From: an uncultured delta proteobacterium
GTDB taxonomy: Bacteria; Myxococcota_A; Polyangia; Fen-1088
Length of the DNA: 64,000 nt
Assembly (NCBI GenBank): GCA_963767925.1
Contig: CAVYGB010000009.1
Location: forward strand, 96,001-160,000
Direction of reading: 5' to 3'
Both the position numbers and the translations under genes were made by a program. Below are positions 1 to 64,000 of the stretch, piece after piece; position 1 is the stretch's first letter, and each line of letters opens with the position of its first letter. A model generated the notes under the pieces. That model had not been told where the DNA came from. It was given only the letters and a program-made list of their open reading frames with translations, and did not search any database.

Positions 1-912
1 GAGGCGGTAAAAGAGGTCCTCCCGGAAGCGACCGCCGGCCACCTCGGCCCGCAGGTCGCGGTTCGTCGCGGCGATCACCCGAACGTCGACCTTGAGGGTC
101 TCGTTGCCTCCCACCCGCTCGAGCTCGTGCTCCTGCAGAAAACGCAGCAGCTTGACCTGCATCGCGGGCGAGATGTCGCCGATCTCGTCGAGGAAGAGGG
201 TGCCCCGGTCGGCCTGCACGAACCGCCCCTCCCGCCGCCCGACCGCCCCGGTGAAGGCCCCCCGCTCGTGGCCGAACAGCTCGCTCTCCAGCAGAGACTC
301 GGCCAGCGCCCCGCAGTGCAGCTTGACGAACGGCCCCTTGGCCCGCGGGCTCCGCTCGTGGATGGCCGCGGCGATGAGCTCCTTGCCGGTCCCCGATTCT
401 CCCGTGACGAGGATGCTCGCGCGCGACCCCGCCACCTGGACCACGGTCTTGAACACCGCCTGCATGGCGGGGGCGCTGCCCAGGATGTGCTCGAAGCTGT
501 AGCGCTCGGCCAGACGCGCGCGGAGGTGACCGGCTTCGCGCTGCAGCCGGAGTCGCTCCATCTCGCGCCCGATGCCGAACGACAGCTCGGTGACGTTGAG
601 CGGCTTCATGAAATACCCGGCCGCCCCCTCGTGCAGGGCGGCCACCGCGTTTTCGACGGCCCCGTACGCGGTCATCACCAGCACGACGACGTCGGGGCTG
701 TCGCTGCGCAGCTTCTTGAGCAGCTCCACCCCGTTCATCCCCGGCATGCGCAGGTCGGTCAGGACCAGATCGGGCCCGAACTCCTGCACCTTGCCCAGCG
801 CCTTGAAGCCGTCGGCTGCGGTCTCGACCAGGTAGCCATCGGCGCGCAGCAGCTCGCCCAGGGCGGTCCGGGCATCCGCCTCATCGTCGACAACCAGCAC
901 TCTGCCCTTCAT
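1..912 (-). CDS. NtrC/AtoC-family sigma54-dependent response regulator (REC + AAA+), truncated at window edge
   Basis: Hand translation from ATG at 912: [11 protein letters not shown]...DLRMPGMNG...TGESGTGKE...[15 protein letters not shown]...LFLDEIGD...EDLFYRL. Intact GAFTGA; absent from the ORF track because there is no stop in the window. Confidence 0.95.
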
Positions 913-1052
913 GTGTAGACCGGCCCGGAAGATGGAGCCTCCAGCTTATGGGCCGGAACGCCCGCCGGCGCAATCCGCGCGTTCTTCGCGCGCCCCGAAG
1001 AAACGGAAGGGCCGTCGAGGCCCATCGCGTTGCCAGTCAGGGATCGCGCGCG

Positions 1053-1760
1053 CTACGCCATCTGCAGGGCCAGGACCATGGCGTCGGCGCCCACCGCGGC
1101 CGAGGTGGCCTCGAACACGGCCTGGCAGAGCCCCTCCGGGTCGCGCGGACAGGCGGCCACCAGGCTCGTGAGCCCGCGCTCGCCGAGGGGATCGGAGGGG
1201 CCTGCCAGGGCGTCGCTGATGCCATCGGTGACCAGCACCAGGACGTCGCCCAGCGAGAGGCGAAAGGCGGTGGCGGGGAAGAGGGGATCGGCGACGACTC
1301 CGAGCGGGGGGCCGGCGGGCCCCTCCAGCATGACCGCCTGGCCAGTGCGCACCTTCAGCAGCGGAAGGAAATGGCCGGCGCTGGCGACGACCGCCTCACC
1401 TCGGCGGCGGTCGATGCGGACGGCGGTCGAGCAGACGAAGCGATCGAAGAGCCCCTGCCGTTCGAGCCAGCCGTTGGTTCCACCCAGCACCACCGAGGGA
1501 CTGGAGCCGCCCACCGCCCGCCGGCGCGCCTCGCGCCTCACCCGTTCGGCGAGCGCGGCGGCGGTGGGGCCGTTGCCCGAGACGTCCGCGATCATCGCGG
1601 TGACCTTCCCGTTGCCGTGGTGGACCATCTCGAAGAAGTCCCCGCTGAGCGGGGCCGGTGGATGCTGTCGGACCGCGAAGCGAACGAAGGGAGCCTCGAG
1701 CCCCGGGCGGGTCAACAGGTCGGACCGAAGCGTCCGGACTCTGTTCTCGACGGCAAGCAC
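1053..1760 (-). CDS. Stand-alone PP2C/SpoIIE (RsbU-like) Ser/Thr phosphatase
   Basis: Motifs SGDFF, IADVSGNG, SAGH, LVTDGISD. GTG start at 1760 chosen because it lies just downstream of a sigma54-like site; the ORF track extends to 1859. Confidence 0.88.
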   Translation of the reverse strand: MLAVENRVRTLRSDLLTRPGLEAPFVRFAVRQHPPAPLSGDFFEMVHHGNGKVTAMIADVSGNGPTAAALAERVRREARRRAVGGSSPSVVLGGTNGWLERQGLFDRFVCSTAVRIDRRRGEAVVASAGHFLPLLKVRTGQAVMLEGPAGPPLGVVADPLFPATAFRLSLGDVLVLVTDGISDALAGPSDPLGERGLTSLVAACPRDPEGLCQAVFEATSAAVGADAMVLALQMA

Positions 1761-1772
1761 GGAAGCTGGCTG

Positions 1773-1788
1773 TGCAAGCGGCACGCCA
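1773..1788 (-). promoter_or_regulatory. Putative sigma54 -24/-12 promoter of the PP2C gene
   Basis: Minus strand TGGCGT-GCCGC-TTGCA (GG-N10-GC spacing). Confidence 0.6.
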
Positions 1789-1983
1789 CGCCAAGCGCCC
1801 GCCTTCCTCCCGACCCGGATGTCGGGAAGCGGAGGGCGAAGCCCTCGTGCCCGCGACACCCCTGGTTACCCCGGCGGATCGCCGCTCCGGTTTCTGCGCG
1901 ATCCGGTGGCCGGGCAAAAATCCCATGATTTCACCGACGTCGCGGGAAGAGAGCCCCACCTTGTGAGTGAAGGCGGTACAACG

Positions 1984-2427
1984 ATGATACTTGTTGTCGA
2001 CGACGATGCGGACATCCGAGAGGCGGTTGGTCTGTTTCTGCAAGCGGATGGTTACCGGATCGGCCGTGCCTCCAACGGCAAGGAAGCCATGGCCTGGCTG
2101 CTCTCCCGGGAGGCTCCCGGCGTGATCCTCCTCGATCTCACCATGCCGATCATGGACGGCCAGCAGTTCCTGACGATCAAGGAGGCCGATCCGGCCCTGG
2201 CAAACATCCCGGTCGTCGTGATGACCGCCGTGTCGGATTGCTCGCAGCTCATGATCGACCACCAGGTCTCCGAGTGCCTTGCGAAGCCAGCTTCGCCCGG
2301 CGCCCTGCTCGATGCCCTCGAACGCGCCCGCGCCGGAAAGGGTCGCCCGATCGTCACCGAGCGGTTCGAGGTGGAGGAGATCACCGGGCAAGAGGCCAAT
2401 TCATCCCGCGCCCGGTTCAGAGGCTGA
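1984..2427 (+). CDS. Single-domain response regulator (CheY-like receiver)
   Basis: MILVVDDDADIR...LLDLTMPIMDG...VMTA...AKP; C-terminal part of track ORF 1030..2427. Confidence 0.92.
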   Translation: MILVVDDDADIREAVGLFLQADGYRIGRASNGKEAMAWLLSREAPGVILLDLTMPIMDGQQFLTIKEADPALANIPVVVMTAVSDCSQLMIDHQVSECLAKPASPGALLDALERARAGKGRPIVTERFEVEEITGQEANSSRARFRG

Positions 2428-2506
2428 TACCGGGAAGCCCGGGGACCTCGCTGGCCGAGCTCGAGCGGCTCGGGGCTCCGCTCGGGCCGCGGGCTACCGG
2501 CTGGGC

Positions 2507-3679
2507 TCAAGGACGGTGGCGCCGGGAGGGACGGGCTCGCCACTTTTCACCGAGGCGGGTCAGGGCGTAGCGGGACGTCTCTCGCAGCAACAGGACGGCG
2601 TGGTGCAAGGGCGCCGCGGGACCGGCGTCGTAGCCGAACGTCCGGGCCACCGGCGAGACGAGCGCGTCCACCAGCGCCTGCACCCGACCTTCGAGGGCCA
2701 CTCTCCCGCGCGCGCCGGCGATCACGCCGGGCGCGCCCGCCTCGAAGGAGGAGTTCGGCGCCACCGCGCGCCCGAGCACCTCGGGCTGCAGGAGCCCGGG
2801 ATGCCGGGAGAGGGCCAGGAAGCTGCGAACGCGATCCATCTCCCGCTCCGGTGATCCGCACAGGTCCTCGTAGCGCACGACGAGGTACCGCGCGGGAAAG
2901 CGCTCCCGGTTGTCGCGAGCCAGCCGGAAGGATCGGCCGATGGACCAGGCGTGGCGCAGGGAGCGGTCTCCCGCGAGGCCGGCGGCGCGATGGAGCTCCC
3001 CGAGGGAGGCCATGGTGGCGGCCGGATCGCGCACGAGCTGGATGAAGCGGGCGCCGGGAAAGGCGCCCGCCCAGAGGGCGGCGTGCCGCTCGTTGAGCGG
3101 GGTCTTCTCGATCCAGCCGCGGGCGCGATGCCCTGGCAGCGCGGCGTTTGCAAACGCGGCCACCAGCGCCAGGAGGAGGGCGAAGGGCGCCCGGTCGGGC
3201 CAGGCCTCGACGATGGCGGCGTGCCAGCCCAGGAGCCGGCGGGCAAAGCTCAGGTAGGGGTTGCCGTCCGGTCCGCTGCGGCCGAGCAGGAAGTGCGGCC
3301 CGTGGTTCGGATCGACGAGGCGGCTGATCCACTCGGCCGTGAAGCGGTCCGCCTCGTGCTGCCCGACGCTGGCCCGCCTGGCGTAAGCGAACGAGGACAG
3401 GTAGGTGGCCTCGTTGGGCAGGACCACGACGTCGGGATGGCCGTCGAGCAGGTTGCGAAGGAGCGTCGTGCCCGTCCGGTGGTGTCCGCAGATGAACACC
3501 GGATGCTCCAGCCAGGTCAGCGCCCGCGTCCGCTCCGACGCGGCCGGCGGGATCGCGCCAAGCCGGCGGGCCTCGCGAGCGAGCTGCGCCGCGTACGACC
3601 CCAGGCGGAGCAGCAGGAGCGGCCGGTTCGCCGCCGGGCCTCCCGGGAGCAATCCGGAGATCTCCGCCTCGATCTTCAT
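2507..3679 (-). CDS. Sulfotransferase family protein
   Basis: PAPS-binding PVFICGHHRTGTTLLRNLLDGHP, WIEKTP, LVRDP, VRYEDL. Confidence 0.88.
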   Translation of the reverse strand: MKIEAEISGLLPGGPAANRPLLLLRLGSYAAQLAREARRLGAIPPAASERTRALTWLEHPVFICGHHRTGTTLLRNLLDGHPDVVVLPNEATYLSSFAYARRASVGQHEADRFTAEWISRLVDPNHGPHFLLGRSGPDGNPYLSFARRLLGWHAAIVEAWPDRAPFALLLALVAAFANAALPGHRARGWIEKTPLNERHAALWAGAFPGARFIQLVRDPAATMASLGELHRAAGLAGDRSLRHAWSIGRSFRLARDNRERFPARYLVVRYEDLCGSPEREMDRVRSFLALSRHPGLLQPEVLGRAVAPNSSFEAGAPGVIAGARGRVALEGRVQALVDALVSPVARTFGYDAGPAAPLHHAVLLLRETSRYALTRLGEKWRARPSRRHRP

Positions 3680-3812
3680 CCGGCTCGATGGCTCCGACCT
3701 CGCCCGAGTCTACCCGAGGCGAGCGCGACATGGGTCCGGTGAGCGACCGCAGGGTGGGCCGCCAGGTCCTGCCTGGGCGGACGGGGTGGCGGGGCGGTAA
3801 GATGGCGCTGCC

Positions 3813-4148
3813 ATGACGACCGAGCCGGCGCACGTCCGACAGATCACCGTTCAGGAGCTGCGAGCCATGCTGGACGCGGGGACCCCGCTCGAGCTGTGGG
3901 ACGTACGGACCGAGGCGGAGCGCAGGGTCGCCCGCATCGAGGGCGCCCGGCACCTCGATCAGGCGGGCGCCGAGCACATCGAGGATCTCGACCGGGGCAC
4001 GCTGCTCGTCTTCCACTGTCACCACGGGATCCGCAGCCAGTCTGCCGCCCAGCACTTCCTGGCCAAGGGCTTCAGCAACGTCTGCAACGTCGTCGGGGGC
4101 ATCGAGGCCTGGTCGGTGCAGGTCGACCCCTCCGTCCCCCGCTATTGA
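3813..4148 (+). CDS. Rhodanese-domain sulfurtransferase
   Basis: DVRT..E, CHHGIRS active loop, GGIEAWSVQVDPSVPRY. Confidence 0.93.
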   Translation: MTTEPAHVRQITVQELRAMLDAGTPLELWDVRTEAERRVARIEGARHLDQAGAEHIEDLDRGTLLVFHCHHGIRSQSAAQHFLAKGFSNVCNVVGGIEAWSVQVDPSVPRY

Positions 4149-4320
4149 TCGCGAAGCCGGCCGCGCCCCGGCTGGCTCACAGCGGCGAAGCGTCCGCTCG
4201 TCGCGGCGACCTTCTGAGGCGGTCGAATCGTGATTTCGCGCTGACAAGACCCGGTCCTGTCGCCAACAGACAGGACCGGAGGGCCTATCCCGCCTGCCGG
4301 CCGGCGCCTGCCCGGGACCG

Positions 4321-7278
4321 TCAGCGGGCGGGGGCCAGGCCCACCTTGCCGGGTGGCTCGGGCTTGGCGGTGGTGGACGGCTCCAGCACGCCGATCAGCA
4401 GGCGGCCTTCGGCGAAGTGGCGGCGGGCGGCCTCCTGCATGCCGCGGGCGTCGAGGGTGTCGATGAGCTGCTTCTCCGCGAGGATGAGGCGCGGGTCGCT
4501 GCCGTAGCGGGCGTGTTCGCCCAGCCAGCCCAGCCACCAGCCGTTGTTGCGCAGGCCCTCTTCCAGGTCCCGGCGCTGGGCGACCCGCACCTTCTCGACG
4601 ATCTCCGGCGCGGGGCCCTGGCGCTTGATCGTCTCGAGCTCGGCCTTCACCGCGGCCAGCAGCTTGTCGACGTTCTCGGGCGCGCAGCCGAACCGGATCT
4701 CGCTGCGGTAGCGCTGGCGGGGCCGGCGGATGAGGTACCCGCTCGCCGACACCGAATAGGTGCCGCCCAGGTCCTCGCGCAGCGCCTCGCGCAGGCGGAT
4801 GGACAGCGCCTCGCTCAGGGAGGTCAGGCGGTGCTCGGCCTCGCGGGTCCAGCGCGTCGGCCCGCTGAAGGTCATCCGCACCTCGCTCTTGGGCTCCTCG
4901 CCGCGCTTGAGGGCGAACCGGTGGACTCCAGCGAGGGGGTGGAGGCCGATGTCGCGCAGGGCTTCCTTGCGGCCCTTGGCGGGCAAGGTGGCCAGGTATT
5001 GCTCCACCAGGGGGCGCAGCTTCTGCAGGTCGAGCCGGCCGACCAGCACGAAGGTGGCGTCGCCCAGATCGGCGAAGCGCTCGCGGTACACCCGCAACAT
5101 CGTGTCGAGGGAGAGGCGCTGGGCCAGGGCCGGATCGGGCGCCCGGCGCCGGAGGTGGTTGCGGTAATACACCTCCTGCCACTTGTCGGAGAAGGCGGCC
5201 TCCGGCTGGGCCAGCCGCCGGGTGAGCTGCTCGCCGAGTTGCTCGCGGAAGGCGGCGAACACGTCCTGGTCGCGGCGGGGCGCCGTGACCGTCAGGTGCA
5301 CCAGCGCAAACAGGGTCTCCAGATCATCGGGCGAGGCCTGGCCGCTCACCCCTTCTTCGACCTCGTTGAGGTAGGGCCCGGCCGCCACCACCTTGCCGGT
5401 CAGCGCCTTGCGCAGCTCGGTCGGGCCGAATTCGCCCAGGCCGCTCTGAGCGATCACGTCACCCGCGAAGTTGGCCGACTCGAAGTCCCGGTCGGGGACG
5501 CGCGAGTGGCCCCCGGGGCTCAGGCCGTGCAGCAGGACCTCGTCGTTGCGGAAGTCGGTCGACTTGAGCAGCACCCGGATGCCGTTGGACAGGCGCCACT
5601 CGGTCACCCCGATCTCCGGGATCTCCCGCTGCTTGACCACCTTGCCCGGCCGGGGCAGCTTCGAGATCAGGGTAGCGGCGCCGACCTTGTCGACGTAGGG
5701 GCCGATCTCGGCGGCGTCGGTGCGGGCCAGCAGGGCGCGCAGGTCGGCCGGGGCGGGGGTGGGGGCCGCCTCCGGCGCTTGCACCAGGATCACCCGGTTG
5801 CGTTCGGTGATCCATTCGGCCGCCACCCGGTTGATCTCGGCCAGCGTGATGGTGGGCAAGAACTCCCGGGTGAGCTCGAGCTCCCGGTCGGCGCCGGGCA
5901 TCGACTCGTCGGTGAGGTAGTTGCGCACCATCTCCTCGGCGTAGCCGGCCGATGGCACCTTGTCCTTCTCGCGCACCATCCGCTCGCGGTCGCGCAGGAC
6001 GGCCGCCTTCTCCCGCTCGAGCTCGGTGGCGGTGAAGCCGTGGCGGTCGATCCGCTCGACCTCGCGGGTCAGCGCCTCGAGGCCGCGGGTGATCCCCTCG
6101 GCCTTGGTGGCCGCCCCCTGAAAGAAGATGTCCTTGCTGCGCACGAAGGGCTGGGTCATCGAGGTGGCGCCCAGGAAGGGAGGATCGGGCACCCGGGTCA
6201 GCTCCTCGAGGCGGGCGTTCACCATGCGGTGGTAGATCCCCTCGACGGCGGCCCGGCGGTAGTCGCGCCGGGAGGTGAGCTTGCGGGGCGCCAGCTTGTA
6301 GAGGACGCCCACCGTGGTGCCGGTCAGCTCCTTGTCCTTGGCCACCGAGACCAGCGTGTCGGCGTGGTCGGGCACCGGGAAGGCGGGGCGGGGTGGGGCG
6401 CCGGCGGCGGGCGGCGCCAGCGGGCCGAAGTGCTTGCGCAGGTGGCCCTGGATGGTGGCGGGATCGAAGTCGCCCACCACCGCCACCGCCATCATATCCG
6501 GCCGGTACCAGCGCCGGTAAAAGCCCCGCAGGTCGTCGGCGCTGGCCTTCTCGAGCACCTCCTTCTTGCCGATGGGCAGGCGCTCGGCGTAGCGCGAGCC
6601 CTGGAACAGCACGGGGAAGAGCTGCTCGGTGATGCGCATCTGGGCCCCCAGCCCCAGCCGCCACTCCTCGATGACCACCCCCCGCTCGCGCTCCACCTCG
6701 GTCGGGTCGAAGGTGACGTCGCTGGCGATCTGCTGCAGCATCAGGAAAGACTTCTCTAAGATGGCGGCGTCGTCGGTCGGCACCTCGAAGCTGTAGACCG
6801 TCTCGTCGAAGCCGGTGTAGGCGTTGGCGTGCTGGCCGAAGCGCATCCCGGCCTTCTCGATGAAGTCGACGATCTCCTGCTTCTTGAACTGGCGGGTCCC
6901 GTTGAAGGCCATGTGCTCGACGAAGTGGGCCAGCCCCCGCTCGCGGTCCTGCTCCAGCACCGAGCCGGCGTTGACCACCAGCCGGAGCTGCGCGCGCTTC
7001 TGCGGCTCGCGGTGCACCCGCACGTAGGTGCGCAGCCCGTTGGGCAGGGTGATGACCTCGGTGCCCGCCTCGGTGGGCAGCGGCGGCTCGTCGGCCGCCA
7101 CCACCGCCCGCCCCAGCTCCACCGGCACCGCCACCTGCGCCGGGGCCTCCCCTGCCACCGGCGGCTTGGTGGCGCAGGAGAGCGAGCCCCCGAGCGCGAG
7201 GCAGGCGAGGACGCTCGCGCGGGCGAGGGCCATCGGGGAGAAGAGGACGAGACGGGGCGGCCGGGCGGAGGTGCGCAT
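4321..7278 (-). CDS. M16 family zinc protease (PqqL-like), probable lipoprotein
   Basis: GLAHFVEHMAFNG (HxxEH), NAYTGFDET, ERGVVIEEWR, second LSNG-initiated module; signal LALGGSLSC. Start uncertain (7278 or 7233). Confidence 0.93.
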   Translation of the reverse strand: MRTSARPPRLVLFSPMALARASVLACLALGGSLSCATKPPVAGEAPAQVAVPVELGRAVVAADEPPLPTEAGTEVITLPNGLRTYVRVHREPQKRAQLRLVVNAGSVLEQDRERGLAHFVEHMAFNGTRQFKKQEIVDFIEKAGMRFGQHANAYTGFDETVYSFEVPTDDAAILEKSFLMLQQIASDVTFDPTEVERERGVVIEEWRLGLGAQMRITEQLFPVLFQGSRYAERLPIGKKEVLEKASADDLRGFYRRWYRPDMMAVAVVGDFDPATIQGHLRKHFGPLAPPAAGAPPRPAFPVPDHADTLVSVAKDKELTGTTVGVLYKLAPRKLTSRRDYRRAAVEGIYHRMVNARLEELTRVPDPPFLGATSMTQPFVRSKDIFFQGAATKAEGITRGLEALTREVERIDRHGFTATELEREKAAVLRDRERMVREKDKVPSAGYAEEMVRNYLTDESMPGADRELELTREFLPTITLAEINRVAAEWITERNRVILVQAPEAAPTPAPADLRALLARTDAAEIGPYVDKVGAATLISKLPRPGKVVKQREIPEIGVTEWRLSNGIRVLLKSTDFRNDEVLLHGLSPGGHSRVPDRDFESANFAGDVIAQSGLGEFGPTELRKALTGKVVAAGPYLNEVEEGVSGQASPDDLETLFALVHLTVTAPRRDQDVFAAFREQLGEQLTRRLAQPEAAFSDKWQEVYYRNHLRRRAPDPALAQRLSLDTMLRVYRERFADLGDATFVLVGRLDLQKLRPLVEQYLATLPAKGRKEALRDIGLHPLAGVHRFALKRGEEPKSEVRMTFSGPTRWTREAEHRLTSLSEALSIRLREALREDLGGTYSVSASGYLIRRPRQRYRSEIRFGCAPENVDKLLAAVKAELETIKRQGPAPEIVEKVRVAQRRDLEEGLRNNGWWLGWLGEHARYGSDPRLILAEKQLIDTLDARGMQEAARRHFAEGRLLIGVLEPSTTAKPEPPGKVGLAPAR

Positions 7279-7408
7279 GGACCACCATGATGACGGCTCG
7301 TCCGGGCGAGGCCAAAGGGTTTTCCGGCCCCCGCCGGCGGTCGTCACGTTCTGCGACAGCCGGACCGCCGCGCACCCTTCGCTGGCGGCCGTCCGACGGC
7401 GCCCCGGT

Positions 7409-8776
7409 TCAGCCGATGACCCGCTTCTTCTGCCAGGTGCCGCGGGTGAAGTCGGGGAAGGGGACCGGGGCGCTGGACTGGGCGACCGAGGCGTCGGCGA
7501 GGGGGCCGGGGACGCTCCAGGTGGCGGCGTCGTAGACGTCCATGTCGGGGGCCAGGCCCTCGTGGAGGCACTGGATCAGGCGGTACAGCATCACGAAGTC
7601 CATGCCGCCGTGGCCGCCGCGCTGGCGGGCGATCTCGCCGGTCTTGCGCCAGAGGGGGTGCTCGTATTCGGCGGCGAGGGGCTCGATGTCCTGCCAGTCG
7701 TGGGCCGCCTCCTGGCCGTCGAAGAAGATGCGCGGGGGGTAGTCGCGGAAGGCGCCGCGGGTGCCGGAGACCATGTTGATGCGGTCGTAGGGGCGGGGGG
7801 AGACGACGTCGTGCTGCAGGACGATGGTGCGGCCGAGGGCGGTCCGGATCAGGCTGGTGTTCATGTCCCCGCACGTGTAGCTCTCGCGGCGGCGGGGGTC
7901 GTCGGCGGGGAGCTTGTCCCGGTGGATCTGCAGGCCGCGCGAGGCGCTGCTCATCGAGACCAGGCGCTCGAAGCGGTCGCCGCGGTTGATGTCCATGTAG
8001 CGGGCGACCGGGCCCAGGCCGTGGGTGGGGTAGAGGTTGCCGTTGCGGCGGGTGTGCCAGGCCCGGCGCCAGAGGCCTTCGCTCTCCCTGGCGAACAGGA
8101 TCTTGCGCAGGTCGTGGATGTAGGCCGCCTCGCCGTGCAGGATCTCGCCGAGCCGGCCGGCCCGCACGAGCTGCAGCACCAGCAGCTCGCTGCGGCCGTA
8201 GCAGCAGTTCTCCAGCATCACGCAGTGGCGGCGGGTGCGCTCGGAGGTGTCGACGAGGCGCCAGCACTCGGCCACCGTGACGGCGGCGGGGACCTCGACG
8301 GCGGCGTGGTGGCCGGCCTCCATCGCCGCCACCGCCATCGGCACATGCCACTCCCAGGGGGTGGCGATGACAACCAGGTCGAGGTCGTCGCGGCGGCACA
8401 GGTTCTCGTAGTCGCGCTCGCCGGCCGAGAAGATCGCCGGGGCGGGCTGGCCGGCCTTCTCGACGGCGGCGGCGGAGCGCGCGGCCTTCTCCCGGACCAC
8501 GTCGCAGACGGCCCGCACGGTCACGCCCTCGAGGCCGAGCAGCAGCTCGAGCAGGAAGTGCCCCCGCTCGCCGACGCCGATCACCCCCACCCGGACCGCA
8601 GGGGTGGCGGCGAAGCGCAGGGTGGCCACGCTCTCCCCGGCGGCGGGGGGCGCGCTCGCCCCGGCCGCGCCGGCGGGTCCCCGCACGGGCGCGCAGGCTG
8701 CGGGCAGGGCCATGCCAGCCGAGGCGAGCAGGGCGCGGCGGCGGGAATCGATCGGGTCGTCGGCGTCGTCGCTCAT
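7409..8776 (-). CDS. GH109-type NAD+-dependent glycosidase (alpha-N-acetylgalactosaminidase-like, Gfo/Idh/MocA fold), Tat-exported
   Basis: SRRRALL Tat signal, GVIGVGERG, ATPWEWH, ENCCY, YPTHGLGP, GGHGGMD. Confidence 0.88.
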   Translation of the reverse strand: MSDDADDPIDSRRRALLASAGMALPAACAPVRGPAGAAGASAPPAAGESVATLRFAATPAVRVGVIGVGERGHFLLELLLGLEGVTVRAVCDVVREKAARSAAAVEKAGQPAPAIFSAGERDYENLCRRDDLDLVVIATPWEWHVPMAVAAMEAGHHAAVEVPAAVTVAECWRLVDTSERTRRHCVMLENCCYGRSELLVLQLVRAGRLGEILHGEAAYIHDLRKILFARESEGLWRRAWHTRRNGNLYPTHGLGPVARYMDINRGDRFERLVSMSSASRGLQIHRDKLPADDPRRRESYTCGDMNTSLIRTALGRTIVLQHDVVSPRPYDRINMVSGTRGAFRDYPPRIFFDGQEAAHDWQDIEPLAAEYEHPLWRKTGEIARQRGGHGGMDFVMLYRLIQCLHEGLAPDMDVYDAATWSVPGPLADASVAQSSAPVPFPDFTRGTWQKKRVIG

Positions 8777-8927
8777 GTCTCCCCCTCAAGGCGCCCGCGG
8801 CCGCGCCCCGGGCCGGGCACGGGCGGGCGCTCGACAAAGGATAACAGGCCGCCGCGCCGGTGGGGGCTTCGCGCACGGGTCGGGGCACGCTATCCTGGGT
8901 GCGCGCGCTTCGCGTGTGAGGGGAACC

Positions 8928-10433
8928 ATGGGGTCGATGACATCCGTCCTGCTGGTGACGGCGCTGCTGGTGGCGCAGGGTCCCTTGCCGGCCACGCCGC
9001 CGGTGAAGGGGGCGCTGCTGGTCACGCCCCCGGTGAAGGGGGCGCTGCCGGTCACGCCGCCGGTCAAGGGGGCGCTGCCGGTCACGCCGCCGGTGAACAT
9101 CCCGGTCACGCCCGCCGGGCGGGCCTTCTCCAACTGGCTGACCGCCTTCAACAGCGGCGACCGGGGGAAGGTCGAGGCCATGATGAAGCAGTTCCGGGAG
9201 CCGCGGCCGGCCGACCGGGTGCTGGACTTTCGCCGCCAGACAGGGGGCTTCGAGCTGAAGAAGGTGCTCGAGTCGGGCCGCCTGCGGATCAACGTCCTCC
9301 TCCAGGAAGAGGGCGGCGATCAGATGGCGGAGGGGAAGATGGAGGTGGAGGACGTCGCCCCCCACCGGGTGACCCGCTGGGAGGTGCGGGCCGTCCCCCG
9401 GCCGTCCGAGTTCGCCCTCCCGCGCCTGACCGAGGCCGCCCTGCTGGAGGCCACCCGCGCGCGCCTGGACGAGCTGGCCGGCAAGGACGCCTTCTCGGGC
9501 GCGGTGCTCATCAGCCGCCAGGGCAAGCCGCTGCTGAGCGAGGTCCGCGGCTTCCAGAACCGGGAGAAGAAGGTCCCCAACCGCCTCGACACGCGCTTCA
9601 ACCTCGGCTCGATGAACAAGATGTTCACCGCGGTGGCGGTGGCCCAGCTCGCCCAGCAGGGCAAGCTCGCGTTCACCGACACCGTGGCCAAGCACCTGCC
9701 CGACTACCCCAACGCCGACCTGGCGAAGAAGGTGACGCTGCACCACCTGCTCAGCCACACCGGCGGGACCGGCGACATCTTCAGCCCCGAATACGAGGCC
9801 AACATCGCCAAGCTGAAGGCCCCCAGGGACTACATCGCCCTCTACGGCAAGCGGGCCGTCGAGTTCGAGCCCGGCTCGCGCTGGGCCTACAGCAACTACG
9901 GCATGGTGCTGGCGGGGGCCATCGTCGAGCGGGTCAGCGGCATGAGCTACTACGACTACGTCCGCAAGCACATCTACCAGCCCGCCGGCATGACCGGCTC
10001 GGACTCCTTCTGGAAGACCGGCAAGACCGCCAACCTGGCCAGGGGCTACAGCGACCGCCAGGGCCCCCCGCGCGAGAATGTACGCTTCCTGCCGCTGCGG
10101 GGCTCACCCGCGGGCGGCGGCTACTCGACCTGCGAGGATCTGGTCCGCTTCGCCACCGCGCTCACCGGCCACAAGCTGCTCGACGCCGCCCACACCACGC
10201 TCCTCACCAGCGGCAAGCCCGGCACGCCCGACAAGGGGTACGGCTATGGCTTCGCGATCGCGAACGACGGCGGCGTGCGCAGCTTCGGCCACGGCGGTGG
10301 CGCCCCCGGGATCAACGCCGACCTGAAGATCTTCCCCGACAGCGGCTACGTGGTCGCCGTGATGGGCAACCGGGATCCGCCCAACGCCTCCCGGCTGAGC
10401 GACTTCATCGCCGCCCGCCTCCCCGCCAAGTAG
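8928..10433 (+). CDS. Secreted serine hydrolase (class C beta-lactamase / D-peptidase family)
   Basis: Signal peptide, FNLGSMNK (SxxK), LLSHTGG, YSNYG, FGHGGG. Confidence 0.92.
   Translation: MGSMTSVLLVTALLVAQGPLPATPPVKGALLVTPPVKGALPVTPPVKGALPVTPPVNIPVTPAGRAFSNWLTAFNSGDRGKVEAMMKQFREPRPADRVLDFRRQTGGFELKKVLESGRLRINVLLQEEGGDQMAEGKMEVEDVAPHRVTRWEVRAVPRPSEFALPRLTEAALLEATRARLDELAGKDAFSGAVLISRQGKPLLSEVRGFQNREKKVPNRLDTRFNLGSMNKMFTAVAVAQLAQQGKLAFTDTVAKHLPDYPNADLAKKVTLHHLLSHTGGTGDIFSPEYEANIAKLKAPRDYIALYGKRAVEFEPGSRWAYSNYGMVLAGAIVERVSGMSYYDYVRKHIYQPAGMTGSDSFWKTGKTANLARGYSDRQGPPRENVRFLPLRGSPAGGGYSTCEDLVRFATALTGHKLLDAAHTTLLTSGKPGTPDKGYGYGFAIANDGGVRSFGHGGGAPGINADLKIFPDSGYVVAVMGNRDPPNASRLSDFIAARLPAK
8991..9113 (+). 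repeat. In-frame 30-bp tandem repeat (3 full copies plus a partial one) encoding TPPVKGALPV
   Basis: GTCACGCCGCCGGTGAAGGGGGCGCTGCCG-type unit repeated after the signal peptide. Confidence 0.9.
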
Positions 10434-10541
10434 GGGGGCGACGATTCCGTCCGCCCCGGCGTCATCTCAGGTCACGTTGGCAGATAGGGCGACGCGCTCA
10501 CGCGCGACCTGGGCGAGCCTGTCGAACCCAGAACGCCCCTT

Positions 10542-10712
10542 TTACGGACGACCAATCTCAATCGATGAAGCTCCCTCGACAACCTGCACAGGATCGCCCA
10601 CGGGTTCGAGGGTCGTGCCTGTTGCCTTGAACACGGCTACGGTTCCGTTCGCTTCGTTCACGGCGAGTAGCCACGGGCCTACTGGAGCCATCTTCGCAGC
10701 GACCGGATGACG
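10542..10712 (-). pseudogene. Orphan C-terminal fragment of a beta-propeller (lactonase-like) protein
   Basis: ...GPWLLAVNEANGTVAVFKATGTTLEPVGDPVQVVEGASSIEIG*; visibly lower GC than flanks; no N-terminal part in the window. Confidence 0.4.
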
Positions 10713-10744
10713 TAGGTGCTCGTGGGCGTGTTCGAGCCCGTGTT

Positions 10745-10867
10745 CGTGTTCGAGTTCGTGTGGGGCGAGCGTTGAGCGGCCAGGCGGCTCTCGGTGCGCG
10801 TAAATCACGCGAGCCGAGGCCCGCGGGCCGAACACGCTCACCACACACGGACACGAACTCGAACACG
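10745..10867. repeat. Long hairpin: perfect 17-bp inverted repeat embedded in hexamer-like (CGTGTT/CGAGTT, GCACGA) repeats
   Basis: CGTGTTCGAGTTCGTGT at 10745-10761 and ACACGAACTCGAACACG at 10851-10867. Confidence 0.9.
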
Positions 10868-10908
10868 GTGCTCGCACACGAGCACGACCACGACAGCCGC
10901 GGCAGTCA

Positions 10909-11283
10909 TCAGGGTTGGTGGCGGTGCATGCCGGCGAGCCGAGTGAGCATCGCGCACAGCCGGTCGAGCAGAGACGTCACCGCTTCGATCTCGGTATCGG
11001 GAGCAAGTCCCAGGATTGCAACCGCCTCCAAGGCGGCTGCCGCCTCGGACGCTTCGCCTCTGGCGGTGCGGAACCGTGAGATCCTGTCGGCGCCCGTTCG
11101 GCTGGATGCCTCGGCGATGCCCAGGTATGCCGACAACAGCGCGCGCCGAAGCTGGTCCTGCAACGTCGCATACCCGCGTGGCATTCTCCGCGACGCAAGA
11201 GCGTCGCCCAAGCGCAGAGCATCGCGGGCCACGCAGAAAGCGTCGAGCCGATGATGGTCAAAGGTGCGGGGCCCCGGCGACAT
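10909..11283 (-). CDS. Four-helix-bundle protein (23S rRNA IVS protein / Avd-like family)
   Basis: FDHHRLDAF...LQDQLRRALLSAYLGIAEAS...RFRTARGEASEAAAALE...LCAMLTRL. Confidence 0.88.
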   Translation of the reverse strand: MSPGPRTFDHHRLDAFCVARDALRLGDALASRRMPRGYATLQDQLRRALLSAYLGIAEASSRTGADRISRFRTARGEASEAAAALEAVAILGLAPDTEIEAVTSLLDRLCAMLTRLAGMHRHQP

Positions 11284-11488
11284 GACCAGGTTATCGGCGG
11301 CGGTTGGGGCTTGGTTGCGCCCGACCAGGCCAGCGACCTGGGCAATGGCTGGGTGACCCAGAGGATCGATCCGCAGTCGATCGTCTCGAAGCTCGGCTCG
11401 ACCTCCGACCCGCCCGAGCCGAAGCCGAGTGGCGAGCCGGAGCTGGCCGGCGTCGTCGGACAGGAACGTGAGACGTGCAGGATCTGGC

Positions 11489-12994
11489 TCAGCGCCGGCG
11501 TCGGCGGGCGGCGATCGCGAGGAGACCAAGCAGCGCCACCAGCCCGGACGGTCGGGGTGTCGCCCTGCCCGCCGCCAGTGTGCAGCCGCCGGCCTCCGGC
11601 TCGGCTGCGCCGGGTGGGACTGCGGGGGGCGGGGTGGCGGCGCGGCAGGTTTCGATCTCGCTGTCGTCTCCCACGCACAGGCTGACCCGGGTGGACGCGC
11701 CGGCCAGGGCGCCGTTGCTCAGCACCACGATCAGCTCGCTGTCCGGCTCGAAGGGACCGTCGATGGTCACCTCGCGCGGGTCGCGCCCGGCCACCGACCA
11801 GGCGCCGGCCCGGCGGGCGAGCACCGCCAGCTCGAGCGGGCCCTCGCCCTGGGCGGAGGTCACCGCGGCCCGCAGGCGCGGGCGCCCGCCGATCGGGACG
11901 GAATAGGTCCGCGCGCTGGCGGGGAATACCCGCAGCCCGGTCTGGGTCAGCGGCAGGGTCCGCTTCTCCACCGCCATCTGCGGGTAGCGGCTGGCCTCCT
12001 GGTAGCCCCCCGCGCCGGCGCGGACCCCGGTCCGGACGTTGGCCAGCGCGAAGTCGGCGAACACGGCGGCGAAGGTGGTGGCGTGGCGCTCCTGCAGCAG
12101 CTCGGCCAGAGCGGCCATCCAGCGGGGGGTGGCGCTCGCGGGCCGTGCGGCGGCGCTCCGTTCCAGCAGGGCCGGCACGATGGCGTTGCCCAGCCGCTCC
12201 GAAAGAAACCGGAAGAAGAGGCCCGCCCCGTAGCTGAAGGGCGAGCTCGGCCCCGAGGGGGGCACCGAGAGGGGCTGATCGGTGGCGTCGAGGTAGCCGG
12301 GCAGGGCGCGCTCGAAGTCGGTCAGGCTGGGATCGAAGGCCTCGGTGGCCCAGGTGGCCGTCCCCTCCCACAACACGCCGTGGTCCTCGGCCCCCAGGGC
12401 GGCCTGGATGGCGTGGAACAGCTCGTGGCTGCCGACCGTGCGCAGCGCCGCCACCGGCGAGCCGTAGCGGTACCCGGCGAAGTCGTTCTCCACCAGCAAC
12501 ATCCCCTGGCAGACCCGCGAGGGGGCGGGCCGGCAGTTCTCGTCGAGGAACTGGCCGTCGCCCCGGCCGGCGAAGTCGAGCAGGAAGACGTCGAGCGGGC
12601 CGGCCGGCCCCTCGAGGCTGGCCAGCGGCGGCGGCAGGCCGAGCTCCTCGCGGTAGAACTTCAGCGCCCCATCCAGGGCCAGGCCGACCTCCTCGACCCA
12701 GTCGGGGATGCCGTCGCCGTCGAAGTCGCCGGGGGGGATGCCGTTGCGCCCCCCGACCGAGTAGTGGATGGCGAAGTCGCCCGGCCCCGTCATCCAGCGC
12801 AGGACGGTCTCGCCCCCCTCGTAGCGGGGGAACATCGGCAGCCGCTCCTGCCAGCCTTCGACGGCCAGGGCCTGCGCCCGCGGCAGCGCCTGCGAATGAC
12901 GCTCGGGGACCTCCGGGACGCCCTCCGGCACGCCCTCCGGCCCCTGGCAGGCGACCGCCAGGGCGACCAGCGCCGCCGAGACCCCGAGCCGCAT
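11489..12994 (-). CDS. Putative surface zinc metalloprotease (MXAN_6640-like) with MYXO-CTERM-type tail
   Basis: Lipoprotein signal ALAVAC, DFDGDGIPDWVE, SHELFHAIQ (HExxH), WEGTATW; C-terminal GGC...hydrophobic segment...RRRRR. Confidence 0.85.
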   Translation of the reverse strand: MRLGVSAALVALAVACQGPEGVPEGVPEVPERHSQALPRAQALAVEGWQERLPMFPRYEGGETVLRWMTGPGDFAIHYSVGGRNGIPPGDFDGDGIPDWVEEVGLALDGALKFYREELGLPPPLASLEGPAGPLDVFLLDFAGRGDGQFLDENCRPAPSRVCQGMLLVENDFAGYRYGSPVAALRTVGSHELFHAIQAALGAEDHGVLWEGTATWATEAFDPSLTDFERALPGYLDATDQPLSVPPSGPSSPFSYGAGLFFRFLSERLGNAIVPALLERSAAARPASATPRWMAALAELLQERHATTFAAVFADFALANVRTGVRAGAGGYQEASRYPQMAVEKRTLPLTQTGLRVFPASARTYSVPIGGRPRLRAAVTSAQGEGPLELAVLARRAGAWSVAGRDPREVTIDGPFEPDSELIVVLSNGALAGASTRVSLCVGDDSEIETCRAATPPPAVPPGAAEPEAGGCTLAAGRATPRPSGLVALLGLLAIAARRRRR

Positions 12995-13002
12995 GTTCGG
13001 GC

Positions 13003-13821
13003 TCAGCCGGCCGGCGGGGCGAGGAACTTCCAGCGGATCGTCATCTGCCCGGCGCCGCTGGGTCCCCCCGGCAGGCGGCCCTCCAGGTTGCAGTAGTCCT
13101 GCGCGGTCTTCGAGTAATAGGTGGTCACCTTCATCGCCACGTAACGTCCGCTGGCCAGGCGGATGACGTAGTTCTCGCCGGTCATGGCCAGGCAGGCCTC
13201 GTAGCTGAAGTAGCCGGAGATGGCCGTGAGGGGCCCCCCCATCGGATCGGTGTTGTCGGAGGGGGCGCAGCTCGGCTCCTCGAAGTAGAGGTCGGTGTCG
13301 TACTCCAGGCCGGTGGGGACCTGCTGCAAGCTGTTCAGGGGCGCGTCCCCCGCCACCGCCGCGTCGACGCAGGAAGGGCCGGAGGCGCCGCCGTTGACCC
13401 GGATCAGGTAGCGGCGGAAGGCGAGGTCCCAGCCCATCGACTCGAAGGCCCCCTCGTCGCCGATGGCCACCTTCTCGAGCCCGTCTTCGGCGAAGCGGAC
13501 GTAGACGTAAGAGAGCGAGGGCGGCAGGCCACCGCCGGTGGCGTCGATCTTGCTCTCGAAGACCCCGTCCACCGTGGTGGTCGTGACAACCGCCGGGCTG
13601 GGCTCGGTGAGCAGCCGCAGGCTGGCGATCGCCTGATCCACGCAGCCGACCGTGCGGGCCGCGAGGCAACGCGGCTCTCCCGCCGCGGGCAAGGGCGGCG
13701 GCGACTCCCCGCCCTCGCAGGAGAGGCCGCCTCCCAGAATTGCGAGAGGGACGGCGAAGGTGACGACGAGGCGGGAGGTGCGGGTCAGGAAGGACCGGTG
13801 GCTGGCGCGTGCTGATGGCAT
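13003..13821 (-). CDS. HmuY-family haem-binding lipoprotein
   Basis: Lipobox GLSC, IDATGGG, WDLAFRRYLIRVNGGASG, YVIRLASGRYVAMKVTTYY, TIRW. Confidence 0.8.
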   Translation of the reverse strand: MPSARASHRSFLTRTSRLVVTFAVPLAILGGGLSCEGGESPPPLPAAGEPRCLAARTVGCVDQAIASLRLLTEPSPAVVTTTTVDGVFESKIDATGGGLPPSLSYVYVRFAEDGLEKVAIGDEGAFESMGWDLAFRRYLIRVNGGASGPSCVDAAVAGDAPLNSLQQVPTGLEYDTDLYFEEPSCAPSDNTDPMGGPLTAISGYFSYEACLAMTGENYVIRLASGRYVAMKVTTYYSKTAQDYCNLEGRLPGGPSGAGQMTIRWKFLAPPAG

Positions 13822-13831
13822 GTGATTCCCC

Positions 13832-15799
13832 TCAATAACGAAAGTCGAGGCCGCCGTAGAATGTCCGCGGAGGAACGGGCAGGTAAAGCTCGTCGCCCGC
13901 GGCAAGGAGGTTGTCGCCGCCCACGAAGGCCTCGATCTGCTTCCAGATCGTCTTCTCGAGGCGGACGCCGACGCTGGCGTGGCGGTCGGTGTTGACCGTC
14001 TCGATGATCCCGTCGGCGTCGTCGTCCCGGTAAAACGGGCGCGAGCCGACCAGGCTGCCCCGGGCGCTGGCCGAGAAGCCAGCCCGGTCGTGGCGGTAGC
14101 CCAGGCGGAAGGTGCCCCGGTGCCGGGCCCGCCCCTCGAGCGCGCGATCGTCCTCGAGGTCCTTGGCCAGCGTGAGCGTGTACGAGACGTCGGCGCGCAG
14201 CCCGCCGGCGATCTCGGTCCCCACCGAGGCCTCGACCCCCTGGGTGCGGGCCTCGGCCACGTTCTCGTAGCCGAAGCGGGAGCTCACGCCGATGGCGTCG
14301 GGGTTGAGCAGGCGGGTGATGATGAGATCCTCGATGTCGCTGCGAAACACCCCCAGCGCCAGGCGGGCCCGGGGAAGGGGCCGCCACTCGGCGTCGAGGT
14401 TGACGCCGGCCGAGCGCTCGGGCCGCAGCAGGGGGTTGCCCCCCACCTGGTAGCCGGCCCCCGGGTTCTCGAACAGCAGGTACAGCTCCTGGAAGCTCGG
14501 CGCCCGGTACCCCCAGCCGTAGGCCGCGCGCAGGGCGACCTTCTCGTGGGGGTCGTAACGGGCGGCGATCTTGGGGCTGACGTGCGCGCCGAACTGCGAG
14601 TCGGCGTCGAGCCGCACGCCGGGCAGCAGGGCCACCCGCGGGCGCTCGAGCACCTGCCACTCGTGCTGGGCGAAGACCGACCCGCGCGTGCGGTTCCCCT
14701 CCCCGTCCTGCAGGCGGGGCGAGAACATCCGCTCGTACAGCACCTCGGCCCCCGAGGTCAGCAGGTGGCCGCTGGCGATGGCCCAGTCGTGCTGGGTCCC
14801 CAGGCGGGCCAGGTGCTCGCGCGTCTTCTGGAGCTGGTCGAGCGCGCTCGAGCCGCGCTGGTCGGACAGGAACTGATCGATGTGGAGCCCGTAGTGACCG
14901 GTCAGCCGCAGCCGGCTCCCCCCGGCGAAGCGCCAGTCGGGCTCGAGCGTGCCGCTGGCCTGCTCGGTCAGGGTCTTGCGGTCGAAGATGGCGCCCGCGT
15001 CGCTGCCGCCCACCCCGCTCTGGTCGCGGCGCAGGTATTCGGTCTTGGCCCCCAGCCGGAAGCGCGGGCTCTTGCGCCAGGCGCCGGTCAAGGTCAGGTC
15101 GGAGGTGCGGAAGGAGCTGCCGGTGGTGTCCGGAGTTCCGGGGCTGAGATCCCAGGCCGCCCCCCGGTGGTGGCCGGCGATGGCCATCACCTCGAAGGCC
15201 GTCCGGCGCAGACCCAGCCGGTAGCTGGCGTCGAGCACCCCCAGCGTGCCGCCCGACAGGTGCCCCCCGGTCTCGAGCCGCTCCCTGGGCCGCCGGGTGA
15301 TGATGTTGATGACCCCCGCCACCGCGTCCGAGCCGTAGAGCGCCGAGCCGGCCCCCTTGACGATCTCGATGCGGTCGATCGATTCGACCGGGAAGCGCGA
15401 CAGGTCGAGGCTGCCGCCCAGGCGCCCCTGGGCCCGCTCGCCGTCGACGAGGATGAGGACGTATTCGGGGTCCAGGCCCTGCATGCGGACGGTGAAGCCG
15501 CGCAGGCCGCGGTCGAGGTCCACCCCGGGGTGGGTCTCGAGGATCTCCGCCACGCTCTCCGCGCCGGCCGCCTCGATGGCGCTGCGGTCGATCACCTCCA
15601 CCGCGGCGGTCGAGTCGGCCCGGGCCCGGTCGGTGCGCGAGCCGGTCACCACGATCTCGTCGATAGCCTGCACGTCCGCCTTCACCTCCGGCTTCACGTC
15701 GGGGGCGGGCTCCTCGGCGGGGCTGGCGGCGCTCGTCGCCGCCGCAGGGGGATCGATGGGCTGGGCGAGCAGGAGGGCCGAGAGCAGCGTGGCGAACAT
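13832..15799 (-). CDS. TonB-dependent outer-membrane receptor (haem/iron, HmuR/CirA-like)
   Basis: IVVTGSRT TonB box, LILVDG, IDRIEIVKGAGSALYGSDAVAGVINIIT, YRAPSFQELY, NPLLRPE, aromatic C-terminus. Confidence 0.95.
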   Translation of the reverse strand: MFATLLSALLLAQPIDPPAAATSAASPAEEPAPDVKPEVKADVQAIDEIVVTGSRTDRARADSTAAVEVIDRSAIEAAGAESVAEILETHPGVDLDRGLRGFTVRMQGLDPEYVLILVDGERAQGRLGGSLDLSRFPVESIDRIEIVKGAGSALYGSDAVAGVINIITRRPRERLETGGHLSGGTLGVLDASYRLGLRRTAFEVMAIAGHHRGAAWDLSPGTPDTTGSSFRTSDLTLTGAWRKSPRFRLGAKTEYLRRDQSGVGGSDAGAIFDRKTLTEQASGTLEPDWRFAGGSRLRLTGHYGLHIDQFLSDQRGSSALDQLQKTREHLARLGTQHDWAIASGHLLTSGAEVLYERMFSPRLQDGEGNRTRGSVFAQHEWQVLERPRVALLPGVRLDADSQFGAHVSPKIAARYDPHEKVALRAAYGWGYRAPSFQELYLLFENPGAGYQVGGNPLLRPERSAGVNLDAEWRPLPRARLALGVFRSDIEDLIITRLLNPDAIGVSSRFGYENVAEARTQGVEASVGTEIAGGLRADVSYTLTLAKDLEDDRALEGRARHRGTFRLGYRHDRAGFSASARGSLVGSRPFYRDDDADGIIETVNTDRHASVGVRLEKTIWKQIEAFVGGDNLLAAGDELYLPVPPRTFYGGLDFRY

Positions 15800-15800
15800 G

Positions 15801-16518
15801 TCAGGGTGCCGGGGCGGCGGTGGTGGTGGCCGCGGGGACCCGGGGGGCGGTCGGGGCCTCGAGCTTCTTCCAGCGGAACAGCAGGTACCCGCCGGTGCCG
15901 GCGTCGTCGTAGTAGTCGAGGAGCTGCACGCCGACGTAGCTGCCCGCGCCGGTGAGCACCACGTAGACCTGGCGCCGGGGCTGCAGCACGTGGGCGGCGG
16001 TGTCGTACTGGAACCACGTGTCGCCCTGGTTGAAGGCGAAGTCGGGGTCCATGTTGAGATCCTCGCCGTCGGGCCCGTCGAGCACCCAGCCGGTGGCGGG
16101 CGCGGTCGTCAGCGTCTCGAGGGTCGTGTCGGGCACCAGGGCGACCTCGACCGGGCCGGCGCCGCTGACGCCCCCGTTCGACTTGATCTTGAAGCGCTGG
16201 AACCCGAGCTCCCAGCCGGACGCGGTGGCCGGGTCGGAGGAGACCTGGCTCTGCCCGCCGAGGGGGCCCTCGTCGAAGTCGAAGTAGACCCACTTGTCTT
16301 CCCAGGTGGCGTCGATCCGGGTCTCGAGCGCGTTGCCCACCATCCGGGTCGCGACCGGCGGCGGTGGCGGCGGCTCCGTCTCCCCACCGGCGGGGGCCGA
16401 GATCGTCGGCGCAGCCGCTGGCCAGCGCGAGCAGCAGGAGCGCGGCGCCCCCGGTAGCAGATCGCGCCGCCCGGCGGGGAGGCGCGGCGACGAAATCGAG
16501 GGTGAAATTCACTTTCAT
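15801..16518 (-). CDS. Second HmuY-family lipoprotein, with a +1 frameshift near 16392
   Basis: Core IDATWEDKWVYFDF...WELGFQRFKIKSNGGVSG...WFQYD...YYDDAGTGG (track ORF 15801..16343). The signal peptide LLLLALASGC is in another frame and joins if one base is removed from the GGCCCCC run. Confidence 0.82.
16503..16517. promoter_or_regulatory. Putative Fur box (7-1-7 inverted repeat)
   Basis: TGAAATT-C-ACTTTCA, an AT-rich near-palindrome at the head of the HmuY/TonB receptor operon. Confidence 0.6.
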
Positions 16519-16797
16519 GATGGCAAATTCCAGGTTAGACGGCATGTTCCTGACCGTCAAGGCGTACGCAGCCCCACAGGTCCAGCGGCCGGCGTCGTCG
16601 CCGGCGGAACCACCCGCCGGGCAGGATAATACCCGGACGGCGCCGTGTCGGTGATGCGGCTCCCGCCGCGGCAAAGAGCCGTTCGCGGCCCACGACGCTC
16701 CGCCCGGGCCGCGCCCGGAACCGGACAGGCCGATCACACTTTTGCTGCGCGGCGGGCTGGCCAGCGCGGCAAGCCGGCGCGGAGGCGGGGGCGGGAC

Positions 16798-16812
16798 TGG
16801 CGCGTGGTTTGC
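16798..16812 (+). promoter_or_regulatory. Putative sigma54 -24/-12 promoter
   Basis: TGGCGC-GTGGT-TTGC, ending 18 bp before ATG 16830. Confidence 0.65.
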
Positions 16813-16829
16813 TGACAGGCTAGCGACGG

Positions 16830-19066
16830 ATGGCTTCATCAGCGGAGGTCCCCATGGTGGTCGCATCGAGACGGGCCGTCGTCACCGGCCTGTGCCTGTG
16901 CGCGGTGGTGGCGGGCTGCCGGGGGGGAGCCCGGCCCGTGGAAGGGGATCCTGCCGCCCTGGGCGGATCGGATCCGCGGGCCAGCGGCCCCTCCGAGTTC
17001 GCGGCGGTCGCGGCGCCGCCGCAGTTCCCCAAGGGCGGGCCGCCGCCACCGCCCTCCCTCGCCAACGAGCGGCCGACAAGCCGGCCGCTGGGCCAGCCGT
17101 TCGTCGTCGTCGGCGCGACCGTCTACGCGTTGACCGGCCACGACGGCTTGCAGGTGGCGCAGATCGCGGGGACGCCCGCCGTGCTGGGCCGGCTGCCCCT
17201 GGCCGGCGAGCCGTTCGGGCTGTTCGTGGAGGGGACCACCGCCTTCGCGATGATGGTCTACCAGACGCGCGCCGAGCCGTGCTCGACCTGCGCCGGCCTG
17301 ACACGGCTGACCACCCCTGCGCCCAGCCCGACCTGGAGCTGGCCGTGTTCGACGTGGGCGACCCGGCTCGCCCCGGCCTGCTCGGCCGCCAGGCCGTCGA
17401 CCGGATCGGCGTCGGCCCCACCTCCGCGCTCGGCGCGGGCGACGATCTATTGATGATGCCCCTGCAGGCCGTGCGCCCGGGGACCCAGGTGCCGGGGACC
17501 CTCGCGCCGGTGGGGCTGCGGCTTGTCGACATCGATCAGACCCGCGGGACCGTGGTCCCGCGCGGGGTGGCGCTGCTGCAGGGCGAGACCGACCTGCTCG
17601 TGCGGGCCGGCGAGCGGGCGGTGGCGCTGTCGTTCAACCGGGCCGAGGTTGTGGACCTCCGCGACCGCGACGCCCCGGCCCACCTCGGCGCCCTGGAGCT
17701 GTCCCGCTCGGTCTTCGACCTCGCCCTGGCCGGAGACAGCGTCGTGCAGGTGACCCAGGACCGCTACCAGCGGGGCCAGCGGGCGTTCCAGCTCGCCGCC
17801 GTCCCGGCCAGCGCCCCCCAGGATCTCGCTCGCTCGACCGGATCGACCACGCCCTTCGTCGGCCAGGCCGGGCCCCTGTTCGGCGCCGGAGCCTTCGTCT
17901 ACCAGTTCTGGAAGGCGGGGACCGCCACCGGCGAGGAGCCGCGCCTGCAGGTGCTGCAACTCCAGGACGGCCGCCTGCAGCCGCGGGGCGCGCTGTCGCT
18001 CGCCGGCCCGGCCGACGTCGACTTCGGCTTCGGGCCGGGGGACAGCCCCCTGCAGGTCGGGGTGCGGCAGCTCGACGCCACAACCTTCCTGGTGCCGCTC
18101 TTCCGGGTCCGCGACTGCTCGGCCCGGACCATCCCGGGCTCGCCGGCCCCCGGCTGCCCCGACGGCAGCGGCGCGACCCCGCCCGCACCGGTCACCCCAC
18201 CTCCCCCGCCGCCCACCGCCTCCGGGGCCTGCCCGGGCGCGGAGGCCGACTTCCTCGTCGTCGACGCCAGCAACCCGGACGAGCCGCGCGTCAGCTCTCG
18301 GTTCCGGCTCCCGAACGGCGCCCAGCTCCTGACCCTGCTGGTGCGCGGCCGGACCGTCTTCGTCACCCAGCGCGAGCGCGCCCGGCGCGCCGACCGGACG
18401 ACCAATCTCGTACGCCACTTCGTCACCGAGGTGAGCCTCGCCGACCTGGCCCGCCCGGTGGTGGGCGCAGCGGTCAGCGCCCCGGGTGGGCTGGTGGCCG
18501 AGCGGGCCAGCGACGCCACCTGGGTCACCGTCGAGCCCATCTACAACCCGGCCGGGCCTCCCAGCGGCGTCATGGTGAGCACCCTGTACCGCGACGCGCG
18601 GTCGAGCCGGGCGTTCCTGCAGCGCCAGCTCGCCCTCCCGGGCGGCGTCTCCGGCCCGGTGGCCGACGGCGACGCTCTGTTCTTCACCGTGGATGGAAAG
18701 CTGGTGGCCGTCGAACCGTTTGCCCCCGGGGGTCCCCGGGTCCGCTCGCGCACCGCCGTCCTCGACGCCTCGGTCAGCGGCGACGGGGGACCGCTGGGGT
18801 CCGGCTTCCCCCGAGATCTCCCTGGCGATCCGCCGGTGTACCCGTCTCCGGCCAACCTGCACCGGGCGGTGAACGGGCAGGTGTTCGTCGTGTATCGACA
18901 CGGGGTCATGTTGATTTACGACGCCCGCGATCGGGACCGCCCCGTGCGTCTGGACCGGTTCGTTGTCACCAGCGATCGCACGCCGGTGCTCCCGGTGGCG
19001 GGAAACCGGGCGCTGCTCACCCGGGACGGGTGGGGGATCGAGGTCGTGGCGCTCCCGGCGCTCTGA
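16830..19066 (+). CDS. Secreted beta-propeller-type lipoprotein, frameshifted near 17320
   Basis: Signal LCAVVAGC in ORF 16830..17453; body continues in ORF 16742..19066 with repeated propeller-blade motifs (AVFDVGDPARP, VVDLRDRDAP, VVDASNPDEP, VSLADLARP, IYDARDRDRP). Confidence 0.72.
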
Positions 19067-19102
19067 GCCATGAAAATCGAGGCTGTCCGGGCCTGAGTTG
19101 CC

Positions 19103-22100
19103 TTGGCTATATTGCCGCCCGTGAACGCGGCCACCGGGGGCACGCCGAACGATCCCACGAGAGCCTTCTGGGAGCGCGCTCGGCTGGAGGCGGATCGATA
19201 TGGTCCCGATCCCTGGATCTTCGTCCGCGAGCTGCTGCAGAACGCGCGCGACGCCGGCGCGGACGAGGTGCGGTTTCACGTCTTCGATCGCGAGGGCCCC
19301 GACGCCACCGTGATCTGCCAGGACAACGGCGAGGGCATGACCTTCGATCACGCCCGCCGCTTCCTGTTCGCCCTCTACGCCTCCAGCAAGGAGGGCAAGA
19401 AGAACCAGGCGGGCAAGTTCGGGGTGGGCTTCTGGTCGGTGCTGCGCTTCGAGCCGCTCGGCATCATCATCCGCTCGCGGCCGCGCGAGGGTGAAGCCTG
19501 GGGCGTCTCGATCGACGGCACCCTCGAGCAGGTGGTCCCGGTCGATCCGCCCGCCCACGTCGGCACCGAGGTCATCTTGCGCCGGGCCCGGCGCGAGGGG
19601 CGCGACTCGCGCCTCGAGCACCGGATCTACGATGCCGTCTGGCAGAGCGCGCGGTACTTGAGCCAGCGCGACAACCCGCTCGAGCCGCTCGGCATCGCCG
19701 TCAACGGCCGTCCGGCCAACGCGCCCTTCGAGCTCGACGCCCCCAGCGCCAGCTTCCAGCGGGGGCCGCTGCGGGGCGTGGTCGGCCTGGGGGCCGCCCC
19801 CCGGGTCGAGCTGTTCAGCCGGGGGCTGCGGGTGCGCTCGGCCGCCTGTCTCGAGGACCTGCTGTCGTCGGCCGGTCGCCACACGAGCTGGATGCGGGTC
19901 CAGTTCACCGAGCTGTCGGGCGGCCTGGCCCCCCAGGCGCTGCTGGAGAGCCCGGCCCTCGAGGTGATGTTGTCCCGCTCGGACGCCCGCGAGACCCGCG
20001 GCCTGCGCCGGCTGGTGCGGCTGGCTCAGCGCGAGCTGGAGCGGTTGATGGAGCGCCAGCTCGCGGCGGCCCGCCCGATGCCCTGGCGCAGCCGCGCCCT
20101 GAGCTGGGTGCAAGAGCGGCTGCGGGCCCTGTCCCGGCTGAGTCGCGCCGACGCCGCCGTGGTGGCCGCCGCCGCCCTGGTCGCCATCGGCATGATCTGG
20201 CGGGGCAGCACCGCCTCCAGCGACGAGCTCGCGCCCGCCGCGCCGAGCGCGTCGGCGCCCGCGCAGGTGGCGGCGGCGTCGTCCCCGGCGCCGGCGGCGC
20301 GTCCCCCCGGCCGCCCTTACCAGGATCTCGGCAGCCGCTACCGGGGCCCCAGCGTCGACGGCCTCGCCGCCGACGAGGTCGAGGCCATCGGGCTGCGCTA
20401 CCGCCCCGGCGACCGGCCCCAGCACTTCGCCGCCCTGACCTTCTCGCGGCTGGGCCCCGACGGCTCCCCGATCCAGGAGGCGGTGCCCCGTCCGGTCGCC
20501 AGCTACGCCCCCGCCGCCACCTGTCCGCCCGGGCGTTGCCTGCAGCTCGAGCTGCCCCTGCGCACGCCGACCCGGGCGGTGCGCGTCCCGGTCCCCACCG
20601 GGCACCGGGTGGTGGGGGCCAGCGTGACCATGGAGGGGCAGCAGGCGCCCCGGCTGCGCGCCTCCGCCGACGGCCGCCCCATCGTGGTGCTGGTCAGCCC
20701 GGGTGAGGGCCTGCTCCGCTACCGCACGGTGCTGGCCAGCGATCCGAACCTGGCCCCGGTGCCCAACCCGCCCGAGCTGCCGGCGCGGCTCGGCCGGCGC
20801 GCTCGCCAGCTCCGCCTGCAGCCGGTCGCCCGCCGGGTCGCGGTGCTGCTGGAGCTGGTGCGCCGGCGCGTGGCCTACGACGACTCGCCCACCACCGCCC
20901 GCCAGCACCGCGAGGCGGTGGCCCGGAGGCAGGGCTTCATCAATCGCACGCTGGCCATCGGCGCGGGCGACTGCGACGTGCAGAACGGCCTGCTCACCGC
21001 CCTCCTGCACGCGGCCGGCGTGCCGGCCCGGCTGGCGGTGGGCTACCTCGGCGATCGGGGCAGCGTCCTGCCCTGGGTCCACGCCTGGGTAGAGTACTTC
21101 GACGAGGGCGGGCGCTGGCAGATCCTCGACGCCAGCGAGACCTCGGCCGGCCAGGCCCGGGTGGCCCGTTCGGGCGGGCCCAGCCTCGACGATCCGGTGG
21201 AGGCCTTCGCGGTGGCCGACGCGGCCTCGGCGTCGGCGCCGGCGGGCGCGGCTGCCCCCACCGCGGCGGTCTTGCCCGCGCCGGTGTTGCCGACGGCGGC
21301 CGGGCGCGCGCCGGGTCCGGTGGCGCGCCCCCAGCCCGGGGTTCGCCCGCCGCCGGTCGAGTCGAGCGGCTGGTCGGGCGCCCTGCTCGGGGCGGCCTTG
21401 CCCCTGCTGCTCCTGCTCGGGGGCGGCTACCTGTTCCGGGCGCGCACCCGCCACGCCTTCAAGCTCGACGGGGTCGTCGATCTCGGCAAGCTGATCCAGG
21501 GGGTCCTGCAGCAGCCGGGCGCCTTCGGCCACATCCACGCCGTGTTCTACCGGCCCATCGTGCCCCTGGCCGACGGCCGGGCGGTCAGCCTGAGCCGGGC
21601 GCGCGAGCTGGCCAGCCGGGGGCGCCTGTTCTCCACCCGCCTGCGGCCCGAGCTGGCCCGCACCGCGCTGGCCGCCGGGGCGGCGGTGGTGGACTACGTG
21701 CTCGAGGAGGGCAAGACGGTGGCCGACGCCCTCGGCGCGATCGACCTCGACCAGTGGTCGAAGATGATCGCCATCGCCGCCGACGAGCCGCTGCTCGACG
21801 AGGTCAACCGCCTGCTGCGCAGCGAGGGGGAGGACTGGATGGTCCGCTCGGGCACCGAGGTGAAGGCCGGCGTCGCCGCCCTCGACCTGCGGCCGCTCGG
21901 CGCCCGCCTGCCGGGCGTGAAGGGCACCCGCCTCGTGCTGATCGACAACCAGGCGCCCTGGCTGGACGAGGCCCGCCGCTACTTCGAGAGCCGGCCCCAG
22001 GCCGCCACCTTCATGGTGCTCGACCAGCTCGCCCTGCGCCTCAACCTGCCCCGGCGGCGGCGGGGGCAGATCCTCGGCGAGTCGGCCCGCCAGGCCATCC

Positions 22101-22120
22101 TCGAGTCGTTCGCCACCTGA
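19103..22120 (+). CDS. Hsp90/GHKL-type ATPase fused to a membrane-flanked transglutaminase-like (Cys-His-Asp) domain
   Basis: N-terminal RELLQNARDAG, DNGEGMT, GKFGVGF, GTEV; TM1 AAVVAAAALVAIGMIW; GDCDV (Cys 20972), HAWVE (His 21080), WQILD (Asp 21128); TM2 ALLGAALPLLLLLGGGYLF. Confidence 0.85.
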   Translation: MAILPPVNAATGGTPNDPTRAFWERARLEADRYGPDPWIFVRELLQNARDAGADEVRFHVFDREGPDATVICQDNGEGMTFDHARRFLFALYASSKEGKKNQAGKFGVGFWSVLRFEPLGIIIRSRPREGEAWGVSIDGTLEQVVPVDPPAHVGTEVILRRARREGRDSRLEHRIYDAVWQSARYLSQRDNPLEPLGIAVNGRPANAPFELDAPSASFQRGPLRGVVGLGAAPRVELFSRGLRVRSAACLEDLLSSAGRHTSWMRVQFTELSGGLAPQALLESPALEVMLSRSDARETRGLRRLVRLAQRELERLMERQLAAARPMPWRSRALSWVQERLRALSRLSRADAAVVAAAALVAIGMIWRGSTASSDELAPAAPSASAPAQVAAASSPAPAARPPGRPYQDLGSRYRGPSVDGLAADEVEAIGLRYRPGDRPQHFAALTFSRLGPDGSPIQEAVPRPVASYAPAATCPPGRCLQLELPLRTPTRAVRVPVPTGHRVVGASVTMEGQQAPRLRASADGRPIVVLVSPGEGLLRYRTVLASDPNLAPVPNPPELPARLGRRARQLRLQPVARRVAVLLELVRRRVAYDDSPTTARQHREAVARRQGFINRTLAIGAGDCDVQNGLLTALLHAAGVPARLAVGYLGDRGSVLPWVHAWVEYFDEGGRWQILDASETSAGQARVARSGGPSLDDPVEAFAVADAASASAPAGAAAPTAAVLPAPVLPTAAGRAPGPVARPQPGVRPPPVESSGWSGALLGAALPLLLLLGGGYLFRARTRHAFKLDGVVDLGKLIQGVLQQPGAFGHIHAVFYRPIVPLADGRAVSLSRARELASRGRLFSTRLRPELARTALAAGAAVVDYVLEEGKTVADALGAIDLDQWSKMIAIAADEPLLDEVNRLLRSEGEDWMVRSGTEVKAGVAALDLRPLGARLPGVKGTRLVLIDNQAPWLDEARRYFESRPQAATFMVLDQLALRLNLPRRRRGQILGESARQAILESFAT

Positions 22121-22128
22121 CCCCGCAC

Positions 22129-23691
22129 ATGCCCGCCCCCCGCCCGGCCCCGCCCGGCCTCGACATCCAGGGCCTGCTGACCATCGACGTGGCGGCGGAG
22201 CTGCGCAAGCTGTCGCTGGCCCAGCTCCAGGGGCCCTGGCAGCTCCCGGCCGAGCTGGTCCGGCGGGCCATCCGCACGGGGGCCACCCAGATCGGCGTCT
22301 CGTTCACGCGCGACCGGGTGGTGATCTCCGACGACGGCCCGGGGCTCGATCCGTCCCTCGTGCAGTGGACCGCCATCGTCGTCGACCGCAAGCGGTCCGC
22401 CGAGGAGCGCCACCTGGCCCTCACGACGCTGGAGCGGGCCGGCGAGCTCGGCCTGCTGGCCCTGGCCGGCCTCGAGCCGCTGCGCGAGGTGGCCATCCAC
22501 ACCATCTTCGGCAACCAGCACCACGTGCTGGCCTACCAGGCGGGCCAGCCGGCCAGCGTGGAGGTGGGGCGGGCCACCCGCGCGGCGGGGACCCAGATCA
22601 TCGTGCGGGCCGGGGGCCTCGATCGCCGGCGGGCGGCGCGCTGGATCGCGGATGTGGCCCGCTTCGCGCCCGTCGCGGTGGTGGTGGACGGGCGGGCGAT
22701 CCCCGACGGCATGGCGGACAGCCTGCTGCAGGCTCCCCTGCAGGCCCCCCTGCGGGGCCGGCTCGCGCTGCTGCTCGAAGGGGACACCGCCCACGCTTGC
22801 TTGCTGGCCAACGGCCTGGTGAGCGCCCACCTCAGCATCCCCGACGCGCCCTGCTTCGAGGCGGCGGTGGAGCTGGCCAGCGTCCAGGGCGAGCTCAGCC
22901 CGGCCCGGCTGCGCGACGCCATCGCCCGCAACCTGCCCGCGCTGATCGATCAGGCCGTCGCGCTGATCGTCGCCGGCGCGGCCCAGGCGGCCGACTGGCC
23001 CCACGCCCGGCGGGCCCGCCTGGCCCACCTGACCTTGCAGGCCGCCCGGCGCAAGCTCCGCCCCGAGGAGATCGAGCGGGCGGCGGTGTTCCAGCAGGTG
23101 GGGACCGGCGGCCCCGCGCTGGTCGACCTGGCCACCCTGCGGCGGGCGGCCACCACCGGCCCGGGCGGGCCCGGGACCCTGCTGGCGCTCGACCCGGGCG
23201 AGCGCCCCGAGCGCTACGCGGTCGGCCTCGACCCGGTGCTGATCGCCGACGACGCCGAGCGGAGCCTGCTGGCCGAGGTGCTGGGCGTCCGCTTCCGCAC
23301 CCCCAACCGGCAGGAGGCGGCCCACACCCCGCGCGCGCTGGTCCGCCGCCTGCTGCGCGGGGGGCGCCGCCTGCTGGCCCAGGGCCTCGGCCTGTTGCTG
23401 CACCCCTCGCGGCGCCCGGCGCTGCCCGACCACGTCCTCAGCGCGCGCGAGCGCGCCTTCCTCACGGCGCTGCGCGAGCACCTGCGCGACAACCCGGTGC
23501 CCGGGGTCGAGGCGGTGGCCCTGTGCCCGGGCGGCGGCCCGCTCCGCCGCCCCCACGGCACGCCTCCGCTGCTGCACCTGCCCCGGGACAACGCCACCGT
23601 GTCAGCTTGCCTGCGGGCCTTCAGCAGCGATCCGCGCTGGGTGCGCCTCATCCACCTGGCGCTCACCGGCGCCGTCGGGCGCAGCGGCTGA
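22129..23691 (+). CDS. Degenerate GHKL/Hsp90-like protein, probable paralogue of the upstream gene
   Basis: ELVRRA replaces ExxxNA; ISDDGPG and GTQI are retained; no GxxGxG lid motif; ATG is 8 bp after the upstream stop. Confidence 0.7.
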   Translation: MPAPRPAPPGLDIQGLLTIDVAAELRKLSLAQLQGPWQLPAELVRRAIRTGATQIGVSFTRDRVVISDDGPGLDPSLVQWTAIVVDRKRSAEERHLALTTLERAGELGLLALAGLEPLREVAIHTIFGNQHHVLAYQAGQPASVEVGRATRAAGTQIIVRAGGLDRRRAARWIADVARFAPVAVVVDGRAIPDGMADSLLQAPLQAPLRGRLALLLEGDTAHACLLANGLVSAHLSIPDAPCFEAAVELASVQGELSPARLRDAIARNLPALIDQAVALIVAGAAQAADWPHARRARLAHLTLQAARRKLRPEEIERAAVFQQVGTGGPALVDLATLRRAATTGPGGPGTLLALDPGERPERYAVGLDPVLIADDAERSLLAEVLGVRFRTPNRQEAAHTPRALVRRLLRGGRRLLAQGLGLLLHPSRRPALPDHVLSARERAFLTALREHLRDNPVPGVEAVALCPGGGPLRRPHGTPPLLHLPRDNATVSACLRAFSSDPRWVRLIHLALTGAVGRSG

Positions 23692-23701
23692 GCCGCCCGC
23701 G

Positions 23702-24247
23702 CTACTCGAGCTCGTTGACGACGGTGGCGGCGGTGCTGCCGCTGACCTCGCCTACGATCTCGCCGGCCGCGTTGACCGAGCCGTGCCGGGAGTAGGTGGC
23801 CCGGATGTCGTCGCAGTCGAGGTCGCCGGTGGCGCCGGCGGTGAACTCCGCCGTGGCGTTGGTGCCGGCCGACTGATAGCTGGGATAGTAGTTGTAGGGC
23901 TCGGGGATGGTGAACTGGAGGGCCTGCCAGGTCGGGCTGTTGTAGCGGGCGTCGTTGCCCTGGCACTTGGCGGCGGTGCCCGAGCAGCAGTCGACGGTGC
24001 CCAGGACCCCGTCCGGGTCGGGGAACTGCTTGGCGCTGGTGCCGGAGCCCTGGTCGCCCTCGAAATAGGCCACCGAGCTCTGCCACATCTTGTTCAGATG
24101 GGAGGCCGCCTCGGCGGTGCGGGACTTCTTCACGTAGCGAGAGAAGGCGGGCAGGGCGACCGAGGCCAGGACGCCGATGATCGCGACGACGATCATCAGC
24201 TCCACGAGTGTGAACCCCGCGCTTACCCGACGTGCCGTTCTTGCCAT
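23702..24247 (-). CDS. pilA: Type IVa pilin (PilA-like)
   Basis: Class III signal G|FTLVELMIVVAIIGVLASVALP, KSRTAEA, W.ALQF, ATGDLDCDD. Confidence 0.88.
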   Translation of the reverse strand: MARTARRVSAGFTLVELMIVVAIIGVLASVALPAFSRYVKKSRTAEAASHLNKMWQSSVAYFEGDQGSGTSAKQFPDPDGVLGTVDCCSGTAAKCQGNDARYNSPTWQALQFTIPEPYNYYPSYQSAGTNATAEFTAGATGDLDCDDIRATYSRHGSVNAAGEIVGEVSGSTAATVVNELE

Positions 24248-24304
24248 GTTTCCCCCGCCGTCACGCCGGACCCCGCGGACCCAGCGTTTTCGAAGGTATC
24301 ACCT

Positions 24305-24320
24305 TGCAGAACGGGTACCA
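24305..24320 (-). promoter_or_regulatory. Putative sigma54 promoter of the pilin gene
   Basis: Minus strand TGGTAC-CCGTT-CTGCA, ~60 bp upstream of the ATG; pilA promoters are typically sigma54-dependent. Confidence 0.55.
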
Positions 24321-24461
24321 GTCGCCCGGCGCGCGTCAGCGCCGACCCCGGGGCCGGGCGCGGCGTGCGGGCTGCAAAAGGTCACTTTTCTGGGACCCTT
24401 TTCGTCAGCTCGGCGCCCGGTGTCTGGCGACCGCCCACAGGGGGGCAGGCGGTCGCCCCTC

Positions 24462-24887
24462 TCACGGGGTGTCCCACTTCTGGAAGGCGATGGGCGCCTG
24501 CGCGAAGTCGCACATCTCGTCGGGCTGGTTGTCTCCGCTCATGGTGAGGGTGCCGTTGATGGTGATGCCGCTGAGCTGGCCGATGACGTCGACCACCGTG
24601 AGGCTCGAGCGCCGGCCGGTGCCGTGGGCCGCCAGCGTGACCAGGCCGTCCACCACCGTCCCCGCCAGGGGCCCGTTCTCGAGACAGGCGAGCCGGCCGC
24701 TGCTCAGCGCGCCCTGCAGGTGGGTGGTGCCGCCCTCGACAACCTGGCTGCTGACCTGCAAGGAGAGGGCGATGCCGGCGGTCTCGCCCCGCCAGGTCCC
24801 CACGAAAAATCCGGGCTCGTCGCCGCCGCCGCAGGCGACGAGCAGCAAACCGGGGACCGCGGCCAGAAGTATCGCGCTTCGTCTCAT
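24462..24887 (-). CDS. Hypothetical lipoprotein
   Basis: GGAGG RBS, MRRSAILL...LLLVAC lipobox, beta-rich body (FVGTWRG). Confidence 0.75.
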   Translation of the reverse strand: MRRSAILLAAVPGLLLVACGGGDEPGFFVGTWRGETAGIALSLQVSSQVVEGGTTHLQGALSSGRLACLENGPLAGTVVDGLVTLAAHGTGRRSSLTVVDVIGQLSGITINGTLTMSGDNQPDEMCDFAQAPIAFQKWDTP

Positions 24888-24954
24888 GGTGAACCTCCGG
24901 GGGGCCTTCGTGCCTCTGCGACAGCTCCCGGCTGTCTACCTGACTCTGTCTACC

Positions 24955-26034
24955 TCAATTGGCGGTGATGGTGAAGTCGGCGCTCGACCCCAGGAAGGCC
25001 CCGTAGCGCGCCACCGCCGCGGCGATCGCCGGGCGCAGGTGGGCTCCGGCGGGCGCAAACAGGCGCACCGTCACCGCCACCGAGGTGCGGCCCAGGGCGC
25101 GGCGCCAGGTGCCGATGACCCGCCCGTCCTGCACCACCGTGGGGGCGATCATGCCGCCGCCGGCGTTGAGGCGCTTGCTGTATTCGGGGTCGAGGACGTC
25201 GCCGCGGGTCCGGTAAGCGATCAGGTATTCGTCGAAGGCGGGCAGCAGATGCAGGCCGGGGGCCGGGCGGGTGGCGGCGGCCTCGCGCGCGTGCCAGTAG
25301 GTGCGGCCCGCCACGACCCGGCTGGTCAGGGAGCGCTCGATGGCGGCGTGGGCGGCGCGGGCGGGGGCGGCCGGCAGCCCCGACCACCAGCGGAAGTCGT
25401 CGAGGGTGGCGGGCCCCCGGCTGCGGAAGTAACGCCGGGCCAGCTCGGCCCGGGCCTCGTCCCCGGCGAAGGTGGCGCCGCGGCCGGGCGCCCGCTGCTC
25501 GAGCAGGGCGTAGGTGGCCTGCTTGCCCCGGGGGATGCCGCCGCAGATCAACCCGGCCAGCTCGGCGTGGCCCAGCAGGTGGGCCAGCCGCTGGCCGGTG
25601 GGCGCGATCCCGCCGCGGGTCAGGGCGGCGCCCAGCTCGGCGCGCGTGAGGTGGGCGCCGTCGGACAGGGCCCGGGTCAGCGTTGCCCGCCCCTTGCGCA
25701 AGGTGGTCCGGTCCAGGCCGAGCTGGGCGTAACGGCCGCCGAAGCTGGCGTCGAGGCCGGGGCCCACCAGCGCGAGGATCCAGCGGACGTCGGCGGCCGC
25801 CACGAGCTGCCAGGTCCCGCGCAGAGCGTGCAGCCGCACGATCTCCCCCTCGGCCAGGCTGCGCGCGATGTCGGCGTCCCGCAGGGGGCGGCCAGCCAGG
25901 CGGAGGGCCACCGCCCAGAGGCAGGCGGCGGGGTCCTGGGCCTGCACCGCCCCCAGCCAGCTCACCAGGTCGGCGGGGCGGCGGAAGCGGTGGGCGGCGA
26001 TCTGCTGGGCGCGCAGCCGCCCGGCGGCGATCAC
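24955..26034 (-). CDS. AlkZ-like (HTH_42) winged-helix DNA glycosylase family protein
   Basis: GAVQAQD, LRGTWQLV, RYFRSRGPATLDDFRWWSGL, LLPAFDEYLIAY, DGRVIGTWRR; GTG start overlaps the upstream TGA (GTGA). Confidence 0.9.
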   Translation of the reverse strand: MIAAGRLRAQQIAAHRFRRPADLVSWLGAVQAQDPAACLWAVALRLAGRPLRDADIARSLAEGEIVRLHALRGTWQLVAAADVRWILALVGPGLDASFGGRYAQLGLDRTTLRKGRATLTRALSDGAHLTRAELGAALTRGGIAPTGQRLAHLLGHAELAGLICGGIPRGKQATYALLEQRAPGRGATFAGDEARAELARRYFRSRGPATLDDFRWWSGLPAAPARAAHAAIERSLTSRVVAGRTYWHAREAAATRPAPGLHLLPAFDEYLIAYRTRGDVLDPEYSKRLNAGGGMIAPTVVQDGRVIGTWRRALGRTSVAVTVRLFAPAGAHLRPAIAAAVARYGAFLGSSADFTITAN

Positions 26035-28718
26035 GCCGGCGTCACCGTGCCGGCCGAGCCGTCGACGGTGATGGCCTGCCCGGTGCGCAGGTGGCTGGTG
26101 GCGTCCGGCACGCCGACCACCGCGGGGATGCCGTATTCCCGGGCCACCACCGCGCCGTGCGAGTTGGCGCCCCCCATCTCCATGACCAGCCCCCCGGCGG
26201 TGAGGAACAGGGGCGTCCAGCCCGGATCGGTCGAGGGGGCCACCAGGATCTCGCCCGGCTCGAGGCGGGCGCCCACCGGGTCGAGCACGACGCGCGCGCC
26301 GGCGGTGACGCTGCCCGCAGAGGCGGCCGTCCCCACCAGCACGCCCTCCGCGGTCGCCCCCCGCACCAGCGACAGCGCCTCCGGCTCGGTGCCGTCGGAG
26401 AGCAAGACCCGGGGCACGTGGCGGCGGCGCAGCTCCTGATGGTAGGCCTGGCGGCGGGCGCTGACCCGGGCCCGCAGGTCCTCGCCCGCCAGGCCGTCGC
26501 GGGCCTCCTGCAGATCGAGGAAGAAGACGTCGCCGGGCGCGGCGAGGCGGCCGTCGGCGGCGAGGGTGGCGCCGACCGCGGCCAGGTGCTGGCGGACCGC
26601 GGAGAGCGCGACAACCATGAGGTACTTCGGCAGCTCGCGCAGCCCGCCCAGGCGGCGGGCCCGATCGAGGGCCAGGCCCACCACGGCGCCGCGCAGCCAG
26701 CCGCGGGCCCGGGCCCGGGCGGTGAGGCGGGCGAGCATCGCCTCTGCCTCGGCGGTGCCCCGGGCGAACTGGGCGTCGGGCGCGGCGGCGCTGTCCGCCT
26801 CGAGCCGCAGGTAGTTGGCGATCACGCCGAGGACGTGTTCGGGCTCTTCGGCCCAGCGGGGCAGGCCCACGTCGATCTCGGCCACCGCCCGGTGGCCCCA
26901 CTGCGCGAGGAAGACCGCCACCGCCGTCTGCACCGGGGGCGGCAAGGCCCCCGCCCGGTAGCGCCGGGCCAGCTCCGTGGCCGGCAGATCCCGGAACAGC
27001 TCCGCCCCGTCGCTGCGGATGCGGGTCGAGAGGTCCCACAGCGCCAGGTCCATCTCGGTGGTGATGTTGTTGGGCAGCCCACGCAGGACGACCTGGAGCT
27101 CGCCCGGCTCGAGGTCGGCCGCCAGCAGCTTGCGGGCCAGGGCCAGCAGGGCGAAGCCGGCGCCGCCCAGGGGCGCGATGGTCGGCAGCAGCGGGATCAC
27201 GTCCTCGTGCAACACCCGCTGGACGTGGTCGAGCCGCTCGCCGTCGCTGGCCGTCCCGGGCAGGGCCAGGCGGGCGCGCAGCCGATCGCCGAGGGCGGCC
27301 ATCCGGCGCAGGGCCGCCGCCGGGCGGAAGATCGCCCCCAGGAACCGCAGGGGCAGCCGGAACTTCGCGGCGATGGCCAGGGCCCGCCGGATCACCGGCC
27401 AGCGGCCGTGGATCAGGGAGAGGCGGGGATCGCCCATCAGGTTGGTGAACACCACCGCCGAGCGGGCCTCCATCACGCCGAGCACGCGGGGCGCGAGGTT
27501 GCGGCCGATGGGGCTGCGCAGCGCCGGCGTCATGTCGATGAACACGCGCTGGCCCACCTCGCGGTAGTGGGAGGGGCCGGCCAGCGGCTCGGCCACCGTG
27601 TAGCCGAACAGCCGCCCCACCGCGGAGGCGAGCAGCCGGAACGCCGCCAGGCCCATCGGCGTGATGGGGCGGTTGAGCCCCTGGGCCACCGAGAAGCAGA
27701 AGTACACCCGCAGGTCGCCGTCGGAGTTGGTCCCGGGCGGCTGCGGATACAGGGTGGTGATGGGCCGGGCCTGGGTGAGCCAGAGCTTGCCCGCGCCGTC
27801 GATGGCCCATTCGATGTCCTGGGGGGCGTCGTAGTGGGCCTGCACCTCGTCGCCGAGGGCGGCCAGGGCCGCGACCTGCCGGTCGGTGAGGCAGGCCCGG
27901 TCGGCGCCCGGGGCGAGCTTCACGGGTTCGGTGCCGCCGCCGGCGGTGGCCCGGATGGCCAGGCGCTTGTCGCCGAGGCGCCGCTCGAGGATGGCGCCGC
28001 TGGCGGTGTCGACCACGAAGTGGTCGGGGTTGACGGCGCCCGAGACCACCGCCTCGCCGAGGCCGGGGCTGGCGTCGATCACCGCCTGGTTCCGCTTGCC
28101 CGTCACCGGGTTGGCGGTGAACAGCACCCCCGCCACCTGGGCGTCGACCATCCGCTGCACCACCACCGACAGGTGGACCTGGCGGTTGTCGATGCCGTTG
28201 ACCGCGCGGTAGGCCACCGCCCGGTCGGTCCACAGCGAGGCCCAGCAGCGGCGGATGGCGTCGCGCACGGCGGCCACCCCGACGACGTTGAGGTAGGTGT
28301 CCTGCTGTCCGGCGAAGCTGGCCGAGGGGAGGTCCTCCGCGGTGGCCGAAGAGCGCACCGCCACCGGCAGGTCGGTGCCGAGCCGCGCATAGGCCTGGGC
28401 CACCGCCTCGTCGATCGCCGCCGGCACCGGCGCGCCCAGCATCCGCTCGCGGGCCTGTCCGGCCAGCGCGGCCAGGGCCGGCAGCTCCCCCGCGCCGGTA
28501 CGGGCCAGCGTCGCCAGCACCTCCTCCAGTCCGGCGCCCGCCGCCACCGCGCGGTAGGCCTCTGTGGTGAGGCAGAAGCCGGGCGGCACCGGCAGCCCGG
28601 CCCGGGTCAGCTCGCCGAGGTTCGCCCCCTTGCCTCCGACGAGGGCGAGCGAGCCGGAGCCCACCTGGGCAAAGTCCGCGACGAGTGGCGCGCGCCCGGC
28701 GGCGTGGCTGGTAGACAT
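26031..28718 (-). CDS. PEP-utilising dikinase of rifampicin-phosphotransferase (RPH)-like architecture
   Basis: N-terminal ATP-grasp (VGGKGANLGEL, AVRSSATAEDL, DIEWA, QARPITT), central helical domain, C-terminal swivel His domain (TDPGWTPLF, SHGAVVAREYGIPAV). Confidence 0.88.
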   Translation of the reverse strand: MSTSHAAGRAPLVADFAQVGSGSLALVGGKGANLGELTRAGLPVPPGFCLTTEAYRAVAAGAGLEEVLATLARTGAGELPALAALAGQARERMLGAPVPAAIDEAVAQAYARLGTDLPVAVRSSATAEDLPSASFAGQQDTYLNVVGVAAVRDAIRRCWASLWTDRAVAYRAVNGIDNRQVHLSVVVQRMVDAQVAGVLFTANPVTGKRNQAVIDASPGLGEAVVSGAVNPDHFVVDTASGAILERRLGDKRLAIRATAGGGTEPVKLAPGADRACLTDRQVAALAALGDEVQAHYDAPQDIEWAIDGAGKLWLTQARPITTLYPQPPGTNSDGDLRVYFCFSVAQGLNRPITPMGLAAFRLLASAVGRLFGYTVAEPLAGPSHYREVGQRVFIDMTPALRSPIGRNLAPRVLGVMEARSAVVFTNLMGDPRLSLIHGRWPVIRRALAIAAKFRLPLRFLGAIFRPAAALRRMAALGDRLRARLALPGTASDGERLDHVQRVLHEDVIPLLPTIAPLGGAGFALLALARKLLAADLEPGELQVVLRGLPNNITTEMDLALWDLSTRIRSDGAELFRDLPATELARRYRAGALPPPVQTAVAVFLAQWGHRAVAEIDVGLPRWAEEPEHVLGVIANYLRLEADSAAAPDAQFARGTAEAEAMLARLTARARARGWLRGAVVGLALDRARRLGGLRELPKYLMVVALSAVRQHLAAVGATLAADGRLAAPGDVFFLDLQEARDGLAGEDLRARVSARRQAYHQELRRRHVPRVLLSDGTEPEALSLVRGATAEGVLVGTAASAGSVTAGARVVLDPVGARLEPGEILVAPSTDPGWTPLFLTAGGLVMEMGGANSHGAVVAREYGIPAVVGVPDATSHLRTGQAITVDGSAGTVTPA

Positions 28719-28973
28719 CCGGCGGATACTAGCGCACAGCCCGGTCGGCCGGTCACCGGGTGGGGGCTGCGCGCCGCCGGTCCGCTCCGCAGCCAATCGA
28801 GTTTTGTACCGGATCGATGCCGGTGGCGGGCGCGGGGGCGGTTCGCGCATTGACATGAAAATACCGATCAGCCAACAATCGTGCAGCGTCGATCGGGGAA
28901 CGGAGCGCGCGGGGGGTTCACGCTCCGGAGATCCTCTGACGAGCTCTCTGGTGAGAGCTTCCGGTGACGGCTC

Positions 28974-28988
28974 TGGTACGACGTCTGC
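28974..28988 (+). promoter_or_regulatory. Putative sigma54 promoter of the tandem receiver gene
   Basis: TGGTAC-GACGT-CTGC (GG-N10-GC). A TTGACA also occurs at 28850. Confidence 0.45.
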
Positions 28989-29104
28989 GCGAGTCGATGG
29001 GCGGTGTTCGTGGGTTCCGGCCGAGGGGGGGGTGAGGTCATGCCCGATGCAAGCGAGGCTTCTTTCGTGAGACCAGCAACGCAGGCGGCGGCAGGTGCTG
29101 GCGG

Positions 29105-30520
29105 ATGGCCGGGATGAGCAGCGCGAGCATCCTGATCGTCGCCGCCAGCGCCCTCACCCGCAAGACGTTCCGGGCGGTGATCGAGGAGGAGGGGTTCACC
29201 GCCCTGGAGGCCGAGTCGGGGGCGGGCGCGCTGGACGCCCTGCGCTCTCGCGGCGCCCAGCTCGTCCTCGTCGACACGAAGTTGCCCGACATGAGCGGTT
29301 TCGACCTGGCGCGCAGGCTGCGCAGCCTGCCCGGGGGCACGGAGACGCCGGTGGTGGCGCTGTCCGGGTTCCTCTATCTGCTGGAGAACACGCGCCCGCC
29401 GCCCGAGACCTTCGACGCCTTTCTGTTCAAGCCGGTCGAGCCCGACCGGCTGGTGGAGACCATCCGGGCCTTCCTGCCGGGGGGGCGCTCCGGCGACGAG
29501 GGGGCGAGCCGCCGCCGGGCCGGCCACATCCTCATCGTCGACGACGATCCCGTCCAGGTCGAGATCGCCCAGCTCCAGCTCTCGACCCGCTTCGCGCGGG
29601 TCACCTCCGCCCGGGGAGGCGCGGCGGCGCTGGCCCAGGCCCGCCGCACCCGACCGGACCTCATCCTCAGCGACATCTTGATGCCCGGGATGGACGGGTT
29701 CGAGCTGTGCATGGCCATCCGCCAGGATCCCCTCCTGACCGACATCCCCATCGTGCTCGTGTCGGCCCACTACGACGACCCCACCGACGCCAAGCTGGCC
29801 CTGCGCGTGGGGGCCAACGCCCTGGCCTCGCGGCGAGGGACCTTCTCCGAGGTGCTCACGACCATCGTCGAGGTGCTCGAGCAGAGCGAGCTGGCCCGTT
29901 ACCACGTCAGCCGGCCCCGCTTGCAGCTCGAGCGGCGGCTGTCGCTCGACGTCGGGGAGGCGCAGCGGGTGGCCCTGCAGAGCGCCGAGCTGCTGCTCCT
30001 CAGCCGGGTGGTCAGCGCGCTCACCCAGTGCGGCGACGTGAACACCGAGATCGGCGAGGTGCTCGCCGTCTGCCTCGACGCCGCCGGGATCGACCGGGGG
30101 GTGCTCTACCGGACCGGCGATCCGAAGGGCTTCTGCGTCTCGCACGTCGTCGGCTTCGGCCCCGAGCTCGGCCGGGAGGTGGCCGACGTCTTCGGCCACC
30201 CCGACCTGCTCGACCGGGCGGTGGCCGAATCGGCGCCCCTGTCGGTGACGGCGCCGGGCCTGCCGTCCGCCGAGGTGGCGACCTTCCTGGCGCGCGCCGA
30301 GCTGACCTCCGCGCTCTTCGTGCCCCTGGTGGGGGGAGGGCGCCGCCTGGGCGCGCTGCTGCTGGGCTCGAGCGTCCCGACGCCTGGCGACGTGCAGCTC
30401 CCCTTCTGCCGCTCGCTGGCGGCGCACATCGGCCAGGCCCTCGCGCTGTCGGATGTCTTCGCGCGCGAGCAGATCCGCCACGCCGCCCCCGAGCCGCTGC
30501 AACCCACCACCCTGGAGTAA
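29105..30520 (+). CDS. Tandem receiver (REC-REC) + GAF domain protein with no output domain
   Basis: First REC degenerate (ILIVAAS...VDTKLPDMSG...FKPV), second REC canonical (ILIVDDD...SDILMPGMDG), C-terminal GAF (ALFVPLVGGGRRLGALLLG). Confidence 0.85.
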   Translation: MAGMSSASILIVAASALTRKTFRAVIEEEGFTALEAESGAGALDALRSRGAQLVLVDTKLPDMSGFDLARRLRSLPGGTETPVVALSGFLYLLENTRPPPETFDAFLFKPVEPDRLVETIRAFLPGGRSGDEGASRRRAGHILIVDDDPVQVEIAQLQLSTRFARVTSARGGAAALAQARRTRPDLILSDILMPGMDGFELCMAIRQDPLLTDIPIVLVSAHYDDPTDAKLALRVGANALASRRGTFSEVLTTIVEVLEQSELARYHVSRPRLQLERRLSLDVGEAQRVALQSAELLLLSRVVSALTQCGDVNTEIGEVLAVCLDAAGIDRGVLYRTGDPKGFCVSHVVGFGPELGREVADVFGHPDLLDRAVAESAPLSVTAPGLPSAEVATFLARAELTSALFVPLVGGGRRLGALLLGSSVPTPGDVQLPFCRSLAAHIGQALALSDVFAREQIRHAAPEPLQPTTLE

Positions 30521-30553
30521 TCGGGAGTAGGGCGAGGCGGCCGGGCGTCCGCC

Positions 30554-31414
30554 TCAGGCGGCGGCGCGGGCCAGGGGCTGCTCGGAGAGGGTGGCGGGGA
30601 CGCTGCGGGCCGCGCGGATCGCTTCGGTCATCTCGCGCCGGGCCTCGAGGCGGGCGGCCTCGAGCTCGAGCTCGAGGCCAAAGCCGGCGGCGAGGGTCTC
30701 GATGGGGCAGCGGGCGCGCGAGGTCTCGGTCTCTTCCGGGTAAAAGCGGCAGCTCACGCAGTCGACGAAGGCCGGGCCCCGGCCGTCGCGGGCGTAGGCC
30801 ACGGCCTCGTCGAGGGCGTTGCGGACCGTCAGCACGTTCATGCCGTCCACCGTGCGGGTGAAGATCGGGAAGGGCCGGGCCAGGCCGGCCAGGTCGTCGA
30901 CGGCGGCGGCGTCGGGCGCGTGGCGCGAGGCCGAGGGGTGGCTGTTGCCGACAACCACCAGGGGGAGCTTCCACTGGGCGGCGAGGGCCAGGGTCTCGTG
31001 GAGCTGGGCCGCGCTGCAGGCGCCGGCGCCGAGCATCCAGACCACGACCCCGTCGCGCCCGGCCTGCTGCTGGGCGAGGGCCGCGCCCACCGCCGCCGAG
31101 AGGTCGCCGGCTGCCACCGCGCGGGTGGCGGGGACCGCCTTGCGGGTCGGGGCGACCGGCTGGTCGAGGAGGTCGGCGATCACGTCGCGGGCGGCGGCGC
31201 CGCGGGCCAGGGCGGGCCCGAGCGAGCGGCCGCTGATGATGAGCTGGTCGCCCGGCTCGAGCACGGCGCAGGTCCCCACCGCGACCGCCTCGTCGCCGGA
31301 GGAGAGGTGCTGGAAGCCGGCGCCCGGCAGGGTGGGCAGGTGCTGCTTGAATGCCCGGATGCGGACCATGGCGCGGAGCATGTCGGCGGGCTTGCGGCTG
31401 GTTCTCGTGGTCAT
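30554..31414 (-). CDS. Degenerate pyruvate/2-oxoacid dehydrogenase E1-alpha-like protein
   Basis: MVRIRAF, GFQHLSSGDEAVAVG, HETLALAAQWKLPLV, VDGMNVLTV, ARDGRGPAFV; the ThDP motif GDG is GAG. Confidence 0.78.
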   Translation of the reverse strand: MTTRTSRKPADMLRAMVRIRAFKQHLPTLPGAGFQHLSSGDEAVAVGTCAVLEPGDQLIISGRSLGPALARGAAARDVIADLLDQPVAPTRKAVPATRAVAAGDLSAAVGAALAQQQAGRDGVVVWMLGAGACSAAQLHETLALAAQWKLPLVVVGNSHPSASRHAPDAAAVDDLAGLARPFPIFTRTVDGMNVLTVRNALDEAVAYARDGRGPAFVDCVSCRFYPEETETSRARCPIETLAAGFGLELELEAARLEARREMTEAIRAARSVPATLSEQPLARAAA

Positions 31415-31428
31415 GCCCGGAGGACATC

Positions 31429-31443
31429 GCACACGGCGTGCCA
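31429..31443 (-). promoter_or_regulatory. Putative sigma54 promoter of the E1-alpha-like gene
   Basis: Minus strand TGGCAC-GCCGT-GTGC ending 15 bp before ATG 31414. Confidence 0.6.
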
Positions 31444-31692
31444 GCTTGCTGGCCGGGACGAAGCGGCGGGATTCCCGGCCTGTCCCGGCGGGGGCCGGCC
31501 GGCAGGAGCGCCAGGCGGGCGTGATTCCCCGGTGCGCGCCCCGCGAGTCACGTGACTGGTGTCGGCCGGTGGTCGGGGCCCCGAGGGGGTTGTATATAGT
31601 GAGCCATCCGTCCGGGCGCCCTCGGCAGATCAGGCAGCAGGGCAATCGGCCAGCAGGGGGCCCCGATCAAAGACCGTTATCAAGACCTGGAG

Positions 31693-32976
31693 TTGCTGGG
31701 CGAAGGCGCCTTTGGCCGCACCTTCGCGGCCCGGGATGCCCAGACCGGGGCCGCGGTGGTGGTCAAGCAGATCGCCGTGCGCGGCCTGCCCGGGTGGAAG
31801 CCGTTCGAGTACTTCGAGCGCGAGGTGGCGGTCCTGCGTACGCTCGATCACCCCGGGGTCCCGCGCTTCGTCGACGCCTTCGAGTCCGAGCTCGAGGGGA
31901 CCGGGCCCACCCTCGTCCTCGTGATGGAGCGGATCGCGGGCGAGACCTTGCTGGCCCTGATCCAGCGGGGCCACCGCTGGCCCGAGCAGCAGGCCCGGAG
32001 CCTGCTCGAGCGGCTGCTCGAGACGCTCGACCACCTGCACCGCCTGTCGCCGCCGGTGATCCACCGCGACATCAAGCCGGCCAACATCATGTTGCGGGCC
32101 GACGGGCAGCCGGTGCTGGTCGACTTCGGCGCGGTCCACGACTGGGGCAGCCGGGCCGGACACGGCTCGCTCACCGTGGTGGGCACGGTCGGCTACATGG
32201 CCCCCGAGCAGGCGATGGGCGCGCCGGCCCCCGCCTCGGACCTGTTCGCCCTGGGGGCCACCGCGGTGCACGCCCTCAGCCACTGCCACCCGGCCGACCT
32301 GCCCCGGCGGGGCCTGCAGCTCGCCTTCGCCGATCGGGTCGGCTGCTCGCCCGAGCTGGTGGCGGTGCTGCAACGGCTTGTCGAGCCCGACCTGCGCGAG
32401 CGCTACGCCCGCGCCTCGGATGCGCTGGCCGATCTGCGACGGCCGTCCCGCCCGACCCCGCCGGAGAAGGCCCTCGCCGTGCGGGCGCCGACCCGGGCCC
32501 TCGTCCACCTCGCGCTGCCGCCGGCGCCGCGGCCGCTGACGAAGGTGGCGCAGGCGCAGCTCCGGGGCCGGGCGACCTTGCGGGCGGTCAAGACCCTCGG
32601 CGCCTGGGCGACCGCGATGGCGGTGGCGGGGGGGGTGTTGAGCTCCTCGGGCAGCCCCGGCCCGTTGCTCGTCGCCGCCCTGGCCACCATCGGCGCCGCC
32701 GGCCTGCTGACCTTCACCCGGGGCAACCAGCGGGACCTGCACCTGCACCGCAACGGGACCGCCGCCGAGGGGCGGGTCTACGACGTGCGCCGGGACGTCA
32801 CCGGCAACACGCTGTACGCCCGCGTCCTCTACGACTTCCAGGTGGGCGAGCAGCACTTCCGGGGTGAGCTCGACGCCTCGAACGCCGCCGCCCGCCAGGT
32901 CCAGGTCGACGACCCCGTCCTCATCGTCTACGACCCCGACCGCCCCCGCCGCCACCTGGCCACGCTGGTCGGCTGA
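31693..32976 (+). CDS. Membrane Ser/Thr protein kinase with C-terminal TM hairpin and DUF3592-like domain
   Basis: LGEGAFGRT, VVKQ, IHRDIKPANI, VDFG, GYMAPE. True start probably upstream (IKDRY in frame; possible slip at GGGGGCCCC near 31660). Confidence 0.9.
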   Translation: MLGEGAFGRTFAARDAQTGAAVVVKQIAVRGLPGWKPFEYFEREVAVLRTLDHPGVPRFVDAFESELEGTGPTLVLVMERIAGETLLALIQRGHRWPEQQARSLLERLLETLDHLHRLSPPVIHRDIKPANIMLRADGQPVLVDFGAVHDWGSRAGHGSLTVVGTVGYMAPEQAMGAPAPASDLFALGATAVHALSHCHPADLPRRGLQLAFADRVGCSPELVAVLQRLVEPDLRERYARASDALADLRRPSRPTPPEKALAVRAPTRALVHLALPPAPRPLTKVAQAQLRGRATLRAVKTLGAWATAMAVAGGVLSSSGSPGPLLVAALATIGAAGLLTFTRGNQRDLHLHRNGTAAEGRVYDVRRDVTGNTLYARVLYDFQVGEQHFRGELDASNAAARQVQVDDPVLIVYDPDRPRRHLATLVG

Positions 32977-33069
32977 GGGGCGCGGCCGCTGGCGCCGCTT
33001 CAGCGCGCCAGGGCGGTCAGGAAGGCGCGGGCGGCGCCAGCGCGGGCTGCCAGGCGGGAAAGAACGGGC

Positions 33070-33290
33070 TTATCGCGCAGGCCGGATCGGCCAGCCGCTC
33101 GCGGAAGCAGGCGCACGCGCTCTCGCTGATGATCCGCGCAGCCCCGCCGGGTGCCGGTGCGCGTAGGTCTGGGCCAGCCAGCCGCCCCCCGACATTCCCC
33201 AGAACACCCAGGGCGGAAGGCCCAGCCGCCGCCGCACCCCTTCGAGGTCGTCCACCATCTGGAAGAAGCTCGCCTGCGCAACCGGGCCCG
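33070..33290 (-). pseudogene. Alpha/beta-hydrolase (proline iminopeptidase-like) fragment
   Basis: VDDLEGVRRRLGLPPWVFWGMSGGGWLAQTYAHRHP (GxSxG elbow) with no N- or C-terminal parts. Confidence 0.7.
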
Positions 33291-33379
33291 ACCCACTTCG
33301 CGGGGGGACCGCGGTCCGATCAGGGCGGCGGGGATCGGTGCCGGTGGGCCCCCTCGACCGAGCCGGGGGCAGGCGCGGG

Positions 33380-34693
33380 TCAGGCCAGGGCGCGGATCTC
33401 GCGGAGGACGGTGTCCATCTCCTCGGGCGAGTTGAGGATGCCGGGGCTGAGGCGCGCGTACTGGGTGGCGTAGGGGGTCACGCTGGCGATGATCCGGCGG
33501 GCCAGGAGGCGCTTGATGACCTCGGGGGCGGGCAGGCGGGCGACCTCGAAGCAGACCAGGCCCGAGGAGAGCGACTCGGCCAGGGGGGTGTGCAGCTTGA
33601 CGTGGGCCATCTCGCGCAGCCCCTCCTTGCACTGGCGGGTCAGCGCGTGGATGCGCGCGGTGATCCGCTCGCGGCCGATGGTCCGGTGGAAGGCGAAGGC
33701 CTCCGGCAGGGCCCAGCGGTGCTCGAAGCTGTGGAACCCGCCCGGGGTGGTCAGGGCGCCGGGCGGGCTGGCCGGCAGCTCACCCTTGATCCAGGCGATG
33801 TAAGCCTGCAGATCGAACGAGGGGATCAGCGGGCGGTGTCCCTGCCAGGCGGCCGGACGCCCCCACAAGATCCCGGTGCCGCGCGGCCCGAAGATCCACT
33901 TGTGGCAGCCGGCGGCGAAGAAGTCGCAGCCGAGCTCGGCCGGTGACTCGCGCTCGACCCCGAAGCCGTGGACCCCGTCCACACAGAACAGGATCCGCGC
34001 CCCTTCGGCGCGCTGGCGGTTCGCGTCCTCCACGACGGCGGCCAGGCGGCGGATCGGCAGCTTGACCCCGGTCGAGGAGTGCACCCAGGTCACGCCCACC
34101 ACCCGCGTCTCGGGCCCGATGGCCGCCTTCAGGCGGGCGGCGATCTCCTCCTCGGAGGCGGCGGCCGGCTGATCGTAGAGGGCGACCTTGCGGACGCGGG
34201 CGCCGGTCCGGCCCGCCACGAACCGCAGGTTCTCGTGGGTGGCGTAGTGATCGTGGACGGTGGTCAGCACCTCCTGCCCGGGCTGCAGCGCCAGTCCGCC
34301 GTACAGCATCGCCAGCGCCATGGTGGTGCTGTCGGCGAGGGCGATGTCCCCGGGTTTCCCGCCGGTGTAGGCCGCGACCGCGGCGCGCACCTCGTCTTCG
34401 GCCCCCTCGAGCCGCTGCTCGACGTATTCGGTCGGATTCTCGTCGAGGCCGCGCCGGTGCCGCTCGATCGCCTCCCGCACCGGCCGGGGATGGGAGGCCA
34501 TCAACATGAGCGCCATGTGGATGTGATCGCGGCTGAGCAGGAACTGGCTCCGCACCGCGCTCCAGTCGGGCGGCGTGCCGTCCGCGGCCAGCAGCGGCGC
34601 CGGCCGCTCGGCCCGCCCGCTGCGACAGGCCGGCGCCAGCGCCCCCGCGCCCAGCCCGGCCCCCGTGAGAAACCTCCTGCGGTCGATCGACAT
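33380..34693 (-). CDS. Tat-exported class V PLP-dependent enzyme (PvdN / isopenicillin N epimerase-like)
   Basis: DRRRFL Tat motif, TWVHSSTG, VDGVHGFG, AGCHKWIFGPRGTG, PGGFHSFEHRWAL. Confidence 0.88.
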   Translation of the reverse strand: MSIDRRRFLTGAGLGAGALAPACRSGRAERPAPLLAADGTPPDWSAVRSQFLLSRDHIHMALMLMASHPRPVREAIERHRRGLDENPTEYVEQRLEGAEDEVRAAVAAYTGGKPGDIALADSTTMALAMLYGGLALQPGQEVLTTVHDHYATHENLRFVAGRTGARVRKVALYDQPAAASEEEIAARLKAAIGPETRVVGVTWVHSSTGVKLPIRRLAAVVEDANRQRAEGARILFCVDGVHGFGVERESPAELGCDFFAAGCHKWIFGPRGTGILWGRPAAWQGHRPLIPSFDLQAYIAWIKGELPASPPGALTTPGGFHSFEHRWALPEAFAFHRTIGRERITARIHALTRQCKEGLREMAHVKLHTPLAESLSSGLVCFEVARLPAPEVIKRLLARRIIASVTPYATQYARLSPGILNSPEEMDTVLREIRALA

Positions 34694-34837
34694 GACTCAC
34701 CTCCCGCCCGTATCTTGCCTGCATTCGGGCCCGGCCGACGCAAGTCGTTCTCGGCAACCCTGTCGGGCACGAACCGGTCGCGGTCGCCCGCAGGAAGCGC
34801 CGATCGGGGTCGGCGAGCGGGCCGGGGGGGGGCGGGG

Positions 34838-35362
34838 TCAGGCGCGGGGTTCGGTCAGGGGGAGGAGGGGTTTGGTCATGAGGACCAGGTGGGCGGGGCG
34901 GCGGAGCTTGAAGAGGTCGGGGAAGGGGGCGGTGTCGAAGGGGGCGTAGCCGAGGGCGGTGTAGATGGGGAGCAGCTCGGGGCGCAGGTTCACGATGCCG
35001 AGATCGAGGAAGCGGCAGCCGGCGGCGCGACAGTGTGCCTCGACGGCGGTGACGAGCAGGCGGCCGAGGCCCCGGCCCTGATAGTCGGGATCGACGGCGA
35101 GCATGCCGAGGTGGCCGCGGGGGCCGTGGATCTCGGTGTGGACCGCGGCGGCGAAGCCGCCCGCGCGGCGGTCCTCGAGGACCAGGAGGCAGCTCTCCGG
35201 GGCGGTCAGCTTGCCGGTCACGTCGGCGGCGTGGGTGCGGTCGCCGTCGATGAAGAAGTCCTCGACCCGGAAGGCGCGGTTGACCAGCCGCACGATGCCG
35301 GGGACATCGTCGGCGGTCGCGCGGCGGGGCGGGGTCAGGTGGGCGGGCGGCGGAGCGGCCAT
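34838..35362 (-). CDS. GNAT family N-acetyltransferase
   Basis: LAVDPDYQGRGLGRLL acetyl-CoA motif, YTALGY. Confidence 0.92.
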   Translation of the reverse strand: MAAPPPAHLTPPRRATADDVPGIVRLVNRAFRVEDFFIDGDRTHAADVTGKLTAPESCLLVLEDRRAGGFAAAVHTEIHGPRGHLGMLAVDPDYQGRGLGRLLVTAVEAHCRAAGCRFLDLGIVNLRPELLPIYTALGYAPFDTAPFPDLFKLRRPAHLVLMTKPLLPLTEPRA

Positions 35363-35365
35363 GGG

Positions 35366-35698
35366 TCAGGCGGGGGGCGCGAGCCGGCGGGCTTCTCGGC
35401 CCATCTCACCGCGCAGCATCTTTCCGAACATGACGAAGTCGGCGGCCAGCGACCAGAGGGGGTGGCGGAAGGTCGCAGGACGGTTCTTCTCTACCAGGAA
35501 ATGGGCCGCCCAGGCGAAGCCGTAGCCGAACACCGGCGCCAGCGCGAGCAACTTGCGCGGCCCCACCGTGAGAGCAACGGCCACCGTGGCGATCACCCCC
35601 GCCGTGCCGACATAGTGCAGCCCCCGGGTGAGCGGCCGGCCATGCTCGCGCACATAAAACGGCCAGAACTCCCGGAAGCTCCCCAGGCCCTTGTCCAT
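35366..35698 (-). CDS. DUF962 / Mpo1-like membrane protein
   Basis: FWPFYVREH, LHYVGT, GYGFAWAAHFLVEKNRPATFRHPLWSL. Confidence 0.9.
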   Translation of the reverse strand: MDKGLGSFREFWPFYVREHGRPLTRGLHYVGTAGVIATVAVALTVGPRKLLALAPVFGYGFAWAAHFLVEKNRPATFRHPLWSLAADFVMFGKMLRGEMGREARRLAPPA

Positions 35699-35934
35699 GC
35701 CGCCAGTCTACGCCGGATACCGACCGTCGACCCACCGTCGACAGTCGAGGAGCACCCCGGGGCTGACGGTTCATCACCTCTCCCCGCGGTCTGCCGGGGG
35801 AGAGGTCGGCGCGTCTGCGCGCCGGGTGAGGGGCCTCCGGCGTGGCAACCGCCCCTCACGGGCAGCGCGGCGGCGCCTGTGAAGGTCATCCAGCGGAGGT
35901 CCGGGGCTTGCAGTGTCGGTGCGGCGAGTCGAAC

Positions 35935-36279
35935 ATGCTCATGCTCAGCATCATCGGCGCCGCCGGGTTCGGCGTGGCAGGCGCGCTTCATCCCATGGCG
36001 CAGCTCGAGGCTCAGGCCGCCGCCGCCGCCGCCGTCGGGGGCGCGGGCGCGGGCGCGGCCCGGGCCTGCGGGGAGCCGCCGCTGGACGGCTTCGATCCCG
36101 ATCCCGCCCCGACCAGCGGCGGTGACGGGGGCGATGTCTCCGGCGCGATCGACGGCTGGGATCCCGAGGCGATCCAGGCAGGCCTCGAACGCGACGACCT
36201 CCTGTTCGGCCTCGAGCGCGCCTTCGAGGACCTGGAGCACGAGTCGAAGATGGCGTTCATCCGGAACATCCGGGTCTGA
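35935..36279 (+). CDS. Hypothetical small acidic secreted/membrane protein
   Basis: Hydrophobic N-terminus MLMLSIIGAAGFGVAG, GC3-rich codons. Confidence 0.45.
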   Translation: MLMLSIIGAAGFGVAGALHPMAQLEAQAAAAAAVGGAGAGAARACGEPPLDGFDPDPAPTSGGDGGDVSGAIDGWDPEAIQAGLERDDLLFGLERAFEDLEHESKMAFIRNIRV

Positions 36280-36363
36280 CTTCCCGACTTCCCTGATGCT
36301 CCGGGCGGGGGGCGGCCGGGTTGGGGGCTGATGCGCGCGAGCACCGGTGCGCGGTCGAGCCTC

Positions 36364-36576
36364 GTGCACTTCGAAGTAGCGTCAATCACCTCGAGCGGAC
36401 CGAGACCTACCGACAGCCGTCGCCAGCAACCAGACGACCTGCATGATCAGGCGGCGACAATCCCAGAGTCCCTGCGAGGCGCGTCGACGACATATCCGGC
36501 ATATTCCGAGAGGAGCAACGAAGCGCAGACGCAGGATCGTCGCCGCCTGATTGACGCTACTCCGAAGACGGTGCAC
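36364..36576. mobile_element. ~210-bp MITE/REP-like element with nested inverted repeats
   Basis: TTCGAAGTAGCGTCAATCA (36370-36388) pairs with TGATTGACGCTACTCCGAA (36548-36566); GTGCAC at both ends; inner TCAGGCGGCGACAATCC pairs with GGATCGTCGCCGCCTGA. Confidence 0.65.
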
Positions 36577-36581
36577 GGGCG

Positions 36582-37037
36582 TCAGCCGGCGGCGCTCTTG
36601 ATCAGGTGGGGCGCGATGAAAGAGAGGATGCGCGCCTCCGCGACGCCCACCTCGACGCTCAGGCCGGCGTCACGCATGAGTTGCAGGCCGCGGCCCTGGT
36701 TGCGAGGATCGGTGTCGACGGTGCCCACGAACACCCGGGGGATGCCGCTGCGGACGATGGCCAGAGCGCAGGAGGGGGTGCGGCCCTGGAACGAGCAAGG
36801 CTCGAGCGTCACGAACATCGACAGCTCCTCCGGCCGCCAGCCCCCCGGCAGCTCGGCCAGCGCCGCCACCTCCGCGTGGTGCCTACCCGGCGCCAGCGTG
36901 AACCCGCGCGCGACCACCGCGTCGCCGCGCACGATGACACATCCCACCGGCGGGTTGGGCCGGCACGCGGGCAACGCCGACGCGCTCTGCGCCAGCGCCT
37001 CCTCCATGAATCGCGCCTTGGCCTCAGAAGAAAACAT
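36582..37037 (-). CDS. Stand-alone RibD-type zinc deaminase domain protein
   Basis: PNPPVGCVIV, HAE, VTLEPCSFQGRTPSC, DPRNQGRG; no reductase domain. Confidence 0.88.
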   Translation of the reverse strand: MFSSEAKARFMEEALAQSASALPACRPNPPVGCVIVRGDAVVARGFTLAPGRHHAEVAALAELPGGWRPEELSMFVTLEPCSFQGRTPSCALAIVRSGIPRVFVGTVDTDPRNQGRGLQLMRDAGLSVEVGVAEARILSFIAPHLIKSAAG

Positions 37038-37113
37038 ATCGATGGCTTCGACCCCGAGTGTACCAGCCGCCCCGCCCATGACGACCACGACCCGCGACAA
37101 CGCCCATCACCTT

Positions 37114-37340
37114 CGCCGCGCCGGATCGACCCCATGGATCAGCCGCCCGCCGCCGACGACCAACCCAGTTACTTCTACCCCCGCTCCTCCGCCGCGCCGT
37201 TCGACCCCATGGATCAGCCGCCCGCCACCGACGACCAACCCAGTTACTTCTACCCCCGCTCCCCCGCCGCGCCGGTTCGACCCCATGGTCAGCCGCCCGT
37301 CTCCGACGACCAACCCGGTTACTTCTACCCCCGCTCCGCC
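37114..37340. repeat. Three tandem ~75-bp repeats
   Basis: TCGACCCCATGG...GACGACCAACCCAGTTACTTCTACCCCCGCTCC units begin at 37126, 37201 and 37277. Confidence 0.95.
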
Positions 37341-37350
37341 TCTGCCCTAG

Positions 37351-37709
37351 CTCTATCTGTGACTCTGTCTCTGTCTCTGTCTCTGCTCTGTCTCTGTCTC
37401 TGCTCTGACTCTGCTCTGTCTCTGACTCCGCTCTGACTCTGACTCCGCTCTGTCTCTGACTCCGCTCTGACTCTGACTCTGACTCTGCTCTGACTCCGCT
37501 CTGACTCTGACTCCGCTCTGTCTCTGACTCCGCTCTGACTCTGACTCTGACTCTGCTCTGACTCTGACTCTGACTCTGCTCTGACTCTGACTCCGCTCTG
37601 TCTCTGACTCCGCTCTGACTCTGACTCCGCTCTGTCTCTGACTCCGCTCTGTCTCTGACTCCGCTCTGACTCTGACTCCGCTCTGTCTCTGACTCTATTC
37701 TGTCTCTGA
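37351..37709. repeat. Pyrimidine-rich compound microsatellite (CTCTGA / CTCTGT / CTCCG / CTCTG)
   Basis: ~360 bp of 5-6-mers arranged largely in 17-bp (6+6+5) modules. Confidence 0.97.
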
Positions 37710-37733
37710 AAACGCGAAGCTGAGTGGCAGTTG

Positions 37734-37843
37734 GGGCTGTGGGCATGTGGGCAAACGCGTCTGCGCGTCTGCGCGTCCGCTCTGCGCGTTTGTCCAAGGG
37801 CTGTGGGCAGTCTGCTGTCCACAGCCCGGCATGTCCACAGCCC
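37734..37843 (+). repeat. Three-way-junction palindrome (REP-like)
   Basis: Outer GGGCTGTGGGCATG / CATGTCCACAGCCC; inner TGGGCAAACGCG / CGCGTTTGTCCA and GGGCTGTGGGCAG / CTGTCCACAGCCC. Confidence 0.85.
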
Positions 37844-37847
37844 ACCC

Positions 37848-38366
37848 CCGCCCCAGCGCCGCCCCTTCCGCCATCGGGCGCCCGCCCCAGCGCCGCCCCT
37901 TCCGCCATCGGGCGCCCGCCCCAGCGCCGCCCCTTCCGCCATCGGGCGCCCGCCCCAGCACCGCCCCTTCCGCCATCGGGCGCCCGCCCCAGCACCGCCC
38001 CTTCCGCCATCGGGCGCCCGCCCCAGCGCCGCCCCTTCCGCCATCGGGCGCCCGCCCCAGCGCCGCCCCTTCCGCCATCGGGCGCCCGCCCCAGCACCGC
38101 CCCTTCCGCCATCGGGCGCCCGCCCCAGCGCCGCCCCTTCCGCCATCGGGCGCCCGCCCCAGCACCGCCCCTTCCGCCATCGGGGTGCCCGCCCCAGCAC
38201 CGCCCCTTCCGCCATCGGGCGCCCGCCCCAGCACCGCCCCTTCCGCCATCGGGCGCCCGCCCCAGCACCGGCACCGCCCCTTCCGCCATCGGGCGCCCGC
38301 CCCAGCGCCGCCCCTTCCGCCATCGGGCGCCCGCCCCAGCGCCGCCCCTTCCGCCATCCGGCGCCC
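37848..38366. repeat. 15 tandem copies of a 34-bp unit
   Basis: CCGCCCCAGC(G/A)CCGCCCCTTCCGCCATCGGGCGC; CCATC anchors at 37871, 37905 ... 38354; junctions form the palindrome CGGGCGCCCG. Confidence 0.97.
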
Positions 38367-38480
38367 GCTTCAGGCCGGCGCCGCCGTTCCGCCGTCCATC
38401 GCCCGCCGTCGCGCGCCTTCGTCGACGTTGCGCGGACCAGCTCCCTCGCGTCTCTCGTCCGATCGGCAGGACGATCGTAC

Positions 38481-38509
38481 TTGAAACTATGCCGCGTCTG
38501 AGTTACTAT
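38481..38509 (+). promoter_or_regulatory. sigma70-type promoter of the transposase
   Basis: TTGAAA-N17-TACTAT in an AT-rich patch, 12 bp before ATG 38522. Confidence 0.7.
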
Positions 38510-38521
38510 TGCCTCATTCAA

Positions 38522-39199
38522 ATGGGGGACCCCAAGCGCTGCGCTCAGCTCGCCTTGCCCCGGACGTCCGGGTGGGGTGGTCGACGGGAGGGGGCCGGGC
38601 GTCCTCCGATTGCCGGACCGAGGCGGCCGGCGCCGCATCGGACGCGGCCGCCCCACAAGGGCGCCCATCCGTTGCACGTGACCTTGCGGGCCAGGGCGGG
38701 GTTGGTCTCGTTGCGGAGCAAGCGGGTCTTCGGCGTGTTGCGGGACTGTTTTCGTGCGTCGAGCTCAGCAGGCTTCCGGGTCGTGCAGTTCTCGGTGCAG
38801 GCCGACCACGTGCACCTGTTGGTGGAAGCAGAGGACAAGGCGGCGCTGTCGGCCGGAGCGCGGGGGCTCGTGATCCGGAGCGCGCTGGCGATCAATCGAG
38901 CCTGCCAGCGCACCGGACGGATCTGGGGAGATCGGTACCATGCGCGCGAGCTGGCGACGCCGCGGGAAGTGCGCAATGCGCTGGTCTACGTTTTGATGAA
39001 CCACAAGAAGCATGGCCTTCGCGACCGCGGGCACATCGACCCCTGCTCATCGGCCCCCTGGTTCGACGGCTTCCGCGTCCCACCCGCGCCGCCGACCGAC
39101 CCACCGGTGACAAGCTCCCCCCTCACCTGGCTCGCAACGGTCGGCTGGCGTCGGCGCGGCCTGATCGACCCGACCGAGTCCCCCAAGACCGTTCTGTGA
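38522..39199 (+). mobile_element. RAYT / IS200-like Y1 HUH tyrosine transposase
   Basis: WGGRREGAGRP, PLHVTLR, FSVQADHVHLLVEA (HUH), IWGDRYHARELATPREVRNALVYVLMN (catalytic Tyr), DPCSSAPWFDG. Confidence 0.9.
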
Positions 39200-39337
39200 G
39201 CACCCGGCCTTCGCCGCTGAGGGCGCGCCGGTTGGGGGAAGGGGCGTTGTGCTGTGGGGGGACGTGGGCGGCGAGGGAGATGGACGGCGTGGCGACGTGG
39301 GCGGGGGCGCCGGAGAGCGAAGGGGGGCTGAACCGAC

Positions 39338-39404
39338 GGGGGCGGGGGCGGGGGCGAGGGCGGGGGCGAGGGGGGGGGCGAGGGGGGGGCGAGGGGGGGC
39401 GGGG
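39338..39404. repeat. G-rich (GGGGCG/GGGGGGGCGA)n tract
   Basis: Runs of 3-9 G separated by C or CGA. Confidence 0.85.
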
Positions 39405-39409
39405 TGTCT

Positions 39410-41156
39410 GGTGGGCGGCGAGGGATTCGTTGGCGGCGCGTTCGCCGGTTTCGAGGGCTCCGTGGACGGTTCCGAGGGCGCCTTCGGTGTGGGTGGCTTC
39501 GCCGAGCGAAGAAGAGGGTGGCGGCGACCGGGGCGGCGAGGTGGGCGGGGGCCGAGAGGCCGCCGGGCGGGAGGAAGGTGTAGGCGCCGCGGGCGTGTGG
39601 ATCGGCTTGCCAGTCGAAGACCCGGTGGGCTTCCAGGTCGGCGGCTAGGGCGGCGGGGTCCAGGCCCAGGCCGCGGGCCAGGCTGCGCAGGGCGGCTGCG
39701 GTCACGTCGTGGGCCGGGCGGCCGCGGAGGGCCTCGGCGGGGGGCCACCGGACCAGGCGACGAGGATGCGCCCCGCTCCGGCGGCGCCTGCCAGAAGGTG
39801 GGGAAGGGCGCCCGGGGGGGGTGCAGGAAGGTGAAGGCGCCGGCTTCCGCGTGGCCGCTACGCCGCGCCTGCCCGCCGCGCTGTCGCTGCGGGCCGCTGC
39901 CTGGCCGGCGCTGCGGGCCGCTGCCTTGGCGCTGGATCCGCGGGCGGGCCGCTGCCTGGCCACGGGCGCTGCCGGCGCTGCCGCTGCCGGCCGCCGCCTT
40001 GGCGCCGGAGCGGGACGCCGCTTTGGTGGCGCTGCGGGACGCTGCTTTGGTGGCGCTGCGGGACGCTGCTTTGGTGGCGCTGCGGGACGCTGCTTTGGTG
40101 GCGCTGCGGGACGCTGCTTTGGTGGCGCTGCGGGACGCTGCTTTGGTGGCGCTGCGGGACGCTGCTTTGGTGGCGCTGCGGACGCTGCCTGGCCGTGGTC
40201 ACCTTCGCTGCGGGTCGCCCACTGCCCGCCCGGGGGGGGCCTTGCCGGGTACTACGGCGGTTAGGGGGTGGCGGAAGCGGAGGAGGGTGCGGACGACCGG
40301 GCCGACCTGCAGGGTGCGGATGGCGTGGCGCTTATCGGCGGGCAGGGGGGGATCGAAGCGGACGGCGCCGGGGGTGCGGGGGTTGGCCATGAGAACGCCG
40401 AGGGGGAGGGTGACGACCAGCGCCCGGGCCCGCACCGGGGGGGGGAGCGGGCCGAGGACGTTGCGCGCCTCGATCGTGACGGCGCCGCGCCGCCATGTGA
40501 CGATGCGGGCCTCGACGCCGAGGCGCAACTCGGCGCCGGCGTGCTCGGCGCGGGCGGCCAGACGCTCGACAAGCGGGCGGTAGCCGCCCTGGACGCGGAA
40601 CAGGCGGTCGCCGTCGATCTCCGCGGCGCCAGGGTCTCCTGCCGCAGGCCCTGCATGCCTCTATCCGGTCGGCGGGAGCGGCGTTGATGCCCTCGACGTA
40701 GGCGCGCAGCAGGCTCTGCACGTCGGGGCCGGCCTGCCGCCGCCAGCCGGCCTGGGTCGCCAGCTCCTCGAAGGACCGATCGCGCCCGGCCTGCGGCAGC
40801 TCCTCCAGCAGGGCCAGCGCCGCCTGCCAGCGGCCGTCGACCCGGGCAAAGCGGCGGCTGTCGCCCTGCCATGGCGCTCGGGCACCTCGTGCAGGCGCAG
40901 CCGCGCCCGCCGCAGCAGCGACAGCAGGATGGGCGGCCGGCCGTGCACGAACTCCGCCCCCCGCCTCGATCGGCCCCGGCCAGTCCGGCTCGGTCCGGGT
41001 GTCGACCCGCCCGCCGACCCGATCGCGCGCCTCGAGCACCAGCACGCGCGCGGCGCCCGCCGCGAGCGCCCGCGCCGCGGCCAGCCCCGCCACCCCGGCG
41101 CCGAGCACCACCACATCCCAGCGCCCGCCGGCGGTGGGGCGGCGGCTGGCGGACAT
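39410..41156 (-). pseudogene. Flavin monoamine oxidase family gene with multiple frameshifts and a repeat insertion
   Basis: DVVVLGAGVAGLAAA...LEARDRVGGR; AEFVHG; LVVTLPLGVL; DWQADPHARGAY; LFFA/GEAT...GTVHGALETGERAA, spread over several frames. Confidence 0.82.
40017..40188. repeat. Seven tandem 24-bp repeats inside the amine-oxidase gene
   Basis: CTTTGGTGGCGCTGCGGGACGCTG at 40021, 40045, 40069, 40093, 40117, 40141 and 40165. Confidence 0.96.
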
Positions 41157-41202
41157 GTCCAGCCACGGTGGGTACGTCCGGCCGGAGCGGCCAGTAGATT
41201 CC

Positions 41203-41546
41203 GCCGCTGACGGCGCAGACCCCTCACCCTCGACCCTCTCCCCGCGGCGGACCGCGGGGCGAGGGCGAACAGGTGCGGGGTGGCGAGCGCCGCTGGCGGC
41301 GCAGACCCTTCACCGTCGACGCTCGTCGCGCGGCGGACGGCGGGGCGAGGGCAAACAGGTGCGGGGTGGCGAGCGCCGCTGGCGGCGCAGACCCTTCACC
41401 GTCGACGCTCGTCGCGCGGCGGACGGCGGGGCGAGGGCAAACAGGTGCGGGGTGGCGAGCGCCGCTGGCGGCGCAGACCCCTCACCCTCGACCCTCTCCC
41501 CGCGGCGGACGGCGGGGCGAGGGCAAACAGGTGCGGGGTGGCGAGC
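41203..41546. repeat. Four tandem 86-bp REP-like units (A-B-B-A variants)
   Basis: Units start at 41203, 41289, 41375 and 41461; copies 1 and 4 carry CCCTCACCCTCGACCCTCTCCCC...GGGGCGAGGG, copies 2 and 3 carry CCTTCACCGTCGACGCTCGTCGC. Confidence 0.93.
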
Positions 41547-41788
41547 GGACCGTCCGTGGGCGAGCATTGCAGCGACCGGTGCTGGGCGGCGGGCGCACCC
41601 TCCCTGGCACGCCTTGGCCTTTGCCTACAGGAGGGGGCGCGTGCAAAGAGCTGCGGAGTCGGGTGGGGGGGACTCTCGGTCAGGGAACCCGCTGCTTGTG
41701 TTGCCCTCTCCCCGGCCGTCTGCGGCCGGGAGGGGGCGATGGCCCGGACCTCGTTGCGCCTGCCTGAACGCTGCCGCCGCCGTCCGGG

Positions 41789-44161
41789 TCACTCGGTGGC
41801 GTTCTTCTCCTTCAACAGGCGCCACACCTTTTCTGGGGTGATGGGGATGTCGATGTGGCGGACGCCGAGGTGGGCGAGGGCGTCGACGACGGCGTTGGCG
41901 ATGGCGGGGGGGGCGCCCACCGTGGCGGATTCGCCGACGCCTTTGGCGCCGAAGGGGTGGTGGGGGGACGGCGTGACGGTGTGGGCGGTCTCCCAGTTGG
42001 GGGTCTCCATGGCCGTCGGGACGAGGTAGTCCATGAAGCTGCCGCCCTGGATGTTGCCGTCCTCGTCGTAGCTGATCTCCTCGAGCAGGGCGGGGGCCAT
42101 GCCCATCGAGAGGCCGCCGTGGATCTGGCCCTGCACGATCATCGGGTTGATGATGTTGCCGCAGTCGTCGACGGCGACGAAGCGGCGGATCTTCACCTCG
42201 CCGGTGCCGCGGTCGATGTCGACGACGCAGATGTAGCTGCCGAAGGGGAAGGTCAGGTTGGGCGGGTCGTAATAGGAGCTGGCCTCCAGGCCCGCCTCCA
42301 TCCCCGGAGGGTGGTTGGTGTAGGCGGCGAAGGCGATCTCCTGGATGGTCTTCGCGCGCGCGGGCGCGCCCTTGACCGAGAACTTGCCGATCTCCCAGAC
42401 CAGGTCCTCCTCGCTCACCTCCAGCAGGTGGGCGGCGATCTTGCGCGCCTTGTCCCGGATCTTGCGCGCGGCGAGGGCCCCCGCCGCGCCCGCGGTGGGG
42501 GTGGAGCGGCTGGCGTAGGTCCCCAGGCCGTAGGGGGCCGTGTCGGTGTCCCCCTCCTCGACCTGCACGTGGCCGGCCGGGATGCCGAGCTCCTCGGCGA
42601 CGATCTGGGCGTAGGTCGTCTCGTGGCCCTGGCCCTGGGACTTGGTGCCGAAGCGGGCGATGGCCTTGCCGGTGGGGTGGATCCGGATCTCGCAGGAGTC
42701 GAACATCTTGATGCCGAGGATGTCGAACTGCTTCGAGGGGCCGGCCCCCACGATCTCGGTGAAGCTGGAGATGCCGATGCCCATCAGCTCGCCCCGCTGG
42801 CGCTTCTCCGCCTGCTCGCGCCGGAGCTCGGCGTAGCCGATCATCTCCATCGCCTTGTGGAGGGCGCCGGCGTAGTTGCCGCTGTCGTATTCCCAGCCGA
42901 GGGCCGATTTGTAGGGGAACTTGTCGGCGGGGATGAAGTTCTGCAAGCGCAGCTCGGCCGGGTCTCGTTTCAGATCCTGGGCCAGGATGTCGACCATGCG
43001 CTCGATGGCGTGGGCCGCCTCGGTCACCCGGAACGAGCAGCGGTAGGCGATCCCGCCGGGCGGCTTGTTGGTGTAGACCCCGTCGACCTCGGTGAAGGCG
43101 GTCTTGACGTCGTACGACCCCGTGCAGATCGAGAACAGCCCGGCCGGGAACTTCGAGGGGTTGGCGGCGGCGTCGGCGTAGCCGTGGTCGGCCAGGGTCT
43201 TGATGCGCAGGCCGGTGATGGTGCCGTCCTTGCTGGCGGCCAGCTCGGCGTCCATGTGGTAGTCGCGGGCGAAGGAGTCGGCCTGCAGGTTCTCCATGCG
43301 GTCCTCGATCCACTTGATCGGCTTGCCGGTGACAACCGAGGCGGCCACCGCGATCACGTAGCCCGGGTAGACCGGCACCTTGCCCCCGAACCCGCCGCCG
43401 ATGTCGGGGGCGATGATCCGGATCCGCTCCTCGGACAGGCCCACGTGCCCGGCCACCAGGGCGAACACGGTGCGGATGGCGTGGGGGGCCTGGGTGGTCA
43501 TCCAGACCGTGAGCTTGCCCTCGGTCTTGTCGAAGGCCGCCACGCAGCCGCAGGTCTCGATGGAGGCGACGTGGATGCGCGGGATGTAGATGCGCTGCTT
43601 GACGGTGACGGCGGCTTCCTTGAACACCTTGTCGGTGGCGGCGCGGTCGCCCACCTCCCAGTGGAAGATGTGGTTGTCCTTCTTGTCGGGCTTGTCGGTG
43701 CGGAGCACGGGGGCCCCGGGGGCCAGCGCCTTCCAGGGATCGACCACCACCGGCAGCGGCTCGTAGTCGACCTCGACGGCGGCCACCCCGTCGGCGGCGG
43801 TGTAGCGGTCGGTGGCGATGACGGCCGCCACCTCCTGAGCCTGGTACATCACCTTCTCGATGGGCAGCACCATCTGGGTGTCCGACATCAGCGTCGGCAT
43901 CCAGTGCAGCTTGTACTTGGCCAGCGTCTCACCCGTGATCACGGCGAGCACGCCCGGCACCTTCAGCGCCCGGCTGGCGTCGATCTTCTTGATCTTGGCG
44001 TGGGCGAAGGGGCTGCGCACGATGTCCATGGTCAACATGCCGGGCAACACCACGTCGTCGACGAATTTGCCCTGGCCCCGGATGAAGCGCGGATCCTCCT
44101 TGCGCTTCATCGAATGCCCCATGCCACACACCTGGGCGGACGTTCGCGGCTCCGAGCTCAT
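41789..44161 (-). CDS. coxL: Aerobic Mo-Cu carbon monoxide dehydrogenase large subunit, form I
   Basis: MGHSMKRKEDPRFIRGQG, GGGFGGK, active-site AYRCSFR (form I signature), GQGHETT, GAKGVGE; ATGA overlap with coxS. Confidence 0.96.
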   Translation of the reverse strand: MSSEPRTSAQVCGMGHSMKRKEDPRFIRGQGKFVDDVVLPGMLTMDIVRSPFAHAKIKKIDASRALKVPGVLAVITGETLAKYKLHWMPTLMSDTQMVLPIEKVMYQAQEVAAVIATDRYTAADGVAAVEVDYEPLPVVVDPWKALAPGAPVLRTDKPDKKDNHIFHWEVGDRAATDKVFKEAAVTVKQRIYIPRIHVASIETCGCVAAFDKTEGKLTVWMTTQAPHAIRTVFALVAGHVGLSEERIRIIAPDIGGGFGGKVPVYPGYVIAVAASVVTGKPIKWIEDRMENLQADSFARDYHMDAELAASKDGTITGLRIKTLADHGYADAAANPSKFPAGLFSICTGSYDVKTAFTEVDGVYTNKPPGGIAYRCSFRVTEAAHAIERMVDILAQDLKRDPAELRLQNFIPADKFPYKSALGWEYDSGNYAGALHKAMEMIGYAELRREQAEKRQRGELMGIGISSFTEIVGAGPSKQFDILGIKMFDSCEIRIHPTGKAIARFGTKSQGQGHETTYAQIVAEELGIPAGHVQVEEGDTDTAPYGLGTYASRSTPTAGAAGALAARKIRDKARKIAAHLLEVSEEDLVWEIGKFSVKGAPARAKTIQEIAFAAYTNHPPGMEAGLEASSYYDPPNLTFPFGSYICVVDIDRGTGEVKIRRFVAVDDCGNIINPMIVQGQIHGGLSMGMAPALLEEISYDEDGNIQGGSFMDYLVPTAMETPNWETAHTVTPSPHHPFGAKGVGESATVGAPPAIANAVVDALAHLGVRHIDIPITPEKVWRLLKEKNATE

Positions 44162-44652
44162 GGCGTGCCTCCCGGGTTGGGGGTCGACGAGGTGGCGGCG
44201 GCGTGGCGGACCGCCTTGATGATGTTGACGTAGCCGGTACAGCGGCACAGGTTGCCGGAGATGGCCTGGCGCACCTCCCCCTCGCTGGGGTCGGGGTTGC
44301 GGGCCAGCAGGGCCACGCTGGTGATCATCATGCCGGGCGTGCAGAAGCCACACTGCAGGCCGTGCTGGCTCATGAAGGCCTCCTGGACCGCGTGCAGCTT
44401 GCCGTCCTGCTCGAGCCCCTCGACGGTGGTGATGCGCCGACCCTGGGCCTGCACCGCCAGCACCGTGCACGACTTGACCGGCACGTCGTCCAGCAAGATG
44501 GTGCAGGCCCCGCAGTGGGTGGTCTCGCAGCCGATGTGGGTGCCGGTCAGGCGGAGCTGCTCGCGCAGCAGGTGGACGAGCAGCAGGCGCGAGTCGACCT
44601 GCGCCCGGTGGCTGGAGCCGTTGACGGTGACCTGGATGTCGTGTTTGCCCAT
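44158..44652 (-). CDS. coxS: CO dehydrogenase small (2Fe-2S) subunit
   Basis: GCETTHCGAC, QCGFCTPG, GNLCRCTGY. Confidence 0.96.
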   Translation of the reverse strand: MGKHDIQVTVNGSSHRAQVDSRLLLVHLLREQLRLTGTHIGCETTHCGACTILLDDVPVKSCTVLAVQAQGRRITTVEGLEQDGKLHAVQEAFMSQHGLQCGFCTPGMMITSVALLARNPDPSEGEVRQAISGNLCRCTGYVNIIKAVRHAAATSSTPNPGGTP

Positions 44653-44654
44653 GG

Positions 44655-45527
44655 CTATCTCCCTCCTCCGGCCCGCGCGGCGGCGGCGCCCAGCGCCCGG
44701 GCGGTGAGCACCCGGGCCATCTCGGTCTTGTAGTCGACCCCACCCCGGCGGTCCGGGCTGGGGCTGGTGGCGGCGGCGGCGCGCCGGGCGGCCTCGGCGA
44801 AGGTGGCGGCCTCGGGCTTCTTGCCCGCCAGGTAGGCCTCGGCGTCGGTCGCCCGGATCGGCATCGGGCCGAGGTTGGTCAGGCCGATGCCGGCGCGGGC
44901 GATGGTCCCCCCGGTGATGACCAGGAAGGCCGCCGCCCCGGCGGTGGCGAAGTCGCCCACCTTGCGCTCGAGCTTGTGGTAGGCGCCGCCGCTGCCCGGC
45001 GGAGGTGCCGGCACCCGCACCTCGGTCAGCACCTCGGTGGGGTCGAGGGCGGTCGCGAACAGGCCGGTGAAGAACCTCGTCAGGGGGATGGTCCGCGTCC
45101 CCTTGCTGCCGGTGGCCACCACCTCGGCGCCGAGGGCCAGCATGGTGGCGGGGTGGTCGTTGGCCGGGTCGCCGTGGGCCAGGTTGCCGGCGACGGTGGC
45201 CAGGTTGCGCACCAGCGGGTCGGCGATGACCCGGGCGGTGTCGAGCAGGATGGGGTACTTCGATCGGATGAGGGGCGAGGCCTCGAGCGCCGCCTCGCGC
45301 ACCAGGGCCCCGATACGCAGAAAGCCCCCCTCCTCCTTCAGGTAGTCGAGGTCGGGGATACGGCCGATGTCGACCAGGTGGGCCGGCTGGGCCAGCCGCA
45401 GCTTGAGCAGAGGCAGCAGGCTCTGCCCACCCGAGAGGATCTTGGCCTCGTCGCCGAAACGCCCCAGCAGGGCCACCGCCTCCGGCAAGCTCGCCGGGGC
45501 GTGGTAATCGAAGTTCGGTGGGATCAT
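44655..45527 (-). CDS. coxM: CO dehydrogenase medium (FAD) subunit
   Basis: MIPPNFDYHAP, SGGQSLLPLLKLR, IADPLVRNLATVAGN, HGDPANDHPA, KLERKVGDFA. Confidence 0.95.
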   Translation of the reverse strand: MIPPNFDYHAPASLPEAVALLGRFGDEAKILSGGQSLLPLLKLRLAQPAHLVDIGRIPDLDYLKEEGGFLRIGALVREAALEASPLIRSKYPILLDTARVIADPLVRNLATVAGNLAHGDPANDHPATMLALGAEVVATGSKGTRTIPLTRFFTGLFATALDPTEVLTEVRVPAPPPGSGGAYHKLERKVGDFATAGAAAFLVITGGTIARAGIGLTNLGPMPIRATDAEAYLAGKKPEAATFAEAARRAAAATSPSPDRRGGVDYKTEMARVLTARALGAAAARAGGGR

Positions 45528-45563
45528 CGGCTCACACTCCCTTTCTGTTGAGGACCCTGAGGG

Positions 45564-46322
45564 TCATCGCGACACGAGCCAGTAGAAGAACAGCAGGAGC
45601 AGCACCACCAGCCAGAAGCCGGGCCGCTTGAGCAGGCGCAGGAGGGCGCGCCCGAGGACACCGCCGCCGAAGGAGAGCACCTCGATGGGTGGCGCCTGCT
45701 GCGCTTGCGGCGGCGAGGCGGCGCTGGCAGGAAGCTGCCCGTAGTTGTCGTCGATGGCCTCTCCCGCCGCCGCGGCCGCGCCGGCGCCGTTGGTCGCTCC
45801 GTGGCCGTTGCTCGATCCGCCAGCCGTCGTCGTCGTCCCCGCGCTGGCGCTCGCCGTGGGGGCGGCGGGGGCCTCGAGCTGGGCGCGCATCGCCTCGGTG
45901 AAGCGGCCCACCATCTGGTTGGAGACGTCCTGGATCATGCCCCGGCCGAACTGGGCCAGGATGCCGGTGACGTTGACCTCGGAGGTCAGGCTGACCTCGG
46001 TCTCCCCGGGCGAGCGCTCGAGCAGGCGGCTACTCATGCGCAGGTCGGCGCCGCCGCGGCCGCTGGTGTCCTGGCCCGAGCCGACGATGCGGGCGGTGCG
46101 GGCGGCGGCGTCGAGCGCCTCGAAGCGCACAGTGCCGCGGTAGCGGGCCGAGACCGGGCCGACCTTGACGGTGATGGTGCCCTGGTAGCTGTCGTCGCCG
46201 ACCTTGTCGGTGATGGCGGCGCCCGGCAGGGCCGAGGCGACGCGGGTGGGATCGGTGAGGAAGGCCCAGACCCGGTCGGCGGGGGCTTTGACGACGAAGG
46301 CGTGCTGCAGTGAAAATCCCAT
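45564..46322 (-). CDS. coxG: CoxG (SRPBCC) membrane-anchored quinone-shuttle protein
   Basis: VWAFLTDP...VKVGPVSARYRG...LAQFGRGMIQDVS, C-terminal TM helix. Confidence 0.9.
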   Translation of the reverse strand: MGFSLQHAFVVKAPADRVWAFLTDPTRVASALPGAAITDKVGDDSYQGTITVKVGPVSARYRGTVRFEALDAAARTARIVGSGQDTSGRGGADLRMSSRLLERSPGETEVSLTSEVNVTGILAQFGRGMIQDVSNQMVGRFTEAMRAQLEAPAAPTASASAGTTTTAGGSSNGHGATNGAGAAAAAGEAIDDNYGQLPASAASPPQAQQAPPIEVLSFGGGVLGRALLRLLKRPGFWLVVLLLLFFYWLVSR

Positions 46323-46343
46323 GCTGGTTTCCTGGGTGCTGGG

Positions 46344-47468
46344 TCAGTTGCGGAGGAGGGGGAGGATCCGCTCGAGCGACGCGAGGTCGTGGGCGGCGGC
46401 GAAGGTGTCGACGTGGGGCAGGGCGGCCTCCATCCCGCCGGCCAGCGGCTGGTAGCGGGGGTCACCCAGCAGAGGGTTGAGCCAGATCAGCCGGCGCGCC
46501 CGCCGCTGGATCCGCGCGACGGCCTGGCCCAGGCGGACCGGATCGCCCCGATCGAGGCCATCGCTGACGATGACCACCGCGGTGGCGCCGTCGACCAGCC
46601 GATCGAGCCAGCGCTCGCCGAAGGTGGTGAGGCAGTCGCCGATGCGGGTGCCACCGGACCAGTCGGGCACCGCCGCCGCCAGCCGGTCGAGGGTGAGGTC
46701 GAGCTTGCCGGCCAGGAGCACCGGGGTCAGGTGGGTGAGCTCGGTGTTGAAGGTGAAGAGCTCCGCCCGGGGGATCACCCGCCGCACGGCCAGCGCGAAC
46801 AGCAGCAGGAACCGGGTGTGCCCCTGCATGGACCCGCTGGTGTCGCAGAGGAAGACCAGCCGCGGCTCGTGGGGCGCGGGGGCCCGGCGCAGCAGGGTGA
46901 GCAACTCGCCCGAGGTGGCCAGCGCGCGCCGGTGGCTCGCCCGCAGGTCGGGCCGACCGCGCCCCCGGGTGGGCACCAGCCGCCGCCCCGGGCGGGCGCG
47001 CAGGCGCTGGGCCAGGCGCTCGATCAGCCGGGCCATCTCCGCCTGATCCCGCTCCGATCCGGCGAGCGCGTCGAACGGCTTGCGCCGGAGCAGGGCCACC
47101 GGGCTGTAGCCCGGCCGATCCCCCGCCGGGTCGTCCGGGGCGCCCGCCACCAGCCGCCGGGCGTCCGGGTCCCAGCGCAGCGGCGGCTCCGGTAGCGGGG
47201 GTCGCGGCATCGCCGGGCGCGGCGCCGGCGCCGCCTCCTGGCCGGTCCAGAACGTGGCGAACAGGCGGTCGAAGAGCGCGAAGGCGCCGCGGGGGATCCG
47301 CAGCGCGATCCGCAGCGCCTGCCGCACCTCCTCCCGGTCGGCGCGATCGACGTGCCCCAGCGCCTCCGCTCCGTCGAGCTCCTCGCGCAGGCTGGTGCCC
47401 GCGCCCTCCGACCGCAGGGCCGCGCCCAGCCGGGCCAGGCGCGCCGCCCAGTCGACCGCGCCCTTCAC
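46344..47468 (-). CDS. coxE: CoxE von Willebrand A domain protein
   Basis: LCDTSGSM, DWSGGTRIG, IVSDGLDRG, LIWLNPL; GTG overlaps the coxD stop. Confidence 0.92.
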   Translation of the reverse strand: MKGAVDWAARLARLGAALRSEGAGTSLREELDGAEALGHVDRADREEVRQALRIALRIPRGAFALFDRLFATFWTGQEAAPAPRPAMPRPPLPEPPLRWDPDARRLVAGAPDDPAGDRPGYSPVALLRRKPFDALAGSERDQAEMARLIERLAQRLRARPGRRLVPTRGRGRPDLRASHRRALATSGELLTLLRRAPAPHEPRLVFLCDTSGSMQGHTRFLLLFALAVRRVIPRAELFTFNTELTHLTPVLLAGKLDLTLDRLAAAVPDWSGGTRIGDCLTTFGERWLDRLVDGATAVVIVSDGLDRGDPVRLGQAVARIQRRARRLIWLNPLLGDPRYQPLAGGMEAALPHVDTFAAAHDLASLERILPLLRN

Positions 47469-48370
47469 GGCGGCGGACCCTCCGGCGGAGCCTGCCGGGC
47501 CTGCTCGATCAGCGCGGCCAGGTCGGCGGACGTGAGCGACGCGAGGTCGCGGCTGTCCTTGAGGAGGCAGCCCAGCGTCTGGCTGGTCGGCTCGGGCTGC
47601 AGCGACGGGCTCTGCAGCAGGAGCTGGGCGCGCACGAAGTCGAGGGTCTCGGCGACGCCGGGGGGCTTGATCAGGCGGCGCGCGCGCAGGGCGGCCACGA
47701 AGCCGGCCACCTCGGCGCCGAGGCGGCCGGAGGCGTCCGGGCAGCGGCTGCGGATGATGCGCACCTCCTTGTCGAAGCCGGGGTGGTCGACGTGCAGGTA
47801 CAGGCAGCGGCGGCGGAGGGCGTCGCCGAGGTCGCGGGTGCGGTTGGAGGTGAGGAGCACGCACGGCGGGTGGGTGGCGCGGATGGTGCCGAGCTCGGGG
47901 ATGGTCACCTGCCAGTCCGAGAGGATCTCGAGCAGAAAGGCCTCGAAGCCGTCGTCGGCCCGGTCGACCTCGTCGATCAGCAGGACCGCCGGCCGATCGG
48001 GGCGGGTGAGGGCGGCCAGCAGGGGGCGCTCGAGCAAGCAGTCGCGGCTGAAGATCTGCGACTCGAGGGCGCTGCGCGGCTCGTTGCGGCCCTCGGCGAT
48101 GCGCAGGCGCAGGAGCTGGCGCGGGTAGTCCCACTCGTAGAGGGCCGTGTGCACGTCGAGGCCCTGGTAACACTGCAGGCGGATCAGCTCGGTGCCGCGC
48201 AGGCGGGCCAGCACCTTGGCCAGCTCGGTCTTGCCCACCCCGGCGTCCCCCTCGACGAGCAGGGGCTTGCCCATCTGCTGCATGAGGTAGAGCGCGGTGG
48301 CGATGGCCGGCTCGGCGATGTACCCCTCCCGCTCGAGAACCTGGCGCAGCTCCTCGATCGCGGGGGTCAC
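47465..48370 (-). CDS. coxD: CoxD MoxR-type AAA+ ATPase
   Basis: LLVEGDAGVGKT, IRLQCYQGLD, LLIDEVDRAD, DALRRRC. Confidence 0.93.
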   Translation of the reverse strand: MTPAIEELRQVLEREGYIAEPAIATALYLMQQMGKPLLVEGDAGVGKTELAKVLARLRGTELIRLQCYQGLDVHTALYEWDYPRQLLRLRIAEGRNEPRSALESQIFSRDCLLERPLLAALTRPDRPAVLLIDEVDRADDGFEAFLLEILSDWQVTIPELGTIRATHPPCVLLTSNRTRDLGDALRRRCLYLHVDHPGFDKEVRIIRSRCPDASGRLGAEVAGFVAALRARRLIKPPGVAETLDFVRAQLLLQSPSLQPEPTSQTLGCLLKDSRDLASLTSADLAALIEQARQAPPEGPPP

Positions 48371-49365
48371 GGGGCCTCCAGGTACCGCTGGGGCGCGGCC
48401 TGGAACCGCTGCTGGCAGCCCGCGCAGCAGAAGAAGTAGTCGCTGCCCTGGTGAGTGGCCCGCGGCGCGCGCCCCCGATCCCGCACCGCCATACCACACA
48501 CGGGATCCCGCGCCGCCGCCTCGGCCGGCGGGCTCGCCACCTCCGGCCGCGGACCGGCGCCGTTCCGCGCGCTCGGCTGGTCCTCGCGCTGGCGCCGCTG
48601 CTGCACGATCTCCGCCAGGATCCCGAGGGCGATCTCCTCGGGCAGGTGGGCGCCGAGGTCGAGCCCGGCCGGGTTCTTGATCCGGGCGAGCGCCTCGGCC
48701 GGCGCCTGCTCGGACAGCAGCGCGCGCATCTCGGCGAAGCGGCGGGCGCTGGCCACCACCGACAGGTAGTCGGGCTGCTGGGCGAGGGCGGCCAGGACGG
48801 CGGGCTCGTCCCAGTCGCCCTGGGTGGCCACCACCGCGAACAGCGGCCCCGAGCTGCGGTCGAGGCGGAGCTGGGCCGGATCGCTGGCGAGGCTGTCGGC
48901 GCCGGGGAAGGTGTCGGCGTCGGCCGCCGGATCGACGGCGTGGACCCGGTAGCCCAGCGCCACCCCCAGCCGCACCAGCGCGCGGGCGATGGGCGAGGCG
49001 CCGTAGACAACGAGCTGGGGGGGCGGCAAGACCGGCTGTATGTGAATCTCCACGCTGCCTCCGCTGTGGCAAGTCATCGGGAACACCGTCAGGCCCGGGC
49101 GGCGGTAGCGCTCCGGATCGGGATCGAGGGCGACCAGGCGGGGGCGGCGGTCGGCCAGCGCGGCCAGCGCCTCGGCGATCACGGTGGGCCGGGTGCAGCT
49201 CCCGCCCACCCAGCCGTGAAAGCCCCCCGCGCGGGTCACCAGCGCCATGTCGCCGGTCTGGGCCGACATCGGCGGCCGGCGCGCCACCACGGTCGCGAGG
49301 GCGAACGGCTCCCCCCGGCGCGACAGCTCGGAGGCCAGCTCGAGCAGGTCCCTCCGCATCTTCAT
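48367..49365 (-). CDS. coxF: XdhC/CoxF-family Moco maturation protein with C-terminal YHS domain
   Basis: GWVGGSC, MTCHSGG, PAGLDLGA..PEEIALGILAEIV; RDPVCGMAV...YFFCCAGCQQRF. Confidence 0.85.
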   Translation of the reverse strand: MKMRRDLLELASELSRRGEPFALATVVARRPPMSAQTGDMALVTRAGGFHGWVGGSCTRPTVIAEALAALADRRPRLVALDPDPERYRRPGLTVFPMTCHSGGSVEIHIQPVLPPPQLVVYGASPIARALVRLGVALGYRVHAVDPAADADTFPGADSLASDPAQLRLDRSSGPLFAVVATQGDWDEPAVLAALAQQPDYLSVVASARRFAEMRALLSEQAPAEALARIKNPAGLDLGAHLPEEIALGILAEIVQQRRQREDQPSARNGAGPRPEVASPPAEAAARDPVCGMAVRDRGRAPRATHQGSDYFFCCAGCQQRFQAAPQRYLEAP

Positions 49366-50054
49366 CCCTCCCGGCTGGCGCGCGGGTCGATCGCGGCGGC
49401 CGGCGCGCCGCGCGCCGCCGCGGCCCCGGCTGCCCCCTGCGCCGGTCCGGCGGGCAACTCCGGATCGGCCGTCACGCCGGCGTAGTCCTCGGCCACGTCG
49501 ATGTCGCGCAGGGCGGCCTCCGGCCAGGACACCGCCGCCGCCTCGGCCCGATGGCGGCGCACCACCTGCTTGCCGCAGCCTTCACCGGCCATCGCCAGCA
49601 GCTCCGGGTAGAGGGCCCGCTGGTACAGCATCGGCGGGGCCTCGACCTCGCCGTAGCGGGAGACGACGAGGGGGGCGCCGCTCTCGCGGTAGCGGGCGAC
49701 CAGCGCCGCGAGCATCGCCGCCGTCACGTAGGGCATGTCGGCGAGGACCACCACCAGGGCGTCCGCCTCGCCGGCGGCCCGGGCCACCCCCACCTGCAAG
49801 GAGGCGCGCACCCCCTCGGCGTAATGGGGGTTGACCACCGTCGCGCAGGGCAACCCGGCCAGCGCGCCCGCCACCCCCTCGGCCTCGTGCCCCAGCACGG
49901 CGATCACCGGATCGAGGCCGGCGGCCAGCGCGGCCCGCACCGCCCGCCGCACCAGCGGCTCGCCGCCGATCTCGAGCAACAGCTTGTTCTCGCCCATCCG
50001 GCTCGACGAGCCGGCCGCCAGGACCACCGCGGCCACCCGGTCAGGCGCAAGCAT
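49362..50054 (-). CDS. mocA: Molybdenum cofactor cytidylyltransferase (MocA-like)
   Basis: VLAAGSSSRMGENKLLL, LADMP, DIDVAEDY; context of an MCD-dependent enzyme. Confidence 0.85.
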   Translation of the reverse strand: MLAPDRVAAVVLAAGSSSRMGENKLLLEIGGEPLVRRAVRAALAAGLDPVIAVLGHEAEGVAGALAGLPCATVVNPHYAEGVRASLQVGVARAAGEADALVVVLADMPYVTAAMLAALVARYRESGAPLVVSRYGEVEAPPMLYQRALYPELLAMAGEGCGKQVVRRHRAEAAAVSWPEAALRDIDVAEDYAGVTADPELPAGPAQGAAGAAAARGAPAAAIDPRASREG

Positions 50055-51147
50055 GCAGGGCCACCGTCCTTTCGCGCAGGTGCTGCGGGGTGCGGCCCGA
50101 AAGGACCGCCAGGGCCTCGGCGACCACGCTCAGCGCCACCTGCTCGGGCCCGTCGGCGCCCAGGTCGAGCCCCACCGGGGCGAACACCCGCCCGCGCTGG
50201 GCTGGCGAGAGGCGGGCCAGGATCTTCTCGCTGCGCGCGCGGGGGCCCAGCAGCCCCAGGTAGGCCACCTCGGCGGCCAGCAGGCGGGCCACCCAGTTCC
50301 CGTCGTGCTCGTAAGAGTGGGTCTTCACCACCGCGAAGGTGTCGCGCCCGACGGGCAGGTCGGCGCCGGGCTGGTCGGCTCGCATGCGGATCAGCCGCTC
50401 CGCCTCGGGAAAACGCCGGGCGGTCAGGTGGGCCGGCCGGTGGTCGGCGACGACCACCCGGAACCCGACCGCCGCCGCGAAGTGGACCAGCGCCCGGGCG
50501 TCGTCGCCCGCCCCGCACACCAGCAGGCGGGGCGGCGGCAGCAGCACCTCGCTGAAGATCCGCCGCTCGCCCACCACCTGCAGCGCCGTCCGCCGGGCCT
50601 GCAGGGCGGTCCGCGCGGCCGCCTCCACCTCCGCCGCTGCCCGGCCCTCGGGCAGGGCCAGCAGCGCGGGCCCGGTCTCGCCGAGCAGCAGGAAGCCGCC
50701 CGGGCCTCCCTCCTGCAGCACGGTGGCGAGGACCAGAGCCTCGTCGCCGCGCAGCCGCGCCGGGAGCGCCGTGAACAGATCGAGCGCCGGCCGATCGATC
50801 GGCTGCACCGCCAGGTCGACCTGCCCGTTGCAGCCCAGCCCCAGGCCCCAGATCTGCGTGTCGTCGTCGCCGGTGTCGTAGCGGAGCAGGCGGGCCCGCC
50901 CGCTCGCCATGACCTCCCGGCCGATGCGGCGGACGTCCTCTTCCAGGCAGCCGCCGCTGACCCCGCCCAGCATGGCGCCCTCGGGCTCGATCAGCAGCTT
51001 GGCCCCGGGCCGGCGATAGGCCGAGCCCTCGATGTGGGTCACGATGGCCAGCGCGGCCACGCGCTCTGATCGATCTCCGCCGCGCGCGTCGTCACCGAGA
51101 CACGCAACCCGACCCGCGATATGCCCCAGCTCCTGCCAGTGCTTCAT
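50041..51147 (-). CDS. XdhC/CoxI-family protein
   Basis: GSAYRRPGAK, GGVSGGCLE, WGLGLGCNG, YLGLLGPRAR, PVGLDLGADGPEQVALS. Confidence 0.9.
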   Translation of the reverse strand: MKHWQELGHIAGRVACLGDDARGGDRSERVAALAIVTHIEGSAYRRPGAKLLIEPEGAMLGGVSGGCLEEDVRRIGREVMASGRARLLRYDTGDDDTQIWGLGLGCNGQVDLAVQPIDRPALDLFTALPARLRGDEALVLATVLQEGGPGGFLLLGETGPALLALPEGRAAAEVEAAARTALQARRTALQVVGERRIFSEVLLPPPRLLVCGAGDDARALVHFAAAVGFRVVVADHRPAHLTARRFPEAERLIRMRADQPGADLPVGRDTFAVVKTHSYEHDGNWVARLLAAEVAYLGLLGPRARSEKILARLSPAQRGRVFAPVGLDLGADGPEQVALSVVAEALAVLSGRTPQHLRERTVALHACA

Positions 51148-51257
51148 TGCCAGCCCCCGGCGCTTCGGAGCACGGCCCAGCTCCCTGATCGCGGTCAGTC
51201 TATCCCCCTCCCGATCGGAGTCAAGCAGCCCACGCCTCGCGTGCTACCGTCAGGGGC

Positions 51258-52463
51258 GTGTGGGCGAGGGAGGACTTTCCGGCGCTGGCGGCGCGGGTTC
51301 ACGGCCATCCACTGGTGTACCTGGACAACGCCGCCACCACCCAGGTCCCCCGATCGGTGATCGATCGGATGACCCGCTTCGTCGGGGAAGGACGCGCGAA
51401 CGTCCACCGCGGCGTGCATGCGCTGGCCGAGCGGGCGAGCGCCACCTACGAGGCCGCCCGGGTGCGGGCCGCAAGCTTCGTCGGGGCCCGCCACCCCGAG
51501 GAGGTGATCTTCGTACGCGGAGCGACCGAGGCGATCAACCTGGTGGCGCGTACCTTCGGGCAGGCCCGCTTGAGGCCGGAGGACGAGGTCCTCGTCACCA
51601 CCCTCGAGCACCACTCGAACATCGTACCCTGGCAGATGGTCTGCGCCGAGCGCGGCGCCCACCTGCGGGCCGCTCCCGTCGGGGAGGAGGGGGACCTCGA
51701 TCTCGAGGCCCTCGATCGCCTGATCGGTCCGCGCACCCGCCTGGTAGCCGTGACCCACGTGTCCAACGCCATCGGAACCGTCACCCCCATCCGGTCGATC
51801 GTCGCGCGGGCCCACGCCCGCGGGGTGCCGGTGCTGGTCGACGGCGCGCAGGCGGCGGCCCACCTGCCGATCGACGTGCAGGCGCTCGGCTGCGACTTCT
51901 ACGTGCTGTCCGGCCACAAGTGTTTCGGCCCCACCGGCATCGGGCTGCTCTACGGGCGGGCCGAGCTGCTCGAGGAAATGCCGCCCTTCATGGGCGGCGG
52001 CGACATGGTGAGCGCGGTGAGCTTCGAGCGCACCAGCTACGCCGGCGTGCCCCGCCGCTTCGAGGCCGGCACCCCCAACGTCGAGGGGGCGGTGGGCCTG
52101 GCCGCCGCCTTCGACTATCTCGGCGCCCTCGATCGCGTGGCCCTCGCCGCCCACGAGCAGGATCTGCTGGCCCACGCGACGGCCGCCCTGGCGGCGGTGC
52201 CCGGGCTACGCCTGGTGGGCCGGGCCCGGGACAAGACGCCCATCGTCTCGTTCGTGCTGGCGGGGGTGCACGCCCACGACGTGGGCACCATCGTCGACCG
52301 GGAGGGCGTGGCCATCCGCACCGGGCACCACTGCGCCCAGCCCCTGCTCGAGCGCTTCGGGCTGGCGGCCACCGCCCGCGCCTCGATGGCCCTCTACAAC
52401 ACCCGGGCCGACATCGACGCCCTGGTGGCGGCGCTGGGCTCGGTGGCGGAGGTGTTCCGCTGA
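51258..52463 (+). CDS. sufS: SufS-type (group II) cysteine desulfurase
   Basis: YLDNAATTQ, EHHSNIVPW, SGHKCFGPTGIG, EAGTP, RTGHHCAQP. Confidence 0.94.
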   Translation: MWAREDFPALAARVHGHPLVYLDNAATTQVPRSVIDRMTRFVGEGRANVHRGVHALAERASATYEAARVRAASFVGARHPEEVIFVRGATEAINLVARTFGQARLRPEDEVLVTTLEHHSNIVPWQMVCAERGAHLRAAPVGEEGDLDLEALDRLIGPRTRLVAVTHVSNAIGTVTPIRSIVARAHARGVPVLVDGAQAAAHLPIDVQALGCDFYVLSGHKCFGPTGIGLLYGRAELLEEMPPFMGGGDMVSAVSFERTSYAGVPRRFEAGTPNVEGAVGLAAAFDYLGALDRVALAAHEQDLLAHATAALAAVPGLRLVGRARDKTPIVSFVLAGVHAHDVGTIVDREGVAIRTGHHCAQPLLERFGLAATARASMALYNTRADIDALVAALGSVAEVFR

Positions 52464-52936
52464 TGGACGGGCCGCCGTCGCTGCACGCGCTCTACCAGGC
52501 GGCCATCCTCGATCACAGCCGCCACCCGCGCCGCTTCGGGCCGCTGCCGGAGGCCAGCCACCGGGCCCACCGGAGCAACCCGCTGTGCGGCGATGCCCTC
52601 ACGGTGGCCCTCGCGCTGGACCCCGGCGCGGGTGCGGCGGCCGGCGGCGCCCGCATCGACGACGTCCGCTTCGAGGGGGAGGGGTGCGCCCTCACCGTGG
52701 CCGCGGCCTCGCTGATGGCGGAGGCGGTCGCTGGCCGGACCGGGGCCGAGGCCGAGGCGCTGGCCGATCGCTTCTGCCGGTTCGTGGCGGGGGAGGCCCG
52801 GCCCGACGATCCGACCGCCGACCTCGGCCCGCTCGCCGCGTTCGCCGCCGTGGCCCGCTTCCCGGCCCGGGTCGAGTGCGCGCGCCTGCCCTGGCTGGCG
52901 CTGCTGGACGCGTTGTGCTCCCGAGCCGGGCGGTAA
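52463..52936 (+). CDS. sufU: SufU/IscU-like sulfur-transfer protein
   Basis: LYQAAILDH, NPLCGD, FEGEGCA, FPARVECA; TGATG coupling to sufS. Confidence 0.92.
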   Translation: MDGPPSLHALYQAAILDHSRHPRRFGPLPEASHRAHRSNPLCGDALTVALALDPGAGAAAGGARIDDVRFEGEGCALTVAAASLMAEAVAGRTGAEAEALADRFCRFVAGEARPDDPTADLGPLAAFAAVARFPARVECARLPWLALLDALCSRAGR

Positions 52937-53053
52937 CCGCCGGACGGCGGGACGTTCCCCCCCGGTGACCGATCCCGCCGGGGGCGCCCCCGAGGTGAGA
53001 ATATCGCCGGTTTTCGCGGGGTTCTTCCCGGGTCCGGTTTGGCACAGGGGTTG

Positions 53054-53302
53054 ATGGTGAGAGGAGGTGTGCGGCGCAGCCGGAGCTGTCGCCACACCGA
53101 AAGAGGTGGTGCCTTGAGATTTGCCTTCTGCAAGGGACGTGAAGTCGCGCCCGAGACCGCGGTCGCCATCGCCGAGTCCGCCTCGGGACCCGACGGGCGC
53201 GTGGTCTGGGAAACCAAGATCCAGAGCCACGAGGTGTTCGTCTGGTGGCTGCCCGACGGCAGCCGCATCCTCGGCTTCATGCCGGCGCGGGACGCGAACT
53301 GA
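53054..53302 (+). CDS. Small hypothetical protein
   Basis: GC3-rich ORF; a sigma54-like TGGCAC-N5-TTGA lies at 53040; start uncertain. Confidence 0.4.
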   Translation: MVRGGVRRSRSCRHTERGGALRFAFCKGREVAPETAVAIAESASGPDGRVVWETKIQSHEVFVWWLPDGSRILGFMPARDAN

Positions 53303-53311
53303 GCGAAGCGG

Positions 53312-53581
53312 TCAGCTCGGCAGGCGCGGCGAGGTCCGCGGGGGCGCCGGGGGCGCCGGGGGCGCCGTGCCTCCCCGGACTGATCCGACCAGAAGTACGA
53401 TCTTGACGTCGGCGCCTAACCGCTCGCGGACCGCCTGCTTGATGTTCTCGACCAGGTGGGGATAGGTCCGGCCGGTCGCCAGCTCGGTGCCGTTCTCCAG
53501 CCGGGCGATCATGCGCCGCCCCCGGCCTGTGCCCTCGATGTGCACGCGCAGCCGCCTCTCCGCGCCCCCCTCGTCGTTCAT
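53312..53581 (-). CDS. Small hypothetical protein
   Basis: 89-aa ORF with plausible composition, convergent with the previous ORF. Confidence 0.5.
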   Translation of the reverse strand: MNDEGGAERRLRVHIEGTGRGRRMIARLENGTELATGRTYPHLVENIKQAVRERLGADVKIVLLVGSVRGGTAPPAPPAPPRTSPRLPS

Positions 53582-53787
53582 CGCTTCGACGCTAGCGTCC
53601 GGCTGGCACCGCCGGGATAGGGTCGACTACCAGATCCCTCGCGCGGCCTCGGGGGCCACCCGTGAAGGTCGTCCCGGGGCGCGTCGAGACCGTACCTGCG
53701 GGCCCCGGCACCAAGGGGTAGAACCGGAGCACGGCACCCGACCGCCGCCGGGGTTCCGCCCCCCTTCTCCCCGCCCGGCGTGATCAC

Positions 53788-54039
53788 CTGGCCTTCCGGC
53801 TCACCCCGCTGCTGGCCTGCTCCCTCCTCGCGACCGCCGTCTTCGGCGGCTCCGCCCGGGCCTGGAGCGCCCCGCTGCAGGTGGCGGGCGGCGTGACAAC
53901 CGTGCGGGACATGGACAACGACAACGCCGTCCTCGGCGACCTCATCACCCGCATCGACGCCGGCACCAGCATCGGCCCCCGCATGCCCCTCGCCCCGGCG
54001 TTGACCATCGCCAGCAGCGCTGCGCGCGAGCGCCGTTGA
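53788..54039 (+). pseudogene. Amidohydrolase remnant (signal peptide joined to an internal fragment)
   Basis: Hand translation LTPLLACSLLATAVFGGSARA...AGGVTTVRDMDNDN...RIDAGTSIGPR*. Confidence 0.6.
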
Positions 54040-54106
54040 CCGGACAAAGTGACGTTCCGGCCCAGCCGGTCTGAACGAGCTGCTAGGCTGCGCCCAGGGG
54101 GTACCC

Positions 54107-54970
54107 ATGCGCACGGCATACCTGGCGGCCGTGGCCAGCGCCCTGGCCGCCATCTTCGGCTCCGCGCTCGCCCAGGTCGGCGGCGCGGTTCCGGCCACGC
54201 CCGAAGTGGTGTCGCCGCTGGGCGCGCGCTTCTTCGCTCGCCCCGACAAGAAGGACGCCATCGCCCAGGCCCGCAAGAAGCTGGAAGCGACCCCCGACCG
54301 CGTCGAGGCCATCGTCGCCCTGGCCCAGGCTCAGGTCGACGCCCTCCGGCTGCGCGACGCCGTCGCCAGCTACACCCGGGCGATCCAGCTCGCCCCCGAC
54401 GACGCCCTGCTGTACCGCTACCGTGGCCACCGCTACATCTCCCTGCGCCAGTTCGACCGGGCCATCGCCGACCTCGAGCGAGGCGCCCGCCTCGACACCA
54501 CGCGCTTCGAGATCTGGTTCCACCTGGGCCTGGCCTATTACCTCAACGGCAAGTTCGCCCAGGCGGCGGTTGCCTACGAGAAGGCCTATCAAGTGGCCGA
54601 TCAGGACGACCCGCGCCTGGCCGCCTCGGATTGGCTCTACATGAGCCACCGCCGGGAGGGCAACGAGTCGGCGGCCCGGCGCGTCCTCGAGCGCATCGGC
54701 CCCGACCTCAAGGCCGCCGAGGACACGACGTACCTCGACCGCCTCCTGTTTTACAAGGGGCTGCGCAAGGAGGGGCAGATCTTCCACCGCCGCCTCGACG
54801 AGCGGCAGCGCGCCACCATGGGCTACGGTATCGGCAACTGGCACCTTTATAGCGGCGACAAGGTGGCAGCCCGCCGCATCTTCGAGCGGGTGCTCACCAG
54901 CAAGGAGTGGGCGGCCTTCGGCTTCATCGCCGCCGAGAACGAGCTGGCCAGCTGGGCCGGGCCGCCGTGA
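54107..54970 (+). CDS. Secreted tetratricopeptide-repeat protein
   Basis: Signal peptide, [40 protein letters not shown]. Confidence 0.88.
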
Positions 54971-54984
54971 TAAAACGCCCTCCT

Positions 54985-55460
54985 TCGACCACGTGTTCGC
55001 CACCTTCGAATACGCCGGCGGCCGCACCGTCACCTTCACCTCGATCGAGTCGAACGCCCACGAGAGCACCTTCGAGCAGGTGATGGGGACCAGGGGGACG
55101 CTGGTCCTGGCGGCAACAGCGAGGGGTTCCTGTTCAACGAGGGCGGGCCGGCTCCCGCCGCCGCCGCGCCTTCACCCGCGCCAGCGGCGCCGGTCGCGGC
55201 GCCAGTCGGGCCCGAGCGAAGCGAAGGAACCCGACTACTTCGAAAACCGTCCCTGGCGCGCGGACCGGCTCCGCCTGCCAACGCCCCCCGGACCGGCTGG
55301 TGGCTCGCCTATCACGACGAGATAGCCGCCTTCTGTGCGGCGATTCGCGAGGGGGCTCCCTTGCGCTGTGGACCGGACGAGGCCCTCGGCAGCGCCATGG
55401 CCTGCATCCGGGCCGAGGAGGCCGACTTTCAGCGGGCACGGCTCACCCTCCCCGCCCTCA
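54985..55460 (+). pseudogene. C-terminal fragment of a Gfo/Idh/MocA oxidoreductase, frameshifted
   Basis: [23 protein letters not shown]...[12 protein letters not shown]; later, in another frame, [29 protein letters not shown]. Confidence 0.7.
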
Positions 55461-56567
55461 GTGCGATCGGTGCTCCAGCCGGGGATAAGTCGCCACCAGC
55501 GGGAGCTCGAGGGCGAAGACCGCCGGCAGCGGCTGGTCGCTGACCCAGATGCGCCCGCCGTGGGCCTCGAGGGCCAGCCGGCAGAAGTAGAGGCCCAGGC
55601 CCAGGTTGGTGCGCCCGGCGCTCTCGCCCTTGGCATATTTCTCGAAGATCGTCTCGCGCATCTCCGAGGGGACGGGGGGGCCGTCGTTGCCGATGGTGAT
55701 GGTGGCGACGTCGCCCTGGGCCTCCGCCCGCATGACGATGTTTCCGCCCACCGGCACGTGGCGGAGCGAGTTGTCGACCACGTTTTCGATGACCCGGGTC
55801 AGCAGGTCGACGTCGGCGCTCACCTGCAGCTCGCGATCGACCTGCAGGTCGACGTGGACCGTCCGGTTGCGCATCAGGGGGCCGCGCGCCTCGGCCACGC
55901 TGGCCAGCAGATCGGCCGGGCGGGCCGCCGATCGGTGCAGCACCAGGCGCCGAGACTCCATCCGCACGAGGTCGAGCATGTTCTCGACGATGCGCATGAT
56001 CCGCTCGCTGGCGGTGCGGGCGTCGCCGAGGGCGTCGAGGCTCACTTCGTCCTGCGGCTGGTTGCCCAGGTGGGCCAGGCACATCTGCACCACCGTGATG
56101 GGGTTCTTGAGATCGTGTATCAGGAGCGACGACATCTCCTCCCGGAAGCGGATCAGCTCGAGCAGGTCGAGGTTGCGCGCCCGCAGCCGCAGCTCCCGGT
56201 CGCGCAGGCCGAGCAGGTTGCGCACGCGCGGCACGAGCTGGGCCCGATCGACAGGCTTGGTGAGAAAGTCGTCGGCTCCCACCTCCAGCCCACGCCGGCG
56301 CGACTCGCCGTCGTTGAGCGCGGTCACCAGCACCACCGGCAGGAACAGGTCGCCGCAGTCCTGCTTGAGCCGGCGGGTGGCATCGAAGCCGTCCATGTGG
56401 GGCATCATGACGTCCATCAGCACCAGGTCGGGGGCCGACCGCTGGGCGATCTCCAGCGCCTCGATCCCGTCGCCGGCCTCGAGCACGGAGGTCGCCTCGT
56501 CCTCCAGCATGGCGCGGAGCAGGCGGCGGTTCACGGCCTCATCGTCGACGATCAGGATTCGATGCAT
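55458..56567 (-). CDS. Hybrid receiver-histidine kinase
   Basis: ILIVDDE, MDVMMPHMDG, LIHDLKNP (H box), ENVVDNSLRH, NDGPP, GLGLYFC. Confidence 0.94.
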   Translation of the reverse strand: MHRILIVDDEAVNRRLLRAMLEDEATSVLEAGDGIEALEIAQRSAPDLVLMDVMMPHMDGFDATRRLKQDCGDLFLPVVLVTALNDGESRRRGLEVGADDFLTKPVDRAQLVPRVRNLLGLRDRELRLRARNLDLLELIRFREEMSSLLIHDLKNPITVVQMCLAHLGNQPQDEVSLDALGDARTASERIMRIVENMLDLVRMESRRLVLHRSAARPADLLASVAEARGPLMRNRTVHVDLQVDRELQVSADVDLLTRVIENVVDNSLRHVPVGGNIVMRAEAQGDVATITIGNDGPPVPSEMRETIFEKYAKGESAGRTNLGLGLYFCRLALEAHGGRIWVSDQPLPAVFALELPLVATYPRLEHRSH

Positions 56568-56735
56568 GTTGGGTTCTCCTGGGTAACGACCGATACACTG
56601 TTCATGCCAATAACTCCTGCCGCCACCCCGGACGCGAAGTAAGTAGTGATACTTATTTAAAGGGCCACTTGATCCCGTCGATTAGCGGTTCAGGGGATCG
56701 CAAGACAATGGGGAGGTTCTGACCGGAGTGGCGCC

Positions 56736-58613
56736 ATGCTGGAGCTGGATGCCAGGTCGCCGGGGCTCCAAGAGTTCGCGCTCGGCGTCGGCGCGCGGCT
56801 CGGCCCGTACCGTCTAGGTCCCGAGATCGCCAACGGAGGCATGGCCTCCGTGCATCTCGGGTGCCTGGAGGGGGCGCACGGGTTCGGGCGCGTGGTGGCG
56901 ATCAAGCGGATCCACCCCCACCTCGCGCGCGAGCGCGAGTTCGTCGACATGTTCCTCGACGAGGCCCGCATCGCGGCGCGGGTCTCGCATCCGTTCGTCG
57001 CCTCGGTCACCGACTTCGGCGAGTGGCAGGGGCAGCCCTTCATCACGATGGAGCTGCTGCTGGGCGAGCCCATCTCGCGCGTGCTGGCGTCGGCCTCCCG
57101 GGTCCCCTCGGAGATCGCCGCCCCCCACTACCGCCTGCTGGTCACCCGGCTCATCGCCGACCTGTGTGAAGGCCTGCACGCCGCCCACGAGGTGAAGGAC
57201 GACGCGGGCGTCTCGATGGGGGTGGTCCATCGCGACATCTCCCCCACCAACTTGCTGGTGCTCTATAGCGGCACCCCCAAGATCCTCGACTTCGGCATCG
57301 CCCGCGCGGAGAACCGCCTGCACCAGACCTTGCCCGGATCGTTCAAGGGCAAGCTGGCCTACGCCGCGCCCGAGGTGCTGATGGCCCAGCCCTACGACCG
57401 GCGCTCGGACATCTGGTCGATGGGTGTGGTGCTGTGGGAGATGTTGACCGCCAGCCGGCTGTTCTGGGGCGAGACCGACGTAGAGCGCATCATCGCCGTG
57501 ACCAAGGGGCGCATCCCGCCTCCCTCCGAGCGTCAGCCCACCATCCCCCCGGAGCTGGAGGAGGTGACGATGATGGCGCTCGCGCGCGACCCCGAGCGCC
57601 GTTACCAGACGGCCCGGGCGATGTCGCGCGATCTCGAGCGGTTTCTGGGGCATTGGGGGGACTCCGTGCCGCATGCCGATGTCGCCGACTGGCTGAGCGC
57701 CCTGTTCCCCGGTGCGGCCGACCGGAAGCAGGAGCTGCTGCGCACCGCCTTCTCCGCTCCCTCGGAGCAAGATCGGAACCAGGCCGGCTCGCCGGCGGCC
57801 GCCGAGGCCGCCCTCAAGGCGCAGCAGATCCAGGCGCAGGCCTTCTTCGCCACCATCCCCAGCATCACCAGCGTCTCGCCCGATCCCGCCGACCACAGCG
57901 AACCGGACGGCAAGACCGATCCGGGCCCGCCCCCCGCCGTGTCGGGCGCGGTGGCGGTCCCCAGCGCGCTGGCCACCCTCGAGACCGAGGCGGCCACGCC
58001 GCCGCGCCGCTCGCGCCGCCGCCCCATCGCGGCGGTGGTGCTCGGATTGATCGGGACCGGCGTGCTGGTGCTGGCGGTCCGGGCCGGCCCGTCGACCCAG
58101 GCCGGCCCCACCCCCGTCGTCACGGCGCCTCCCGCCGCGCCGCTGGCCCCTCCGCTGGGCGAGCCCGAGTCCCGCTCGGCGGCCCCCGACCCCCTGCCCA
58201 CGCCCCCGCCCGCCCCGTCGGCGGCGCTGCCTGCCCCGTCGGCGGCGCTGCCCGCCCTGGTGGCGCCGGCCCCCGCGGTCCCCGAGGAGCCGGCCGCGGC
58301 GATCAAGCGGGTGCGGCGGCCCGCCTGGGCGACGCGCGGGTCGCGCGGCGCGCACGCGCCGGACGCGGGCATCGCCGAGCCGGCCGGTCCCCGCAAGGGC
58401 CAGCTCCTCGTGCGCACGCCGGGCAGCCCGGCCGACGTGTTTTACAAGGGGCGTCTCCTGACCCGCACGCCGGCCCTGCTCACGCTGACCGCGGGGCAAC
58501 ACGAGCTGCAGATCCGGGGGACCGAGGACGAGGAGTTTTATCCGCTGAACGTCACGGTCAAGGCCGGCGAGACGGTTGTGTACGACGTCAACCCAGGGAG
58601 GGCGCCGCCCTGA
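56736..58613 (+). CDS. Membrane Ser/Thr protein kinase with C-terminal PEGA-like domain
   Basis: NGGMASV, VAIKRI, VHRDISPTN, LDFGIA, GKLAYAAPE, TM helix, RTPGSPADVFYKG...RTP. Confidence 0.94.
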   Translation: MLELDARSPGLQEFALGVGARLGPYRLGPEIANGGMASVHLGCLEGAHGFGRVVAIKRIHPHLAREREFVDMFLDEARIAARVSHPFVASVTDFGEWQGQPFITMELLLGEPISRVLASASRVPSEIAAPHYRLLVTRLIADLCEGLHAAHEVKDDAGVSMGVVHRDISPTNLLVLYSGTPKILDFGIARAENRLHQTLPGSFKGKLAYAAPEVLMAQPYDRRSDIWSMGVVLWEMLTASRLFWGETDVERIIAVTKGRIPPPSERQPTIPPELEEVTMMALARDPERRYQTARAMSRDLERFLGHWGDSVPHADVADWLSALFPGAADRKQELLRTAFSAPSEQDRNQAGSPAAAEAALKAQQIQAQAFFATIPSITSVSPDPADHSEPDGKTDPGPPPAVSGAVAVPSALATLETEAATPPRRSRRRPIAAVVLGLIGTGVLVLAVRAGPSTQAGPTPVVTAPPAAPLAPPLGEPESRSAAPDPLPTPPPAPSAALPAPSAALPALVAPAPAVPEEPAAAIKRVRRPAWATRGSRGAHAPDAGIAEPAGPRKGQLLVRTPGSPADVFYKGRLLTRTPALLTLTAGQHELQIRGTEDEEFYPLNVTVKAGETVVYDVNPGRAPP

Positions 58614-58663
58614 CACGAAGGGGGGAGCTCCGGGGGCTCTCTCCAGTCCCGGCAGGCTTCCGC

Positions 58664-60136
58664 GTGCTGGGGGCGGTGCTGGGGGTCCTGGCGCTGGCCG
58701 CCTCCGGGCGGGCGCAGGAGCGCGGCTTCGCCCTCAACCGCTACCAGCCGGCCGACGACCCGGCCGGGTTCTTCTCGGTGGCCTCCCCCTCGGTCAACGG
58801 CGACCGCGCGCTGTCGGCGGCGCTGGTGGCCGACTACGCCCACGCGCCGCTCGTGTTGCGCACGGTCGACGGGGGCCTCGAGCGGGGCGAGGTGGTGTCG
58901 GGGCAGCTCTTCCTGCACGCCACGCTGGCCTACGCCCTGTGGAACCGGCTGCTGGTCTCGCTGGCGGTGCCCTTCGCCGCCAGCAACAGCGGCCACGACG
59001 TCATGCCCCCCGACGGGCCGGTCATCCCGGCGCCGCGGGGTGCGGCCTTCGGTGACGTCGCCCTGGGCGGGCGGCTCCGCCTGCTGGGCCGGGGATCGGG
59101 ACCGCTGGCGCTGGGCATGGGGGTGCGGCTCTGGGTGCCGAGCGGGCAGCAAGCCGCCTACACCGGCGACGGCCGGGCGCGCGCCGCCCTGGACCTGGTG
59201 ATCGGCGGCCAGATGCCCTTCGGCCTGATCTGGTCGGCCTCGGCGGCGGGCGTGCTGCGCGGTCGGGCCCAGCTCCTCGGCACGGTCTCCGACGACGAGA
59301 TCCAGTTCGCCGGGGCGGCCGGCTACCGGCTGGCCCGCGACCGCCTGCTGATCGGCCCCGAGGTGGTGGCCAGCGTCATCCCGGGGGCCGCCGGCAGCAT
59401 CGGCCTGGCCCAGGTGCTGGTCAGCGCCCGTTACCAGGCGGGGTCGATGATCGTCGGCCTGTCGGCGGGGCCCGGGCTGGGCCGGGCCACCGGCACGCCC
59501 TCGGTGCGGCTGCTGGCCAGCGTCGGCTTCGCCCCCGCGGCGCCGGGACGGAGCAACGCCGAGCCCACCTCGGCCTTGACCTTCGCCCGCCCCGTCGCCC
59601 CCGACGGCGCCCCCGGGGCCCCCTCGGCGGCCGACCGCGACGGCGACGGCATCTCCGACCAGCTCGACCGGTGCCCGCGCGAGCGGGGGCCGAGCACCCA
59701 CGACCCCAAGAGCAACGGCTGCCCCAGCCTGGTGCGGGTGACCGAATACGAGATCGTGACCTTGAAGAAGGTCCATTTCGTCAGCGGGATGGCCCGCTTG
59801 CACCCCGACGCCTCCGAGTTGCTGTCGCAGGTGGCCCAGGTGCTGATCGAGCACCCCGAGATCCGGCGAGTCCTCATCGAGGGGCACACCGATGGCCGGG
59901 GTGGCGACAAGCGCAACCTCGCCCTGTCCACGGCCCGCGCCCGCACGGTGCGGCTGTGGCTGATCAAGAAAGGGATCGCGCCGGAACGCCTGGAGGCCCA
60001 GGGTTACGGGGCCAGCCGCCGCCTGGAAGCCGACGACACGATCCAGGGACGCGAGCGAAACCGGCGGGTCGAGTTTCGCATTCTCGACCCGGCACCGGTG
60101 GACGTCTCGGCCAGCGAAATCGGAAGCGGCCCATGA
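58664..60136 (+). CDS. OmpA-family outer-membrane protein (beta-barrel + thrombospondin type-3 repeat + OmpA), TraB-like
   Basis: GFALNRYQP, DYAHAPLV, FGDVALGGRLRL, DRDGDGISDQLDRCP...NGCP, IEGHTD, NLALSTARA, NRRVEF. Confidence 0.9.
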   Translation: MLGAVLGVLALAASGRAQERGFALNRYQPADDPAGFFSVASPSVNGDRALSAALVADYAHAPLVLRTVDGGLERGEVVSGQLFLHATLAYALWNRLLVSLAVPFAASNSGHDVMPPDGPVIPAPRGAAFGDVALGGRLRLLGRGSGPLALGMGVRLWVPSGQQAAYTGDGRARAALDLVIGGQMPFGLIWSASAAGVLRGRAQLLGTVSDDEIQFAGAAGYRLARDRLLIGPEVVASVIPGAAGSIGLAQVLVSARYQAGSMIVGLSAGPGLGRATGTPSVRLLASVGFAPAAPGRSNAEPTSALTFARPVAPDGAPGAPSAADRDGDGISDQLDRCPRERGPSTHDPKSNGCPSLVRVTEYEIVTLKKVHFVSGMARLHPDASELLSQVAQVLIEHPEIRRVLIEGHTDGRGGDKRNLALSTARARTVRLWLIKKGIAPERLEAQGYGASRRLEADDTIQGRERNRRVEFRILDPAPVDVSASEIGSGP

Positions 60137-60143
60137 GCGGAAA

Positions 60144-61586
60144 ATGACTGCGAAAACGCGGGCGAAAGCGCGCGCGGAGACCAGCCGGCTGCGGCTGATC
60201 CTCGCCTGCGGGGCGATGGTGGTATTTGCGCCGGTGCGGGCGCAGGCTGCGCCGGCCAGCCGGTTCGACCGCACCCTGGAGGGCGATGTCCTCATCATCG
60301 GCAGCGCGCAGGGGTACGACTGCGGGGCCGGTGTGGCCGCACCGGCGGGCACCACCGTCGCCTGCCCGGGACTGGGCGATGGGGACAGCGCGCTCGACGC
60401 CTACTGGGTCGACAACGCCGCCGGCGGGAATGCGGCCACGGCGGCGCGCACCTCCGCCCACCTGGCCCTGCCGGCGGGCGCCACCGTCGTGCGGGCCCAG
60501 CTCTACTGGGGCGGGCTGGTGGCGGGGACCCAGGGCGACGCCACCGTGCGGATCGATCGGGCCGAGGGGCTGTCGGCCGACGTCGGCAACGCCGAGGTCC
60601 AGGAGGTCACCTTCCCGAGCGGGCTCGGCAGCGCCACCGCCTACCAGGCCACCGCCGACGTCACCGCCCTGGTGCAGGCGCTGGGGGCGGGGGCCTACCG
60701 GGTCACCGACATCGACGCCCGGGCCAACAACATCCTCGGCCCCGACGACCTCCTGTTCGCCGGCTGGGTCCTCGTGGTGGCCTACCAGCAGACGGGGGCG
60801 CCGGAGCGGCGGATCACGCTCTACGACGGCCTCACCGCCATCGCGCCGGGCAGCGATACCGAGGTCACGCTGCGGGGGCTGGATCTGTCGGGCAGCGGCG
60901 TGCCGGCCGGGGCGCTCGGCGTCTGGGCCTTCGAGGGCGACAGGGGCGAAGACGGCGACCGCGTCACCATCGACGATGCGATGCTGGCGGACACCGCTCT
61001 CAACCCGTCCAACAACCTGTTCAACGGCACCCGCTCGCACCTGGGGGTGGCCCAGGCGGCTCTGGTGCCGCCCCTCAGCGGCAACGTGAACTCGTTGCCC
61101 GGCGTCGACGTCGACCTCCTCGACATCTCGAGCCACCTGCGCGCCGACACGACCGAGATCGAGATCGGCGCCTCGACCCTCGGCGACACCTACTGGCTGG
61201 GCGGCTTCGTGACCTCGGTGGGCCTGGCGCCGCCCCCGCCCGATGGTGGAGCCGACGCGGGCGGGGAGGCCGACGCCGGCGCGCCAGACCTCGGGGATCC
61301 CGACCGCGGCCCGCCCGACGCGGAGGGGCTCGATGGCTCCGAGGACGCCGCCGTCGATGCCCCCCAGGCCGATGCCCGGCCCGACGGCGGGGGCGCCGAC
61401 GCGCCCGAGGACGGCGGCCCCATCGGCAGCCTTCGCACCGTGCTGGGCGGCTCGGGCTGCGCCTGCCGGGTCGGCGAACGCGGGGGCGAGCCGGGCGCGT
61501 CCCTCTGGCTCGGGCTGTGCGCCGTCGCCTTCGCCCTGTCCGCCCGGGCGGCCCGCGCGCGCCGCCGCTCAGGGCGGGGTCTGTGA
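60144..61586 (+). CDS. Secreted surface protein (DUF3344-like beta domain) with MYXO-CTERM-type tail
   Basis: LPAGATVVRAQLYWGG, YQATADVT, AGWVLVVAY, AFEGD, GVDVDLLD; D/G/A-rich stalk; GGSGCAC...hydrophobic...RRR. Confidence 0.82.
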   Translation: MTAKTRAKARAETSRLRLILACGAMVVFAPVRAQAAPASRFDRTLEGDVLIIGSAQGYDCGAGVAAPAGTTVACPGLGDGDSALDAYWVDNAAGGNAATAARTSAHLALPAGATVVRAQLYWGGLVAGTQGDATVRIDRAEGLSADVGNAEVQEVTFPSGLGSATAYQATADVTALVQALGAGAYRVTDIDARANNILGPDDLLFAGWVLVVAYQQTGAPERRITLYDGLTAIAPGSDTEVTLRGLDLSGSGVPAGALGVWAFEGDRGEDGDRVTIDDAMLADTALNPSNNLFNGTRSHLGVAQAALVPPLSGNVNSLPGVDVDLLDISSHLRADTTEIEIGASTLGDTYWLGGFVTSVGLAPPPPDGGADAGGEADAGAPDLGDPDRGPPDAEGLDGSEDAAVDAPQADARPDGGGADAPEDGGPIGSLRTVLGGSGCACRVGERGGEPGASLWLGLCAVAFALSARAARARRRSGRGL

Positions 61587-62918
61587 GCGGCGGTAGCGCT
61601 CCGGATCCAGTCCGTACTCCTTGAGCCAGCGCCAGACCGAGGCGGTGTGTCGGCTGAGCACGGCCGAGACGCGGGCGACGTTGCCCTCGTGGGTGCGCAG
61701 CAACGCCTCCAGCTCGGCCCGGGCCGGCTTGGGCCCCGCGCCCGGCCGCCCCCGGCGGGGCATGCGGTGGGCGAAGGACTCGGGCAGATGCTCGAGCTCG
61801 ATGCAGGAGGAGCCCTGGGCCAGCACGAGCGCGCTCTCCAGCACCTTGGCCAGCTCGCGCACGTTGCGGGGCCAGTCGTGCAGATACAGGCTCTTGAAGG
61901 CGGACTGGGAGAAGGGCTTGCCCTCGGGCCCCATCAGCAGGCGGCACAGGCGGGGCAGGTCCTCGAGGCGGGCGCGCAGGGGCGGCAAGATCACCGCGTC
62001 GGCACCCAGGCGAGCGAAGATGTCGCTGCGCAAGGCGGTGTCGCCCGCGCCGCCCACCGCCCGGTTTGTCGCGGCGATGACCCGCACGTCCACCCGCCGC
62101 GGGGTGGTGCCGCCCAGGGGCAAGAACTCGCGGCTCTGGAGAAAGCGCAGGAGCTTGGTTTGCAGCGGGGTGGGCATCTCCCCGATCTCGTCGAGGAACA
62201 GGGTGCCGCCCTGGGCCTGCTCGATCAGCCCGCGCTTGGGCTTGTGTGCGGTGGAGTGGGCCCCGCGCTCATAGCCGTAGAGCTCGCTCTCGAGCAGCTC
62301 GGCGGGGATGGCGGCGCAGTCGATGGGGACGAAGGGGCCCTTGCGCCCGCTGGCGTCGTGGATGAGGTTGGCGTGCACCTCCTTGCCCACCCCGGTCTCG
62401 CCGCAAAGGAGGATCTCCGCGGGCGAGCGGGCCAGCTTGCGCAGGCGCCCCAGCAGCACCGCCAGCGCGGGCGAGGCGGTGGGGACGCGCCCGAAGGGCT
62501 CCCGGCGGTCCTCCTCGAGGGCGCGCAGCTCGGCGCTGGTGGCGAGCCGGAAGACGAAGCCGTGGTGGCCGGCCAGCACCACCGCCCCGTCGCGCAGCCG
62601 GGTCTGCTCGGCGACCACCCGCCCGTCCACGGTGGTTCCGTTGGTGCTGTTGTGGTCGTGGAGGGTATAGACGCCCTCGTTGCGGGTGATGGCGAAGTGG
62701 TGCGAGGAGATCAGCCGGTCGGTCAGGTGCAGCGAGGCGCCGCCGTCGAGCAGAGCGGCCTCGGGGCCCCGCCCCACCTCGAGCAGGGGGCCCACCGCGA
62801 CCGGGCAGGCCTCGAGGGGCGAGGGCTCGGCGGCGGCGGAGAGCACCTGCAGCACGCCGAACCGCCGAACGTTCTCGGTGCGTCCGAACTGGACCTCGGA
62901 TTCGGTAGCCTCCTCCAC
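61569..62918 (-). CDS. FHA-domain sigma54-type enhancer-binding protein
   Basis: EVGR, ISSHH, STNGT (FHA); GETGVGKE, ESELYGYERGAHSTA, LFLDEIGE, WPRNVREL, Fis-type HTH; start uncertain. Confidence 0.92.
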   Translation of the reverse strand: MEEATESEVQFGRTENVRRFGVLQVLSAAAEPSPLEACPVAVGPLLEVGRGPEAALLDGGASLHLTDRLISSHHFAITRNEGVYTLHDHNSTNGTTVDGRVVAEQTRLRDGAVVLAGHHGFVFRLATSAELRALEEDRREPFGRVPTASPALAVLLGRLRKLARSPAEILLCGETGVGKEVHANLIHDASGRKGPFVPIDCAAIPAELLESELYGYERGAHSTAHKPKRGLIEQAQGGTLFLDEIGEMPTPLQTKLLRFLQSREFLPLGGTTPRRVDVRVIAATNRAVGGAGDTALRSDIFARLGADAVILPPLRARLEDLPRLCRLLMGPEGKPFSQSAFKSLYLHDWPRNVRELAKVLESALVLAQGSSCIELEHLPESFAHRMPRRGRPGAGPKPARAELEALLRTHEGNVARVSAVLSRHTASVWRWLKEYGLDPERYRRSQTPP

Positions 62919-63251
62919 CTGCTGGATCCCCGACGCCGCCTCGATGAAACAGGGTAGCACGCGCCTTCGCGAGAGCAGGGCCCGCCTTGGTTGCGCAACA
63001 AAACTCTCCTTGGGACCAGGCCCCCGTCGCGCCTGACGAATCGGTTGGCGGCGCCGCTGTGAGCGCCGCTCGCACCCGGGAGGAGCCCCCCGGGAGCCGC
63101 CGAGAACCGTCGCGAAACCGCCCGGATCCCGGCGGCGAATTTGCGACGGTGCCCTGGCGTGATCCGGGCCCCCGACACTCGGGAAACGCGCCGACGAGAG
63201 CCCTGCTGATCCGATCTTCCCCTGGCTCGTGGGTTGCTTTGTCAGGTGGCC

Positions 63252-64000
63252 ATGGCGCAAATGATCACCGTCGAAAACGTCCTCGAAGCCTTCGACCTGC
63301 TGATCCAGCTGGGCTCGGGGAGCAAGGGGCAGGTCTGGCTGGCCCGTCACCCCGGGCACCCGTCGGGGCTGGTGGCGGTCAAGCTCCTCACGCCCAGCTT
63401 TCGTTCCGACTTCAGCGCCGGCGGTGAGCGGTGGGAGGTCCTCGGCGACCACCCCAACATCGTGCGCGTGATCGAGGCCAACTGGGGCGGCGCCCACCCC
63501 TTCGTGGCCATGGAATACGTCGACGGTCCCAGCCTCCGCGTCGTGCTCGAGATGAGCCGGTCCCAGTACATTCCCTTGCCGGTCACGATGCACATCATGA
63601 GGGGCGTGCTGCACGCCCTGGCCTTCGCCCACACGCGGGCAAACGCCGAGGCGGTGGTCCACGGCGCCCTCAGCCCCGACAGTGTCCTCATCGACAGCGG
63701 CACCGGCACCGCCAAGCTCGACGACTTCGGGCTGGGGCCCACCGACGGTCCCCCCGACACCGTGCGCGGGCGGGTGATGGATTGCCTGCGCCACCTGGCC
63801 CCCGAGCAGCTCGCCGGCAAGGCGGCCACCGTGGAGACCGACCTCTACGCCGCCGGCATCTTGCTGCACGAGCTGCTGTTCGGGGTGGGGCCCTTCGAGC
63901 ACCTGCCCATGTTGAGCCTGCTGTCGCCGCTGACCCGGGCCCGCAGCTTCACGGTGAGCGACCTGCCCCAGGGAACCCCGGTGGGGCTGCTGGGGGTCCT
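63252..64000 (+). CDS. Ser/Thr kinase-like protein, probable pseudokinase, truncated at window edge
   Basis: Hand translation LGSGSKGQVW, VAVKLL, HPNIVRV, AMEYVDG, VHGALSPDSVL (HRD..N lost), DDFGL, HLAPEQ, TDLYAAG. Confidence 0.85.
   Translation, partial: MAQMITVENVLEAFDLLIQLGSGSKGQVWLARHPGHPSGLVAVKLLTPSFRSDFSAGGERWEVLGDHPNIVRVIEANWGGAHPFVAMEYVDGPSLRVVLEMSRSQYIPLPVTMHIMRGVLHALAFAHTRANAEAVVHGALSPDSVLIDSGTGTAKLDDFGLGPTDGPPDTVRGRVMDCLRHLAPEQLAGKAATVETDLYAAGILLHELLFGVGPFEHLPMLSLLSPLTRARSFTVSDLPQGTPVGLLGV

Follow-up and report, generated by a model that had tools for sequence, protein, structure and literature searches.

A conserved gene pair encoding a predicted membrane-spanning Hsp90-like ATPase with a TgpA-like transglutaminase insert and a degenerate Hsp90-like partner

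The C-terminal contacts of Hsp90 dimers run through the terminal helices. Control of a periplasmic enzyme from the cytoplasm is known from the LapD-LapG and FtsEX systems, which use c-di-GMP receptors or ABC ATPases and in which the enzyme is a separate protein; LapG is a transglutaminase-like cysteine protease. Another enzyme of the transglutaminase fold, TgpA, shares its operon with a MoxR-type AAA+ ATPase and a DUF58 protein. The published description of TgpA reports that its periplasmic domain is active as a transglutaminase in vitro and that the protein matters for viability (PMC3507681). Here we describe two adjacent genes, found in a window of 64,000 nucleotides (the whole stretch of DNA analyzed), that bring an Hsp90-like ATPase and a TgpA-like domain together. 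Our literature search found no description of an Hsp90-like ATPase-transglutaminase pair, in agreement with a preliminary description of this DNA, whose author knew of no characterized system with such an architecture.

Both genes and all features below are on the forward (+) strand. Gene 1 (19103..22120) encodes a membrane-spanning Hsp90-like ATPase of 1005 amino acids with a putatively periplasmic, TgpA-like transglutaminase insert, as judged from its open reading frame, third-position GC content, Pfam matches, and full-length homologues; its start codon is ambiguous, being either TTG at 19103 or GTG at 19121, with no ATG available. Gene 2 (22129..23691) encodes a soluble, full-length Hsp90-like pseudo-ATPase of 520 amino acids, an assignment based on its open reading frame, third-position GC content, structural model, Foldseek, and VIA-align. 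It is the portion of an open reading frame spanning 21754-23691 that begins with the ATG at 22129, 8 bases past the TGA of gene 1 (22118-22120), exactly the spacing noted before. With third-position GC contents of 0.958 and 0.977, respectively, genes 1 and 2 are both coding frames. A long antisense open reading frame at 21979-23577 was rejected as a coding frame, since its third-position GC of 0.844 combined with a first-position GC of 0.94 is the signature of an antisense frame. The source genome holds one copy of the pair and also encodes a canonical HtpG and a separate canonical TgpA_N protein; the pair is therefore an addition to these proteins and not their replacement.

The N-terminal part of gene 1 (residues ~17-345, 19151..20137) comprises a cytoplasmic GHKL ATPase domain and the beginning of an Hsp90-like middle domain, as supported by Pfam, NCBIfam, motifs, and structure matches. 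Its GHKL motifs are ELLQNARD (residues 43-50), DNGEG (74-78), and GKFGVG (104-109), and in an alignment of relatives the residues E43, N47, D50, D74, G76, G78, and G104, as well as the F-G-V-G-F-W-S stretch, are each present in 30 of 30 sequences. Pfam HATPase_c_3 matches residues 41-114 (E = 3.5e-10), and the protein passes the NCBIfam model for the sacsin-type N-terminal ATP-binding domain with 51.1 bits against a cut-off of 50. In VIA-align comparisons, the N-domains of Hsp90, MutL, and sacsin matched with Z scores of 10.9-13.5. Hsp90 structures comprising the N and middle domains align over residues 11..886 of the model, that is, across the insert, with Z scores of 12.3-13.5; among them, GRP94 (72..595) aligns to model residues 11..886 with 327 aligned positions (Z 13.1) and TRAP1 (94..554) to residues 22..886 with 321 (Z 12.3). 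The model of the whole protein is of moderate confidence overall (pLDDT 74.0, pTM 0.43), and residues 210-345, which lead into the first transmembrane (TM) helix, are poorly predicted (pLDDT about 50-70), so that the placement of the cytoplasmic parts relative to each other depends on the model.

Two hydrophobic helices flank the insert. The first (residues ~348-366, 20144..20200; hydropathy 1.7) is a helix in the model, with a corresponding segment in 30/30 relatives, and the second (residues ~759-779, 21377..21439; hydropathy 1.99), likewise modeled as a helix, lies above the threshold in 27/30. At the Kyte-Doolittle threshold of 1.6 applied to these 30 relatives, 27 thus have both segments and the remaining three only the first. 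Lysine and arginine residues are distributed unevenly around the helices, with five before and none after TM1 and three before and five after TM2. This positive-inside bias and the two conserved hydrophobic helices fit the in-out-in topology that had been suspected, which would place the region between them in the periplasm; the assignment is calculated from hydropathy and charge. The putative outer domain (residues 407-685, 20321..21157) is TgpA-like and includes a transglutaminase core, recognized by VIA-align, Foldseek, Pfam, and its catalytic triad. Pfam Transglut_core covers residues 576-677 (20828-21133, E = 5.4e-13), and C624, H660, and D676 are each found in 30/30 relatives. The insert superimposes on the periplasmic domain of TgpA (6g4h_A) with a Z score of 17.1 in VIA-align (249 of 278 residues aligned, rmsd 3.9, 18% identity); Foldseek also retrieves 6g4h (E = 1.1e-9, TMt 0.55), and LapG matches the domain at Z 7.8.

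Beyond the second helix, the cytoplasmic C-terminal region (residues 790-1005, 21470..22117) is modeled with a pLDDT above 90. Residues ~790-886 complete the Hsp90-like middle domain, given that the Hsp90 N and middle domain alignments end at model residues 883-891. Residues ~896-1005 resemble the C-terminal domain of HtpG (1sf8_A; model 896..1001 to HtpG 510..624), a weak match at Z 6.2, and the Hsp90 C-terminal-domain matches as a whole (Z 6.0-6.2) fall in a range that is common for VIA-align. No Pfam family matches this region, and a consistent Pfam match was found in 0 of 25 members. Together, these observations bear out most of what the preliminary description had said of gene 1, namely, intact GHKL motifs, two TM helices, and a full Cys-His-Asp triad, arranged as a TM-transglutaminase-TM cassette within an HtpG-like protein.

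The product of gene 2 matches no Pfam family, and its model is confident (pLDDT 87.1). Searched with Foldseek, it retrieves full-length chains of the Hsp90 family (best E = 4.4e-16), and residues 1-394 align with the N and middle domains of TRAP1 at Z 16.8 in VIA-align. However, the GyrB 43K fragment fits about equally well, with a lower rmsd (Z 15.6, 4.5 Å), so that it is the overall co-linearity which justifies calling the first two domains "Hsp90-like". Full-length Hsp90 alignments cover model residues 10-515, reaching the C terminus only at an rmsd of about 16 Å. In the profile search against solved structures, 14 of 15 listed sequences are MutL/PMS2 N-terminal domains, with E values from 3.1e-4 to 6.7e-3. 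The degenerate GHKL domain (residues ~35-160, 22231..22608) keeps the traces ELVRRA (42-47), DDGPG (68-72), and GTQI (154-157). E42 is present in 38/38 relatives, and so is an arginine (R45 in gene 2) at the position of the Mg-binding asparagine; the aspartate of the DxGxG motif is conserved in 28/38. The glycine lid is gone, and GELxLLALAGL occupies its place. Gene 2 had been read as an inactive protein of GHKL fold that lost the N-box asparagine and the lid, and both the model and the alignment agree with that reading. Residues ~395-520 (23311..23688) form a part resembling the Hsp90 C-terminal domain, whose last two helices (489-513) are the predicted contact with gene 1.

The N-terminal ~200 residues of the two families are related (hhalign probability 95%, E = 4.2e-8). 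For the C-terminal halves, a likeness between the two proteins had also been proposed; this did not hold at the level of sequence profiles (hhalign E = 0.24), but the predicted secondary-structure order of the two halves is parallel. We then modeled gene 1 residues 785-1005 with gene 2 residues 250-520 in three runs with three controls, using our own alignments. The median score was 0.62 (0.44, 0.62, and 0.67) against 0.18 for the best control, at least 44% of the contacts agreed between runs, and the partner pLDDT was at least 70. The predicted interface joins the last helix of gene 1 (984-1005) to the last two helices of gene 2 (489-518). By the calibration, 116 of 157 solved complexes score this high, as do 2 of 215 mismatched pairs, figures that are only roughly valid here because of the alignments being our own. 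The score may also stem from look-alike C-terminal dimers of Hsp90 among solved structures. The prediction thus supports a pairing of the two proteins through their terminal helices, as the earlier suggestion of a heterodimer would have it, and it fits a 1:1 heterodimer or two homodimers alike.

The best explanation for these findings, offered tentatively and with a likelihood just short of even, is that the pair builds an asymmetric Hsp90-like clamp across the membrane, by which a periplasmic transglutaminase or protease is controlled. The two products would form a single machine, a membrane-embedded relative of Hsp90, in which gene 1 provides a protomer with an active-looking ATP site and a middle domain interrupted by a two-TM hairpin, which would expose the TgpA-like transglutaminase/cysteine-protease domain on the periplasmic side. 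Gene 2, a soluble paralogue that has lost its ATP-site residues, would pair with the cytoplasmic part of gene 1 via the C-terminal helices, in the fashion of an Hsp90 dimer. ATP binding and hydrolysis at the lone live site would then close and open the cytoplasmic clamp and, because both TM helices exit from within the middle domain, this motion might be relayed across the membrane to switch the enzyme's position or activity; the enzyme in turn would cross-link or cleave envelope proteins. We infer this coupling of ATP to the periplasm, as well as the kind of reaction and the substrates; a comparison of neighborhoods across 65 loci showed no conserved neighbor pointing to a substrate.

Alternatively, the two activities might merely be tethered, with a constitutive TgpA-like enzyme free of ATP control and a Hsp90-like heterodimer that serves as a membrane-anchored chaperone for cytoplasmic clients or nascent membrane and secreted proteins, or that receives signals from outside at the clamp. 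Hsp90 proteins are chaperones, the same architecture and pairing evidence would fit, and the direction of coupling is not indicated by any of our results. Yet if the two were simply tethered, the insert should sit at one end of the protein; instead it lies inside the middle domain in every one of the 56 full-length representatives among 145 hits examined out of 390, and no un-inserted form of the C-terminal domain occurred among those 145. Given that a canonical HtpG is already at hand in the genome as well, we consider this alternative unlikely. Somewhat more doubtful still is that gene 1 forms a homodimer, with four TM helices and two outer domains, next to a separate homodimeric regulator, decoy, or co-chaperone encoded by gene 2. 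The ATPase domains of Hsp90, MutL, and GyrB are usually homodimeric, and both the dissimilar C-terminal sequences and the ambivalent complex prediction would be compatible with this. However, the predicted interface consists of exactly the terminal helices of both proteins, at a score 0.44 above the best control, and in 63/63 assessable loci the two genes sit side by side, a few bases apart. A protein that joins the two (P0377, below) also speaks against separate homodimers, unless it is an assembly error.

Of 64 loci from other species, 63 have gene 1 immediately followed by gene 2 on the same strand, and the remaining one is cut by a contig end; 4/4 complete loci of relatives show this order too. 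The ATPase-transglutaminase fusion is present in 114 of the 120 homologues listed; hence the fusion extends beyond this contig and the genes co-occur wherever this could be assessed, both as the earlier reading required. One representative of 912 amino acids, P0377, combines the gene 1 C-terminal portion with a piece of gene 2 in a single frame, possibly owing to an assembly error. The loci belong to Nannocystaceae, other Polyangia, and some Acidobacteriota, and in a sample of the phylum the distribution is patchy, with the pair in at least 8 of 301 genomes, a floor given that the scoring took in four candidates per genome. In a quick tree, 53 gene 1 proteins group by genus (Nannocystis, Enhygromyxa, and a Paraliomyxa group), in line with mostly vertical descent. 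Besides the pair itself there is no conserved neighbor: when the locus in the window is taken together with the 64 others, any one neighbor is shared by at most 22 of these 65; the recurring neighbors are unrelated housekeeping genes, and those found include a TonB receptor, HmuY, an SDR protein, an ECF sigma factor, and a SpoU methylase, with no mobile or defense genes among those scanned. An anti-phage or conflict system, in which a GHKL sensor of the sacsin type, like that of Tiamat TmtA, would set off a protease effector of the transglutaminase fold, could account for the patchy distribution, the sacsin-type NCBIfam match, and the match of the N-terminal ~100 residues of gene 1 to PADLOC TmtA models (best E = 8.4e-13), but it is highly improbable given that this match is to the GHKL domain only (positions 58-150 of a 1486-position model), that gene 2 has no PADLOC match, and that neighbors, tree, and the single copy in the source genome all argue otherwise.

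The transmembrane clamp that we favor can be set against the known systems. Like MutL and PMS2, the pair shows GHKL N-domain similarity (the gene 2 profile; Z 12.5 for gene 1 against MutL); unlike them, it lacks the C-terminal endonuclease domain of MutL, reaches 21.5 bits with gene 1, and no score with gene 2, in the NCBIfam mutl model (cut-off 180), and has Hsp90 as its whole-length fold match. Similarity to sacsin and TmtA (Z 10.9 to sacsin SR1, 5v44) is confined to ~100-190 residues of the ATPase domain, and the rest of these giant proteins is absent from both genes. With HtpG, TRAP1, and GRP94, both proteins share the co-linear order of GHKL N-domain, middle domain, and C-terminal domain and the predicted contact through terminal helices, and gene 1 retains the Hsp90-type lid motif GxFGVGFxS together with ExxxN and DxGxG. 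Neither protein, however, matches Pfam HSP90 at E values up to 0.1, and the NCBIfam HtpG model, whose cut-off is 371 bits, gives 12.9. Gene 1 further differs by its two TM helices and by a putatively periplasmic insert of ~400 residues within its middle domain, and two different genes, one without ATP-site residues, replace a single homodimer-forming gene. TgpA (PA2873, from the PA2875-2874-2873 cluster of Pseudomonas aeruginosa) has the same fold and Cys-His-Asp triad as the outer domain, likewise held in the inner membrane between TM helices, but its N-terminal multi-TM domain (Pfam TgpA_N/DUF3488) is missing from gene 1 and it has no fused ATPase. The pair, conserved in many myxobacteria, may reveal a new way of controlling a periplasmic enzyme with ATP. 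It would resemble, by analogy only, LapD-LapG and the mechanotransmission of FtsEX-type ABC systems, where a nucleotide-dependent module in the cytoplasm governs a hydrolase on the periplasmic side of the inner membrane; the cytoplasmic parts are not homologous, and in gene 1 the GHKL clamp and the enzyme share one polypeptide.

The two genes lie on the forward strand of GC-rich DNA (about 0.74 in the window; the assembly comprises 9.3 Mb in 13 contigs), and the names attached to the nearest protein matches place the source among myxobacteria of the Nannocystaceae/Polyangia group. Gene 1 (19103-22120, +) is an open reading frame of 1005 amino acids, and gene 2 runs from an ATG at 22129 to 23691 (+), encodes 520 amino acids, and starts 8 bases past the gene 1 stop codon. 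Because third-position GC is so high (0.958 in gene 1 and 0.977 in gene 2), we regard both frames as coding; the antisense open reading frames at 17447-21538 and 21979-23577 are ruled out as true genes by codon-position GC.

In gene 1, Pfam assigns residues 41-114 to HATPase_c_3 (E 3.5e-10) and residues 576-677 to Transglut_core (E 5.4e-13). Its residues 40-116 also match the sacsin-type ATP-binding domain of NCBIfam (NF047352; 51.1 bits against a cut-off of 50, E 1.4e-13), an assignment that is a domain-level label only. When 30 relatives (44-65% identity) were aligned, no substitution was seen at any ATP-site residue (E43, N47, and D50; D74, G76, and G78; G104-x-F-G-V-G-F-W-S; G154-T155), and the protein carries every element of an Hsp90-type ATP site (ExxxN, DxGxG, and the GxxGxG lid). 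The arginines R234, R240, R243, and R245, which may include a counterpart of the catalytic arginine that the Hsp90 middle domain supplies, are invariant as well, as is the Cys624-His660-Asp676 triad of the transglutaminase domain (30/30). This domain is flanked by hydrophobic segments at about 348-366 (TM1) and 759-779 (TM2); with the Kyte-Doolittle cut-off set at 1.6, 27 of the 30 relatives show both, and the other three the first only. Lysines and arginines number five before and none after TM1, and three before and five after TM2, a charge distribution with which a predicted in-out-in topology fits. The features read from the DNA in the preliminary description, namely intact motifs and triad in gene 1, two helices, and gene 2 following 8 bp on, were thereby confirmed.

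To place gene 1 among known folds, we compared its AlphaFold2 model (pLDDT 74.0, pTM 0.43; confident at residues 40-200, 400-680, and 800-1005, weak at 210-345 and in the linkers) with 48,161 representative solved chains. The top match was the periplasmic domain of Pseudomonas aeruginosa TgpA (6g4h_A; Z 17.1, rmsd 3.9 A, 249 of 278 residues aligned, model 407-685). Next in rank came structures of the Hsp90 N-terminal and middle domains, with alignments that span across the insert: GRP94 2o1w_A (Z 13.5, model 33..885) and 5uls_A (Z 13.1, 327 aligned, model 11..886), and TRAP1 7ulk_A (Z 12.9, model 35..883) and 6xg6_A (Z 12.3, 321 aligned, model 22..886). Foldseek returned the same two families (TRAP1, E 7.9e-10; TgpA, E 1.1e-9). 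The last 110 or so residues gave weak matches to the C-terminal domains of Escherichia coli HtpG (1sf8_A; Z 6.2, 97 of 115 aligned, model 896-1001) and yeast Hsp90 (2cge_A; Z 6.0), which sit exactly at the position expected of a co-linear Hsp90. When 25 members of this C-terminal domain were scanned with Pfam, every family was matched by at most one of them. Judging from the model, gene 1 thus appears to read as an Hsp90-like N-terminal domain, a first part of the middle domain, TM1, a TgpA-like periplasmic domain, TM2, the rest of the middle domain, and a C-terminal domain. At the sequence level, Pfam PF00183 (Hsp90) matched neither protein at E up to 0.1, and gene 1 scored below the NCBIfam cut-offs for Hsp90 (PRK14083, 40.4 bits against 455; PRK05218 [HtpG], 12.9 against 371) and mutl (21.5 against 180). 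The same genome encodes a canonical HtpG elsewhere (397.9 bits).

Among the 120 gene 2 homologues listed, Pfam domains were found in none, and every source-given name was "hypothetical protein." Scanned singly, the 38 members of its family showed sub-threshold matches to HATPase_c (18/38; best E 1.6e-4) and HATPase_c_3 (14/38), and gene 2 itself matched neither the Hsp90 nor the mutl models of NCBIfam. A profile of the 38 members, compared with solved structures, had its matches among the N-terminal ATPase domains of MutL/PMS2 only, which account for 14 of the 15 sequences listed (E 3.1e-4 to 6.7e-3), with ELVRRA of gene 2 opposite ELVENS of MutL and DDGxG opposite DNGCG. E42 is invariant in the family and the Asp of DxGxG is retained in 28 of 38 members, but the position of the Mg-binding Asn is Arg in 38 of 38 and the glycine lid is gone, replaced by GELxLLALAGL; gene 2 therefore lacks an Hsp90-type ATP site by the motifs that gene 1 retains. 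Its model is of higher confidence (pLDDT 87.1, pTM 0.69), and all Foldseek matches listed were Hsp90-family chains, the best being TRAP1 5tvw_B (E 4.4e-16, about 630 alignment columns). VIA-align placed TRAP1 N-terminal and middle domains (4ivg) on model residues 1-394 (Z 16.8, rmsd 7.5, 370 aligned), and full-length Hsp90 structures cover residues 10-515 at an rmsd of about 16 A, which probably reflects differing domain angles. For the first two domains, the 43K fragment of GyrB came out nearly equal to Hsp90 (Z 15.6, rmsd 4.5). The fold matches and the lost ATP-site residues together argue that gene 2 is a soluble, three-part Hsp90-like protein whose ATP site is probably dead.

The N-terminal parts of the two proteins are related at the profile level, with residues 36-255 of gene 1 aligning with 35-248 of gene 2 (probability 95%, E 4.2e-8). 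The two C-terminal segments had been described at the outset as similar-looking; hhalign of gene 1 770-1005 and 255-350, each against gene 2 250-520, gave no signal (E 0.24), so this likeness finds no support as sequence similarity. The predicted secondary-structure elements of both C-terminal halves run in the same order, and the idea of an Hsp90-like C-terminal part at the end of both proteins may hold on weak structural grounds, although not on sequence.

We then predicted one complex, of gene 1 785-1005 with gene 2 250-520, using a family alignment for each. Three runs scored 0.44, 0.62, and 0.67 (median, 0.62), compared with 0.18 for the best of three controls; the tool's mark was attained by 116 of the 157 solved complexes in its calibration and by 2 of the 215 mismatched pairs, which is a rough guide here because we used our own alignments. 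At least 44% of the contacts agreed among runs, and the partner pLDDT was at least 70. Hsp90 protomers pair at their C-terminal helices, and the confident predicted interface likewise joins the final helix of gene 1 (984-1005) to the final two of gene 2 (489-518). The prediction supports binding of the two proteins to each other, with the reservations that its score may stem from resemblance to solved Hsp90 dimers and that homodimers would also be compatible with it.

Apart from the window's own genome, four of the 41 related genomes examined carry a full-length gene 1 homologue (34-54% identity), and a partial one sits on a short contig from the same genus. Each of the four complete loci has a gene 2 homologue immediately downstream. 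A wider scan for gene 2, with one genome per species, returned 64 loci. The carriers include Nannocystis exedens, N. punicea, N. radixulma, and N. bainbridge; Enhygromyxa salina, Plesiocystis pacifica, and Paraliomyxa miuraensis; many Nannocystaceae and Polyangia MAGs; and five Acidobacteriota MAGs (Thermoanaerobaculia, Sulfomarinibacteraceae). A gene 1 homologue, with the same profile coverage or cut by a contig end, terminates just upstream of gene 2 on the same strand in 63 of these 64 loci; in the remaining one (L031), a mere 118 bases separate the start of gene 2 from the end of the contig. Pairing is thus strict, and the possibility that the fusion is confined to this contig does not hold. 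A chimeric assembly or one-off fusion is rejected, given that 63 loci from other species, and 114 of the 120 gene 1 homologues listed, have the same architecture. Three loci (L038, L081, and L082) have gene 1 broken up over two to four frames, as is gene 2 in L081; these are possibly pseudogenes or assembly errors. Gene 2 was found in at least 8 of 301 sampled genomes of the phylum, with few candidates scored per genome.

Searching 1.84 billion protein representatives with a profile built on the C-terminal domain of gene 1 yielded 390 cluster representatives, and 145 of the best 150 were examined. These comprised 56 full-length proteins together with 89 fragments, the latter co-linear with the C-terminal part; none of the 145 has GHKL attached directly to the C-terminal domain, as an ancestral form lacking the insert would. 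A search of longer proteins for fused gene 1 and gene 2 returned none, which is weak evidence by the tool's own grading. One representative, P0377 (912 aa), joins a gene 1 C-terminal part (profile 547-982) to a gene 2 part (profile 162-499) in a single frame; either a natural fusion or a sequencing error could account for it. In a FastTree phylogeny of 53 gene 1 proteins (unrooted, local support only), sequences group by genus and the Acidobacteriota form one clade (support, 99), a pattern consistent with largely vertical inheritance and an old transfer from one phylum to the other. Within the Acidobacteriota clade falls a gene 1 on a contig labelled Chondromyces sp. (a MAG), near-identical to that of a Thermoanaerobaculia MAG (L073/L080; branch lengths, 0.056 and 0.088), likely a binning error rather than a transfer.

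Among the neighbours of the 64 loci and the window, we looked for a conserved third gene and found none widely shared. The most widespread clusters were an SDR (22 loci) and a hypothetical protein of 236 aa (14), followed by a cytochrome-c-like protein (13) and, with 11 loci each, an ECF sigma factor and a SpoU methylase; they look like lineage synteny rather than a functional set. In one Nannocystaceae clade (L021, 10597-12346, and 10-13 more loci), the protein of about 236 aa (14 loci) and the ECF sigma factor (11) come after the pair in the same orientation; both are absent from the window's locus. Just upstream of gene 1 there is what looks like one gene in two frames (16830-19066, +): from ATG 16830 runs a frame that begins with a lipoprotein-like signal (…VVAGC…), and high third-position GC switches frame at about 17200-17300 and continues to the stop at 19066, for which a frameshift, a misassembly, or the presence of two genes might account. 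Pfam assigned it no family (a weak Beta_propel hint had E 0.07), and tblastn at E up to 1e-3 found no homologue in any of the 64 related loci. Further upstream lie a TonB-dependent receptor with Plug and barrel domains beside an HmuY-family protein (13832-16343, -), likely a haem-uptake pair, and a beta-lactamase-family protein (8604-10433, +). A pilin-like gene with an N_methyl (prepilin-type N-terminal methylation) motif (23702-24247, -) converges on the end of gene 2 and is followed by a small open reading frame without a family (24462-24887, -).

The preliminary description had interpreted the pair as a membrane-spanning Hsp90/GHKL-transglutaminase machine with an inactive partner, and as far as computation reaches, this interpretation is supported. 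The most likely reading, in our view, is that the two proteins would form an asymmetric heterodimeric clamp, in which a single live ATP site would drive closing and opening. Since the transmembrane hairpin exits from within the middle domain, we propose that clamp motion could pass through it to the periplasmic TgpA-like domain and gate the cross-linking or proteolytic activity of that domain. That an ATP-driven clamp gating a periplasmic enzyme is the mechanism has, in our estimate, somewhat less than an even chance. The full model is put forward tentatively: an obligately asymmetric Hsp90-type heterodimer embedded in the inner membrane, its ATP site live in one protomer and dead in the other, whose motion would switch a periplasmic transglutaminase or protease via the middle-domain hairpin. 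Alternatively, the two activities may be merely tethered, or signalling may run from the outside in, either of which seems unlikely to us. Gene 1 might also act as a homodimer, gene 2 being a regulator separate from it, a reading that we consider rather improbable. A Tiamat-like defence system is highly improbable, as the PADLOC TmtA match to the gene 1 GHKL domain is limited to model positions 58-150 of 1486, where a full-length match would exceed 1000 positions, the neighbours scanned are housekeeping genes with no defence gene among them, and the gene 1 tree follows genera.

If the gated clamp exists, it would be the first GHKL-driven device for transmembrane mechanotransmission and a new answer to how reactions are powered in the ATP-free periplasm. 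Hsp90 proteins are known as soluble homodimers, and a membrane-threaded relative with an enzyme in its middle domain and a dead paralogue always alongside would surprise researchers in that field. It would offer a natural test case for how far the Hsp90 cycle requires two ATP sites and how clamp motion acts on a partner. Because the carriers include cultured species (Nannocystis exedens, Enhygromyxa salina, Plesiocystis pacifica, and Paraliomyxa miuraensis), the idea is open to direct testing. The pair may also help explain the role of TgpA-type transglutaminases; one study reports in-vitro transglutaminase activity of the TgpA periplasmic domain and the importance of one such enzyme for P. 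aeruginosa viability (PMC3507681).

The component folds are already known; what is new is their combination, the insertion site, and the pairing. In the open full-text literature (main texts outside subscription journals), we found neither a description of a GHKL-transglutaminase membrane fusion or its partner nor a characterised system with the same combination, insertion point, and pairing. The excerpted text of a HEPN paper mentions both domain types solely in unrelated proteins (PMC3710099), and the main text of a classification of papain-like peptidases, as excerpted, lists TgpA without HATPase, Hsp90, or GHKL (PMC10318531). Curated models exclude both proteins from the Hsp90, MutL, and TgpA families. 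Their likeness to Hsp90 is one of fold and domain order, whereas that to TgpA concerns the outer domain of gene 1, which has the periplasmic transglutaminase domain and Cys-His-Asp triad of the TgpA type but no match to the N-terminal multi-TM domain TgpA_N (PF11992), a family present elsewhere in the genome (contig C13). With respect to MutL, the C-terminal dimerisation/endonuclease region and a score above the mutl cut-off are both missing, and the whole-length fold is Hsp90-like. The closest functional analogies are LapD-LapG and FtsEX-type ABC systems, and for envelope biology the pair would join ABC and AAA+ ATPases as a third type of motor working from the cytoplasm on the periplasm.
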